A stretch of 63,533 bases of DNA, filler included, from Octopus bimaculoides (lineage: Eukaryota): NCBI RefSeq assembly GCF_001194135.2. It is 6 parts of 6 records of this genome, joined end to end, with 100 filler letters (N's around TTAATTAATTAA, not from the genome) between each part and the next. Parts side by side here need not be neighbours in the genome. Positions count along the whole stretch, not along the records: positions 40,339 to 54,225 come from NC_068991.1; 5 more parts are not named here. One strand, written 5' to 3'. Below, one piece after another: positions 1-63,533 of the stretch. The stretch's first letter is position 1. The number at the start of each line of letters is the position of its first letter. Under the pieces are notes generated by a model, which saw only the letters and a list, made by a program, of their open reading frames with translations, searched no databases and was not told the DNA's origin. The position numbers and the translations under genes are program-made.

Positions 1-13950: not shown

Positions 13951-14843
13951 ATTCATGACAATAGGAATATTCAAAGAAGTGAGGAAAACAACGACTTGAG
14001 ATTTGGTTGTTAGCTCTGCTTTCTTGGTTTAATGTAGATGAAACATAAGCCTTCTTCTATATAAGATACCTAGTAACACTTCCAAATTATCAGGTATCTA
14101 AATGACAAGCCATGTAGAAAAAAATATTCTATCCAAAAAGCATAACGAAAGATTAGCAGCATATTTGAACTCACAATCCGTCAACATATAGCTCCCTTTC
14201 GTTATCTGCTCGGCCATCTCATACGGAATTTATTAGTTCTTTCACAGACATATTTAGATGTAGTTTCTACGGAGACTTAAGGATATAGTTTTATATTTAA
14301 CTTGAGAAATATATCGGCTTTTTATAACTCGTTCACTGGTTCTGTAAGTGAACAAACTATTCGGCGTGTGGTGGTAGTGGTGGGAGTGGGGAAATAAACT
14401 AATTGAATATTGTGTATCCTTAACGTTTACATCGCATCTAACGAAAGTTATTGATGCAAGCAGAACCTTCCACCCCAATGCTTGTCTATTTTCAGTTTAT
14501 CTGCCCATCTTTTTCTCTCACACATATTTCCCCCACGTTACTCACTCTCAATGCTCATTTCTCTCTCTTTTAAAGATATCTATACCTTCTCTTATCCCAT
14601 TATTTCTCTCGCTGTCTCCATTTCACAGTGTTTCTATTAACTCTCGATTTACTTACTCTTTCTCTCATTATCCCACTCGCCCTTGTCATTTACACGTATT
14701 CTCTTTCTCTCTCTCTTTCTCTCCAACACTCTCTTTCTAAGTCTTTCTTTGTTACCCTGTGCCTCTCGTTACCTTTGTGCCTCTCCTTCATTCAAATGTT
14801 TTTCAATGTCTCTCTTTTTTCACCTTTTTTTCTGATCTCTTTG

Positions 14844-14894
<51 letters not shown>

Positions 14895-16140
14895 NNNNNN
14901 NNNNNNNNNNNNNNNNNNNNNNNNNNNNNNNNNNNNNNNNNNNNNNNNNNNNNNNNNNNNNNNNNNNNNNNNNNNNNNNNNNNNNNNNNNNNNNNNNNNN
15001 NNNNNNNNNNNNNNNNNNNNNNNNNNNNNNNNNNNNNNNNNNNNNNNNNNNNNNNNNNNNNNNNNNNNNNNNNNNNNNNNNNNNNNNNNNNNNNNNNNNN
15101 NNNNNNNNNNNNNNNNNNNNNNNNNNNNNNNNNNNNNNNNNNNNNNNNNNNNNNNNNNNNNNNNNNNNNNNNNNNNNNNNNNNNNNNNNNNNNNNNNNNN
15201 NNNNNNNNNNNNNNNNNNNNNNNNNNNNNNNNNNNNNNNNNNNNNNNNNNNNNNNNNNNNNNNNNNNNNNNNNNNNNNNNNNNNNNNNNNNNNNNNNNNN
15301 NNNNNNNNNNNNNNNNNNNNNNNNNNNNNNNNNNNNNNNNNNNNNNNNNNNNNNNNNNNNNNNNNNNNNNNNNNNNNNNNNNNNNNNNNNNNNNNNNNNN
15401 NNNNNNNNNNNNNNNNNNNNNNNNNNNNNNNNNNNNNNNNNNNNNNNNNNNNNNNNNNNNNNNNNNNNNNNNNNNNNNNNNNNNNNNNNNNNNNNNNNNN
15501 NNNNNNNNNNNNNNNNNNNNNNNNNNNNNNNNNNNNNNNNNNNNNNNNNNNNNNNNNNNNNNNNNNNNNNNNNNNNNNNACACACACACACACACACACA
15601 CACAGAGTCTTCTTCCTCTTCCTGTCTTTATTTCTTTAATTTGATATTTTCTCCCCCTTGGTGTTACCTCAAGGAAGTTTGTAAATCTTAGCAAAAGAAA
15701 AAAGAAAGAAAGAAAGAAAGCAGGAAAGAAAGAAAGAAATGAAAGAAAGAAGTAAAAGAAGAGAAAAAGAAGAGCAAAAGAAGACACTATATCACCTAAA
15801 CAAAATAGCAGACATATTTCTGTTTGAAATCACAATTGTTAAACAATGCTTGTTCAATCAAATTTTTTTCCTTCTTATTTTTTTCTGTTTTTTGATTTTA
15901 GGTTATATTTTACCTCGAAAATAAAATCGATGTAATTTAGCCGTGTTGTCGTCTGCAACTTTTGTAGCCAAGCAACATGGCGGAAATAATATATTACCGA
16001 TTGACTTTAGAGAAATGGTGGTTGTATTTAACATAGCTAATAAATACACTTATACATACATACATACATACATACATATGTGAATATGTGTATATACGTA
16101 TGAATGTGATATGTATATATATATAAATATAAATAAATAC

Positions 16141-16193
<53 letters not shown>

Positions 16194-17129
16194 AATGCAC
16201 AATATATATATATAAATACACCATATNNNNNNNNNNNNNNNNNNNNNNNNNNNNNNNNNNNNNNNNNNNNNNNNNNNNNNNNNNNNNNNNNNNNNNNNNN
16301 NNNNNNNNNNNNNNNNNNNNNNNNNNNNNNNNNNNNNNNNNNNNNNNNNNNNNNNNNNNNNNNNNNNNNNNNNNNNNNNNNNNNNNNNNNNNNNNNNNNN
16401 NNNNNNNNNNNNNNNNNNNNNNNNNNNNNNNNNNNNNNNNNNNNNNNNNNNNNNNNNNNNNNNNNNNNNNNNNNNNNNNNNNNNNNNNNNNNNNNNNNNN
16501 NNNNNNNNNNNNNNNNNNNNNNNNNNNNNNNNNNNNNNNNNNNNNNNNNNNNNNNNNNNNNNNNNNNNNNNNNNNNNNNNNNNNNNNNNNNNNNNNNNNN
16601 NNNNNNNNNNNNNNNNNNNNNNNNNNNNNNNNNNNNNNNNNNNNNNNNNNNNNNNNNNNNNNNNNNNNNNNNNNNNNNNNNNNNNNNNNNNNNNNNNNNN
16701 NNNNNNNNNNNNNNNNNNNNNNNNNNNNNNNNNNNNNNNNNNNNNNNNNNNNNNNNNNNNNNNNNNNNNNNNNNNNNNNNNNNNNNNNNNNNNNNNNNNN
16801 NNNNNNNNTATATATATATATACACATATGTAGAAGGTTGAAAAGGGACACACGAGTTGATATATATAAAGAAAATAAGACAAGGTTGGAAATGATAAAA
16901 TGATTTTAGCATGAAGAACATTTTAGTACCGGTTTCAGTCATTGCAACTTTTTCAACTTAGAGTAAAGAATGAAAAACAATGTGGAAAATTTAAATGAAA
17001 TGTTTTTTAAAAATATCTCCATAGTTCTCAAATGCAAGAGACATTTTCCTTTTTTCTGTCTGTCTCTGTCCCTCTTTTTTACTCTTGTGGGTTCTAGGTA
17101 GTTAGCAGCAGCTAGTTTGATATATGCTT

Positions 17130-17740
17130 TCAACGTGCCCTACAACTCAATATCCACGAACTCAGACATCCCAAATTACAGAAGGATTTACAACCAAAAG
17201 TCCTCCCATACATCTCCACACAAAACCCTCTTAACAATGAAGCCTTCGACACCATCCTCCAAAACATTCGCCGACTAAAAGAGGGACCATAGAATGAATT
17301 TAATCCTCCAAACACACACTATCATAAAGAGCAGAAGACAGCCAAAATCTATGAGAAGTCTCCTAACACAAGCCCGAATACGCTCAGCAGCAACACTGAA
17401 ACCGTCAGTACAAAAAAATGCGAAAGACCTAACTGCGGTATATGCGTCAACCTAACTGAGGGATCAGAGTTCTCTTTCAAAGAGGGTCAACGTTTCACAG
17501 TGAAAAGCAACTTCACATGTGCTTCGGAAAACCTGATATATGTATTAATCTGCTCTATGTGTCGGGAGGAATACATAGGCCAAACCAAAAGCCAAATTCC
17601 GAAAAACAGAAAAATAGCATTCACCGAACACATCGACATTTGCGCCAATAACAAACAACCCAGCTTCAGAATTTTTCCCCTCTATCTATTCAGGGACGAT
17701 ACAACCTGCAGTCAGAGCATTAGTAAAGAGTCATCCTTTA
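17130..17740 (+). mobile_element. Penelope-like element GIY-YIG endonuclease fragment
   Basis: CERPNCGIC...FTVKSNFTCASENLIYVLICSMCREEYIGQT: CCHH-type linker plus xIY-YIG motif. Confidence 0.85.
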
Positions 17741-19810
17741 TNNNNNNNNNNNNNNNNNNNNNNNNNNNNNNNNNNNNNNNNNNNNNNNNNNNNNNNNNNN
17801 NNNNNNNNNNNNNNNNNNNNNNNNNNNNNNNNNNNNNNNNNNNNNNNNNNNNNNNNNNNNNNNNNNNNNNNNNNNNNNNNNNNNNNNNNNNNNNNNNNNN
17901 NNNNNNNNNNNNNNNNNNNNNNNNNNNNNNNNNNNNNNNNNNNNNNNNNNNNNNNNNNNNNNNNNNNNNNNNNNNNNNNNNNNNNNNNNNNNNNNNNNTC
18001 TTCTTCTTCTTCTTCTTCTTCTTCTTCTTCTTCTTCTTCTTCTTCTTCTTCTTCTTCTTCTTCTTCTTCTTCTTCTCCTCCGCCTCCTTTCTCTACTACT
18101 ACTGCTGCTTAAACAATCAAAGACAAGAATTCATATCAAACTAGCTGCTGCTAACTACCTATATATATATATATAATCTTGTGAAAACACCAACAATTAA
18201 AATGTTGTTGATTTGGCTCTTAATGTTTGCAAGGAAGATTGTTGTTAAAAGTAATAAAGAGACTCGTGATTTGGGAAATTCATTTAAAAAATTATGCGAA
18301 ATGTCAGAATAGTTTTACTTTTGTTGAAATTATCATAATTACTGCTAAAAGGATGACCTTTTCCACTGTAGGTACACGGCCTGAATTTTGGAAGTGGGGG
18401 TTGTTAGTTGATTACATTGGCCCTAGTGTACATCTGGTATTTAGTTTATTGAGCCCCGAAAGGATGAAATGTAAAGTCAACCTCAGTGGCTTTTGAACTC
18501 CGAACGCCAAGCCGGAAGAAATGTCGTAAAGCATTTTGTCGAACGCGCTAACTATTCTGCCAGCTCACCGCTCTATTTAAAATGAGATAATGAGATAATG
18601 AGATAAGAAATTTGAAAATGGGACGATTGGTAAACTCCGCAAATTTTACGAAAATCCTATAAAAATAAGATCTGACAACCCACTTCGATTCAACCACGTC
18701 CAATTTAGTTTATTCAGGTTGCTGAATCGGTATATATAAAACAGGTAAAAAAAATTCTGACCAGAACCTTTTTCATTGTCCGTTTTGTTCAAGTTCTTCA
18801 GGGTTCTAAAGTGCGTTTATTCCAGATTCAAGAATGGCTCCAGGTTACCTCCAAAATCTGTATCACATTGCTCCTGTTGTTATGTAAACCATTGCAAATT
18901 CTTCACATTACCTTTTTTCTGTTTCTACAGTTGTCCAAGATGGCAGCCGTTGCTTCACATTCAGAAATATTGATTTTATTTTGATGTCCAAACCTTTTGA
19001 ATCAACACTCCCTTCACTTTCCTTTTCCTAATACTACTACTACGGCCTCTGCTTCTCGTCTCTGGTTACTTTCTGTTATTTTCTTTCAAGCACATCCGAC
19101 TCTTTCATCTCTATTCATTTCGTCAAAGCACCGCCCTAAAAACTTCATCCAATCGCATCTTCCAACAAACTCAACCCTCAGTGCCTTTGTTTTTCATTCA
19201 ACCTTGAATTTGAAACATCAACCGTGTCGATCTTAGCAGGGTGTAGCGGATTCGAAACCGAATCGCTGGATAACCGAGTAAACATTACGGCTAAGCCACT
19301 TTCGTTTCCCGTGATCGGCCAGTTAGCCAACCAAACAGTCTCAAACCATCTCATAATCCGACTTTCTAAAACTTTCTCATTGAGCCCTGTAGAAAGATGA
19401 TGTTTTTGACGGCAGCTCCAGAAGGTGAGGCAGCCGATCAACGTCTCCATTAAAAGACTGAGATTTTGTCGTCATAAATATAGCACAATTACGTTCCAGC
19501 CATGATGGGGCCAGTCACAGATTGCTATAAACCACTTCAATTGTCGTAGATCCCAGTATGCATGTCTCTCTCTCTCTCTCGGTGGGTAATTGTCGCTGTA
19601 AGTTTTCATCCAAAGACCAACACAGAAATAAAAAAAACATGTGCAGTAGATAAAGTAAATAAAGCTTCTGTTAATTGTTTGTGAGTGTTGGTAATTACTT
19701 CTAGAAAGACATTTTCATTCTCTACAACATCAGGCACACAAACCACAACCTCACGACAGGGGACACCTTCGACGGCCGAGTCCAGAGCACAGAAGGATCT
19801 GAACTCAGAA

Positions 19811-19890
<80 letters not shown>

Positions 19891-20303
19891 TAAGCAAAAA
19901 TATAGAACTGTAAGAACTACCAGGAGGTATTCCAATAAATGATATCATCAATCTATCACAGCTGATCTGTACTTTATTTATCGATCCCGGAAGATGAACG
20001 ACGGAACTTGGATTTGGTCCGATTTGAACCCAGACTCCCAGAACTCGTAATAAATACGATAATTCGTCGCTTAATAATATTTATAGATGCAGGTACGTGC
20101 GCACATACATACACATGCACAACACATATGCACGCGCGCGAACGCGCTCACACACACACACACACATACACACACACACACACTCCCACACTAACACATA
20201 TTCCTTTATACAAGCGTATATAAATACATACATACACAATACACATACATATATTCACAAAGACATCTGCATATATGTGTATGTATGTATGTATGTATGT
20301 ATG

Positions 20304-20342
<39 letters not shown>

Positions 20343-20606
20343 GCATACATACATGTGTACATACATATACATACACAGGTGGATATATACTTACACAGAT
20401 GCACACATTTACACATACACATATTCAATCAGATATACATATACACACACATATAGAGAAATATGTACTCACACCTACATATATTGTCTTTCCTATACGT
20501 AATTGGTTGTAATTGCTGCTCAAGTGTTGTCTGCCAACAAACTGACCAATGATATTTCTTTTTTCCTTCTTTTCTTTTCACAGCAGAATCTCCACCAACC
20601 TAATTC

Positions 20607-20666
<60 letters not shown>

Positions 20667-20886
20667 TAATAATTCTAACAACATCGATGTGCTTTTTTAT
20701 TCTTTATTTTTGGATAGTGATAACTTACTTCCTCCTCTCCACCATCCCCGTTTCTCTCTTTCTCGTTCTCTCTCTTTCTCGTTCTCTCTCTTTCTCGTTC
20801 TCTCTCTTTCTCGTTCTCTCTCTTTCTCGTTCTCTCTCTTTCTCGTTCTCTCTCTTTCTCTCTCTTTCTCTCTCTTTCTCTCTCTC

Positions 20887-20923
<37 letters not shown>

Positions 20924-21324
20924 CTCTCTCTCTCTCTGTCTCGTTATCACCGCTTTCATTACATTCTCACTCCTAGAACCATCTGTCTCAAACATTTATC
21001 GATTCAATGACATAGCTTACACACACATGATTTGACCTTTTCAGATGCAGACAGAATTGGTTTCTGAAATGTCTGCGGGTCAAAGGTCAAGAAAATTTCG
21101 CTTCTGTGATAAAAAAAAAAGGTGTATACTTATAGGGACGGGGTGGGAACAATAAAATAGATGCTGGTATTCACCATTTCTTTCTAAATAGGAATCAAAT
21201 TCTGTTCTGTACTTTCCGTCCTGAATCACCAGTTCCATAGCTTTTCTTTCCGAACCCAGGACAGGCTCAAAGATTTTAGGGAGTCATTAGGACTTGGGTA
21301 GCGATACAAAACTTATCTAATCGC

Positions 21325-21482
21325 AGACATTGCTGTGTGGTAAGACGTTTGCTTCCCAACCTCATGGTTCCGGGTTCTGTCCCACTGCATGGTACCTTCG
21401 GCGAGTGTTTTCTACTATAGCTTCGGGTCGACCAAAGCCTTGTGAACGGATTTGGTAGACGGAAACTGAAGAAGTCCGTCGT
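21325..21482 (+). mobile_element. tRNA-derived SINE, family B (5' part)
   Basis: gctgtgtggtaag (A box) ... ggttctgtccc (B box) ... ggtagacggaaactgaagaagtccgtcgta. Same family as 26540-26760. Confidence 0.8.
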
Positions 21483-22642
21483 ACACACACACACACACAC
21501 ACACATAATTTTAATCGTTCTCAGTCAAAAGACGCCGGTTGTTATTTCTTGTTGTATTCGTAATTATGTACCATGTTCTCCTTTTTTTTGTTTGTTTTTT
21601 TTTTGTCTTTGTTGCCATACACATTCGCTAGCTTTCTTACAAAGGGGTCTAATACTCTAAGCTTGGACTTTTTGGGAGGGCAACCAGATCGAATCATCTC
21701 AAGTGTAGCTGTCCGAAATGGTCGTGACTTCTGGTACTTGACTGATGAAAGAAAGCCAAGAATGACCCGTCTTTTTTTGTCTGTCCTGAAAATTGCTTCT
21801 CTTGTCCGCCTTTGTTTCGTCTAACTGTCCGAACGTTTTAATGCCCTCTATTGCATTTTTGTTCCATTCTGCTCTCTACGTTCTGTGCTCAAATGGCACC
21901 GATGTCGATTTGGCCTTTCATTTTTTCGGGATCGACAAAATAAGTACCCGTAAGTGCAAGTGGAGGAGGGGAGGGGCGATATATCCGACTTGCTCCCATC
22001 TCCTCAAAAATTCTGGCCCTGTGCCAATATTATGAAGAATTATTAAAGCGAAGATACATTCGTGCGAAAACTTTTGAACACGTCGTGGGTCACCGAATGG
22101 AAAGCATTTAATAAACAGGGTGTGAACATTATAACAGCTGGTGGTTATCTGTTTCTCTTTGCTATATATGCCTTTTCTAAATAAAGTTTTTCTATATATA
22201 CCTCGGCAGTAAATTAAATTTATTCCCTTCTATCAGTAATTTTCAATATACAAATATTTCGTTGCGTATAACTGTATAAACCTTTAGTCTTGCCTTTTCT
22301 CTCCTGGCACTCTTTTATATTTGGGCATAAATCATTTCGAAAATATCGTTTTGGAAATCTGCAGAAAATTCTAGTAAAGAAATATTAACCAAACGACAGG
22401 ATATGATGTAACTTGGTTTCATTTCATCTTCTGTTCTGTCCGTATGGTTGGCCAATATCTATATATTTCAGAGATCTGTCTCTTTGAGGCTTTCTGGGAA
22501 TGTATAAGTGATTTCCGTCGACAGCGTTTTATAGCAGCAGAGTTTGATGTTTCCTGCTGCACACGGTCGGCCAAGCGTCCAGTCTTGGTGTTGGCAACCA
22601 GCAACACCAACACCAAAAACAGCGACAAAAATAAGTGTAATA

Positions 22643-22688
<46 letters not shown>

Positions 22689-23449
22689 GCTACTTTTTCC
22701 TTTAGTAGCGGTTAAATTCCCCTCCTTTCCATTTTCTGGTCTCAGGGATACGCTTATATTTACCTTGTTTTTTTTGAAAGCTGAGAATAATCGTAATAAT
22801 CCATTTTACAATAGGCACAAGGCGTGTCATTTGAGGGGAGGGGGATAGTCGATAACATCGACCCCAGTACTTGACTGGTATTCAATTTATCAACTCCGAA
22901 AGGATGAAAGGCAAAATCGACCTCGGCGGAATTTGAAATCAGAACGTAGAGACGGACGAAATACCGCTAAGCATTTCGTCCGGCGTGCTAACGAATCTGT
23001 CAGCTTGCCGCCTGTATAATAATAATAATGGTTTCAAATGTTTCCACAAGGGCAGCAGTTTTAGGGGAGGGGATGAGTCGATTACATTGGCACCAGTATG
23101 CAACTGGTACTTATTTTATCAACTCAGAAAAGATGAAAGCAAAGTCGACCTCGGCGGAATTTGAACTCAGAACGTAGCGGCAGTTTCATACATTACTTTT
23201 AAGTCATATTTATTAAGCACTAGCAGAAATACCCGGCGTTGCCCGGGTTAAAGAGAATAATGAAATCTAAAAACGCCGTCTAGACTACGCATCATCTTTA
23301 TATATAGAGATGTATATACACACACGCACCCAAACACACGTATATATATGTATATCGATATAAATATATGAAAGTCAATGAAGTTTCGTAAAAGAACGTG
23401 ATTATGTACATACTTTCTTGCTGTTGTGATTATAACACCTCATTGTAAA

Positions 23450-23549
23450 NNNNNNNNNNNNNNNNNNNNNNNNNNNNNNNNNNNNNNNNNNNNTTAATTA
23501 ATTAANNNNNNNNNNNNNNNNNNNNNNNNNNNNNNNNNNNNNNNNNNNN
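23450..23549. other. Artificial assembly linker (44 N + TTAATTAATTAA + 44 N); identical linkers at 40239-40338, 54226-54325, 58981-59080, 62231-62330
   Basis: Five identical 100-nt spacers. The palindromic 12-mer puts TAA in all six frames. Confidence 0.95.
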
Positions 23550-23590
<41 letters not shown>

Positions 23591-25136
23591 CATACTTACA
23601 TACATATACATATATGTGTTAAATCTCTCAGTGAGAGATATACAGTAACAATAGCGAATAGTAAAGTTTATTTGCCAACAGAATGTGGTGGTCCTATAAA
23701 GGACGATGTTACTGTTGTTTAAGCCCCAGGAAAACATCTTTTCCAGCTGGCTATCGACACACAGTATGTGTCCATGTAGTGTTTGCAAGGGAGGTCATCA
23801 CTCCCATCCCAGCCTTAGGTGATACTCACAGACCATGGTTTCTGGGTGGTTACAGTCATCAGTGTGAGACCAATCACTGGCTGTTGATGAAAGCTTTCTC
23901 CACTCGCAAACACTATATATTCTTTAAGCAGCACACAGTTGCTGATCTCGTATAGAGAAAAACAACCTGTGTTAAATTTCTCAGCAAGAGACATACAGTA
24001 GCAGTACTGAAGAGTAAAGTTTATTTGCCAATAGAATGTGGCAGTCCTATAAAAGATGATGCTACCATTGTTTAAGCTCATCATATATACATACATATAT
24101 ATNNNNNNNNNNNNNNNNNNNNNNNNNNNNNNNNNNNNNNNNNNNNNNNNNNNNNNNNNNNNNNNNNNNNNNNNNNNNNNNNNNNNNNNNNNNNNNNNNN
24201 NNNNNNNNNNNNNNNNNNNNNNNNNNNNNNNNNNNNNNNNNNNNNNNNNNNNNNNNNNNNNNNNNNNNNNNNNNNNNNNNNNNNNNNNNNNNNNNNNNNN
24301 NNNNNNNNNNNNNNNNNNNNATATATATATATATATATATACACATATATATATATATGTATATATATATGATGAGCTTCTTTCACTTCCTGGCTACTTG
24401 AATCCAAGTTACAAGGCTTTATTTGGTTCAGGGCTATAGTAGAAGATATTTGTGTTAGTTAATGAAAAAATATTGTGGAAGTCACTGAATCCTTTGTCAC
24501 TCCCAGACATGGAAATCCAGATTGTAGTCCCCACCATATTCAGTTTGCTAAGAATTTATTGACATATATTTTCTTCATTTTGATCCTAACATTACATTTA
24601 TCATCTTGCTGATCAGTGACAACATTTTGGTTATTTCACATGTCGCCTGCTCAGTATTCTCCAGAAAACTTTGGGAATGTATAGAGATTAGTTTATTTTA
24701 TACCTTGCTTGGAAGTTCTAAGCATTCTACATAATACCTAAGGGCTCTATACCATATCTGAGTTTCCCAGATTGGTCATGCTGTGAAAGTACACTGCAAG
24801 CAACTAACAGTGCTTTTTATAACTCAAAATTAAACAATAAACCAACACAAGTTTCAAGGCCACACTCCTCAGCTCCCAGCTACTGAAGTTACTAAAAGTA
24901 AATCCTCTTATGAACAATTAGTCTTGTCGGTCAGACTTACACTATGTAAATAATGTTACATTAATAATAGTTTGTTTACATTTTCCATTGGGAAATTTAC
25001 ACTTTGCAAGATCAGTAGCTGAGAACTGAAGTGAGCGGCCTTGACAAGCCTTAAGATAGTTGAAACATGTGCTGGTCGGTTCTTCAACTCCTAAATACCA
25101 AATATATTACAAGTACTGTTACCATCAACATTAATA

Positions 25137-25270
25137 GAGTAGCGTAGCCAAGGGTGGCTCTTGAATCTGCACCCCACAAGCCTATACAAGCTCATACAGT
25201 AGACCCCCAAAAGTGGCACTCCTATAAAAGCATCACCCAGATTGCCCCTAGTTCGCTAGCTATGCTACTC
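25137..25270. mobile_element. Small MITE-like element with 12-bp terminal inverted repeats
   Basis: gagtagcgtagc ... gctatgctactc (one mismatch). Target duplication not clear. Confidence 0.4.
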
Positions 25271-25369
25271 ATCAACACCAAGGCCAACATTTCACAGCTG
25301 GTGTTGATGATAATGATAATATAGATGATGATGATAATTAAAAAATTTTCTAAAATAAGCTCAAGGTTA

Positions 25370-27000
25370 TAAATTTAGGATGAAGGGTGGTGTTTAGTTT
25401 ATTACATTAACCCCCTACTTAACTTGTACTTTATTCTATTGTTCCTGATAAAAATGAAAGGCAAAATTGACCTTGATAGGATTTGAACTCAAATCATGAA
25501 GGGCTGGAACAAATACCTGAAGGCATTTTTCCTAATACTCTCATAATTCTGCCAATCCACTATCCTGATGATGATAATAATGGTTTCAAATTTTGGCACA
25601 AGGCCAGAAACTTCAGTAGTAAGTTGATTACACTAACCCCAGTGTTCAACTGGTAATTATTTTATTGACCTTGAAAGGATGAAATGCAAAGGTGACCTTG
25701 GCAGAATTTGAACTCAGAATGTACAAATGAATGAACAACCACTAAACATTTTGACCAGCATGCTAACAATTCTGCCAGCTCACTAGCTTATTCATGAAAA
25801 TGGATGAAATGCTGCTAAGCATTTGACCCAGTATGCCAATGATTCTGCCAGCTTGCTGCCTTATAATGATGCTAATAAACCTTTCTACTACAGGCGCAAA
25901 GCCTGAAATTTGGTGGAAGGGGTTAAATGATTACATCAACCCCAGTACTCAACTGGTACTTATTTTATTGACCCCCAAAAGGATAACAGGCAAAGTCAAC
26001 CCTGCATTTGAACTCAGAATGTATTGTCAGATGAAATACTGCTAAGCATTTCACTGGTGTGCTAATGATTCTACCAGCTCACCGCTTTTAATTTCAAATT
26101 TTGGCACAAGGCCGGAAATCTTTGGGAAGTGGGTAAGTCAATCACATCGACCCCAGTGTTCAGCTGGTACTTGTTTCATCAACCTCTGAAAGGGAGGAAA
26201 GGCAAAAGTTGACCATGACAAAATTTTAACTCAGAGCATGAAGACAGACAAAATGCTGTTAACCATTTTGCGTGGTGTGCAAGCACTCTTCCAGCTCACC
26301 ACCTTTATACTCATCTACTCTTTTACTCTTTTACTTGTTTCAGTCATTTGACTGTGGCCATGCTGGAACACCGCCTTTAGTCGAGCAAATCGACCCCAGG
26401 ACTTATTCTTTGTAAGCCTAGTACTTATTCTTTCGGTCTCTTTTGCCGAACCGCTAAGTTACGGGGACGTAAACACACCAGCATCGGTTGTCAAGCAATG
26501 TTGGAGGGACAAACACACACACATATACATATACATATATACGATGGGATTCTTTCAGTTTCCCTCTACCAAATCCACTCACAAGGCTTTGGTCGGCCCG
26601 AGGCTATAGTAGAAAATACTTGCCCAAGGTGCCACGCAGTGGGANNNNNNNNNNAGGCTATAGTAGAAAATACTTGCCCAAGGTGCCACGCAGTGGGAAT
26701 GAACCCAGAACCATGTGGTTGGTAAGCAAGCTACTTACCACACAACCACTCCGGCACCTATAATGATGATGATGATAATAACCCTTTCTATTATAGGCAC
26801 AAAGCCTGAAGTTTTGGGTGAGATGACTAGTCAATTACATCGATCCCAAAATTTCACTGGTACTTAATTTATCGACCCTGAATGATGAAAGGCAAAGTCA
26901 ACCGCAGCAGAATTTGAACTCAGAACATAGCAATGGGCAAAATACCACTAAGTATTTTGTCCAGCATGCTAACGACTCTGCCAGCTCACTGCCTTTATAA
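25370..27000 (-). mobile_element. Head-to-tail cluster of family A SINEs with one nested full-length family B SINE (26316-26760)
   Basis: Copies at ~25370-25565, 25590-25790, 25880-26088, 26100-26305 and 26790-26995, mostly separated by short AAT/GAT runs. A similar three-copy array lies at 35770-36460. Confidence 0.85.
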
Positions 27001-27100
27001 TGATGATAATAATGAGATATGAATGAAGATGATGATGAGGAGGAGGAAGAGTAAGAAGAACTTAGTAGATTGAATCATCATTTTCTTGTTTTTTTTTTAG

Positions 27101-27292
27101 GTATTTATGGTTTTGTGTCCAGTCACTATGGGACTTTTGGGCATTGTCCTCATCTACGGCCATGCTGTAGTCCCAACAGCTGAAAAAACCTTTAGTTATA
27201 TGTTCTTGGGATACTTTGACATCTCGAAAACTGAGGATGAAGTGAAGAATGAAGTTGGTCAAGCCATTAAAAATCATCTTGGAGATCCAAAG
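27101..27292 (+). CDS. SLC6: Divergent SLC6 (SNF/NSS) transporter, exon encoding TM5-EL3
   Basis: tttttttag|GTA...AAG|gtaagt, 192 nt, phase 0-0. VFMVLCPVTMGLLGIVLIYGHAVVPTAEKTFSYMFLGYFDISKTEDEVKNEVGQAIKNHLGDPK aligns to the SLC6 VVYFTATFPY...LPGA...L.DP exon with a ~19-aa insertion. Confidence 0.85.
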
Positions 27293-27999
27293 GTAAGTAA
27301 TTATATTTTTAAATTGTTTTCCTAAGTATGAATTTTTTTTTTTTTTTTTACCAAAATTTGCTTTTAACAATTTAGAAAATCTTTTTTATGCTTTTATAAC
27401 CTAGAATTTCACGGCTGGTCAAATTGATAAAATATATTTCCATTGACCATATGCCCTTTCACCAATGACCATGTGCTTTTCCCTACTTGGTGGTCACTGC
27501 ATCACCTATATCCCTATATTATTTACCTCTAATCCTCTGTTGCTTGCCTAACACTTTTGCAACCTTACCTTTTGTCCCTCAGCCCCTATCTCCCTCACCT
27601 GTTCCTCTATCCCAATTGCCTTCACATTCATCAACTCATCCTTTGAAGGTATGTCCTAACACCTCATCATCATCATCATCTTCTCTCCTTTCCTAGCTGG
27701 GACATCCCTGTATCTCCTCCACAGCAAGACATCTGTTCCTTTTCCTCTGTCATACCCTTACCTAACAAACCTGGCATTAAGCCATCTCCTTTGATATCCA
27801 CCCCAAATTCAATCAAGGAGTTTTGTTTTGCAAGATATTTGGCAACCTCAAGAGTGTTAGTAAACTATGTGTTATGATCAGCATAAGGATGAGCATTCAA
27901 TTTCAGAAATCATGCTAAGAAAGACATTGGTGCCACCGGCACGAGGGTCACAACAACAATTTCCATTTGATTTTAATTTGATTTGATTTGATTTTGATG

Positions 28000-29385
28000 T
28001 TGATGTTGATGTACTTGACTCAATAGGTCTCCTCAAGCACAGTATGTCGCCCTACGATCCAAGGTACTTTTGAGAGGGCTGGTCATGTGACACTGGTGTA
28101 GATTACAGCTGTGAACTAACTTTATTTGCTGGGTCTTCTCAGTCACAGCATATCTCCAGAGGTTTCGGTCTTTCATCATTGCCTCTGTGAAGCCCAACAT
28201 TTGAAGGTCATGCTTCACCACCTCATCCCATGTCTTCCTAGGTCTCCCTTTATCCCGGATTCTTTCCACTGTTTGGGAGTGGCACTTCTTCACACGGCTC
28301 TCCTCGTCCATCCACAGTACATGACCATACCAACACAAACATCTCTCTTGCATGCCACATCCAATGCTTCTTATGTCTAACATTTCTCCCAGGGTGCTTA
28401 CACTCAGTGTGCACACTGACATTACACATCCAGCGGATCATACTAGCTTCATTTCTTATTTCTTTATTGCCCACTAGGGGCTAAACATAGAGGGGACAAA
28501 CAAGGACAGACAAAGGTATTAAGTCGATTACATCAACTCCAGTGCATAACTGGTACTTAATTTATTGACCCCGAAAGGATGAAAGGCAAATCGACCTCAG
28601 CGGAATTTGAACTCAGAACGTAACGGCAGACGAAATACCACTAAGCATTTTGCCCAGCTTGCTAACGTTTCTGCCAGCTTGCTGCCTCATTTCTTTTGAG
28701 CCTACGCATGTCTTCAGCAGTCACGGCCCATATTTAACAGCCGTGAAGCATGGCAGTTCGCACACATGCATCATAAAACCTACCTTTCACTCTGAGCGAG
28801 AGGCTCTTTGTCACCAGTAGGGGTAGAAGCTTTCTGAACTTTGCCCCGGCTATTCTTATTCTAGTGGTAACACTCTCTCAGTATCAACCCTCACTACAGA
28901 CTTGGTCACCTAGGTAGCAGAAGCTATCAACTACTTCTAGTTTCTCACCATGGCATGTGATGAAATCTGTTTTCTGAGCATCTGTGGTATTTATTGCTCC
29001 TGTGCATCTGCTGCATACAAAAGCTACCTTCCTGGTTAATCTTCCTTTGATGTTGCTGCACCTCTTATGTGTCCATAGTTTACACTGGGTACATCTTATG
29101 GAGTTTCTACCTATACTTTTTCTACAGATCAAGCAAGGCCACCTACCTGAAGGGGTGTGTGATGTGTTCGCCTTCCTACTTACTAGAACTTTGGTCTTTG
29201 CAACATTGACTTTAAGGCCCTTCGATTCTAAACCTTGCTTCCACACTTGAAATTTCTTCTCTAGTTCTGGTAGTGATTCTGCTATGAGGGCCAGGTCATC
29301 AGCATAGAGGAGATCCCAGGGGCAACCTGCCTTGAACTCCTCTGTTATTGCCTGGAGGATTATGATGAATAACAGGGGACAGTGA
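28000..29385 (-). mobile_element. 5'-truncated RTE-type LINE with a PHD-like finger in the RT C-terminal part, split by a SINE at 28455-28687
   Basis: PLLFIIILQ...LLYADDLALI (RT), CLICRK..CTQCKLWTHKRC...FVCSRC, LEVVDSFCYLGD, and after the SINE RWMC...LCWYGHV...GRPRKTW..DRNLWR. Confidence 0.88.
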
Positions 29386-29584
29386 CTACCACTGCTGTTC
29401 CCACTGCCGCCACCACCACCACCACCATCACCCACAACCACTTCCCTCATATTGTGTTTCTTATGTGATGCATGTCTATATATATGACATGTCATCACTG
29501 AATGATAGTTTATGTTTTTCCTAACACTACATCAATTTTTTTTCAATAATATTTTCGTTTCGTTTTTTTCTTTTTTTTTTGCAG

Positions 29585-29691
29585 ACTTGGATGGATGCTC
29601 TTATAATGCATATCTATAGTATGGGTTTGTGGTCTGGAGTTGTTCCCATGCTGGGAAGTCATCTGCCAAACAAGAAAGTTTTACTCAACAC
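29585..29691 (+). CDS. SLC6: Divergent SLC6 transporter, exon encoding TM6-IL3
   Basis: ttttttgcag|ACT...AC|gtgagt, 107 nt, phase 0-2. TWMDALIMHIYSMGLWSGVVPMLGSHLPNKKVLLN vs family VW.DA.TQIFFS.GLG.G.L..LGSY. Confidence 0.9.
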
Positions 29692-29864
29692 GTGAGTATT
29701 CAACATTCAGTCACTATTTCTAATTTTCTTATGGGGAGATGCTATAAGATAATAATGTCATACATTCACTTAAATTTCTATGATTAAATACACTTGAGCC
29801 CAGCAATAAATGGGTGGCTGTTGTTGTTTAGCTTCATGTTAGCCCTGATTGAGTGGAGGCGCAA

Positions 29865-30465
29865 CGGCCCAGTAGTTAGGGCAGCGGACTCGCGGTCATA
29901 GGATCGCGGTTTCGATTCCCAGACTGGGTGTTGTGAGTGTTTATTGAGTGAAAACACTTAAAGCTCCTCAAGGCTCCAGCAGGGGATGGTGGCGAACCCT
30001 GCTGTACTCATTCACCACAACTTTCTCTCACTCTTTCTTCTTGTTTCTGTTGTGCCTGTAATTCAAAGGGCCAGCCTTGTCACACTGTGTCATGCTGAAT
30101 ATCCCCGAGAACTACGTTAAGGGTACACGTGTCTGTGGAGTGCTCAACCACTTGCACGTTAATTTCNNNNNNNNNNCACTTAAAGCTCCTCAAGGCTCCA
30201 GCAGGGGATGGTGGCGAACCCTGCTGTACTCATTCACCACAACTTTCTCTCACTCTTTCTTCTTGTTTCTGTTGTGCCTGTAATTCAAAGGGCCAGCCTT
30301 GTCACACTGTGTCATGCTGAATATCCCCGAGAACTACGTTAAGGGTACACGTGTCTGTGGAGTGCTCAACCACTTGCACGTTAATTTCATGAGCAGGCTG
30401 TTCGATTGATCAGATCAACTGGAACCCTCGACGTCGTAAGCGACGGAGTGCCAACAACAACAACA
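29865..30465 (+). mobile_element. tRNA-derived SINE, family C (resembles octopus OR-type); middle duplicated across a 10-N gap
   Basis: ggcccagtagttagggcagcggactcgcggtc...ggtttcgattccc head and gagtgcc(aac)n tail. Other copies at 37405-37785(-), 44345-44712(-), and a related one at 53195-53515(+). Confidence 0.85.
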
Positions 30466-30959
30466 AGCTCTGATTGAGCAGAATTATAATCAAAGGCATT
30501 CCACCTGTATCCATCCTGCCATTTTAGCAATGTTTAGGAATATGTTATCTATTATGTCCTTCCCTACTTTAAGACAATAAGGTGCAATCTAAGAGAAATT
30601 TAGCTGTTATTTCTCACAAGTTGAACAACCATAAAGTCTCCCTTATTCTGCTGGCACAAGTATAATTGTGGAGCACTGAAGCACTGTATAATTAATAAGT
30701 GTTTTGTTAGCATGCAATCATCATCATTGTTTAAGTTCATTCTTGGACCTGAGTAGATGATTGCGAACAGCTCCCGAGTCATCTGGCAACTTGCTGGAAT
30801 ATAAAAGGATGTTTTTTTAAGACATTGAATGAATATGGGGATCCAGTAAAGTAAAATAGGAATCAAAAGGGCCCATAGGCAAAAACTTGTTGAGAAACAC
30901 TGATCTATGGAAAGAACAACTTGCATTAACCTAATATAATACAGGTATTATTAAATAAA

Positions 30960-31400
30960 TTAATACGACAAGACAAGCGGTGTTATTGTATGGAGCTGAG
31001 ACATGGCGAACAACAGTTAAGTCAAATAAGAAAATACAATCATTCATCAACAAGTGCTTGCATAGTATACTTAAAACCAGATGGCCCGAACACATAAGCA
31101 ATATGGAGATATGGCAAAGAATGAATCGAGTTTTGATTAGAGAGCAAATATTTAAAAAAAAGTGGAAGTGGATTGGTAGCACAATTAGAAAGGACACACC
31201 AAATGCAGTGAAAAGTGCTTTACAGTGGAATCCGGATGGATATAGAAAGAGGGGTAGGCCTAAGAACTCGTGGCGTAGATCAACACAAAAGGAACTAGAG
31301 AAAGGGGGACATTCATGGCAGAGTATAAGTACAGAAGCGAGAAATTATGTGACATGGAATTCAATTATAAGTGGCCTATACTCCGCGTTGGAGGGTTAAA
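30960..31400 (+). mobile_element. RTE-type LINE 3' fragment
   Basis: LLYGAETW...CLHSILKTRW...ISN..KKWKWIG...ALQWNPDGYRKRGRPKNSWRR. Confidence 0.88.
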
Positions 31401-31903
31401 GGCAAGAAAGAAAGAAAGAATTATCAAATAAATACTGGTATTGTTAATTAACTTAATATAAAACCGCTATTGTTAAATAAAACACTGTAATTTGAGAAGT
31501 AATGATCCATTTTAAATACAGTAGATACTTTATGTTAATAGCAATTAGATTAACACAGATTAGTACAAATTCTCTTGTTTCTAGTTAAGACATTTTCTTT
31601 TATTTATTTATTTTTCTGGGTGTTAGTTGTTTGAGAGGTCTAATTGTTTGAGACATGCATAAGAGAGAGTTTACAGTAGGTAGTAAGAACTAACTAATTG
31701 GAATTCATCTTGTGATTGTGTAAATTTTGCAATATATGCATGAGAAAGAGATGTATAACACAGCACAAAAATAGTTACTTCTTTAATTAACCACACATAA
31801 CCATGTGAACAATTGCAAAGTTTCTATTATTGATTTAGATATCTGTATAAATATGTATATTTGAGATTCTTTCACAGCTCTTTGTATTGTATGTACTCCA
31901 CAG

Positions 31904-32028
31904 TGCATGGATGTTACTACTGTTAACATATGGACTTCTACCACATTGGCTTCTTGTAGCCATTGTTCCCTACATCAACCCTCAAGATATTGGTGGTGTG
32001 TTGTCCTCAACTTCAGGAATGAAACAAG
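31904..32028 (+). CDS. SLC6: Divergent SLC6 transporter, exon encoding TM7-EL4a
   Basis: tactccacag|T...CAAG|gtaaat, 125 nt, phase 2-1, open frame AWMLLLLTYGLLPHWLLVAIVPYINPQDIGGVLSSTSGMKQ. Length and phases match the homologous vertebrate SLC6 exon as I recall it (125 nt). Confidence 0.82.
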
Positions 32029-32095
32029 GTAAATATTGGTGTTGTTTGACATAAATATTTTACACCATAAATGTGTGTGTGTGTGTGTGTGTGTG

Positions 32096-32141
<46 letters not shown>

Positions 32142-34075
32142 CTTATCTTGACATCATGAGGTTGTGTCAAATGAATGTCGTTCATTTTCAATATTCTGTG
32201 AAACACATACCTGGCAATGGAAAGATATTACATTGCTTCAAAGCAGGTAAAAGCTGGTGACAGGAAGGGCATCCTGCCATAGAAAATCTGCTTCAATAAA
32301 CCCTATCAAATTTATGCAAGCAAGGAGGAAGTGGATATTAAAACGATGTTGATGATATTATTTTTATAAAGGAAAGATTACTTGAAAATCTTAGCTATGC
32401 AGCTTTCATTAAATTGTCCAATGAAAGCCACATAGCCTAAACTTCAAAATACTTTTAACCTTTTCCATGTACAAATATATTAAAAAGTATGTTGGTAGTC
32501 TCTTGTAGTCTAAGAAAGATGGTTCTGATAATTCATACTGAACAACCTGTGCAAATGATTTGTTTATAGTGATCAGGTGCTTGTATTGCACATTAGCTCA
32601 TTAGCTCACACCTGCCATCAAATTGATATTGCCTAAACAGGTGCACAGTGTACCTCACATCAGGTGTTAAAGTGATTGCAGAGCAACATGAGATTAAGTG
32701 CTTTGCTCAAGAACACAACACACTGCCTGTCCAGGAATTGAAATGATCTCACAGTCATGAGTGCAACACCCTAACCACTAGGTCTGGCACCCTCACACTA
32801 AAAATACACACACACACACATTAAATATGTTACTCTACAGAAAAGTATTGAGTGCTCCTTTAATGTTTGACTGTTTTTATATATGACTATACATAAAAAC
32901 AAACAATAAGCATAAAAACAAATATCACCATGGGACTTTAGAAGCATAACAGCATGATGATGGTCAGAATATCCTACTGTTTGTGGTATAAAGTTGGAAT
33001 ATAGCTTATGTAATACTGGAACCCCACAGCTGGAAGTTCAAGAGACAAATAGAAGGAAGAATCTGACATGTATGTGACAGGTATTATGTTAAAGTAATCT
33101 TGTCTTTGTGAAAAAGTTGTCAATTTCATGTCTAATTTATCAGTAAATTAACTATATGCCTGCCAAGAAACATGCTCTATAATTTGCCATTCATAAGTGT
33201 GGTCTCTTTACTTGCATGGTCTTCCACTGAGGTCTTAAATGTCCTTTAAGTATTTTATCTTAAAGGCTTACATATGATACATATGAAAAGTCTGGAAGTA
33301 TTTGTAATAAAAATGGGACATCTTTTCTTCATTACAAACTTCTAAAGTTATTTGTTATTCACAGTCAAGCTGAGAATATTAAAGACAAAAAAAAACTTCA
33401 ATTTATTAACAAAAACCCTTACAATTTGTCAGAAAGTATAGTAGGACAGTAGGTTATTGGTGAGCTTAGTAAATGCCCTGGTTTTGATTCTTGATTGTAA
33501 ACATTTCACTTATACAACTAACGCTCTTTTTCTAAAACATTCCTCATCTAAACCTGAGGCCTTTTTTTTTTTTGTGTATCTATGTAAAAACATCATTATG
33601 AGATTATATACTATTTGAGAAGATATCCAAGTAAATATATCATTTAAGAAAAACAACATGGGGTTTCTCTTTTCAGCCCCAGAGAATGTTGTTTTGAGAT
33701 TGGGTTTGACATATTCTGCCTAATGGTGTAGGGGCTGATGCTATGATAACCTGACATGAAGATCTCTCTGTTAGACAGTTTATACTGCTACACATTATGT
33801 GCTAGATTGAGCATAAAACACTGAAGCTGGCAACACCGTTTTAGTTAATGAAGTAACTTAGTGGGATATAATAGTTCTTGCAGGCATACATACTATAAAG
33901 TGTGCTGGTTTTAATTGGCATGTTATATGTAATATATTCATACAAAGATGCTGGCTCTCTGATAATATTTTATATTTTAGTTTTAAATGTTGTTTATTAT
34001 GTTTTAGGTAACTAAGTAAGCTTAAGTTCTGTTTTCAAATCTTGGATTTAGTGGTTATCACTATTAAAACTATAT

Positions 34076-34151
<76 letters not shown>

Positions 34152-34334
34152 TATAGTTCAAATTTATAGAAAAACAAAGACAAAGACAGGTGTTGGAACA
34201 ATAAGCAAGTGTATTAGTTTGATGCTTGGGAAAAATAGAAAAGTATTTTATGTTTCGAGCCTATGCTCTCTGACTGAAAGGAATTAGAGGAAATGAATAG
34301 AAAGAGAATGAAAAAAACGTGTTGATATATATCG

Positions 34335-34640
34335 TCATCATTTAACGTCCGTCGTCCATGCTGGCATGGGTTGGACAGTTTGACCAGGGCTGGCATGCTG
34401 GAAGGCTGCACCAGACTCCAGTCTGGTTTGGCATAGTTTCTATGGCTGGATGTCCTTCCTAACCCCAACCATTCTGAGAGTGTAATAGGTGCCTTTATGT
34501 GCCACCTGTATGAGTGCCATTTGCATGACACCAGTATCTGCTATGGCTACAATTTTACTTGACTTGATGGGTCTTCTTCTCAAGCACGGCATAATGCCAA
34601 AGGTTTCGGCCATTCGTCATTGCCTCTGTGAGGCCCAACA
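34335..34640 (-). mobile_element. RTE-type LINE terminal codons plus 3' UTR
   Basis: 34570-34640 is similar to the ORF end of the RTE at 28140-28200. A related 3' UTR lies at ~37130-37970(+), split by a family C SINE. Confidence 0.6.
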
Positions 34641-35205
34641 ATTGAAAAGTGCTTTTTACATGCTATCAGCACAGTTGGCAGTTACATGACACCAGCATCA
34701 GCCACAACCATGATATATATAGTTCTATATTTAAGAGATGAGGAATTATGTACATTATTTACATTCGATGGATATTTGTCCTCATCTAGTGGTTTAGAGT
34801 GCGGGCTACTATCCCAAGATTCCGAGTTCGATTCCAAGCAGTGACCTGAACAACAACAACAACAACAACAACAACAACCACATCGAAAAAAACTTTAGGA
34901 ATGAGAACCCAGGTTCGAAATTTTCCCCAAATTTCGGGCCTTGTGCCTAGAATAGAAAAGATTATATATACATAATCCTCATCATTTTACCTCTACTTTC
35001 CTTCCTAGAATGGCTTGGATGGGTTGTCATTGTAGTACAAGTCAGCTCTTATTCAGAATTACTGTCTTGTTGAGTGTGCTTAGGTGACCATGTCCCACTT
35101 GCAGTATGGCTGCAATCCAATGACTGAAATAAGTAAAAGGTAAAAATAAAAAAGATATATACACAGGAGCCTGTTTTTTTCTGAGTCAAGAACTATTAGA
35201 TGATT

Positions 35206-35247
<42 letters not shown>

Positions 35248-35291
35248 AGATGGGGGGGTGTATGTGTGTCTGTGTATGTGTGTGTGAGAGG

Positions 35292-35348
<57 letters not shown>

Positions 35349-36554
35349 GGAGAGAGTTTATTTGAGCCTGAATTTTTCTAAATTTATCACAAAAAACAGT
35401 CTGAGTTTCTTGGACCTGAAGTAGCTTTAATTTTGCATAAATTCATGTAGCTAGCCAATCAGAGAGCCTGTATGTGATTGTTTGCTTTACTAGAAATACA
35501 TCCAAATGTAATCCAAATACTCTCAGCTGTTTTTATTTTATTTAAAAAGAAAAACAAGACACATTGGATAATGCACTGTTTAACACTCTGTATATAAAGT
35601 ATAAAGAAGGAATGGTCACATTTTGATTGTCATTGATCATGGTTCCGTTTTACCCTTTTGATACCAACCCACCTAACTTTATGCTTTGCAATGATCTGAA
35701 TAAAACTTCCATCAAAATTTTATGATAATTTAAGTCCCAAACAACAGCTTAATAATGGTTTCAAATTTTGGCACAAGGCCAGTGAGTTTGAGGGAGAGAT
35801 TAAGTTGATTACATCGACCCAGTGCTCAACTGGTACTTAATTTTATCGGCCCCTGAAAGGATGAAAGGCAAAGTTGACCTCCGTGGTATTTGAACTCAGA
35901 ATGTAAAGATGGATGAAATACCATTAAGCATTTTGCCCAGCATGTTAATGATTCTGCCTGTTCGCCACCTTAATGATAATAATAATAATAATCCTTTCTA
36001 TTATAGGCTCAAGGCCTGGAATTTGGGGGGAGCGGAGTAGACGATCACATCGAACCCAGTACTCAACTAGTACATATTTTATCAACCATGAAAGGATAAA
36101 AGGCAAAGTCAGTCTCAGTGGAATTTGAACTCAGAATGTAAAGACAGACAAAATGCCATTTAGCATTTCTGCTGGCATGCTAATGATTCTGCCAGCTCAC
36201 TGCCTTAATAGTACTACTACTAATAATGATGATTATAATATAATAAAAGTTTAAAATTTTGGCACAACACCAGCAATTGTTGGGGAGGTAGTAAGTCAAT
36301 TATATCGATTCCAGTGCTCAACTGGTACTTATTTTATCAACCTTGAAAAGATGAAAGGCAAAGTCAACCTCAGCAAAATTTGAACTCAGAATATAAAGAA
36401 GGACAGAATGCCGCTAAGCACTTTGCTCAGCATGGTAATAATTCTGTCAGCTTGCCACTTTACACCAGCTTAATAATGAAAGTTATCTTACTAAATTCTT
36501 CATCGTATTCCAATGTAATTTGAATATGATGAAAGTAATTGAAAGGCAGTGAGT

Positions 36555-37070
36555 GTCAGTTGTTGTTGTTGGCTGCGTCTCGTGTTTCCGAGCTTGCAAT
36601 CCAGTTCATTTTCCTGGGTGTTTGAACCACAGATGGCTCCACAATCCAAGGGTTGCATGAAACATGCGGGGACATTGTGGACAAGAGATAGAAGGGGTTG
36701 GTTTGGGAAGGAGAAGGCGCTGCTTTCTCTCCCGTCTCTTGAGTTCAGCTCATGTGACTTGGGCTTTCTTAAAGTCCGCTGAACCTGTTTTGATGGTGTG
36801 TTTACCGAGATATCCTCTCAGTGTGCGGGGTCAATGTTGGTGCTTTTCAAGGCTGATTTGAGTTGGTTCTTGTACCGCCTCAAGGGGGCTCCATGAGGAC
36901 GTTTTCCTTCAGACAGTTCACCGTAGAGACAGATCTTGGGAAAGCGATGTTCATTCATCCGACGGATGTGACCTGACCATCGGAGACGATGTTCAATGAT
37001 CAAAGCTTCGATGCTCAAGAGACCTGATCTTTCAAGCACAGAGTTATTGGTGATGTGATCTTCCCAGTTG
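36555..37070 (-). mobile_element. RTE-type LINE 3' end with C-terminal C2H2 finger and (AAC)n tail
   Basis: LLSIEALII..RLRWSGHIRRM...ICLYGELSEGKRPHGAPLRRYKNQLK...CPQCPRMF...LWSH; ends gcc(aac)4. Confidence 0.85.
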
Positions 37071-38002
37071 ATGTTCAGGATAGAGTGAAGTTTGGATTGA
37101 TTGGATTGAGTGTCAGTAGAAATATGGTAACAAAGGGGCTAGTAAAATCGCTGCCTTCCATACATACAGGCTTGTCCTTTCAGGAGCCAGTGCTACATAA
37201 GTATCACCTGTACCAGTGCTGTGTAAACCCACCTTTGCCAGTGCTGTGTGAATGTACCTATGCGGTGCTGTGTAAAAATCATCTGTGCCAGTGCTGTATA
37301 AACACACCCATGCTGGTGTTGTGTAAATACACCCATGCTGGTGTTGTGTAATGATCACCTGTGCTGGTGCTAGCGTAAAAACACCTATGCCGGTGGCATG
37401 TTGTTGTTGGCACTCCGTCGCTTACGATGTCAAGGGTTCCAGTTGATCTGATCAATGGAACAGCCTGCTCGTGAAATTAACGTGCAAGTGGCTGAGCACT
37501 CCATAGATACGTGTACCCTTAACGTAGTTCTTGGGGATATTCAGCGTGACACAGTGTGACAAGGCTGACCCTTTGAATTACAGGCACAACAGAAACAGGA
37601 AGTAAGAGTGAGAGAAAGTTGTGGTGAAAGAGTACAGCAGAGTTCACCACCATCTCCTGCCAGAGCCTCGTGGAGCTTTATGTGTTTTCGCTCAATAAAT
37701 ACTCACAACGCCGGTCTGGGAATCAAAACTGCGACCCTATGACCGCGAGTCCGCTGCCCTAACCACTGGGCCATTGTGCCTCCACCCGGTGGCATGTAAA
37801 AAGCACCCAACACACTCTATTAAGTAGTTGGCATTAGGAAGGGCATCCAGTCATAGAACCCATGTCACAAAAGACGATTAGAATCTGGACAGCTCCCAGC
37901 TGGCCAGCTCCGTATCAAACTGTCCAATCCATGCCAGCATGGAAAGCAGATGTTAAACAATGATGATGAAATAACACGTGATAATTTCCCTTCTCTTTGC
38001 AG

Positions 38003-38115
38003 GTCTTCCCGTGTTACTGGTATCGGTTGCCAATACATTCTCTCAATACAATTTATCTCCAGTTATTGCTTCGATGGTCTATCTGTCTTTTTTCTTACTG
38101 GCACTGCTTCATCAG
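38003..38115 (+). CDS. SLC6: Divergent SLC6 transporter, exon encoding EL4b-TM8
   Basis: cttctctttgcag|GT...CAG|gtaggt, 113 nt, phase 1-0. GLPVLLVSVANTFSQYNLSPVIASMVYLSFFLLALLHQ aligns without gaps to GPGLAF.AYP.A.TQLP.SPLWA.LFF.ML..LG.DSQ, ending at the same conserved Q/intron. Confidence 0.9.
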
Positions 38116-38329
38116 GTAGGTTTATTTCAACAATCACATCAAAGGAGAAAACACTTTTTATACAACAGTGTGTAGCCTTGCTAACTCTTTTAATTAGGCA
38201 GAGTGTGTATGACAAAAACACATTGTTTAACACTTGCATATATGCACAAATACACATACAAACATACACACAGAAATAAACTACAAATACATTTATGTAT
38301 TGATACATGCATGCGCGCGTGCGGGCACA

Positions 38330-38365
<36 letters not shown>

Positions 38366-38749
38366 CATACACATACTAAATGCATGAAACTCTCAGGCTT
38401 TGAGTCACTCTGTTAGTTGAACTAAATATTAATAAAAATATACAGTCATATTTTTAGTTCTATTTTTCCTGTTCACATCAATACACCTAGTAGATAAAGC
38501 AATTAAGATTATGAAGCCAGGAAATGCTCCCGGCCCATCAGGAATCACTGGGACAACTGAAGAACATCAATAGAGAAATCAGTGTGTATGACAAAAACAC
38601 ATTGTTTAACACTTGCATATATGCACAAATACACATACAAACATACACACATATTTTTTTCATGCTAGCATCACTATTAAGGTCATGATAACTTGCACAC
38701 CTACAAATACATTTATGTATTGATACATGCATGCGCGCGTGCGGGCACA

Positions 38750-38791
<42 letters not shown>

Positions 38792-39892
38792 CATACACAT
38801 ACTAAATGCATGAAACTCTCACTATTGATGTTCTTCAGTTTGTATGTGTATTTGTGCATATATGCAAGTGTTAAACAATGTGTTTTTGTCATACACACTG
38901 ATTTCTCTATTGATGTTCTTCAGTTGTACCAGGGTCTCTGGTTTGTTGATGTAAACTCTCATTTTTCATATGTGATGTGGTGGTGTTGCAAAATCTGTCG
39001 AATGTAAATAATGTACATAATTCCTCGTCTCTTACATATAGAACTGTACTAGTCTGGGAACTTTTTGATACTGTCTCATACAGTGTGCACTGGATATTTT
39101 TTTCATGCTAGCATCACTATTAAGGTCATGATAACTTGCACACCTACAAAACTTGAGGGGTTTTATACTAGCAGATAAGGATTAAGGTATGAGAGAAGGG
39201 AGTGAATCAGAGCAGGTCCTAGCTGTAGGGATGCTACATTGCTACCCACATTCAGGAGAGAGTTAGAAATGGATCAGTTGTAGCTGCAATGGGATAAATA
39301 ATGGTGATGAGTTGTCCAATATTCTTGTTAAGTGCCATCCCTGAGTTCAAATAACACCAGCATTTACTTTCACTTTCATTCTCCTAACCATGTGTCTATG
39401 AAAATGGAAGCGGTATAATAAATGATGAATTCAATTGACTATGTACCTACACTACAAAATTGTAGCCTTGTGTTAAAATTATCTATCATTGTAATTTTAA
39501 TGGGGGTTTTTTTCCAATAAAAATATTTTGAACCTTCAAGTGAAACCTTTGTACCAAGAGCCTCTATGTAGAGGAGTTTCTGTACAGGTAATTACTAAAT
39601 GTGATAAGTTAGAATCCGCTGCTGTATATGGCTATTGCATTATCTTTTATGGAAATAAAGAATCCATTTCAGATTTCATGAGATAATTCAGAAAGCAGAT
39701 GGAAAGGAAGATAATAAATAATGACTAAAATAAAATAAAATAAAAACAAGAACAATGAATGTATAGTTATACATGAATGAGTGTGTATGCATGTGTATAT
39801 GTGTGTATGTGTACACATTAAATGTTAATATAGGGACGTATTCATATGCACACACACACACACACACACATATATGTATATATACATACATA

Positions 39893-40238
39893 CAGGGTGT
39901 CCCAAAAATCACTGATGGGTTTCAATTTCTAATAACTTCCTTAAATTTACAGATAAAAGCATGAAATTTTGATACAATATAAAGGACATAATGGAAATTA
40001 ATAGGCACAAGTCAAATTTTGCAACACCACTACATCACATATGAAAAATGACATCTCTTAAATGTCAGCCATTTTCAGCTTCACACAACCATGCTCTTTC
40101 CAAAACTTGCACCATAACACCCTCAAGAGTTTCAGACTCCACTTCTCTGATTTCTCTATTGATGTTCTTCAGTTGTACCAGGGTCTCTGGTTTGTTGATG
40201 TAAACTCTCATTTTTCATATGTGATGTGGTGGTGTTGC
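39893..40238 (-). mobile_element. Tc1/mariner-type element 3' end with TIR
   Basis: TA|cagggtgtcccaaaaa TIR. The reverse strand reads ..LERAWLCEAENG.HLRDVIFHM*, like the RA.LC..NG.H.E C-terminus of Tc1/mariner transposases. Confidence 0.6.
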
Positions 40239-40559
40239 NNNNNNNNNNNNNNNNNNNNNNNNNNNNNNNNNNNNNNNNNNNNTTAATTAATTAANNNNNN
40301 NNNNNNNNNNNNNNNNNNNNNNNNNNNNNNNNNNNNNNTATATATATATATATATATACATACATACATATATACATATATTAATATGTACTCGTATATA
40401 TATATGTATACATATATATATATGTATACATACTGATGCAGTGGAAAATTCACTGGACAACGGTGTTTGGTGCCTGTGAAACATATCAAATGAAAAAAAA
40501 TTAGAACCTGCCAAAATTTCAAGCATACTTGTGTGCAAGCCAAGAAAAACCAAAGTTTT

Positions 40560-41320
40560 AGATTATTCTAAACAATACCAAAAAAGCGCTCGAGAAAACG
40601 AGCCCAAATACATACAAATAATTATCGACGAAGAAAAAAGTAAAACTCAACATGTTTAATTCTGTTAAGCAATATAGCACACTTGTAAAACATACATAAC
40701 ATTAAAGGCTCACAAGTATACTAATTACAGTCAACAGAATGTATAGATTTATTTGCATAGGAATCCGTTAATTAGGGATAATCAACGAGTACATTTTAGA
40801 TTCCATAAATATAAAGATATGACACTGAACGATCAACACCATTGATAAAATTATTTAATAATATAAAAAAATAATCCAGCGGCTGATTTACGCAGTTATG
40901 ATATTGTAGAATCGAATCCATTTATTTATTAAGGTTTTTTTCTGGAAACCTCTATAATTTCGAAAAACATAGATCAATATAAACGACAATGATGTGAGTT
41001 CGATAGAACGGGATTAGATAGAGTCAAAGTGTTACTCTTTTGGTGCACACTGTTCCACGTATCCAAAGACCAGGATATATCCCTGAGGAAATAAAGAGGG
41101 AGACACAGAGAGAGACACAGAAGAGATATTTTGATGCAGATATGCAGTTCTGGTGTGCATTCTTTGAGGCCAATGGAAGGATTTTCAAGATCGATAGTAT
41201 TGTTGGCGGTAGGTTTAGTGGAGTGGGAAGGTTTCTGCAATGGAAACAGACCTCGGGCTAAACGGCAACCTAGAAAACGTAGGGCAAATTAGTTGCACAC
41301 ATCTGTTGTGTTCGACTCCT
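40560..41320 (-). mobile_element. Highly decayed Penelope-like GIY-YIG region
   Basis: Reverse strand has a C..C motif followed by NCIS..YL.CVSLC.SLFI-like sequence. Weak match. Confidence 0.35.
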
Positions 41321-41879
41321 AGGCGCCATATATTACAGTGTTAGAAGAACATCCATTAGCCTGTCTAGACTACAGCTCTTCACCTAAATACGTGTGTACG
41401 TGTGTGTGTGTGTGTCTATGTGTATCAGAGTGTTATATATGTGTATATGTGCGTGCATGTTTTTTCTGGTTTGAGCACATATACGAATATGTGTGTGTGT
41501 ATGTGTTTGTTTATGTATGAATGAGAGTATGTGCATGCTGCATGTGTTTCTCTATGTGTAAGTGTGTATCTCTGTAACAAGGCCATTAAATCCATAGACC
41601 GGTTGTGCGTCTGTCTATATTAGTGTAGTTATGTACGTGTGTGTGTGTGTGTGTCTGTTTCTACATATGTATGTGTGCGTGTGTGTGTGTATCTGCGTTC
41701 ATGGAAAGACATGAAACGGTAGTTCAAGTGAGAAGGGCGAGTTCTTGAAATTGTAGTAGTAGTAGTAGTAGTAGTAGTTGTTGTTGTTGTAGGTGATTAA
41801 CCTTTAATGGTGATTAATCTTGAGCACACTACACATCCCCACCACCATCACAACAAATGTATATTCACCATTTTCCTAT

Positions 41880-42366
41880 TTCGTATGGGTTTTTGTTTTT
41901 CCTATCGGTTCAGCCCGTTTTTGATTCATTGTGCATAAAACCGTAACGGTTCAGGGCTTCGTTATTTTTGCGACTAACAAACAAAATCTCTGTCAAACTC
42001 ATCCATTAGCCAGTTCTGAAGCATTTGCAGATATACATCACCGGTCACATTTCCCTCAAAGAAAAACGGGCCATGAAGATGCTTCTTGGAGATGGCGCAC
42101 AAGACATTCACTTTTGGTGAGTGGCACTTATGCTCTCGTTTTAGAGAACTCTCTCACAAATGCACGCTGCACAGTCTTGTTCGACTGTGTTCGCGCATGC
42201 TCCAACACACAAAACACCTTTTCTCTTCCAGTTAATGCCATTTCTATATCTGAAAAGACAAACATATCAAACATTAAACTTAAAATTTTGACCTGTTTCT
42301 ACACATGCTGTTAAAATTTGAAGTCGTTTGATTGCGAAATGTTATCAACTTTTTTGAAACACACTG
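41880..42366 (-). mobile_element. Internally deleted Tc1/mariner-type transposon with TIR
   Basis: Ends tttgaaacacactg|TA. Reverse strand ISKKHLHGPFFFEGNVTGDVYLQMLQNWL matches the GP.FFE..VTG..YL.ML transposase motif. Confidence 0.75.
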
Positions 42367-43126
42367 TATATACATACATACATATATATATATATTATAT
42401 ATACATATATATTTATACATATATATATATATTTGTATATATGTATATACACATATATTTATTTATATTGTATATATGTATACATAAGTGTGTGTATGTG
42501 TAAATATCGTTATGATTATATATACATTTACGTACATTTAAATATATACATAAGTATATATANNNNNNNNNNNNNNNNNNNNNNNNNNNNNNNNNNNNNN
42601 NNNNNNNNNNNNNNNNNNNNNNNNNNNNNNNNNNNNNNNNNNNNNNNNNNNNNNNNNNNNNNNNNNNNNNNNNNNNNNNNNNNNNNNNNNNNNNNNNNNN
42701 NNNNNNNNNNNNNNNNNNNNNNNNNNNNNNNNNNNNNNNNNNNNNNNNNNNNNNNNNNNNNNNNNNNNNNNNNNNNNNNNNNNNNNNNNNNNNNNNNNNN
42801 NNNNNNNNNNNNNNNNNNNNNNNNNNNNNNNNNNNNNNNNNNNNNNNNNNNNNNNNNNNNNNNNNNNNNNNNNNNNNNNNNNNNNNNNNNNNNNNNNNNN
42901 NNNNNNNNNNNNNNNNNNNNNNNNNNNNNNNNNNNNNNNNNNNNNNNNNNNNNNNNNNNNNNNNNNNNNNNNNNNNNNNNNNNNNNNNNNNNNNNNNNNN
43001 NNNNNNNNNNNNNNNNNNNNNNNNNNNNNNNNNNNNNNNNNNNNNNNNNNNNNNNNNNNNNNNNNNNNNNNNNATATGTATATATATATACATTTACATA
43101 TGTATATATATATACATTTACATATG

Positions 43127-43160
<34 letters not shown>

Positions 43161-43789
43161 TATGTAAATATATATATAGAAATGCATATATACGTGTATG
43201 TTGTTTGTGTGTTTACTGTGACCTTTTCAGCTTCTGCATTTGTTATTTACTTTGAACGAGGGAGGGAGAAAATGCTTGGTGTGGCAAACAGAAGAAAGGC
43301 AGGAAGGTAGAAGTACTGCAGTAGCAGCAGCAGCAGTAGTAGTAGTAGTAGTAGTAGAAGTAGTAATCATTGAGGTCGTGATGGTGGTGGTCGTCGTCGT
43401 TGTCGTCGTTGNNNNNNNNNNNNNNNNNNNNNNNNNNNNNNNNNNNNNNNNNNNNNNNNNNNNNNNNNNNNNNNNNNNNNNNNNNNNNNNNNNNNNNNNN
43501 NNNNNNNNNNNNNNNNNNNNNNNNNNNNNNNNNNNNNNNNNNNNNNNNNNNNNNNNNNNNNNNNNNNNNNNNNNNNNNNNNNNNNNNNNNNNNNNNNNNN
43601 NNNNNNNNNNNNNNNNNNNNNNNNNNNNNNNNNNNNNNNNNNNNNNNNNNNNNNNNNNNNNNNNNNNNNNNNNNNNNNNNNNNNNNNNNNNNNNNNNNNN
43701 NNNNNNNNNNNNNNNNNNNNNNNNNNNNNNTATATATATATATATATATGCATATATATATATATGTATGTATATTCATATGTGTATTA

Positions 43790-44285
43790 ATATACACAGC
43801 GGGGCAGAGGGACCAAACTTTGGGGAATAACAGAGTTGGAGAATGGGAGAATGGGGCAGGACAAGCTCCGCCAATACATGCCACAATGGTAGAAACGGAT
43901 GTTAAGCTACTGATCCGAGAGATTGAGAGATGAGTGGAGCCTCAAGGTAAGAAGTTTCGATGAGAGATTAGCATAGCAGACATGGGCGGCAGCTTTGATG
44001 ATGTCTTGGGCAACAACAACGTTGCTTTCGCCGAATTTCTATGAAGGGAAAACCCACAGGGCAGCGACATTTTATTCATGAGCACCTGTGAGCCTGGTTC
44101 TGTAGAAGACAAACTGATGGCCCCTGAGAGAAAGAAATAGAGAGACAGACAGACAGAGAACGGGAAGAAGAGAGATTCAAAGTGTTGGAGAAAGTCTTTG
44201 TTACTGGTTGTCTGTATTACTTTGGAGTTGTTAGAAGTGAAAGCAATGAGGCGACAGTTCGTGAGATCAGGCGGGGTTGCCATTC
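43790..44285 (-). mobile_element. Possible decayed non-LTR ORF1 (gag-like zinc knuckle) fragment
   Basis: A frameshifted reading gives IRFYHCGMYWRSLSCP...PRCVY, resembling degenerate CCHC knuckles. Weak. Confidence 0.3.
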
Positions 44286-45269
44286 ATTGGAATCGGGTAC
44301 AACAATGACATGGTACTAAATTCCAAGCTATATCCACACAGTGTTTGTTGGCACTCCGTCGCTTACGACGTCGAGGGTTCCAGTTGATCCGATCAACGGA
44401 ACAGCCCGCTCGTGAAATTAACGTGCAAGTGGCTGAGCATTCCACAGACACGTAGTTCTCGGGGATATTCAGTGTGACACAGAGTGACAACGCTGACCAT
44501 TTAAATTACCGGCACAACAGAAACAGGAAGTAAGAGTGAGAGAAAGTTGTAGTGAAAGAGTACAGCAGGGTTCGCCACCATCCCCTGCCGGAGCCTCGTG
44601 GAGCTTTAGGTGTGTTCGCTCAATAAACACTCACAACGCCCGGTCTGGGAATCGAAACCGCGATCCTATGACCGCGAGTCCGCTGCCCTAACCACTGGGC
44701 CATTGCGCCTCCACATCCACATAGAATTGCAGACATTACAACACGGTTTAAATTATCATCCTAATATTTATATGTTTTGTTACCAAGCTTCATCAGGCTG
44801 GAAATAAACACCAACAACAACAAAAACGAGACTCGACACAAAGAGAACAACACAAAAAAGAAAACATTCTGTTTAATAATCTTCTGCCAAAACAACAATT
44901 ACTGTGACAGCAGCAACAACAAAAATAACAAAACAAAAAAGCAAACATTCTACTTAAATGCAAAAATAACAACAAATAATTTATGAGCAAAAACAACTGC
45001 ACGAATAACAAGAAGGGGAAAGAAAATCAATAACATTCTATTTTACTTTGCTATGCCCTATCAACACACACATACACATATATATACACACACATACACC
45101 CATACATACATATATGCATACACACATGCATACATACGTATTTATATACGTACATACGTTCGTACGTACGTACACACAAACATACACACATACGTGCGTA
45201 TGTAGATACACATACATGCATGCATACATACTGTTTCGTATTATGAGGTAGCTATACAAACGATCCCAT

Positions 45270-45640
45270 ATCATCCGCCACGCATCACGATAGCACCGCA
45301 TCGACCTGACCATCAGATACCGTTATACACCGCTAGTCCCAATGCACTTCCAATTGTCTTGATTGCGCCGTTCGTTTCCATCGGACCCATGTTGCTTAAT
45401 CAGATCGTTTTCCTATCGTCGTGGAGGCCTTCCAAATGGCTTTTTCCGATCTCTTGGATCCTACTCTGCAACTGCACGGGTTCACCTTGGTGTCTGTGAA
45501 CCTTGTGACATGTCCGAACCAGTGGAGCTTGTGCTTTCGGTTCTCTGCGATTCCATTATTCGCTCCGCTCCGTTCTCGAATTATGCCCTCGTAATTCGAT
45601 CCCATGCATGGATCTTTCCATGGATCCTTTTCGCAGTGGT
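45270..45640 (-). mobile_element. RTE-type LINE 3' fragment
   Basis: KLHWFGHVTR...RVGSKR..KAIW.. RTE C-terminal pattern, degenerate. Confidence 0.65.
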
Positions 45641-46149
45641 GGCTATGGCTGTGGTGGTTATGGTCACAAGAGTTGAAGTCTTAGTTGTATGACAATGGGT
45701 GAACCCTATTTGAATAGACCTATGATCAATGTAGCCCAACCGTGACCATCGCGATCTGTTAGGAGAATGTGTAGGACCACAATACCTTATAAGGCCTTTC
45801 ACTTAAGTGTTTGATTTAAGATATTTACTTGTTTATTTCTCCCGTTTGTCTGGCAATCACCAAAAGCTAGACAATGTTTTTATTGTGGTTTGGGGTAGAA
45901 TTGGTTGCTGCTGGTGTCGGCATTGTTATTGCTGAAGAGTTTAAGGTCGGATAGTTTATTTTCTTGTTTCCCCATTTAACAAATGTACCTACGCACATTC
46001 ACACACACACACACACACTTATATTTGTGTGCGTGCGTTTATATATAATATACATATATATGTATTACATATATATTATAAATATATATATAAACGTGTG
46101 TGTGTGGGTGGGTGTGTCTGTTTGTCTGTATATACATATGTATACAGAG

Positions 46150-46184
<35 letters not shown>

Positions 46185-46619
46185 NNNNNNNNNNNNNNNN
46201 NNNNNNNNNNNNNNNNNNNNNNNNNNNNNNNNNNNNNNNNNNNNNNNNNNNNNNNNNNNNNNNNNNNNNNNNNNNNNNNNNNNNNNNNNNNNNNNNNNNN
46301 NNNNNNNNNNNNNNNNNNNNNNNNNNNNNNNNNNNNNNNNNNNNNNNNNNNNNNNNNNNNNNNNNNNNNNNNNNNNCATACACTATATATTTTGATGTAT
46401 ACTTGTGCAAACGCAGATATATATATATATATATATGTGTGTGTGTATAAGTCTATATATAATGCCATCTATTTAGCTCACTCTATCCCTGTCCTACAAT
46501 CTTTTTCCATCCCTTCTCTCTCCAGACACACACTAACACATAGAACCACACACACACATACACAAACACAGACGCAAGCACACATACACACTTGCACACA
46601 TGCTCCCATACACACTTTC

Positions 46620-46720
46620 AGATACATACGTACACATGCGCGAGCGTGCCGAAACTTCCTCCCCGCGTCTAGGCCTCCCTGTAGGAAGGCTGGAATTAGC
46701 GCCATCTTGTAGACGTGGTC
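46620..46720. promoter_or_regulatory. CpG-containing promoter-like patch with YY1-like and ETS-like motifs
   Basis: gcgcgagcg, ACTTCC (ETS core) and GCGCCATCTTG (YY1-like) within 100 bp in a CpG-poor background. Motif evidence only. Confidence 0.3.
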
Positions 46721-46829
46721 GGTGTAAGAGTGACAAACATGAAGAGATGAGCCAAATGTCAAACGTGCCAACAGAACATTCTGCCATTTATGACGGACAC
46801 GATGCAAGTGAAACACTGGAGTAAACGCA

Positions 46830-47520
46830 TTCGGCAGCTGGTAAGCTTTCTAAGAGAGCGGTAGTGGAGATGGTTAACTAAGCTGGGGGAGCAGGCGTCA
46901 CTTCCACACACGTTTCTGGCACAGCTGTGAAGTCCAGATGTGACTGATTGAGTAGTTGTGACAACCAGAGTTGAAGTGACTGTCGCAGTTGTAACTTCCA
47001 GATGTTAGCTAACCACTGGAACAGATGTCTTCCAAGTGTTAAATGATTAGCGCAGATGTGACTTCCAGACATTAAGTGACAGGTAGAGCAGTTGTGGCTT
47101 CCAGATGTTAACTGACTGGGGAAACAGCTGTGCCCTTTGGATCTCAAAACATTTGAGAATTCCGGATGACAATTCACAAGGTGAGCATTTGGAGCGCATA
47201 GGTCTTAACTTGCTAGTGGAGCACTTGAGACTTGCAGATGTTATCTTAATAGGGAGATAGACGTGTCTTTAAATTCAAAGATGTTATCTTAATAGGGAGA
47301 TAGACGTGTCTTTAAATTCAAAGATGTTATCTTAATAGAGAGATAGACGTTAAGTTGCGAGGGAATTGAAATTTCAATATGTCACTCACTGTAAAAGAAG
47401 CTACGACGGCCCTGTTAACTAACTGGTATGACTAGTAAAGACATTGTGTCTACCAGATGTAATGGTGAAATTACGATGTTTCTTGCTGGTGGAACAGATG
47501 TGATGTCCAGTTGTTAAGTC
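46830..47520 (+). repeat. Degenerate ~33-36-bp repeat tract carrying CAGATGT, plus a 43-bp tandem repeat (47236-47351, 2.7 copies)
   Basis: Recurrent agtgac..gcagttgt.acttccagatgtta units; the 43-mer agatgttatcttaatagggagatagacgtgtctttaaattcaa is repeated. Confidence 0.75.
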
Positions 47521-47664
47521 AAGAAGGAATTACAATGGCAAGACACTGTGATACATATGACTCTTCCAATTATTAGGTTTCAAATTTTGGCACAAGGCCA
47601 GCAATATCGTGGGAGGTGTAACTTGATTACATCGACTCCAGTGCTCAACTGTTACTTATTTAAT

Positions 47665-47712
<48 letters not shown>

Positions 47713-47767
47713 GCGTGCGCGCGCATTAACTGTGGAAGTAGCGTTAATACCAAATGACCGAATGACA

Positions 47768-48253
47768 ATCTTTATATCCAACTTAACGTGGATTTATGGT
47801 CATAACGCCGTATTACTGCAATATTCGCCTTGAGAGATCCTCTCATAGTGTTAATAGTACGGATATATCGTTAGCATACAACAATCGTCTGGTATGGGTG
47901 GCAGAACTACTAGATTGCGTGATATCAGCATACATGCGCTTCATCAGTATCAGGCAACCGCTCACCACATGCTAGCTGAATTCCAGGCTAAACAATCACT
48001 TCTTTATTTCTTATACATCGTTGCCGGTGGAACTTGGCTGGCATACGGTGAACTGACGCTGCTACTGAAGAAGCGCTTGTACGCTAAAATCACCGGATCA
48101 AACAATTCTGCCTCCTATGCTAGACAATTCTCGTCTGCTAACGATATGCCTGTGATTTTAGCCCTATACATCTATATGAGAGGATCTCTCAAGTTGAATA
48201 CTACAGTATTCAGCGTTCTAACAATACACCCAGGTTAAGCTGGATATGAAAAT
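47768..48253. other. ~490-nt imperfect palindrome / long hairpin with two opposite-polarity hammerhead-like motifs
   Basis: Arm 47768-47995 aligns to the reverse complement of 48018-48253. The gapless block 47865-47953 vs 48059-48147 is ~68/89 identical by hand count, and 47829-47847 vs 48175-48193 is a perfect 19-bp block. Confidence 0.9.
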
Positions 48254-48790
48254 TCCAATATATATGAATATATATAGGTAAATACGTATATCATGGCCTT
48301 CGGAAAGGACTCATGAGTTTTAGTGGTCAGAGTATTGACTTCACGATTATAAGCTAGTATGGTCGATACCTGGTTCTACTGATGGCTGTGTGTTGTGTCC
48401 TTGACCAAGGCATTTCATTTTATATTTACACACAGTTTAATCAGCTGCTAGTAATGGCCACCCTCGTGCTGTTGCACTCTTTTCGCCATCTATTTGGCAC
48501 ATTCTCCGCTGGGTCAAGGATGTGAGAACTGAGAGTGTTTATCTGCATACGGCTACATAGATATCTAAAACCAGTATCGGCTATGCTACCAAGCCGTATT
48601 CGCTTGCGAGTGACGGCAACTATTTATGCTTTTTTTCATACGTATACATACATAAGCACAATACTCTACATATAATAAACATGTACGTGTGTGGGTATAC
48701 ATATATACATGTATAAATGAATATATATCTGTATATATGTACGTATATAGATGAATTATAAATACATATGTCCATAAACATAGGTATGTA

Positions 48791-48840
<50 letters not shown>

Positions 48841-49301
48841 NNNNNNNNNNNNNNNNNNNNNNNNNNNNNNNNNNNNNNNNNNNNNNNNNNNNNNNNNNNN
48901 NNNNNNNNNNNNNNNNNNNNNNNNNNNNNNNNNNNNNNNNNNNNNNNNNNNNNNNNNNNNNNNNNNNNNNNNNNNNNNNNNNNNNNNNNNNNNNNNNNNN
49001 NNNNNNNNNNNNNNNNNNNNNNNNNNNNNNNNNNNNNNNNNNNNNNNNNNNNNNNNNNNNNNNNNNNNNNNNNNNNNNNNNNNNNNNNNNNNNNNNNNNN
49101 NNNNNNNNNNNNNNNNNNNNNNNNNNNNNNNNNNNNNNNNNNNNNNNNNNNNNNNNNNNNNNNNNNNNNNNNNNNNNNNNNNNNNNNNNNNNNNNNNNNN
49201 NNNNNNNNNNNNNNNNNNNNATATACATATATATATATATATATAAATATATATACATATATATGCACACATAGGTTCCTTGTAAACATGGCTGTGAAGA
49301 A

Positions 49302-49337
<36 letters not shown>

Positions 49338-50014
49338 GAGAGACCTCAATTAAACATCCACACATATACACAGACGCACATAAACTCACTGAAAAAATTG
49401 TGCGTATACATATGCACACGCACACACCTATTATCTTTTCCTGGACTGAAATTTGTGTCTTAATGTCGCGTATTTTGTTTATTCATTTTTTTTGTGTTTG
49501 TTTTTTTGTGTGTTTTATTATTGCACACAATGAGCTGTCTGTTCCATTGTAGTGACTTCATCACACACCAACACACATACACACACACACACACCAGACA
49601 CTCGCATATACGCAGACACACCAGACACACACAGATACACGTTCCCTCCTTCACCACCCTCTCTTCACTTCTACCACCACCATTACCACCACCGTCAACA
49701 ACAACAACAACACTAATACGAAAGAAATAAAGCCGGAGCTTATCATGGTCGTTCGACAGGCTAGAAATAGCAACATATATATATATATTCTTATATTCTT
49801 TTATAACTCTTCGAAACGCCTGTGTTAGAATGGTGGCAGCTGATGAAGGAAAATGTTCTCTATGTGGCCTGTGTGTTTTCTGTACTCTGGTTATTATTTT
49901 TTTTTTGTCTACGTTTTTTTGCAACGTCCTGTACCCAGATATGCACCTATATATACAGGTAGATGTAGGCATGCTCATACTTGTACGTATATATGCATAT
50001 ACTCATTTATTATT

Positions 50015-50054
<40 letters not shown>

Positions 50055-51121
50055 CAGTGCTGTGCTGATGAGACTTGTTGATATAGAAACACGTTCAAAA
50101 TTGTTCTCTTCTCTCCAGAAAAAGATAGACTACTGTTTCCTTAATGGCAAGTTATTATTAAAAAACTATTGCCCCTCATCTCACTGTGAAGGTTTCAAAA
50201 CGATATGTTTGCCTTTACTTTTGATGACAATGTTCTGCCAATAGACCCCATATTGAATGTGTCTGTGTGTCCACACCAACAGGAATGTTTTCCATATTTA
50301 TCTTAAGGCAATCTCCCCTATAAACGGCACTGTTTATTGTCTTAAATATAACATGAAGCTGCATAGGATGGCCGTACGTTCATCACCGCCACATGCACCA
50401 CCCGCTGCATGTGTGTACATGTGTGTTTGTATGTATATGTCTCCCGATATATGCGCGCATGTATGTATATGGATGGCCGTGTATGCTTCTAAGTATGTAT
50501 GAGGTTGTATGTGTGTATATGGGTATAAGAATAGATGTGTGTGTTTGTATGTATGCGTGTTTGTGGTATATACGTATGAGTGTGTGTGTGTTTGTTTGTA
50601 AGTGTGTATACATGTATATCCACAAGTACGGTATGTTTACATGTATGCATATATACATGCTACAGGCTAAACTTCACGAAAGGCTTACATATTTTCACAT
50701 TTCCATTAATGGCTTATAATTAAAATTTTCTAATTACTCTAATGAGTATTAATGAATTTTTATTTATGTGTTTGTATGTATATGCGTGCTTCATGTGTAT
50801 GTATGATGGATGTATGTATGTATTTATATGTGCAATATATATATATAATATATACATATACGTATGTAATGATATGTACATATATCTTTACATATATATA
50901 TATATACCTATATATATATATATATATATATATACTTATATATATATATATATACACATACATATATATACACATACATATATATATACATATATACATA
51001 TACATATGTATATATAAATATATACATATATATATATATACCTATATATATATATATATTTTATTGATTATATATGTGTATACATGTTTATATGTAGGTA
51101 TTTATGTATATAGGCATATAT

Positions 51122-51161
<40 letters not shown>

Positions 51162-51652
51162 GTATGCTATGTACTTAAACATTTTAATCTTAATTAACAC
51201 AATACACTCTTGCTAACAAAGTGACAAGTTTCACTGAACGAAACAAAAGCATATAATACATTATGTCCATATTTATATATTAGTCTCAATTTAAGCACAA
51301 GGCCAGCAATTTCGAGGGAGGAGTTAAATCGATTGCATCGATCCCAGTGCAGAAATTGGTGAATGAGTGAGTGAGTGAGTGAGTGAGTGAGTGAGAAAGA
51401 CAACGCTGTGCTGAAGACGTTCATTGAGGTAGAAACACAGAAAACTGTGCTGGTGTCTCCAGGAGGATTATTTGATCCTTAATACTATGCTAATACATAA
51501 GATTATCTCTCATTCTCATAGTGGAGGTCTCGAGATGTTAATGGATTAACGGATTTAGCGAAGCTATTTTCCGACCTCCACACAATGGACTAATACAGAA
51601 TTATGAATAATCTTTAATGAGGAAATATTTAACGCGATACAGTCGTGTCTTG

Positions 51653-51702
<50 letters not shown>

Positions 51703-51805
51703 CTCTCAGACGCACTCGTATATACATACAAACTTGCTCACGCTTTATAAATAGTCACATACAATGAAACACATACATATATGCACGTAGCACACATACA
51801 TATGT

Positions 51806-51896
<91 letters not shown>

Positions 51897-52019
51897 GTGT
51901 CTATTACAGGCGCGCTATCACATCCAACACCTCTGGCACTCAGCTATTTACAAGACAACCAAGAAAACCAAAAGCTTTCAAACTATCTTTGGAAATTGGA
52001 AACCACTCGCTAAATTACT

Positions 52020-52470
52020 CTCAACGCCATCACCGCAACCATCACCACTATCTTCAACACCAACACCATTACCATCATCATCAACAGCATCATCATCATC
52101 ATCGTCATCACAATCAACATCATCACCACCATCATCATCATCATCATCATCACCTTATCATCGTCATCATCATCATCATCCCCATCATCGTTATCTTCCT
52201 CCTCCTCCTCCTCCTCCCCATCATCACCATCATCATCATCGTCATCACCATCATCATCATCGTCATCACCATCATCATCATCGTCATCACCATCATCATC
52301 ATCGTCATCACCATCATCACCATCATCATCATCGTCATCACCATCATCATCATCGTCATCACCATCATCATCATCATCGTCATCGTCATCGTCATCGTTA
52401 TCATCATCGTCGTCGTCGTCGTCATCGTCATCGCCTCCGTCGCCGTGGTCGTCGTCACCCCCGGCATCAC
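52020..52470. repeat. Compound (CAT/CGT/CAC)n triplet array with an 18-nt higher-order unit
   Basis: CATCATCATCGTCATCAC is repeated about six times within a longer CAT-rich tract. Confidence 0.9.
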
Positions 52471-53003
52471 TGCCTTCGACACTGTCTTCTCCCCCCATAT
52501 TACCACCGCCACCACCACAACAACAACCAACAACCACCGCAGCTACTACCACTACTAACCTATCACAACCTCCACCCAGACACACATACACACAGAACTA
52601 CTACCATCGCTACAACTACCACCGCTACTACCACACCACCACTATTCTACCACCAATACTAAGACTACAAAACTTGCCGACGGCTTGTAACTCAGCACCC
52701 AGCTTAGGTCACGTGTCTACATACTAATTCCGCCATGTTGGAAAATATACCCCGGTGGATAAAAACGCTAGACGCTAGGGTGGCAGCAGTATTGTAGTAG
52801 TAGTAGTAGTAGTAGTAGTAGTGATGCATTAGCAGCTGCAGTAGTGTTATTAGTAGTATTACAATCACCACTTTTTCCTCTTCTTCTTTCCCTCCTTCTT
52901 TTCCTTCTTTTTCTTCCCTTTTCCTTCTTCGTCTTCTTCTTTTCCTTTTTCTTCTTTTTCTTTTCCTTCTTCTTCTTTATCTCCTACACTCTATCTCTTC
53001 TTT

Positions 53004-53067
<64 letters not shown>

Positions 53068-53879
53068 GGTACTGGTCCTAACGCATTACCATTACCAACA
53101 CCACCACACCACCTTTTCAAGAAGGTGAGAAGGACTTACCTTTCTTTTTAGCACCTGTAATATTTACATTTACGTATGTACAGGAATAACGAAGGTGCGT
53201 CGCTCAGTGGTTAAGATATTCGGCTCACGATCGTAAGGTCATGAGTTCGAATCCCGGTGGTGCGTTGTGCCCTTGTGCATGACATTTTATTTCACGTTGC
53301 TCCAGTCCTCTTGGCTGGCAAAAATGAGTTCTACCAGAATTTCAAGGGGTCAGCCTTGTCACACTCTGTGTCACGCTGAATCTCTTTGAGAACTACGTTA
53401 AGGGTACGCGTGTCTGTGGAGTGCTCAGCCACTTGCACGTTAATTTCTCAAGTACCTTACTCTGTTGATTGGATCAAGTGCACCACTCGTCGTCGTGACA
53501 GACGGAATGCCAGTTAGTTACAGCCAGTTTTGAATACATGAAACAGTGAATGTGGTTGCTACATGTCATCATTCTATAAAATATTTTAGTTATTTATGTG
53601 AAAATCATTCGTGATTATTGAAGAGACACTAAGTAGAGATAATGAGAACAACAAATTCATCGACAGAATTTTGAGGAGCACTTAAAGTTGTTCTGACTGC
53701 GAGTTCAAAAACCCAGTTTTTAAATAACATTCAGTCAAATTTCTAGAACTTGCACCGTCACCAAATATTTGTGTCTAGGATCCATTTCTAGCGTATAGCC
53801 AGCAATATAAGATTTGTTGATTGTGTGAAACTCTAATTACTCTTTTACTCTTTTACTTGTTTCAGTATAGATACATATA

Positions 53880-54045
53880 TACGACGGGATTCTTTCAGTT
53901 TCCGTCTACCAAATCCACTCACAAGGCTTTGGTCGGCCTGAGGCTATAGTAGAAGACACTTGCCCAAGGTGCCACGCAGGTGGGACTGAACCCGGAACCA
54001 TGTTGTTGGTAAGCAAGCTACTTACTACACAGCCACTCTTACGCC
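53880..54045 (-). mobile_element. tRNA-derived SINE, family B
   Basis: Near-consensus copy: acgacgggattctttcagtttccgtctacc...cttactacacagccactc. Confidence 0.85.
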
Positions 54046-54480
54046 TAATTCTTCACAAAGAGATGATAACCATAGCAACAGACTTTCCATTTCGTAAGAA
54101 TAAAAGCTATTTTGTGTCCGGCTGAATCTTTTCTCTGAATTTATTTTGATTATTATTGTTATATTTTTATTAACCGAGTGTGACCAGTAAAGGATTATTA
54201 AACTAGATCCGTCACTGAATACTTTNNNNNNNNNNNNNNNNNNNNNNNNNNNNNNNNNNNNNNNNNNNNTTAATTAATTAANNNNNNNNNNNNNNNNNNN
54301 NNNNNNNNNNNNNNNNNNNNNNNNNAACAAAACGGCAAAAGAGAGTCACTTACTGTTATAGTTTCTTCAATGAGAATATTGACCAAGGTTACCGTGGTCT
54401 TTTCCGTGGGCTTTTCCTTCCACGGCTAAACCTAAACTGTCCTCCCCTCTTTTTACACGAGAACATTACTGTGTGATACA

Positions 54481-54573
54481 CGATCCCTATTGATCGGCCT
54501 TTCCTTTTCTTTTTTTTTCGATCCCTTTTGATCGAACTGCCCCTTTTTCCCTTCCTACGATCCCTTTTGATCG
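54481..54573. repeat. Three regularly spaced 16-bp palindromic motifs CGATC-CCT(T/A)TT-GATCG
   Basis: Start at 54481, 54519 and 54558 (spacing 38/39); spacers are different, pyrimidine-rich sequences. Confidence 0.85.
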
Positions 54574-55230
54574 ACACCACCAATTTTTTTTTTTTTTTTT
54601 TTTTTTCCCTTCCTTCCCCCTCCCAAAAAGAAAAGCTCTACATTGTATTTGTCCCATCTTCGTTGAGCCCTGTGTGGCTAATAAAAGAAATGTATGTATA
54701 CATGTATGTATCTATGTGTTTTAATAAACATAAAACCGTGTACTTAAATGTATCAATCTACCTATTCTTATGCTGCATCAACGTAGCTGCGTAATGAGAA
54801 AACATACATCTAGTTCCTTCAAGGTTTTTTCAAATTCAGCGATCGAAAATCCCCGTAAACAAACTAAACCAAGACAAACCAAACCATCTGAATACTTGTT
54901 TCAATTTCATTTTAGCTTATAGAAAATCACTATTTATCAAAACAAGAATATAGTTGGGATAAATAAAAAATCAGAACAGTATACAAATTGTAAAGTTAAC
55001 TGTTATAAATCTCAGGAGAGTCTGTCACTGATTTTGGTTTTTCTTCCAACATAGATATAATAGAATTATTTCATTTATCGATATTTATATCTATTCTAAG
55101 CATTAGATGTTTATCGATGAACAAAATAATCAGATACACACAGAGAATTAGATTACTACGCAAATGTAGGAACTGTACATAAAATAATATTATTATTCCT
55201 GCTATTGTTGTTGTCGCTATTATTATTATT

Positions 55231-55261
<31 letters not shown>

Positions 55262-57955
55262 TTATGGAAATAATACGAAAGATCATTTAACCCAAAGTAT
55301 ATACATGTACATATGTTTGTGTGTGTGTAAATATGTATGTATTTGTGTATATATATGTATATGAAATATAACGTGCACAAACAAATAAATATGTATTTTC
55401 ATATATATATATATAATAGTTCGGCATATTGTTTGATTTATAGATAACTGCTTGTTTTATGGATAAATAGACACAATTTACGGTTTCATACACAGACACA
55501 CATATGTATACCTGTATATACTCATAAATATATATATATAAATATGCACATGCATTAATGTTTATAAGTGTGAACAGAGGAGGTGGGTGAGTGAGCAAGA
55601 GATGCAAAGGGAAACAGAAAGAGGTCGAAAGACAGTGGGATATAATCCCAGACGGCTTGATTGATTGATTCATCAGTTGTTTCATAGATAGAAAGGAGAG
55701 AGGAAAAGTGGTCCTTGTAGATTCATTGCTTTCAAGTAACATTAAAGCCGTTTAAACATTTTATTGAATTCAAATATGTAAATATTAGATCGTGTTTGTT
55801 GAAATATCTTGCACAGATCATTGAAATATGTCAATATATTTTATAGATATTGTACACAGTATTCCTATTATGCTAGAAGGAATAACTATAAACAATATAA
55901 TCTTTAAAATTATTGGTATTATTATGTGTGTATCTTATGTATGCAAGTTGTCATAGAAACATTAAACATAAGTATATTTTGTACATAAGTTGGATAACGA
56001 TACGTCAATGAAATAATACGATGCAATATTACTGTCATGAGATAATGATACTCATGGTTCTATGTATTAAGAAATATAGGATGTGACGATATTGTTTTTA
56101 ATATATTATAACATTATAATGTATATGGGGAAATTGTTCGTTCCAAATATGTAAATTAATTTATGCTTTATTATTATTAAAGCTGCAAAGACATCACAAA
56201 TATATCACAAAAAAATGCTACTCAGTGTTATGTTTCCCTTCGTCGTACAGTTTATATTCAATTTAAATTGTCCGACGAACGGCAATGTGAAACTCTGACT
56301 AGTAGTTTTTTGTAATATTTTTGTGATGGTTTTGCAGCGTTAATAATAATGAAGCATATTACTCTACCTCTGGTATTCGAGTATTATTTTCCCCCACTTT
56401 CTTTCACATTATGGCTTCCTCTCTTCCACGCATCAACCTGGAAATAGTCATAAATTCATGATAAAAAAAAAATCTCAAGTGACGTAATTTAATATAAATA
56501 CTCATCTGCAAGAAACAGGCGTTGTAAATTCGTATATTTCAAATAAAACATAATAGAAAAGAACGAAACGTGTATTATTTTATTTTCTCTATTAATTATT
56601 CCAAAAGTGAAAACCACATCGATTATTTTTCCTTGGTTTTTAACAGAAGATTATTAAAAAAACAGGAACTAAATCAAATTCGGTAGTGACTCTTTCGAAG
56701 GAGTTCGTTTATTGTCAGAATCTTTGGTTCATCAGGCTAATTTGTTTTTGCTTGAGAGGGTAGAAAGGAGTGAATTATATTGAAATACACCTGTTAATTA
56801 TCGTTAAGTACTTATCAGTCTCACGATATTTAAATGTAATTAAAGATATATTTCAATATAAATGAATCGAATAATAATATGAGTTCGAGCTGTACGTTAT
56901 ATTATAGCACAATACTGAAAATATAATGGAAATCTAATACAATACAATAAGATTTAGTATTAAGATTTTAGTCATATAATCGAAGACATAATGGGAAAAT
57001 TTAGCATAATTAAGTTCGAATATTACGCATTAAATACCTTAAACAATGGAACGAAATTATTGACATAGTAAAGTTATTAATATATAAAGTTTGAAGCTAA
57101 ATTTTGATCTCAGTACATGATAGGTGTTGACGGAACATTTAACGATAAATAAAGACTTTTTACTGAACTGAGAAATTAAACAAGAACGTAGAGAAATAAA
57201 TAACGCAAAATATTTTCAGATTATCTACCGATTCTACTAATTTCATCATTTATAAATATGAATCTTATTTGTGGCGCAATGTCACGTCCTTTACTCCGTG
57301 AAAAGATCAGTCAGTGAAATCAACACCGGGACTTGTGTATCTTTTATTCTCTCGATTCAGGACTTGTATTCAGAACGTGCAGGAAGATAACCAAATACTT
57401 CCTGCCAATTTCTGCCACACTCTACCAATTATGTTAATAATCCACCCTTTTCCATGAACTTTATAACAGCTAAAGTAGTTTCGAAAACATACATACGTCA
57501 CAGTAAATAAACCCATCGAAACCACACTTCAGAGTCTTTCATTCCTTAGCGAGATGATAAATCTCAATAGAATGTTTACTATATCTATCATCCCAACGAA
57601 TCGATATTTACTACAGGATCAAGTATTTTGAAATGCTTGATAAAGCTTAGAGGTTCAAGCCTTAATTGACGTACTTCGGCTTTAACAGGTGGTTTATCAA
57701 GGAGAAACTAATTCACTTAATGCTTCAAAAATAAGATAAGGATCGGTACACCATAACCATCATTCTATAAAGGTAGAATTAATACGCTATGCATTATAAT
57801 AGATGTTTCTGTATTTATTTGCTATTTTATTTCCTAGTCATACAAATGCAAACAGTTAATATTTGTATGCATTTTTTTCGTATTTTCAAATGGCAAGGTA
57901 TATTTATTCAAAGATAGAAGCTTATACGCAGGTATTGGTCATTTTTATTAACGTG

Positions 57956-57974
<19 letters not shown>

Positions 57975-57987
<13 letters not shown>

Positions 57988-58185
57988 CATATACATATAT
58001 GTACATATATATATGTATGTATGCATATACATATATGTACATAAATGTGTGTATGTATGCATATACATATATGTACATAAATGTGTGTATGTATGCATAT
58101 ACATATATGTACATAAATGTGTGTATGTATGCATATACATATATGTACATAAATGTGTGTATGTATGTATGCATATACATATATG
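57975..58185. repeat. 36-bp minisatellite built from AT/CA microsatellite units
   Basis: gtatgtatgcatatacatatatgtacataaatgtgt repeated about 5-6 times. Confidence 0.9.
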
Positions 58186-58945
58186 CACATAAATCTGTGT
58201 ATGTATTATGTATCTGCGGGTGTATGTCAATGTTTGTATGTTGGTGATTACTTGTGCCTGTGTGTAATCATGTACGTTTGGTTTTCACTGTTTGATCAGC
58301 CACAAACAAACGCGAGAGCCAAGTATTTCTACAACTAACTTACTTGTGACTGTGAATGTACGGGCGCATATGCACATTCATGTATACGTATTTGAATTTA
58401 GCATTCGTATTTGTGTATTTCTAACGAGTATGCTGGGTGAAAATCCAAAGAGAATTTTCAATAGATTGATTAGCGATGTTAAGGTTCTGTTTCCTTACAG
58501 CTATTCTTGATCTCCATTCTGTTCCGAATACAAGATAATTGAGGCTGCGTAAGAAAGCGTGAATGTGTTCACAGTAAAGAAGGGATAAAGCAACGGTCGA
58601 GAGCAGCATAATGATATTAAGATTCTGGAAGCGAGTTTAAAATAAATAGCCTAACAGAATAACGATATTGGTTTGTCTGATCAGATTAGGAAAACTACAA
58701 AGGTGAAGCATTAAGGATCCTGCATGCAATTGAATTCGCCTAATTCATTCAGGAAACGCTGTGAGGCAAGTACGAGCTAAAATGGTAATTATATTATCGC
58801 TGAGAGAATATCAATAACTTTATAATTTATATACACTGTAGATATTTAGTTAACTATTTCACTTAGTTAAAAAAAGCAAAATTTAGAAAACAAATTATAC
58901 ATGTGTACGTATGCGCATATGTTTTTATGTATCAATAGGCACTTG

Positions 58946-58980
<35 letters not shown>

Positions 58981-60596
58981 NNNNNNNNNNNNNNNNNNNN
59001 NNNNNNNNNNNNNNNNNNNNNNNNTTAATTAATTAANNNNNNNNNNNNNNNNNNNNNNNNNNNNNNNNNNNNNNNNNNNNTATATATATATATATATCGG
59101 AAGACGTGAGGTCCTTGGTACAGTTATATTAGCAATAAAAAAATGTCTTCACCGGTAGTTCTAAACAGTTCAATTTATTATTTTTTAATAATATAAATTT
59201 TAGTTCATAGTTCTAGTAAGTTCTGTGTCATTTGGGGTGTGGAGAATTAAAGAAAAATTATTGTTAACTTCTTTGGAGAACATTGTCGCATGCTTTGTCA
59301 AACTAATGTCAAGATTTGGTGTATTTTGATTCTATGTATGGGATTTGGGTGTGTTTGTAGTGGAGTTGGGGTTTGTTAATCAGTGTGGGAGTGACAGACT
59401 GTTGATGAATGTTAGTTGAAAGAAAGCAGTTAATGGTCAACACAAGATACTTGATTGGGATAGAGGTGGGAGGTGATGGGGTGTTAAAAGAGTGTTTTGT
59501 GTATCCATTTCAATAGTTGACCTATGGTCAGAAATCTAATGACCAGTTGTTTTTCCAAATTCTTCTTTTAGTAATTTTCTATGCTTTATGCGTGTGTCAG
59601 GGTTGGTGGTGCTAATTGGGTGTATGATACCTGTCTTTTGATAAAAAATATTTATTGATAGAAGTGTTTTTTTATATATATTTTGGTTTTGGAGTAGAGG
59701 TGGGGAAGATCATGCTAGCTCACATATTTACTTCCCTACACACAAACACACACACACACCTATATATATATAGTTGCACACATATCTACTTACATTTATA
59801 CACACGTCAGCGCATATATAGACAGGTATGTTTTGGTATCAGAATGAATAGGTGTGAGAGGGAGGAAGACGAGCCTCATCAAACCGTTATTCTGGAAATA
59901 CGAATGAGCTTCCTTAATTAGAAAGTTTTCGAGAAATATAAAACAAAAAATAACATAAAACAACTTTGCATGTATACATACATAAAAAAATTATACGGGA
60001 GAGATATTTTATTTTCATTGCTATGTACTCACACACAAGTCGACAATAGTGATCATTCACCTAAAATACAATGATGATGCTTACATACATTAATTAAAAA
60101 CATAAAAGCACAACAGCGCTTCCCATAAAAGCCAAAGAGTTTTAAATAAATAAATGACCACCGACGTATGTGTTTATCTTGTTGATGACCTTTTGTATAA
60201 ATTTATGGCTAGTAAAGTCAGAAATCTCAGGACAGAATTAAAAAATTAAATAATGTTTTGAAATTTTGGCATTTTTAGTGGGAGGAATAAGCCGTTCATA
60301 TCTAACTTAGTGTTAAAATGGTGCTTCTTTTATCAACTTCAAAAGAATGAAAGGCAGAATCGATCTTAGTAGAATTTAAATACTAAACGTAAAGCCGAAC
60401 GAAGTGCCGCTAAGCATTTTGTTAGGCGTGCTAAAGAATCTTCCAGCTCCCAACCTTATTAAATAATGAAAGCTATATTCTGTTGTTTTGCTTATANNNN
60501 NNNNNNNNNNNNNNNNNNNNNNNNNNNNNNNNNNNNNNNNNNNNNNNNNNNNNNNNNNNNNNNNNNNNNNNNNNNNNNNNNNNNNNNNNNNNNNNN

Positions 60597-60865
60597 TTTC
60601 TGCAAGTGCTCCACCCTTATTGCAGCCCCTATTTGTTCCACGTACTACTCTGAGATTTTTTCTCACTCTTCCCAAGGCTCCGACAATTATTTGTACTACT
60701 GCTGCCTTTTTCATCGACCACAACTGCTTAACTTCCCAAGCCAACCTGTCATATCTCTCAACTTTTCTCTCTTCCTTATCGTATAACTTGTTGTCAGCTG
60801 AGCATGCTGAATCTATGATTCAGCATAGTTTGTTTTCTTTCTCAATTACGACTATGCCTGGCTTA
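60597..60865 (-). mobile_element. Dong/R4-type LINE 3' fragment starting at an (AAT)n array
   Basis: NKPGIVVIEKENKLC.IIDSACSADNKLYDKEERKVERYDRLAWEVKQLWSMKKAAVVQIIVGALG (PD..D..K endonuclease region). Confidence 0.85.
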
Positions 60866-60868
60866 TTA

Positions 60869-60987
<119 letters not shown>

Positions 60988-61276
60988 GTTCAGTAGTTTT
61001 ATTTTTATAACGTGCTTTCACTTCACTACCGAGCGCAGTTCTGTGCTGCTTGGGTATGTGCTGTGGTTTGCTGTGGTGCTCTTTTGGTTACTGTATTGAA
61101 AGTGTTTTGCGTAGGATGTGTGCAGTGCCCAGTAGTGCAATTTTCTGTATGTTATATATATTTGTAAGTCCTGTTGTTTTTGTTATGTATTTGTCTGAAT
61201 ATTTTTTTATTATACCTAAGGCACCTACTATGATAGGAATTGTCTCTGTTTTTAGATTCCACATTCGAGTTACCTC

Positions 61277-61277
<1 letters not shown>
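60988..61277 (-). mobile_element. Dong/R4-type LINE extreme 3' fragment flanked on both sides by (AAT)n
   Basis: EVTRMWNLKTETIPIIVGALGIIKK...IQKIALLGTAHILRKTLSIQ* plus 3' UTR, between arrays 61278-61353 and 60866-60987. Confidence 0.88.
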
Positions 61278-61354
<77 letters not shown>

Positions 61355-62896
61355 GGTAAAACAGCTATCAACATTTAACATTTGGATGGTCTAACATCTA
61401 CCACTTCATTGATAAATGTTAATTACATTAAACTATTCAACTCTTTACTTTACAGTTGACTCCACTCAGGATATTTTTTTCGTAATTATTACACTTTCTT
61501 TAACCTATTATTTATTGGTTATTTATTTATATTCCGATCCCTACTACATCAGTTGTTTATGAATTACTACCGATCAGACAGGATAAAAATTACAGACGTT
61601 CTATTATATCTAAGTTTAAGTAATGATGATTAAAATACTTTTTGTTTACAGCGATGTGTTATGTAATTAATTTGTTTATTCGAGTTTAAACATTTCAATA
61701 ATTATTAGAGACAATTAACGTTTCATGTATTCTACTTTTGATGTTTCTGAAATTGTTATTGCATTCTTCGATGTTTTTATGTTAGTTTGTTATTGATAGT
61801 TTTCCGATAATTTTTGCTGTTTTTCTTTTTACTGAATGGAATACAACACTAACATAAGAAGCTCGATAATGAGGTTGTAAAACTTATTGTATCAGAACAC
61901 ACCATCATATTATCGAAACAGATGTTTCGACTACAGAATGAATATCCAAATTCATAACTAAAATGTTGCCTGCTAGTATTCGTTGAGTGCATTATCAAAT
62001 GCGAGAGATTTTGTTTTAGTTTTAGTAAAAAACATTTGAATACTCCCTTTCTGTAGCCGTCCACTTACTAAGCCGTAAGACCTTCAATCTCACTGGTCTC
62101 TGAGTAGTGACCACTAAAAACCATGTCATAGGTGTTTTTCGTTCAACAAATCAAATGTATACGCCGGTGTGCGCGTGTTTATACATACATGCATACATAC
62201 ATACATACATACATACATACATACATACATNNNNNNNNNNNNNNNNNNNNNNNNNNNNNNNNNNNNNNNNNNNNTTAATTAATTAANNNNNNNNNNNNNN
62301 NNNNNNNNNNNNNNNNNNNNNNNNNNNNNNATATATATATATATATACATACATACATACATCTTCGTATACATATACGCACATATGTAATGGTAAAGAT
62401 TGACAGTTACTTCGAAGTATATGGAAGTAGAGATTTCTAGGTTTATCAAACCTGTTAGCCATAGTGAATCGCCAATAATTTTTTGAAAAAAGGCTGAAAC
62501 CATTAGGCCGTTCGCTAATGAGCTTGATTAGTATGGAGCGAGGGTTGCGAGTTCGGCTCTTAGTGTTTAGTTCTCCGAAACTCTTATATCCCTTAAACAA
62601 CTGCGTTGAAACGATGAAAAACTGCAAGGATAAGTCACAATTAGTGTTTTGGTTAAAATCTAAAGCTCTGGTTTGAGTTATGGTCCGGAAATTATCTATA
62701 ACATAGTCATTGTTGGGTCTACTTTCTTAGTTCTAATACATCATGGTTCATAGCTCTGGAGAATTTTACGTGAGCAATTATGCGAATGAGGAGTCCAACG
62801 TAGGTCATATGTCAGCATGTGTATATATAAAAAAAATTTCAGAATGAAATAAAAATCCAAGACTGTGAAAGATTTCAGAACATTTATAAACAGAAG

Positions 62897-62945
62897 GTCT
62901 TACAGCTGTCTCCGGGATATTTTAAATCTCCCTTCATCGGAGACG
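62897..62945 (-). ncRNA. Degenerate Penelope-type minimal hammerhead ribozyme relic
   Basis: gtct CCGATGA AGGGA..TCCC GGAGA CAGCTG TA agac: stems I and II and the palindromic stem III are intact, the core is mutated. Confidence 0.6.
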
Positions 62946-63109
62946 GTGTTAAGCAATAGTTATTCTAGGTAAGATATGAAATAGAGAGTGAAGTGGAGGA
63001 ATGAAAATAGACGTGAGATATGCAGGGATATTGTATCTGTAGTTCCATTATTTAAGCAGAATGGTATACATATAAGATTCCGGAATCTTATATTATGTAT
63101 CATCAGCAT

Positions 63110-63533
63110 GCAAGGCCTTCGGTTTGGTCATCAGTGTAAAGAAGACAAGTATTCTCACTCAGGGGCGTGGGGTGAAAGGCTATATCAAGCTTGATGACAA
63201 AGGGCTTGAGACAGTGGACAGGTTCTGCTATCTAGTGTCTACCATTTCCTCTATTACATCACTTGATGATGAGATTAACGTCAGGATAGGGAAGGCAGCA
63301 ACAACTTTTGGGAGGCTGACAAAACGAGTATGGAAAAACAAGAGATTAGACATGAAGACAAAGATCAGGATTTATGAAGCATGTGTTCTCAGAATACTCC
63401 TCTATGGATCTGAAACATGGACCTTGTACCGCAGACAGGAAAGCCTCGGCATTTTCCATCTCAGATGCCTCCGCAAGATCTTAGGCCTAATATGGCACGA
63501 CAAGGTCACCAATGTTGAAGTGCTGGCGCAGGC
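63110..63533 (+). mobile_element. RTE-type LINE fragment running off the window end
   Basis: LETVDRFCYLVSTIS..SLDDEINVRIGKAATTFGRLTKRVW...LLYGSETW...HLRCLRKILG..WHDKVTNVEVL. Confidence 0.9.

What the first reader, a model, noticed from the sequence alone, without database searches (positions are those of the whole stretch)
27101..38115. SLC6-family gene with intact splicing but lost ion-coupling residues: candidate uncoupled carrier, transceptor or accessory subunit
Seen: four exons splice into one stop-free frame with canonical sites and family-typical phases (0,0,2,1,0), so the gene looks maintained. By-eye alignment to GAT1 (numbering from memory): TM6 Q291 (Cl-) to Met and G299 to Trp, with S295 kept; TM7 N327 (Na1) to Thr and S331 (Cl-) to Leu, with a Pro in the helix; TM8 D395/S396 (Na2) to Leu/His; the EL4 GPGLAF motif becomes GLPVLL. 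A-to-I recoding cannot restore these codons (ATG, ACA, CTT, CAT). Inference: not a conventional Na+/Cl- symporter, and possibly a cephalopod or mollusc lineage of non-canonical SLC6 proteins.
Basis: partly seen in the sequence, partly recalled or inferred. Interest (0 to 1): 0.75.

Follow-up and report, generated by a model that had tools for sequence, protein, structure and literature searches.

The report
Octopus SLC6-like transporter without sodium sites
These are four real, conserved exons of an Octopus bimaculoides gene from a small mollusc-and-ribbon-worm branch of the sodium-coupled neurotransmitter/amino-acid transporter family; the whole branch has replaced the residues that normally bind sodium and chloride, so its database names ("taurine transporter", "GABA transporter-like") probably mislead.

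Summary
Four exons (27101-27292, 29585-29691, 31904-32028, 38003-38115) join through AG/GT sites into one 179-codon frame, phases 0,0,2,1,0. The assembly gap lies in intron 2 between two identical 212-nt copies and touches no coding sequence. The 179 residues match residues 101-279 of O. bimaculoides XP_014777554.1 exactly. They are coding exons 6-9 of a 14-exon gene.

The gene is alive. Exon lengths and splice sites are the same in O. sinensis and Argonauta, dN/dS is 0.08-0.09, and cuttlefish-type mRNA contigs carry the uninterrupted ORF.

The fragment alone matches neither Pfam SNF nor any solved structure. Its full-length relatives do: SNF down to 7e-43, all solved SLC6 structures at 1e-38 to 1e-46, predicted-fold TM-score 0.65-0.76, and 10 of 13 introns shared with a canonical SLC6 gene.

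About 30 proteins from gastropods, bivalves, cephalopods and one nemertean form a discrete branch, equally far from every characterised subfamily. Across it N66 is Gly, Q291 is Leu/Met/Ile, D395/S396 are His/Leu/Gln plus His (Lys in the nemertean), R69 is mostly Ser and D451 Asn/Arg; S295 is mostly kept.

Function is inferred: most likely a Na+/Cl--independent carrier.

The parts
27101..27292 (+). Coding exon 6 of 14 (192 nt, phase 0 to 0). Encodes the end of TM5 and extracellular loop 3 (VFMVLCPV...HLGDPK).
   Evidence: AG/GT with an 89% polypyrimidine tract and a 7/7 donor. 100% tblastn match to XP_014777554.1 residues 101-164. Same length and splice sites in O. sinensis and Argonauta. Both of its boundaries coincide in position and phase with a canonical fish SLC6 gene.
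29585..29691 (+). Coding exon 7 (107 nt, phase 0 to 2). Encodes TM6 with the unwound segment: TWMDALIMHIYSMGLWSGVVPMLGSH. Holds Met at the GAT1 Q291 position (29606-8), the family-invariant His at the I292 position (29609-11), the kept Ser295 (29618-20) and the invariant Trp at the G299 position (29630-2).
   Evidence: This is the most conserved segment of the family: W, H, G-L-W and G are invariant.
31904..32028 (+). Coding exon 8 (125 nt, phase 2 to 1). Encodes TM7 and most of extracellular loop 4 (AWMLLLLTYGLLPHW...SGMKQ). Uses the acceptor AG at 31902-3. An upstream AG at 31876-7 would run into a stop.
   Evidence: The junction LLN-T|AWM is present in the RefSeq proteins and in the spliced mRNA. 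There is no Asn at or near the GAT1 N327 position in any register.
38003..38115 (+). Coding exon 9 (113 nt, phase 1 to 0). Encodes the end of loop 4 and the first half of TM8 (GLPVLLVSVANTF...LSP...FFLLALLHQ). Leu (38107-9) and His (38110-12) sit at the GAT1 D395/S396 (Na2) positions.
   Evidence: The His at the S396 position is present in 20 of 21 family members and is Lys in the nemertean.
30167..30176 (.). Assembly gap in intron 2, between two identical 212-nt copies (29955-30166 and 30177-30388) of a repeat. It is not part of the coding sequence.
   Evidence: The repeat insertion is absent from the orthologous O. sinensis intron.

Best explanation
Shown. The finding is coding exons 6-9 (end of TM5 to the middle of TM8) of the 14-exon Octopus bimaculoides gene annotated as XP_014777554.1, 'sodium- and chloride-dependent taurine transporter'. 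The gene is intact, under strong purifying selection, and its cephalopod orthologue is transcribed and spliced. It belongs to a discrete, single-copy branch of the SLC6/NSS family found in gastropods, bivalves, cephalopods and a nemertean. The branch keeps the 12-helix LeuT/SLC6 fold, the glycine-rich unwound parts of TM1 and TM6, and most SLC6 intron positions. The branch as a whole has replaced four of the five side chains that bind Na1 and Na2, most of the chloride site, and both partners of the extracellular gate salt bridge.

Inferred. It cannot couple transport to Na+ and Cl- in the canonical way. It most likely still works as an alternating-access carrier for a small polar solute that is independent of Na+/Cl-. 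In this reading the conserved basic or protonatable side chain at the Na2 serine position (His in molluscs, Lys in the nemertean) stands in for the sodium ion, as Lys158 does in the Na+-independent LeuT-fold transporter ApcT. The other invariant core histidines (at the GAT1 I292 and T400 positions) possibly make it proton-coupled. The substrate is unknown. The database names (taurine, GABA, proline, XTRP3, B0+) are best-hit labels, not evidence of substrate.
For: Identity: exact 179/179 match to XP_014777554.1. The piece is collinear with the O. sinensis locus at about 90-92% identity in introns and 96.5-99% in exons. Both octopod loci have 14 coding exons.

Maintained: exon lengths 192/107/125/113 and AG/GT sites are identical in three octopods. 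Nei-Gojobori dN/dS is 0.078 (against O. sinensis, dS 0.094) and 0.092 (against Argonauta, dS 0.65). Amino-acid identity to a cuttlefish-type orthologue is 80% while synonymous sites are saturated.

Expressed: six Logan contigs of 2.6 kb from different runs carry the uninterrupted 623-aa ORF, and a sister sequence was seen on 104 contigs. Oyster and clam members are likewise on 2-3 kb contigs.

SLC6 ancestry: PF00209 hits on full-length members at 6e-32 to 7e-43. The family profile hits 76 distinct PDB SLC6 sequences; the 60 listed score 8e-46 to 5e-38. AlphaFold2 model of the Argonauta protein: pLDDT 72.6, pTM 0.74. Foldseek target-normalised TM-score 0.65-0.76 to TauT, PROT, DAT, SERT, GlyT and GAT1. 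Ten of 13 introns coincide in position and phase with a fish canonical SLC6 gene.

Lost sites, counted over 21 family members: N66 to Gly in 16; Q291 to Leu/Met/Ile in 20; D395 to His/Leu/Gln/Val; S396 to His in 20 and Lys in 1; R69 to Ser in 15; D451 to Asn/Arg in 19; E101 to Gln in 20; G59 deleted; S295 kept in 15. No Asn in TM7 in any register.

Carrier machinery kept: G63, G297 and G301 are invariant or nearly so, and the TM5 Pro is present. The strongest conservation lies in TM2, TM6, TM8 and TM10 rather than on the surface.
Against: No functional datum exists for any member. The ion-site reading rests on sequence alignment at 20-23% identity. TM7 is ambiguous by one or two residues. I could not inspect model coordinates, so the idea that the histidines face the core follows only from their alignment to LeuT/GAT1 positions.

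Much of the Na2 coordination in canonical members comes from backbone carbonyls, which sequence cannot rule out. A remodelled Na+ site is therefore possible.

No transcript of the O. bimaculoides gene itself was recovered. All three Octopus gene models are defective at one end. The window shows only 179 of about 620 residues.
Confidence: 0.55

Rival explanations
1. It is still a Na+-coupled (possibly Cl--independent) symporter. It would use a rebuilt ion site: backbone carbonyls plus new side chains such as the kept Ser295, the TM1 Thr/Ser at the A61 position, or the TM7 Tyr.
For: S295, Y60, G63, and the carbonyl-donating positions I62 (Val) and L392 (Phe/Leu) are retained or conservatively replaced. 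The fold and hinge glycines are intact. Every characterised NSS member is Na+-coupled (established knowledge).
Against: N66, N327, D395 and S396 are all replaced throughout the branch. G59 is deleted from the unwound part of TM1 that builds Na2. A His or Lys sits where the Na2 serine should be, which would repel a cation if charged.
Confidence: 0.2
2. It no longer transports. It would act as a ligand sensor (transceptor) or as an accessory or chaperone subunit for another membrane protein, localised through its conserved cytoplasmic tail.
For: Both gate salt-bridge partners (R69, D451) and the coupling Glu101 are lost. The C-terminal tail carries a conserved ...E-T-G-D-T... motif and a hydrophobic terminus (-ADV, -VRV, -ARV, -VKV, -VPL) that resembles a PDZ ligand.
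Against: Conservation is strongest in the unwound TM6 segment and in the core faces of TM2, TM8 and TM10, the parts that bind substrate and move during transport. The hinge glycines and prolines are also kept. A pure scaffold would not need them.
Confidence: 0.15
3. It is a decaying or unexpressed SLC6 pseudogene, and that is why the ion sites are gone.
For: The fragment alone fails Pfam SNF and PDB searches. The RefSeq models in Octopus are incomplete or fused.
Against: dN/dS is 0.08-0.09. All eight splice sites and all four exon lengths are conserved in three octopods. Synonymous sites are saturated while 80% of residues are kept against a decapodiform orthologue. Full-length spliced mRNAs exist. 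The same substitutions are fixed across Mollusca and a nemertean.
Confidence: 0.01
4. The four open segments are chance ORFs in repeat-rich DNA, and the SLC6 resemblance is imagined.
For: No significant hit for the fragment in the first three searches. The pairwise Smith-Waterman score to GAT1/GAT3 is only z = 5-6 and covers TM6 only.
Against: Exact match to an annotated protein. Hits at 3e-39 to 6e-17 to full-length SNF-domain proteins. These are the only strong splice-flanked open segments in the piece.
Confidence: 0.01

Closest known systems
Canonical metazoan SLC6/NSS transporters (GAT1/SLC6A1, TauT/SLC6A6, PROT/SLC6A7, B0AT1, XTRP3/SIT1, GlyT, DAT, SERT)
   Same: Common ancestry: Pfam SNF hits on full-length members, and profile hits to every solved member. 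Twelve-helix LeuT fold with target-normalised TM-score 0.65-0.76. Ten of 13 intron positions and phases shared. Unwound TM1 and TM6 with conserved Gly. Conserved W285, D287, A288, S295, G297, G301 and the L-S-P of EL4/TM8.
   Different: Only 20-23% identity. It is equally distant from all subfamilies (134-160 bits, against 515-685 bits among canonical members). Side-chain ligands of Na1 (N66, N327) and Na2 (D395, S396) are replaced, as are the chloride ligands (Q291, often Y86, and S331 depending on register). The R69-D451 gate pair and E101 are also replaced. There is no EL2 cysteine pair. The family has its own invariant residues (His at I292, Trp at G299, His at S396 and T400, Lys in TM2).
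The transporters it is named after in databases: taurine transporter (O. bimaculoides, Argonauta), GABA transporter 1-like (O. sinensis), XTRP3-like (O. vulgaris, Haliotis), B(0+)-like, proline transporter-like
   Same: Same superfamily and fold. These are simply the best BLAST hits at annotation time.
   Different: Orthologues of one gene carry at least six different names. No subfamily is measurably closer than another. The substrate-site residues of GAT1/TauT (G65, Y140, T400) are not kept.
Na+-independent LeuT-fold carriers with a built-in cation at the Na2 position (ApcT Lys158 and related APC-family transporters; from my own knowledge, not tested here)
   Same: A basic or protonatable side chain (His in 20 of 21 members, Lys in Lineus) occupies the position of a Na2 ligand, while the other Na+ ligands are absent. 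This is the functional analogy I propose.
   Different: It is a different family (APC versus NSS). In ApcT the residue comes from TM5, here from TM8. His is not Lys. There is no structural or functional evidence here.
Orphan or atypical SLC6 members (vertebrate NTT5/SLC6A16, insect blot and inebriated, nematode SNF paralogues; from my own knowledge)
   Same: SLC6 members without an established substrate.
   Different: None appeared among the hits of the fragment in the search of 1.84 billion representatives, where only mollusc, nemertean and unnamed fragment sequences reached E of 0.001 or better. I did not compare their ion-site residues here.

Membership tests
SLC6 / NSS (Pfam PF00209 SNF) | Significant match to the family profile | tested here: met
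   The window fragment alone gives no hit at E up to 10. Its full-length relatives hit PF00209 above the gathering score: Lineus 147.6 bits, Haliotis 111.4, Mya 110.7. The fragment hits those proteins at 3e-39 to 6e-17. Precomputed PF00209 is on record for the Octopus and Argonauta orthologues.
SLC6 / NSS (Pfam PF00209 SNF) | Twelve-helix LeuT-type fold | tested here: met
   AlphaFold2 model of the Argonauta orthologue: pLDDT 72.6, pTM 0.74. The top 50 Foldseek PDB hits are all SLC6 transporters, with target-normalised TM-score 0.65-0.76 over about 565 columns.
SLC6 / NSS (Pfam PF00209 SNF) | Shared gene structure with canonical members | tested here: met
   Ten of 13 Argonauta introns match a fish SLC6 gene in position and phase. 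Of the window's five boundaries, three match and two do not (E2/E3 and the E4 donor). Only one canonical comparator was used.
SLC6 / NSS (Pfam PF00209 SNF) | Na1 side-chain ligands (GAT1 N66, S295, N327; LeuT N27, T254, N286) | tested here: not met
   N66 is Gly in 16 of 21 members, including the cephalopods. S295 is kept. N327 aligns with Thr, Tyr or an insertion depending on register and is never Asn. N66 lies outside the window and was read from orthologues.
SLC6 / NSS (Pfam PF00209 SNF) | Na2 ligands (GAT1 G59, I62, L392 carbonyls; D395, S396 side chains) | tested here: not met
   D395 is Leu in Octopus (His/Leu/Gln/Val in the family). S396 is His in 20 of 21 members and Lys in 1. G59 is deleted. 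The carbonyl donors cannot be judged from sequence.
SLC6 / NSS (Pfam PF00209 SNF) | Chloride site of eukaryotic members (GAT1 Y86, Q291, S295, S331) | tested here: not met
   In Octopus the residues are Phe, Met, Ser, and Gly/Pro/Leu depending on register. The family has Leu/Met/Ile at Q291 in 20 of 21 members. No acidic residue replaces S331 as it does in bacterial homologues.
SLC6 / NSS (Pfam PF00209 SNF) | Extracellular gate salt bridge (GAT1 R69-D451) | tested here: not met
   R69 is Ser in 15 of 21 members. D451 is Asn in 13 and Arg in 6. Both positions lie outside the window and were read from orthologues.
SLC6 / NSS (Pfam PF00209 SNF) | Na+- (and Cl--) dependent substrate uptake | not testable with these tools
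   Needs expression and flux or current assays.
Taurine transporter (SLC6A6) or GABA transporter 1 (SLC6A1), as annotated | Specific orthology: closer to that subfamily than to others, with substrate-site residues kept | tested here: not met
   The family profile scores TauT 146.9, GAT1 147.7, PROT 159.7, B0AT1 154 and SERT 136 bits, with no preference. GAT1 scores 661 bits to TauT. G65, Y140 and T400 are not kept. No tree was built.
Na+-independent LeuT-fold carriers with an intrinsic cation at Na2 (ApcT type); functional analogy only | Basic side chain occupying the Na2 site | tested here: inconclusive
   His or Lys aligns with the Na2 serine in all 21 members. Its position in space could not be checked, because the tools return no model coordinates.

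The most novel reading that the evidence does not exclude
This mollusc and nemertean branch would be the first NSS/SLC6 lineage that has given up Na+ and Cl- coupling altogether. A built-in basic residue (His or Lys at the Na2 serine) would replace the sodium ion. A histidine-lined core (at the GAT1 positions I292, S396 and T400, and in many members G65 and Y140) would make it either a proton-coupled carrier or a transporter or sensor for a transition metal such as Zn2+ or Cu2+. The precedent is NRAMP, which uses the same LeuT fold for metals.
Probability: 0.3. Interest if true: 0.8.

Novelty: new variant of a known kind. Interest (0 to 1): 0.55.

Why it matters
The NSS/SLC6 family is defined by sodium coupling. 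A branch that has been conserved since before molluscs and nemerteans split, yet lacks the Na1, Na2 and Cl- ligands and carries His/Lys at Na2, is a natural experiment. It shows how a LeuT-fold symporter can change its energy coupling, and it makes the question testable with one cDNA in oocytes.

There is also a practical side. The gene carries at least six different substrate names in public databases. Cephalopod and mollusc cell atlases use SLC6 names as markers of transmitter identity; for example, slc6a15/18 serves as a glutamatergic marker in PMC9815951. Reading this gene as a GABA or taurine transporter would therefore probably be wrong.

Tried and rejected
- First exon-3 model. Using the first AG (31876-7) gave a stop in the required frame. 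The AG at 31902-3 replaced it.
- Pfam scan of the fragment: nothing, even at E up to 10.
- phmmer of the fragment against PDB sequences: nothing.
- Word-indexed protein search with the fragment: no hit at E up to 1, although an exact match exists in that collection. That was a false negative of the index.
- Search of 50%-identity representatives. It returned Haliotis as the best hit at 43% and no cephalopod protein, so that library is not complete for this family.
- Third homologue search with the 21-sequence alignment.
- My exact spliced mapper failed on the Haliotis locus. Only tblastn boundaries are available there, and they agree with the Octopus junctions.
- ARAGORN found no tRNA-like gene in the repeats I had taken for tRNA-derived SINEs.
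- Literature: six full-text searches and two papers read found no description of this branch. An SLC6 tree of O. bimaculoides exists (bioRxiv 10.1101/301192) but comments only on SERT.
Bit-score comparison was used instead.
- Pseudogene and chance-ORF readings were rejected (see the rival explanations).

Full report
**1. What is in the sequence**

The piece (23550-40238) is AT-rich, repeat-laden animal DNA. Four open segments are each preceded by a polypyrimidine tract plus AG and followed by a GT donor:
- E1: 27101-27292
- E2: 29585-29691
- E3: 31904-32028
- E4: 38003-38115

My first model of exon 3 used the nearest upstream AG (31876-7) and ran into a stop. The acceptor that works is 'tccacag' at 31902-3.

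I scanned both strands of the 16.7-kb piece for open segments of at least 90 nt with a strong acceptor and donor. Only three candidates came out, namely E1, E2 and E4, and none lay on the minus strand. The pattern is therefore not chance.

**2. The assembly gap**

The gap at 30167-30176 lies in intron 2. The 212 nt on its left (29955-30166) are identical to the 212 nt on its right (30177-30388). It is an unmerged overlap inside a repeat. No reading frame crosses it. The orthologous O. sinensis intron lacks the whole insertion.

**3. Identity**

The fragment found nothing in three searches: Pfam, the word-indexed protein search and PDB sequences.

An exhaustive HMMER search of 1.84 billion representatives then gave 12 hits. 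The best was a 613-aa Haliotis protein at 3e-39 and 43% identity, covering the whole query. The named hits were all molluscan, plus one nemertean (Lineus).

A profile search with an alignment of these hits found cephalopod members. Their cluster mates include O. bimaculoides XP_014777554.1, which contains the window's 179 residues exactly, at positions 101-279.

The piece is collinear with the O. sinensis gene locus, at about 90-92% identity in introns and 96.5-99% in exons. Both octopod loci I fetched have 14 coding exons. The window holds exons 6-9 and no others.

**4. Is it alive?**

- Exon lengths (192, 107, 125, 113) and all eight AG/GT sites are identical in O. bimaculoides, O. sinensis and Argonauta hians.
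- Nei-Gojobori dN/dS over the 537 nt is 0.078 against O. sinensis (dS 0.094) and 0.092 against Argonauta (dS 0.65).
- Against a cuttlefish-type orthologue, synonymous sites are saturated (pS 0.83) while 80% of residues are kept.
- That orthologue sits as an uninterrupted 623-codon ORF on 2.6-kb contigs from several sequencing runs, and a sister sequence was seen on 104 contigs. With the gene spanning 57-98 kb in octopods, these are spliced mRNAs. They read straight across the three junctions.
- The window's sequence keeps every column that is invariant in the family alignment.

The pseudogene reading is rejected.

**5. Is it SLC6?**

Yes, by four independent lines, none of which works on the fragment alone.
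- Full-length members pass Pfam SNF.
- A five-sequence family profile hits 76 distinct PDB SLC6 sequences over all twelve helices. The 60 listed score 8e-46 to 5e-38.
- An AlphaFold2 model of the complete Argonauta protein (pLDDT 72.6, pTM 0.74) superposes on TauT, PROT, DAT, SERT, GlyT and GAT1 with target-normalised TM-score 0.65-0.76 at 20-23% identity.
- Ten of the 13 Argonauta introns coincide in position and phase with those of a canonical fish SLC6 gene.

Of the window's five exon boundaries, three are shared with that fish gene: the E1 acceptor, E1/E2 and E3/E4. The E2/E3 boundary and the E4 donor are not shared. 'Family-typical phases' is therefore only partly right, on a single comparator.

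**6. A separate branch**

The family profile scores 134-160 bits against every characterised subfamily, with no preference. GAT1 scores 515-685 bits against the other canonical eukaryotic members.

In the profile search, scores drop from 579 bits for the weakest full family member to 137 bits for the best canonical SLC6. Nothing full-length lies in between; the two remaining hits below that are short fragments at 55-59% identity.

Each species shows one copy. Orthologues carry at least six different automatic names: taurine, GAT1-like, GAT3-like, XTRP3-like, B(0+)-like and proline transporter-like. I did not build a tree.

**7. The ion sites**

GAT1 recalled from memory was verified as identical to 7y7v_A over residues 1-599, so its numbering is native. 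I aligned it to a 21-member family HMM.

| GAT1 position | Role | Family (21 members) |
|---|---|---|
| G59 | Na2 carbonyl, TM1 | deleted |
| N66 | Na1, TM1 | Gly 16 |
| R69 | extracellular gate, TM1 | Ser 15 |
| Y86 | Cl-, TM2 | Phe 11, Tyr 7 |
| E101 | coupling Glu, TM2 | Gln 20 |
| Q291 | Cl-, TM6 | Leu 14, Met 3, Ile 3 (Octopus Met) |
| I292 | TM6 | His 21 |
| S295 | Na1/Cl-, TM6 | kept, Ser 15 |
| G299 | TM6 | Trp 21 |
| D395 | Na2, TM8 | His 9, Leu 6, Gln 4 (Octopus Leu) |
| S396 | Na2, TM8 | His 20, Lys 1 (Lineus) |
| T400 | substrate site, TM8 | His 19 |
| D451 | extracellular gate, TM10 | Asn 13, Arg 6 |

TM7 is uncertain by one or two residues.
- The profile alignment to GAT3, and the register anchored on the shared phase-1 intron, give Tyr and Pro.
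- hmmalign treats N327 as an insertion and pairs S331 with Gly.

No register gives Asn. None gives Ser in Octopus, though seven other members have Ser in one register.

In EL4 the family has KPGLSF, so the PGL core of GPGLAF is kept by sequence and Octopus differs only by Pro to Gln. I cannot decide between the two.

The remark that A-to-I editing cannot restore the canonical residues follows from the genetic code for the codons present: ATG, TAT or ACA, CCA or CTA, CTT and CAT.

**8. How it most likely works (inferred)**

The features an alternating-access carrier needs are kept: the fold, the unwound Gly-rich parts of TM1 and TM6, and the TM5 proline. The strongest conservation is in TM2, TM6, TM8 and TM10, that is, in the core. 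This favours a protein that still binds something in the centre and still moves.

With four of five Na+-binding side chains gone, most of the chloride site gone and the gate salt bridge gone, canonical Na+/Cl- symport is unlikely. The column aligned with the Na2 serine is always basic or protonatable: His in molluscs, Lys in the nemertean.

In Na+-independent LeuT-fold carriers such as ApcT, a lysine amine sits where Na2 would be (my knowledge, not tested here). I therefore favour a Na+/Cl--independent carrier with an intrinsic cation at Na2, possibly proton-coupled through the invariant histidines. My overall confidence in the full statement, identity plus this mechanism, is about 0.55.

The rivals are:
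- a rebuilt Na+ site (0.2)
- a non-transporting sensor or accessory role (0.15)
- within the main reading, a metal-handling variant suggested by the histidine-lined core

The substrate is unknown.

**9. Novelty and limits**

The gene and its relatives are already in public databases as automatic predictions. I found no paper describing the branch or its missing ion sites.

It is a new variant of a known kind, not a new kind.

Limits:
- There are no functional data.
- The window covers only 179 of about 620 residues.
- TM1, TM2 and TM10 sites were read from orthologues, because all three Octopus models are defective. The O. bimaculoides model starts in TM3, the O. sinensis model lacks TM1, and the O. 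vulgaris model is fused to a downstream gene.
- Model coordinates could not be inspected.
- The taxonomic range is only as good as the searches, two of which demonstrably missed true members.

Noticed in passing
window 30177-30462 and 37399-37684: A 286-nt inverted repeat, 93% complementary (a second overlapping pair runs 29927-30166 / 37473-37712). It is made by two copies of the same repeat in introns 2 and 3, so the arms flank exon 3 (125 nt, not a multiple of three). In the pre-mRNA they could pair into a long double strand, which would be a possible ADAR substrate or a driver of exon-3 skipping or circularisation. Both insertions are absent from the orthologous O. sinensis introns, so the arrangement is lineage-specific.
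   Followed up: partly
window 26645-26654: A second 10-N gap is also flanked by identical copies (26601-26644 equals 26655-26698, 44 nt). It looks like the same kind of unmerged-overlap artefact as the gap in intron 2. A 218-N gap at 24103-24320 sits inside (AT)n/(TATG)n simple sequence.
   Followed up: partly
window 28884-29498 (-), 30980-31399 (+), 28033-28422 (-), 36818-37039 (-): Retroelement debris in the introns. The 204-aa ORF at 28884-29498 matches Pfam RVT_1 (9.5e-08) followed by a PHD finger. The other three ORFs look like C-terminal parts of LINE-type ORF2 by eye but had no Pfam hit.
   Followed up: partly
window 25580-26300, 26780-27000, 28440-28690, 35750-36480: Many copies of one short interspersed repeat ('...tttcaaattttggcacaaggcc...gaatttgaactcagaa...') in both introns and the upstream flank. 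ARAGORN sees no tRNA-like structure in the piece.
   Followed up: no
window 34788-37914: Intron 3 carries about 3.1 kb where O. sinensis has about 0.2 kb (L002 49510-49705). The extra DNA is repeats and microsatellites, (GT)n/(GA)n at 35210-35350.
   Followed up: partly
window 38190-38480 and 38564-38778 (inverted piece 38838-38916); also 38900-38990 and 40150-40238: There is a local duplication just downstream of exon 9: two window segments match the same O. sinensis stretch (L002 49939-50215), and one further piece is inverted. A roughly 90-nt motif at 38900-38990 recurs at the very end of the piece. Exon 10 is 1 kb downstream in O. sinensis but is not within the piece.
   Followed up: partly
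window 31876-31877: A decoy AG lies 26 nt upstream of the real exon-8 acceptor. It is preceded by a fair pyrimidine tract, and using it would add 26 nt and hit a stop codon. An automatic gene finder or an aberrant splice could pick it.
   Followed up: yes
orthologues P0062, P0053, P0061 (not in the window): All three Octopus gene models are defective. O. bimaculoides XP_014777554.1 starts inside TM3. O. sinensis XP_029658307.2 has an unrelated N-terminus and lacks TM1. O. vulgaris CAI9717206.1 has the correct N-terminus but is fused at its 3' end to about 215 residues of another protein. Argonauta and the cuttlefish-type transcripts give the complete 621-623 aa protein.
   Followed up: partly
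family proteins, C-terminal tail (not in the window): The otherwise variable cytoplasmic tail holds a conserved acidic motif ...(D/E)S(L/V)ETGDT.... It ends in a hydrophobic residue after a conserved (K/T)xEVEV stretch (-ADV, -VRV, -ARV, -VKV, -VPL), which looks like a PDZ-type ligand.
   Followed up: no
Lineus longissimus P0008, TM8 (not in the window): The nemertean member has Lys where the molluscs have the near-invariant His, at the position of the Na2 serine (GAT1 S396). It has Val where they have the second TM8 His. The His-to-Lys exchange is the observation that suggested the 'built-in cation' idea.
   Followed up: partly

What the first reader, a model, noticed from the sequence alone, without database searches (positions are those of the whole stretch)
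47768..48253. ~490-nt imperfect rod-like palindrome, not explained by any recognised element
Arms of ~225 nt pair almost end to end at ~75% identity with very few indels, one asymmetric internal loop (~47848-47864 vs 48148-48174) and a ~20-nt pyrimidine-rich apical loop (~47997-48017). Mismatches are spread evenly over codon positions, so this is not a duplicated coding exon. GC and CpG content are above background. Isolated 1x1 mismatches along a long stem resemble hairpin-RNA (endo-siRNA) precursors, ADAR substrates and rod-shaped viroid-like RNAs. An old inverted duplication or fold-back element is the null model.
Basis: partly seen in the sequence, partly recalled or inferred. Interest (0 to 1): 0.8.

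Follow-up and report, generated by a model that had tools for sequence, protein, structure and literature searches.

The report
Old decayed inverted repeat in junk DNA
The 490-base hairpin-forming palindrome is real, but every test matches an old inverted duplication or transposon relic decaying neutrally in repeat-rich non-coding animal DNA, so it is most likely ordinary.

Summary
Arms 47767-47996 and 48018-48254 are reverse complements at 75.6% identity (170 matches, 55 mismatches, 4-5 indel events). They sit around a 21-nt pyrimidine-rich spacer. Both strands fold into a rod far better than shuffles (z -14 and -17).

Nothing suggests the structure is maintained:
- Simulated neutral decay of a perfect palindrome, with the same 34 transitions and 21 transversions, gives hairpins as stable or more stable (-238 ± 13 vs -205/-231 kcal/mol).
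- G·U wobble shows no strand bias (13 vs 21, p=0.23).
- Mismatch spacing is random and identity is uniform along the arms.
- Only 3 of 16 CpG columns survive in both arms, and 9 show CG<->TG/CA decay.

No Rfam family or ribozyme, tRNA, Pfam domain or protein homologue matches, in any frame. No second copy and no convincing target-site duplication was found.

The surrounding DNA is microsatellites, assembly gaps and SINE-like fragments. Their copies are about 74% alike, the same as the arms. From memory, these repeats are from an octopus.

Best reading: a neutral fold-back relic, either a long-TIR non-autonomous transposon or a one-off inverted duplication. If transcribed it would be a passive ADAR substrate. 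Genomic copy number and expression could not be tested. Interest is low.

The parts
47767..47996 (.). Left arm of the inverted repeat (230 nt)
   Evidence: Global alignment to the reverse complement of 48018-48254 gives 170/225 identical columns. nhmmer with the arm profile scores E 2e-75. BLASTN self-RC match.
47997..48017 (.). Unpaired spacer (apical loop), 21 nt, 16/21 pyrimidine on the + strand. MFE loops are 20 nt (- strand) to 34 nt (+ strand).
   Evidence: Sequence read directly. MFE structures.
48018..48254 (.). Right arm of the inverted repeat (237 nt)
   Evidence: nhmmer E 2e-79 on the - strand.
48168..48177 (.). 10-nt insertion in the right arm relative to the left. It sits in a locally ATAG-repetitive context and causes the asymmetric internal loop. 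The exact placement is ambiguous by a few nt.
   Evidence: Gap in the arm alignment. Bulge in the MFE structures.

Best explanation
This is a neutrally decaying fold-back relic. A DNA segment of about 230 bp became present in two inverted copies separated by about 20 bp, and the copies have since drifted apart to about 24% difference (K2P/JC about 0.30, or about 0.15 per arm).

The origin is unresolved between two routes:
(a) A non-autonomous DNA transposon made almost entirely of long terminal inverted repeats (MITE or Foldback-like), or two inverted members of an old repeat family. I put this at about 0.5.
(b) A one-off local inverted duplication by replication template switching or fold-back priming. 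I put this at about 0.3.

It encodes nothing and there is no sign that its structure is under selection. Only if it is transcribed as part of a longer RNA (intron, UTR or lncRNA) would it fold into an imperfect dsRNA of about 225 bp. That dsRNA would be passively hyper-edited by ADAR, like the many other repeat-derived dsRNAs in animal transcriptomes.

Shown here: the structure, the neutral-looking substitution pattern, and the absence of any coding or RNA-family signal. Inferred: the mode of origin, the age, and behaviour as an ADAR substrate.
For: - Stability: in a neutral-decay simulation (perfect palindrome plus 34 transitions and 21 transversions at random) the MFE is -238 ± 13 kcal/mol. 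The observed + strand (-205) is less stable than 99.7% of simulations. The observed - strand (-231) is at the 66th percentile. There is no excess stability.
- Wobble: transition mismatches give G·U on the + strand 13 times and on the - strand 21 times, p=0.23. No transcribed-strand signature.
- Ti/Tv is 1.6.
- Mismatch pattern: isolated mismatches 38 against 31.7 ± 4.4 expected (P=0.096); longest perfect run 20 (P=0.15); identity uniform at 0.73-0.80 along the arms. Of 16 CpG columns, 3 are kept in both arms and 9 are CG<->TG/CA, which is typical deamination decay.
- Other dispersed repeats in the same piece show the same pairwise identity as the arms (about 74%): 44349-44507 against 53338-53512, and 47571-47693 against 51278-51393.
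- Context is microsatellites, N gaps and SINE-like fragments, with no coding signal.
- No Rfam hit, even with permissive filters, and no tRNA.
- No protein homologue in any frame.
Against: - Copy number in the source genome could not be measured, so the choice between transposon and local duplication is open.
- No convincing target-site duplication and no second copy in 13.9 kb. This weakens the MITE sub-case.
- A 126-codon stop-free frame (47858-48235, +) is longer than in 99.35% of dinucleotide shuffles and is unexplained except as chance.
- Isolated mismatches are slightly, though not significantly, over-represented.
- Absence of evidence for selection in a single sequence cannot exclude a young lineage-specific function.
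Confidence: 0.78

Rival explanations
1. Two independent insertions of a SINE-sized (about 230 nt) dispersed repeat landed head-to-head about 20 nt apart, like an inverted Alu pair. The arm divergence then reflects each copy's distance from its family consensus, not time since a duplication.
For: - The arm length is SINE-like.
- The pairwise identity of the arms (75.6%) equals that of bona fide dispersed SINE-like copies in the same piece (about 74%).
- There is a 10-nt direct repeat, TCTTTATATC (47769-47778) and TCTTTATTTC (48001-48010), at the left tip and in the loop.
Against: - Both ends of both arms coincide to within a few nt, and the complementarity includes the outermost 16 nt. That would require two full-length copies with no tails.
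- No A-rich or microsatellite tail, no tRNA/5S/7SL-like head, and no third copy in the piece.
- The 10-nt repeat is T-rich and of borderline significance.
Confidence: 0.1
2. It is a functional long-hairpin RNA gene (hpRNA). The transcript folds, Dicer cuts it into endo-siRNAs, and these silence a target gene or selfish element in trans.
For: - It has the long, nearly end-to-end hairpin geometry of Drosophila hpRNAs.
- The - strand folds 26-28 kcal/mol better than the + strand.
Against: - Known hpRNAs arise from, and retain homology to, their target genes (PMC10317233). The arms match no protein in any frame among billions.
- 24% arm divergence would give heavily mismatched duplexes.
- The strand difference is within the neutral expectation (14% of simulations have as large a difference). 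The wobble bias is p=0.23.
- If the host is a mollusc (from memory), a 32-species survey including O. bimaculoides found no endo-siRNAs (PMC12479628).
Confidence: 0.04
3. It is a selected cis-regulatory dsRNA. In this reading the hairpin is kept in an intron or UTR to recruit ADAR, or other dsRNA-binding proteins, and so control editing, splicing or nuclear retention of a host transcript.
For: - It meets the operational criterion for a putative ADAR-bound dsRNA: at least 65% identity over a long stretch within ±2 kb (PMC5625713).
- The likely host lineage has very high editing activity (same paper).
Against: - No exon or gene was recognised in the 13.9-kb piece.
- No excess stability, no strand bias, and CpG decay as in neutral DNA.
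- Such repeat-derived dsRNAs are extremely numerous and mostly incidental.
Confidence: 0.05
4. It is an integrated copy or template of a viroid-like or retrozyme-type rod-shaped circular RNA.
For: Only the rod-like fold with about 75-85% pairing.
Against: - No hammerhead, HDV-like, twister, hairpin or other ribozyme, and no other Rfam match, even at E<=10 with lax filters.
- Not tandemly repeated, and no LTR-like or direct-repeat flanks.
- There is a single closed end. The other end is simply where complementarity stops.
- The substitution pattern is that of decaying DNA.
Confidence: 0.01
5. The 126-codon open frame crossing the loop (47858-48235, +) is a real small protein gene or exon.
For: The stop-free length is exceeded in only 0.65% of dinucleotide shuffles.
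Against: - No homologue in the word-indexed 5.8-billion set.
- No homologue by full HMMER against 1.84 billion representatives. The only hit is a spurious tandem-repeat translation.
- No Pfam domain.
- The exact ORF is not called anywhere in public assemblies.
- Arm differences show no codon periodicity.
Confidence: 0.01

Closest known systems
Long-TIR non-autonomous DNA transposons (palindromic MITEs, Foldback-like elements)
   Same: - Under 800 bp and non-coding.
- Almost the whole element consists of two inverted arms around a short spacer.
- It sits among other transposon debris.
   Different: - No target-site duplication above chance.
- No second copy seen.
- No subterminal tandem repeats as in Foldback, and no inner/outer direct repeats as in IR/DR Tc1 elements.
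- The termini (AATCTTTATATCC...) match no superfamily motif I know (from memory).
Inverted SINE pairs (for example inverted Alu pairs), the main ADAR hyper-editing substrates
   Same: Two segments of about 230 nt in opposite orientation within a few tens of nt, about 75% complementary. If transcribed, they would form the kind of dsRNA described in PMC5625713.
   Different: - The arms have no SINE hallmarks (Pol III head, tail, own TSDs).
- The arms end at exactly matching positions.
- Expression is unknown.
Drosophila hpRNA loci (endo-siRNA precursors)
   Same: A single long imperfect hairpin of several hundred nt formed by an inverted duplication.
   Different: - No detectable parent or target gene.
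- The arms are much more diverged than in productive hpRNAs.
- The probable host phylum lacks detectable endo-siRNAs (PMC12479628).
- No small-RNA data.
Viroid-like rods and retrozyme circular RNAs
   Same: Rod-like secondary structure.
   Different: No ribozyme, no tandem or LTR context, DNA-type decay pattern, and only one closed end.

Membership tests
MITE / fold-back non-autonomous DNA transposon | Terminal inverted repeats | tested here: met
   Arms 47767-47996 and 48018-48254 are 75.6% complementary right out to the tips.
MITE / fold-back non-autonomous DNA transposon | Small size and no coding capacity | tested here: met
   488 bp. No Pfam domain or protein homologue in any frame.
MITE / fold-back non-autonomous DNA transposon | Target-site duplication flanking the element | tested here: not met
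   A scan of 16x16 boundary pairs with k=2-10 found only CAAT (4 nt) and TGACAAT/TGAAAAT at asymmetric boundaries. Both are at chance level. At this age, erosion of a short TSD is possible.
MITE / fold-back non-autonomous DNA transposon | Multiple dispersed copies in the genome | not testable with these tools
   No other copy in the 13.9-kb piece. The source genome is not in any searchable collection. 16/19-mer scans of viral, metagenome and prokaryotic contigs gave only chance hits.
hpRNA / endo-siRNA locus | Long inverted repeat folding into a single hairpin | tested here: met
   MFE -205 and -233 kcal/mol, z -14 and -17.
hpRNA / endo-siRNA locus | Arm homology to a target gene | tested here: not met
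   No protein homologue for any reading frame of the arms. Non-coding or species-specific targets cannot be excluded.
hpRNA / endo-siRNA locus | Dicer-dependent 21-23-nt small RNAs from the arms | not testable with these tools
   No expression data are available. Literature reports no endo-siRNAs in molluscs (PMC12479628).
Viroid-like / retrozyme circular RNA | Self-cleaving ribozyme (hammerhead, HDV-like, hairpin, twister) | tested here: not met
   An Rfam 15 scan at E<=10 of 47740-48280 returned only two chance-level hits, MIR477 and SNORD74. Nothing.
Viroid-like / retrozyme circular RNA | Circularity, or tandem/LTR-flanked genomic template | tested here: not met
   No tandem copies or direct-repeat flanks. 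Circular RNA itself is not testable.
Structured RNA under selection (any) | Stability or wobble pattern beyond neutral decay; covariation in orthologues | tested here: not met
   The observed MFE is not better than 150 neutral-decay simulations. G·U strand bias is p=0.23. Covariation is not testable because no orthologue is available.
SINE (as the identity of each arm) | Pol III-type head (tRNA/5S/7SL) and 3' tail | tested here: not met
   No ARAGORN or Rfam match in the arms. No similarity to the two SINE-like families present in the piece.

The most novel reading that the evidence does not exclude
The hairpin is a young, lineage-specific long-dsRNA gene in a lophotrochozoan, probably a cephalopod. 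It could be an hpRNA-type small-RNA precursor, in a phylum reported to lack endo-siRNAs. Or it could be a dedicated ADAR-recruiting or ADAR-titrating dsRNA. Its - strand is the functional one. The - strand folds about 26-28 kcal/mol better than the + strand and has 21 G·U against 13.
Probability: 0.05. Interest if true: 0.55.

Novelty: new member of a known kind. Interest (0 to 1): 0.12.

Why it matters
As it stands it matters little. Imperfect inverted repeats of a few hundred bp are a routine by-product of transposon activity and replication errors in repeat-rich animal genomes.

Collectively, such repeats are the main source of endogenous dsRNA edited by ADAR (PMC5625713). If the locus is from an octopus, it is one more example of the abundant dsRNA-forming loci thought to underlie the very high hyper-editing in that lineage.

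It would become interesting only if three things held: it is single-copy, conserved with compensatory changes, and expressed as a discrete RNA.

Tried and rejected
- Rfam 15 over the whole piece and, with laxer filters, over the palindrome alone. Only microsatellite-driven sub-threshold miRNA hits elsewhere; nothing in the palindrome.
- ARAGORN: no tRNA.
- Protein homology of the 126-aa open frame: the word-indexed search found nothing. Full HMMER against 1.84 billion representatives gave one spurious tandem-repeat hit. Pfam found nothing.
- A chimeric query of all other open stretches of the arms: nothing.
- Exact-ORF look-ups, to fetch the same or orthologous locus from public assemblies: five ORFs, none on record.
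- DNA scans with the 16/19-mer shared by both arms, in viral, metagenome and prokaryotic genome contigs: only chance hits that do not extend.
- A LINE-tail-like ORF (45399-45680, -) used to identify the organism: no candidates, so that annotation remains a memory-based guess.
- A full-text search for SINE sequence strings: none.
- IR/DR Tc1-like architecture (inner and outer direct repeats within the arms): none.
- piggyBac/Kolobok TTAA boundaries: rejected, because complementarity continues 16 nt outside the symmetric TTAA sites.
- Derivation of the arms from the 3' part of a remembered SINE consensus: not significant, E 2.2.
- Assembly artefact: rejected, because the arms differ by 24%.

Full report
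**1. The observation**

The piece 40339-54225 is eukaryotic-looking. It has four N gaps (42563-43073, 43412-43730, 46185-46376, 48841-49220), 49 tandem-repeat rows that are mostly microsatellites, about 38% GC, and no recognisable coding sequence.

Within it, 47767-48254 matches its own reverse complement with E about 1e-48. A global alignment of 47767-47996 with the reverse complement of 48018-48254 gives 170 identities, 55 mismatches and 17 gap columns. That is 75.6% identity, with one 10-nt indel plus three or four 1-2-nt ones.

The spacer 47997-48017 is 16/21 pyrimidine.

As RNA, the + strand folds at -205.1 kcal/mol (z -14.4) and the - strand at -233.3 kcal/mol (z -16.6). In each case 0 of 100 shuffles fold as well.

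The one exception is 'GC and CpG above background', which is marginal: GC is 41.6% against 38.2%, CpG o/e is 0.95 against 0.79, and neither is an outlier among 103 windows.

**2. Is the structure maintained?**

I tested whether the hairpin looks any better than a perfect palindrome left to decay.

- *Stability.* Keeping the observed gaps, I rebuilt 150 perfect ancestors and scattered 34 transitions and 21 transversions at random. These fold at -238 ± 13 kcal/mol. The real + strand (-205) is worse than 99.7% of them. The real - strand (-231) is average. The difference between strands is matched or exceeded in 14% of simulations.
- *Wobble.* Transition mismatches give G·U on the + strand 13 times and on the - strand 21 times (p=0.23).
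- *Spacing.* Isolated 1x1 mismatches number 38, against 31.7 ± 4.4 expected (P=0.096). The longest perfect run is 20 (P=0.15). Identity is flat at 0.73-0.80 along the arms.
- *CpG decay.* Of 16 aligned dinucleotide columns with CpG in at least one arm, only 3 are CpG in both and 9 are CG<->TG/CA. This is the signature of deamination in unconstrained DNA.
- *Other rates.* Ti/Tv is 1.6. The ratio of indel events to substitutions (about 4-5 to 55) is ordinary.

Nothing here indicates selection on pairing.

**3. Is it a known element?**

- *RNA families.* Rfam 15 finds nothing in the palindrome at E<=1 over the piece, or at E<=10 over the palindrome alone. In particular there is no ribozyme and no miRNA, snoRNA or SINE-type RNA. 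There is no tRNA.
- *The open frame.* The longest open frame (126 codons, 47858-48235, +) crosses the loop. It is longer than in 99.35% of dinucleotide shuffles. It has no homologue in the word-indexed set. Full HMMER against 1.84 billion representatives gives only a spurious hit to a translated tandem repeat. Pfam finds nothing.
- *Other frames.* All other open stretches of both arms, searched as one chimeric query, also find nothing. The arms are therefore not a recognisable gene or transposase fragment.
- *Architecture.* There are no internal direct repeats of the IR/DR kind and no Foldback-type subrepeats.
- *Boundaries.* Symmetric TTAA sites lie inside the arms, but complementarity continues 16 nt beyond them, so they are not piggyBac-type boundaries. 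A systematic TSD scan finds only chance-level candidates.
- *Copy number.* No other copy, even diverged, exists in the 13.9-kb piece (blastn, nhmmer).

**4. Relatives elsewhere**

The tools hold no eukaryotic genome DNA that I could reach. Exact-ORF look-ups for five ORFs of the piece failed. Scans for the 16/19-mer shared by both arms gave only hits that do not extend beyond the seed. Genomic copy number, orthologues and covariation are therefore untested.

**5. Context and probable organism**

Two dispersed repeat families occur in the piece.

- *First family.* One family is a repeat of about 320 nt with a tRNA-like B-box. I wrote its consensus out from memory before reading those coordinates. 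It matches 44351-44659 (-) at 90% over 322 nt (E 5e-128) and 53343-53510 (+) at 84.5%. The two copies are about 74% alike.
- *Second family.* A second 'head' occurs at 47576-47665 and 51288-51350. Each copy runs into a microsatellite.

From memory, both families are abundant octopus repeats, so the piece is probably octopod. This is a recollection and not a tool result.

Two consequences follow if it is right:
- Molluscs, including O. bimaculoides, show no endo-siRNA pathway (PMC12479628). That counts against the hpRNA reading.
- Octopus has an exceptionally high density of loci able to form long dsRNA, and massive ADAR hyper-editing concentrated in repeats (PMC5625713). A transcribed copy of this hairpin would then be one ordinary substrate among very many.

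With the published octopus calibration (JC 0.09 is about 25 My and JC 0.2 is about 56 My; PMC13282606), about 0.15 substitutions per arm would put the event at roughly 40 My. This assumes the arms started identical.

The arm-to-arm identity equals the copy-to-copy identity of the neighbouring SINE-like repeats. That fits an origin during the same old wave of repeat activity.

**6. Conclusion**

The most likely explanation (about 0.8) is a neutral relic of an inverted duplication. Its origin is either a long-TIR non-autonomous transposon or inverted repeat pair, or a one-off template-switch duplication.

The functional readings are not excluded, but they have no positive support:
- hpRNA, about 0.04.
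- Selected ADAR-recruiting or regulatory dsRNA, about 0.05.
- Viroid-like RNA, about 0.01.
- Coding sequence, about 0.01.

The decisive tests are genome-wide copy number, orthologue comparison, and RNA and small-RNA mapping. All need data that are not available here.

Noticed in passing
window 44351-44659 (-) and 53343-53510 (+): Two copies of a tRNA-derived SINE-like repeat. They are 90% and 84.5% identical to a consensus I recalled from memory as an abundant octopus repeat, and about 74% identical to each other. They form a distant inverted pair about 9 kb apart. This suggests the piece is from an octopod genome. That is memory-based and not verifiable here.
   Followed up: partly
window 47576-47665 and 51288-51350: A second dispersed repeat 'head' (about 60-90 nt). 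In both copies it runs straight into a microsatellite: (GT)25 at 47667-47717 and (GTGA)9 at 51359-51395. It may be a microsatellite-seeding or microsatellite-tailed SINE.
   Followed up: partly
window 46916-47527: A degenerate array of 36/67-nt units related to GCAGATGTGACTTCCAGATGTTA. It includes a near-perfect 43-nt tandem repeat, x2.7 at 98%, at 47236-47350. This is an unclassified minisatellite or transposon-internal repeat just upstream of the palindrome.
   Followed up: no
window 47858-48235 (+): A 126-codon stop-free frame runs through the right-hand part of the left arm, the loop and most of the right arm. It is exceeded in only 0.65% of dinucleotide shuffles, yet has no homologue anywhere. 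It is probably chance.
   Followed up: yes
window 47769-47778 and 48001-48010: A 10-nt direct repeat, TCTTTATATC and TCTTTATTTC, between the left tip of the palindrome and its apical loop. It could be a TSD of a roughly 220-nt element that was later inverted-duplicated together with its flank. It is T-rich and of borderline significance.
   Followed up: partly
window 48785-49273: The '244-nt, 97% complementary' inverted repeats I1-I6 reported by the repeat finder are an artefact. They come from (AT)n microsatellites flanking a 380-N assembly gap (48841-49220).
   Followed up: yes
window 52073-52432 and 51809-51892, 53004-53063: Very long microsatellites: (CAT)120, (TG)42 and (TAC)20. They produce long spurious His/Asp/Ser-rich open frames of up to 303 codons.
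   Followed up: no
window 45399-45680 (-): A 94-codon open stretch containing ...KLHWFGHVTR..., which resembles the C-terminal tail of non-LTR retrotransposon ORF2 proteins (from memory). No database support: Pfam and the homologue search were empty.
   Followed up: partly
whole piece 40339-54225: About 80 sub-threshold Rfam hits to mir-297, mir-466, mir-3149 and similar families all lie on CA/TA/GT microsatellites. They are low-complexity artefacts.
   Followed up: yes
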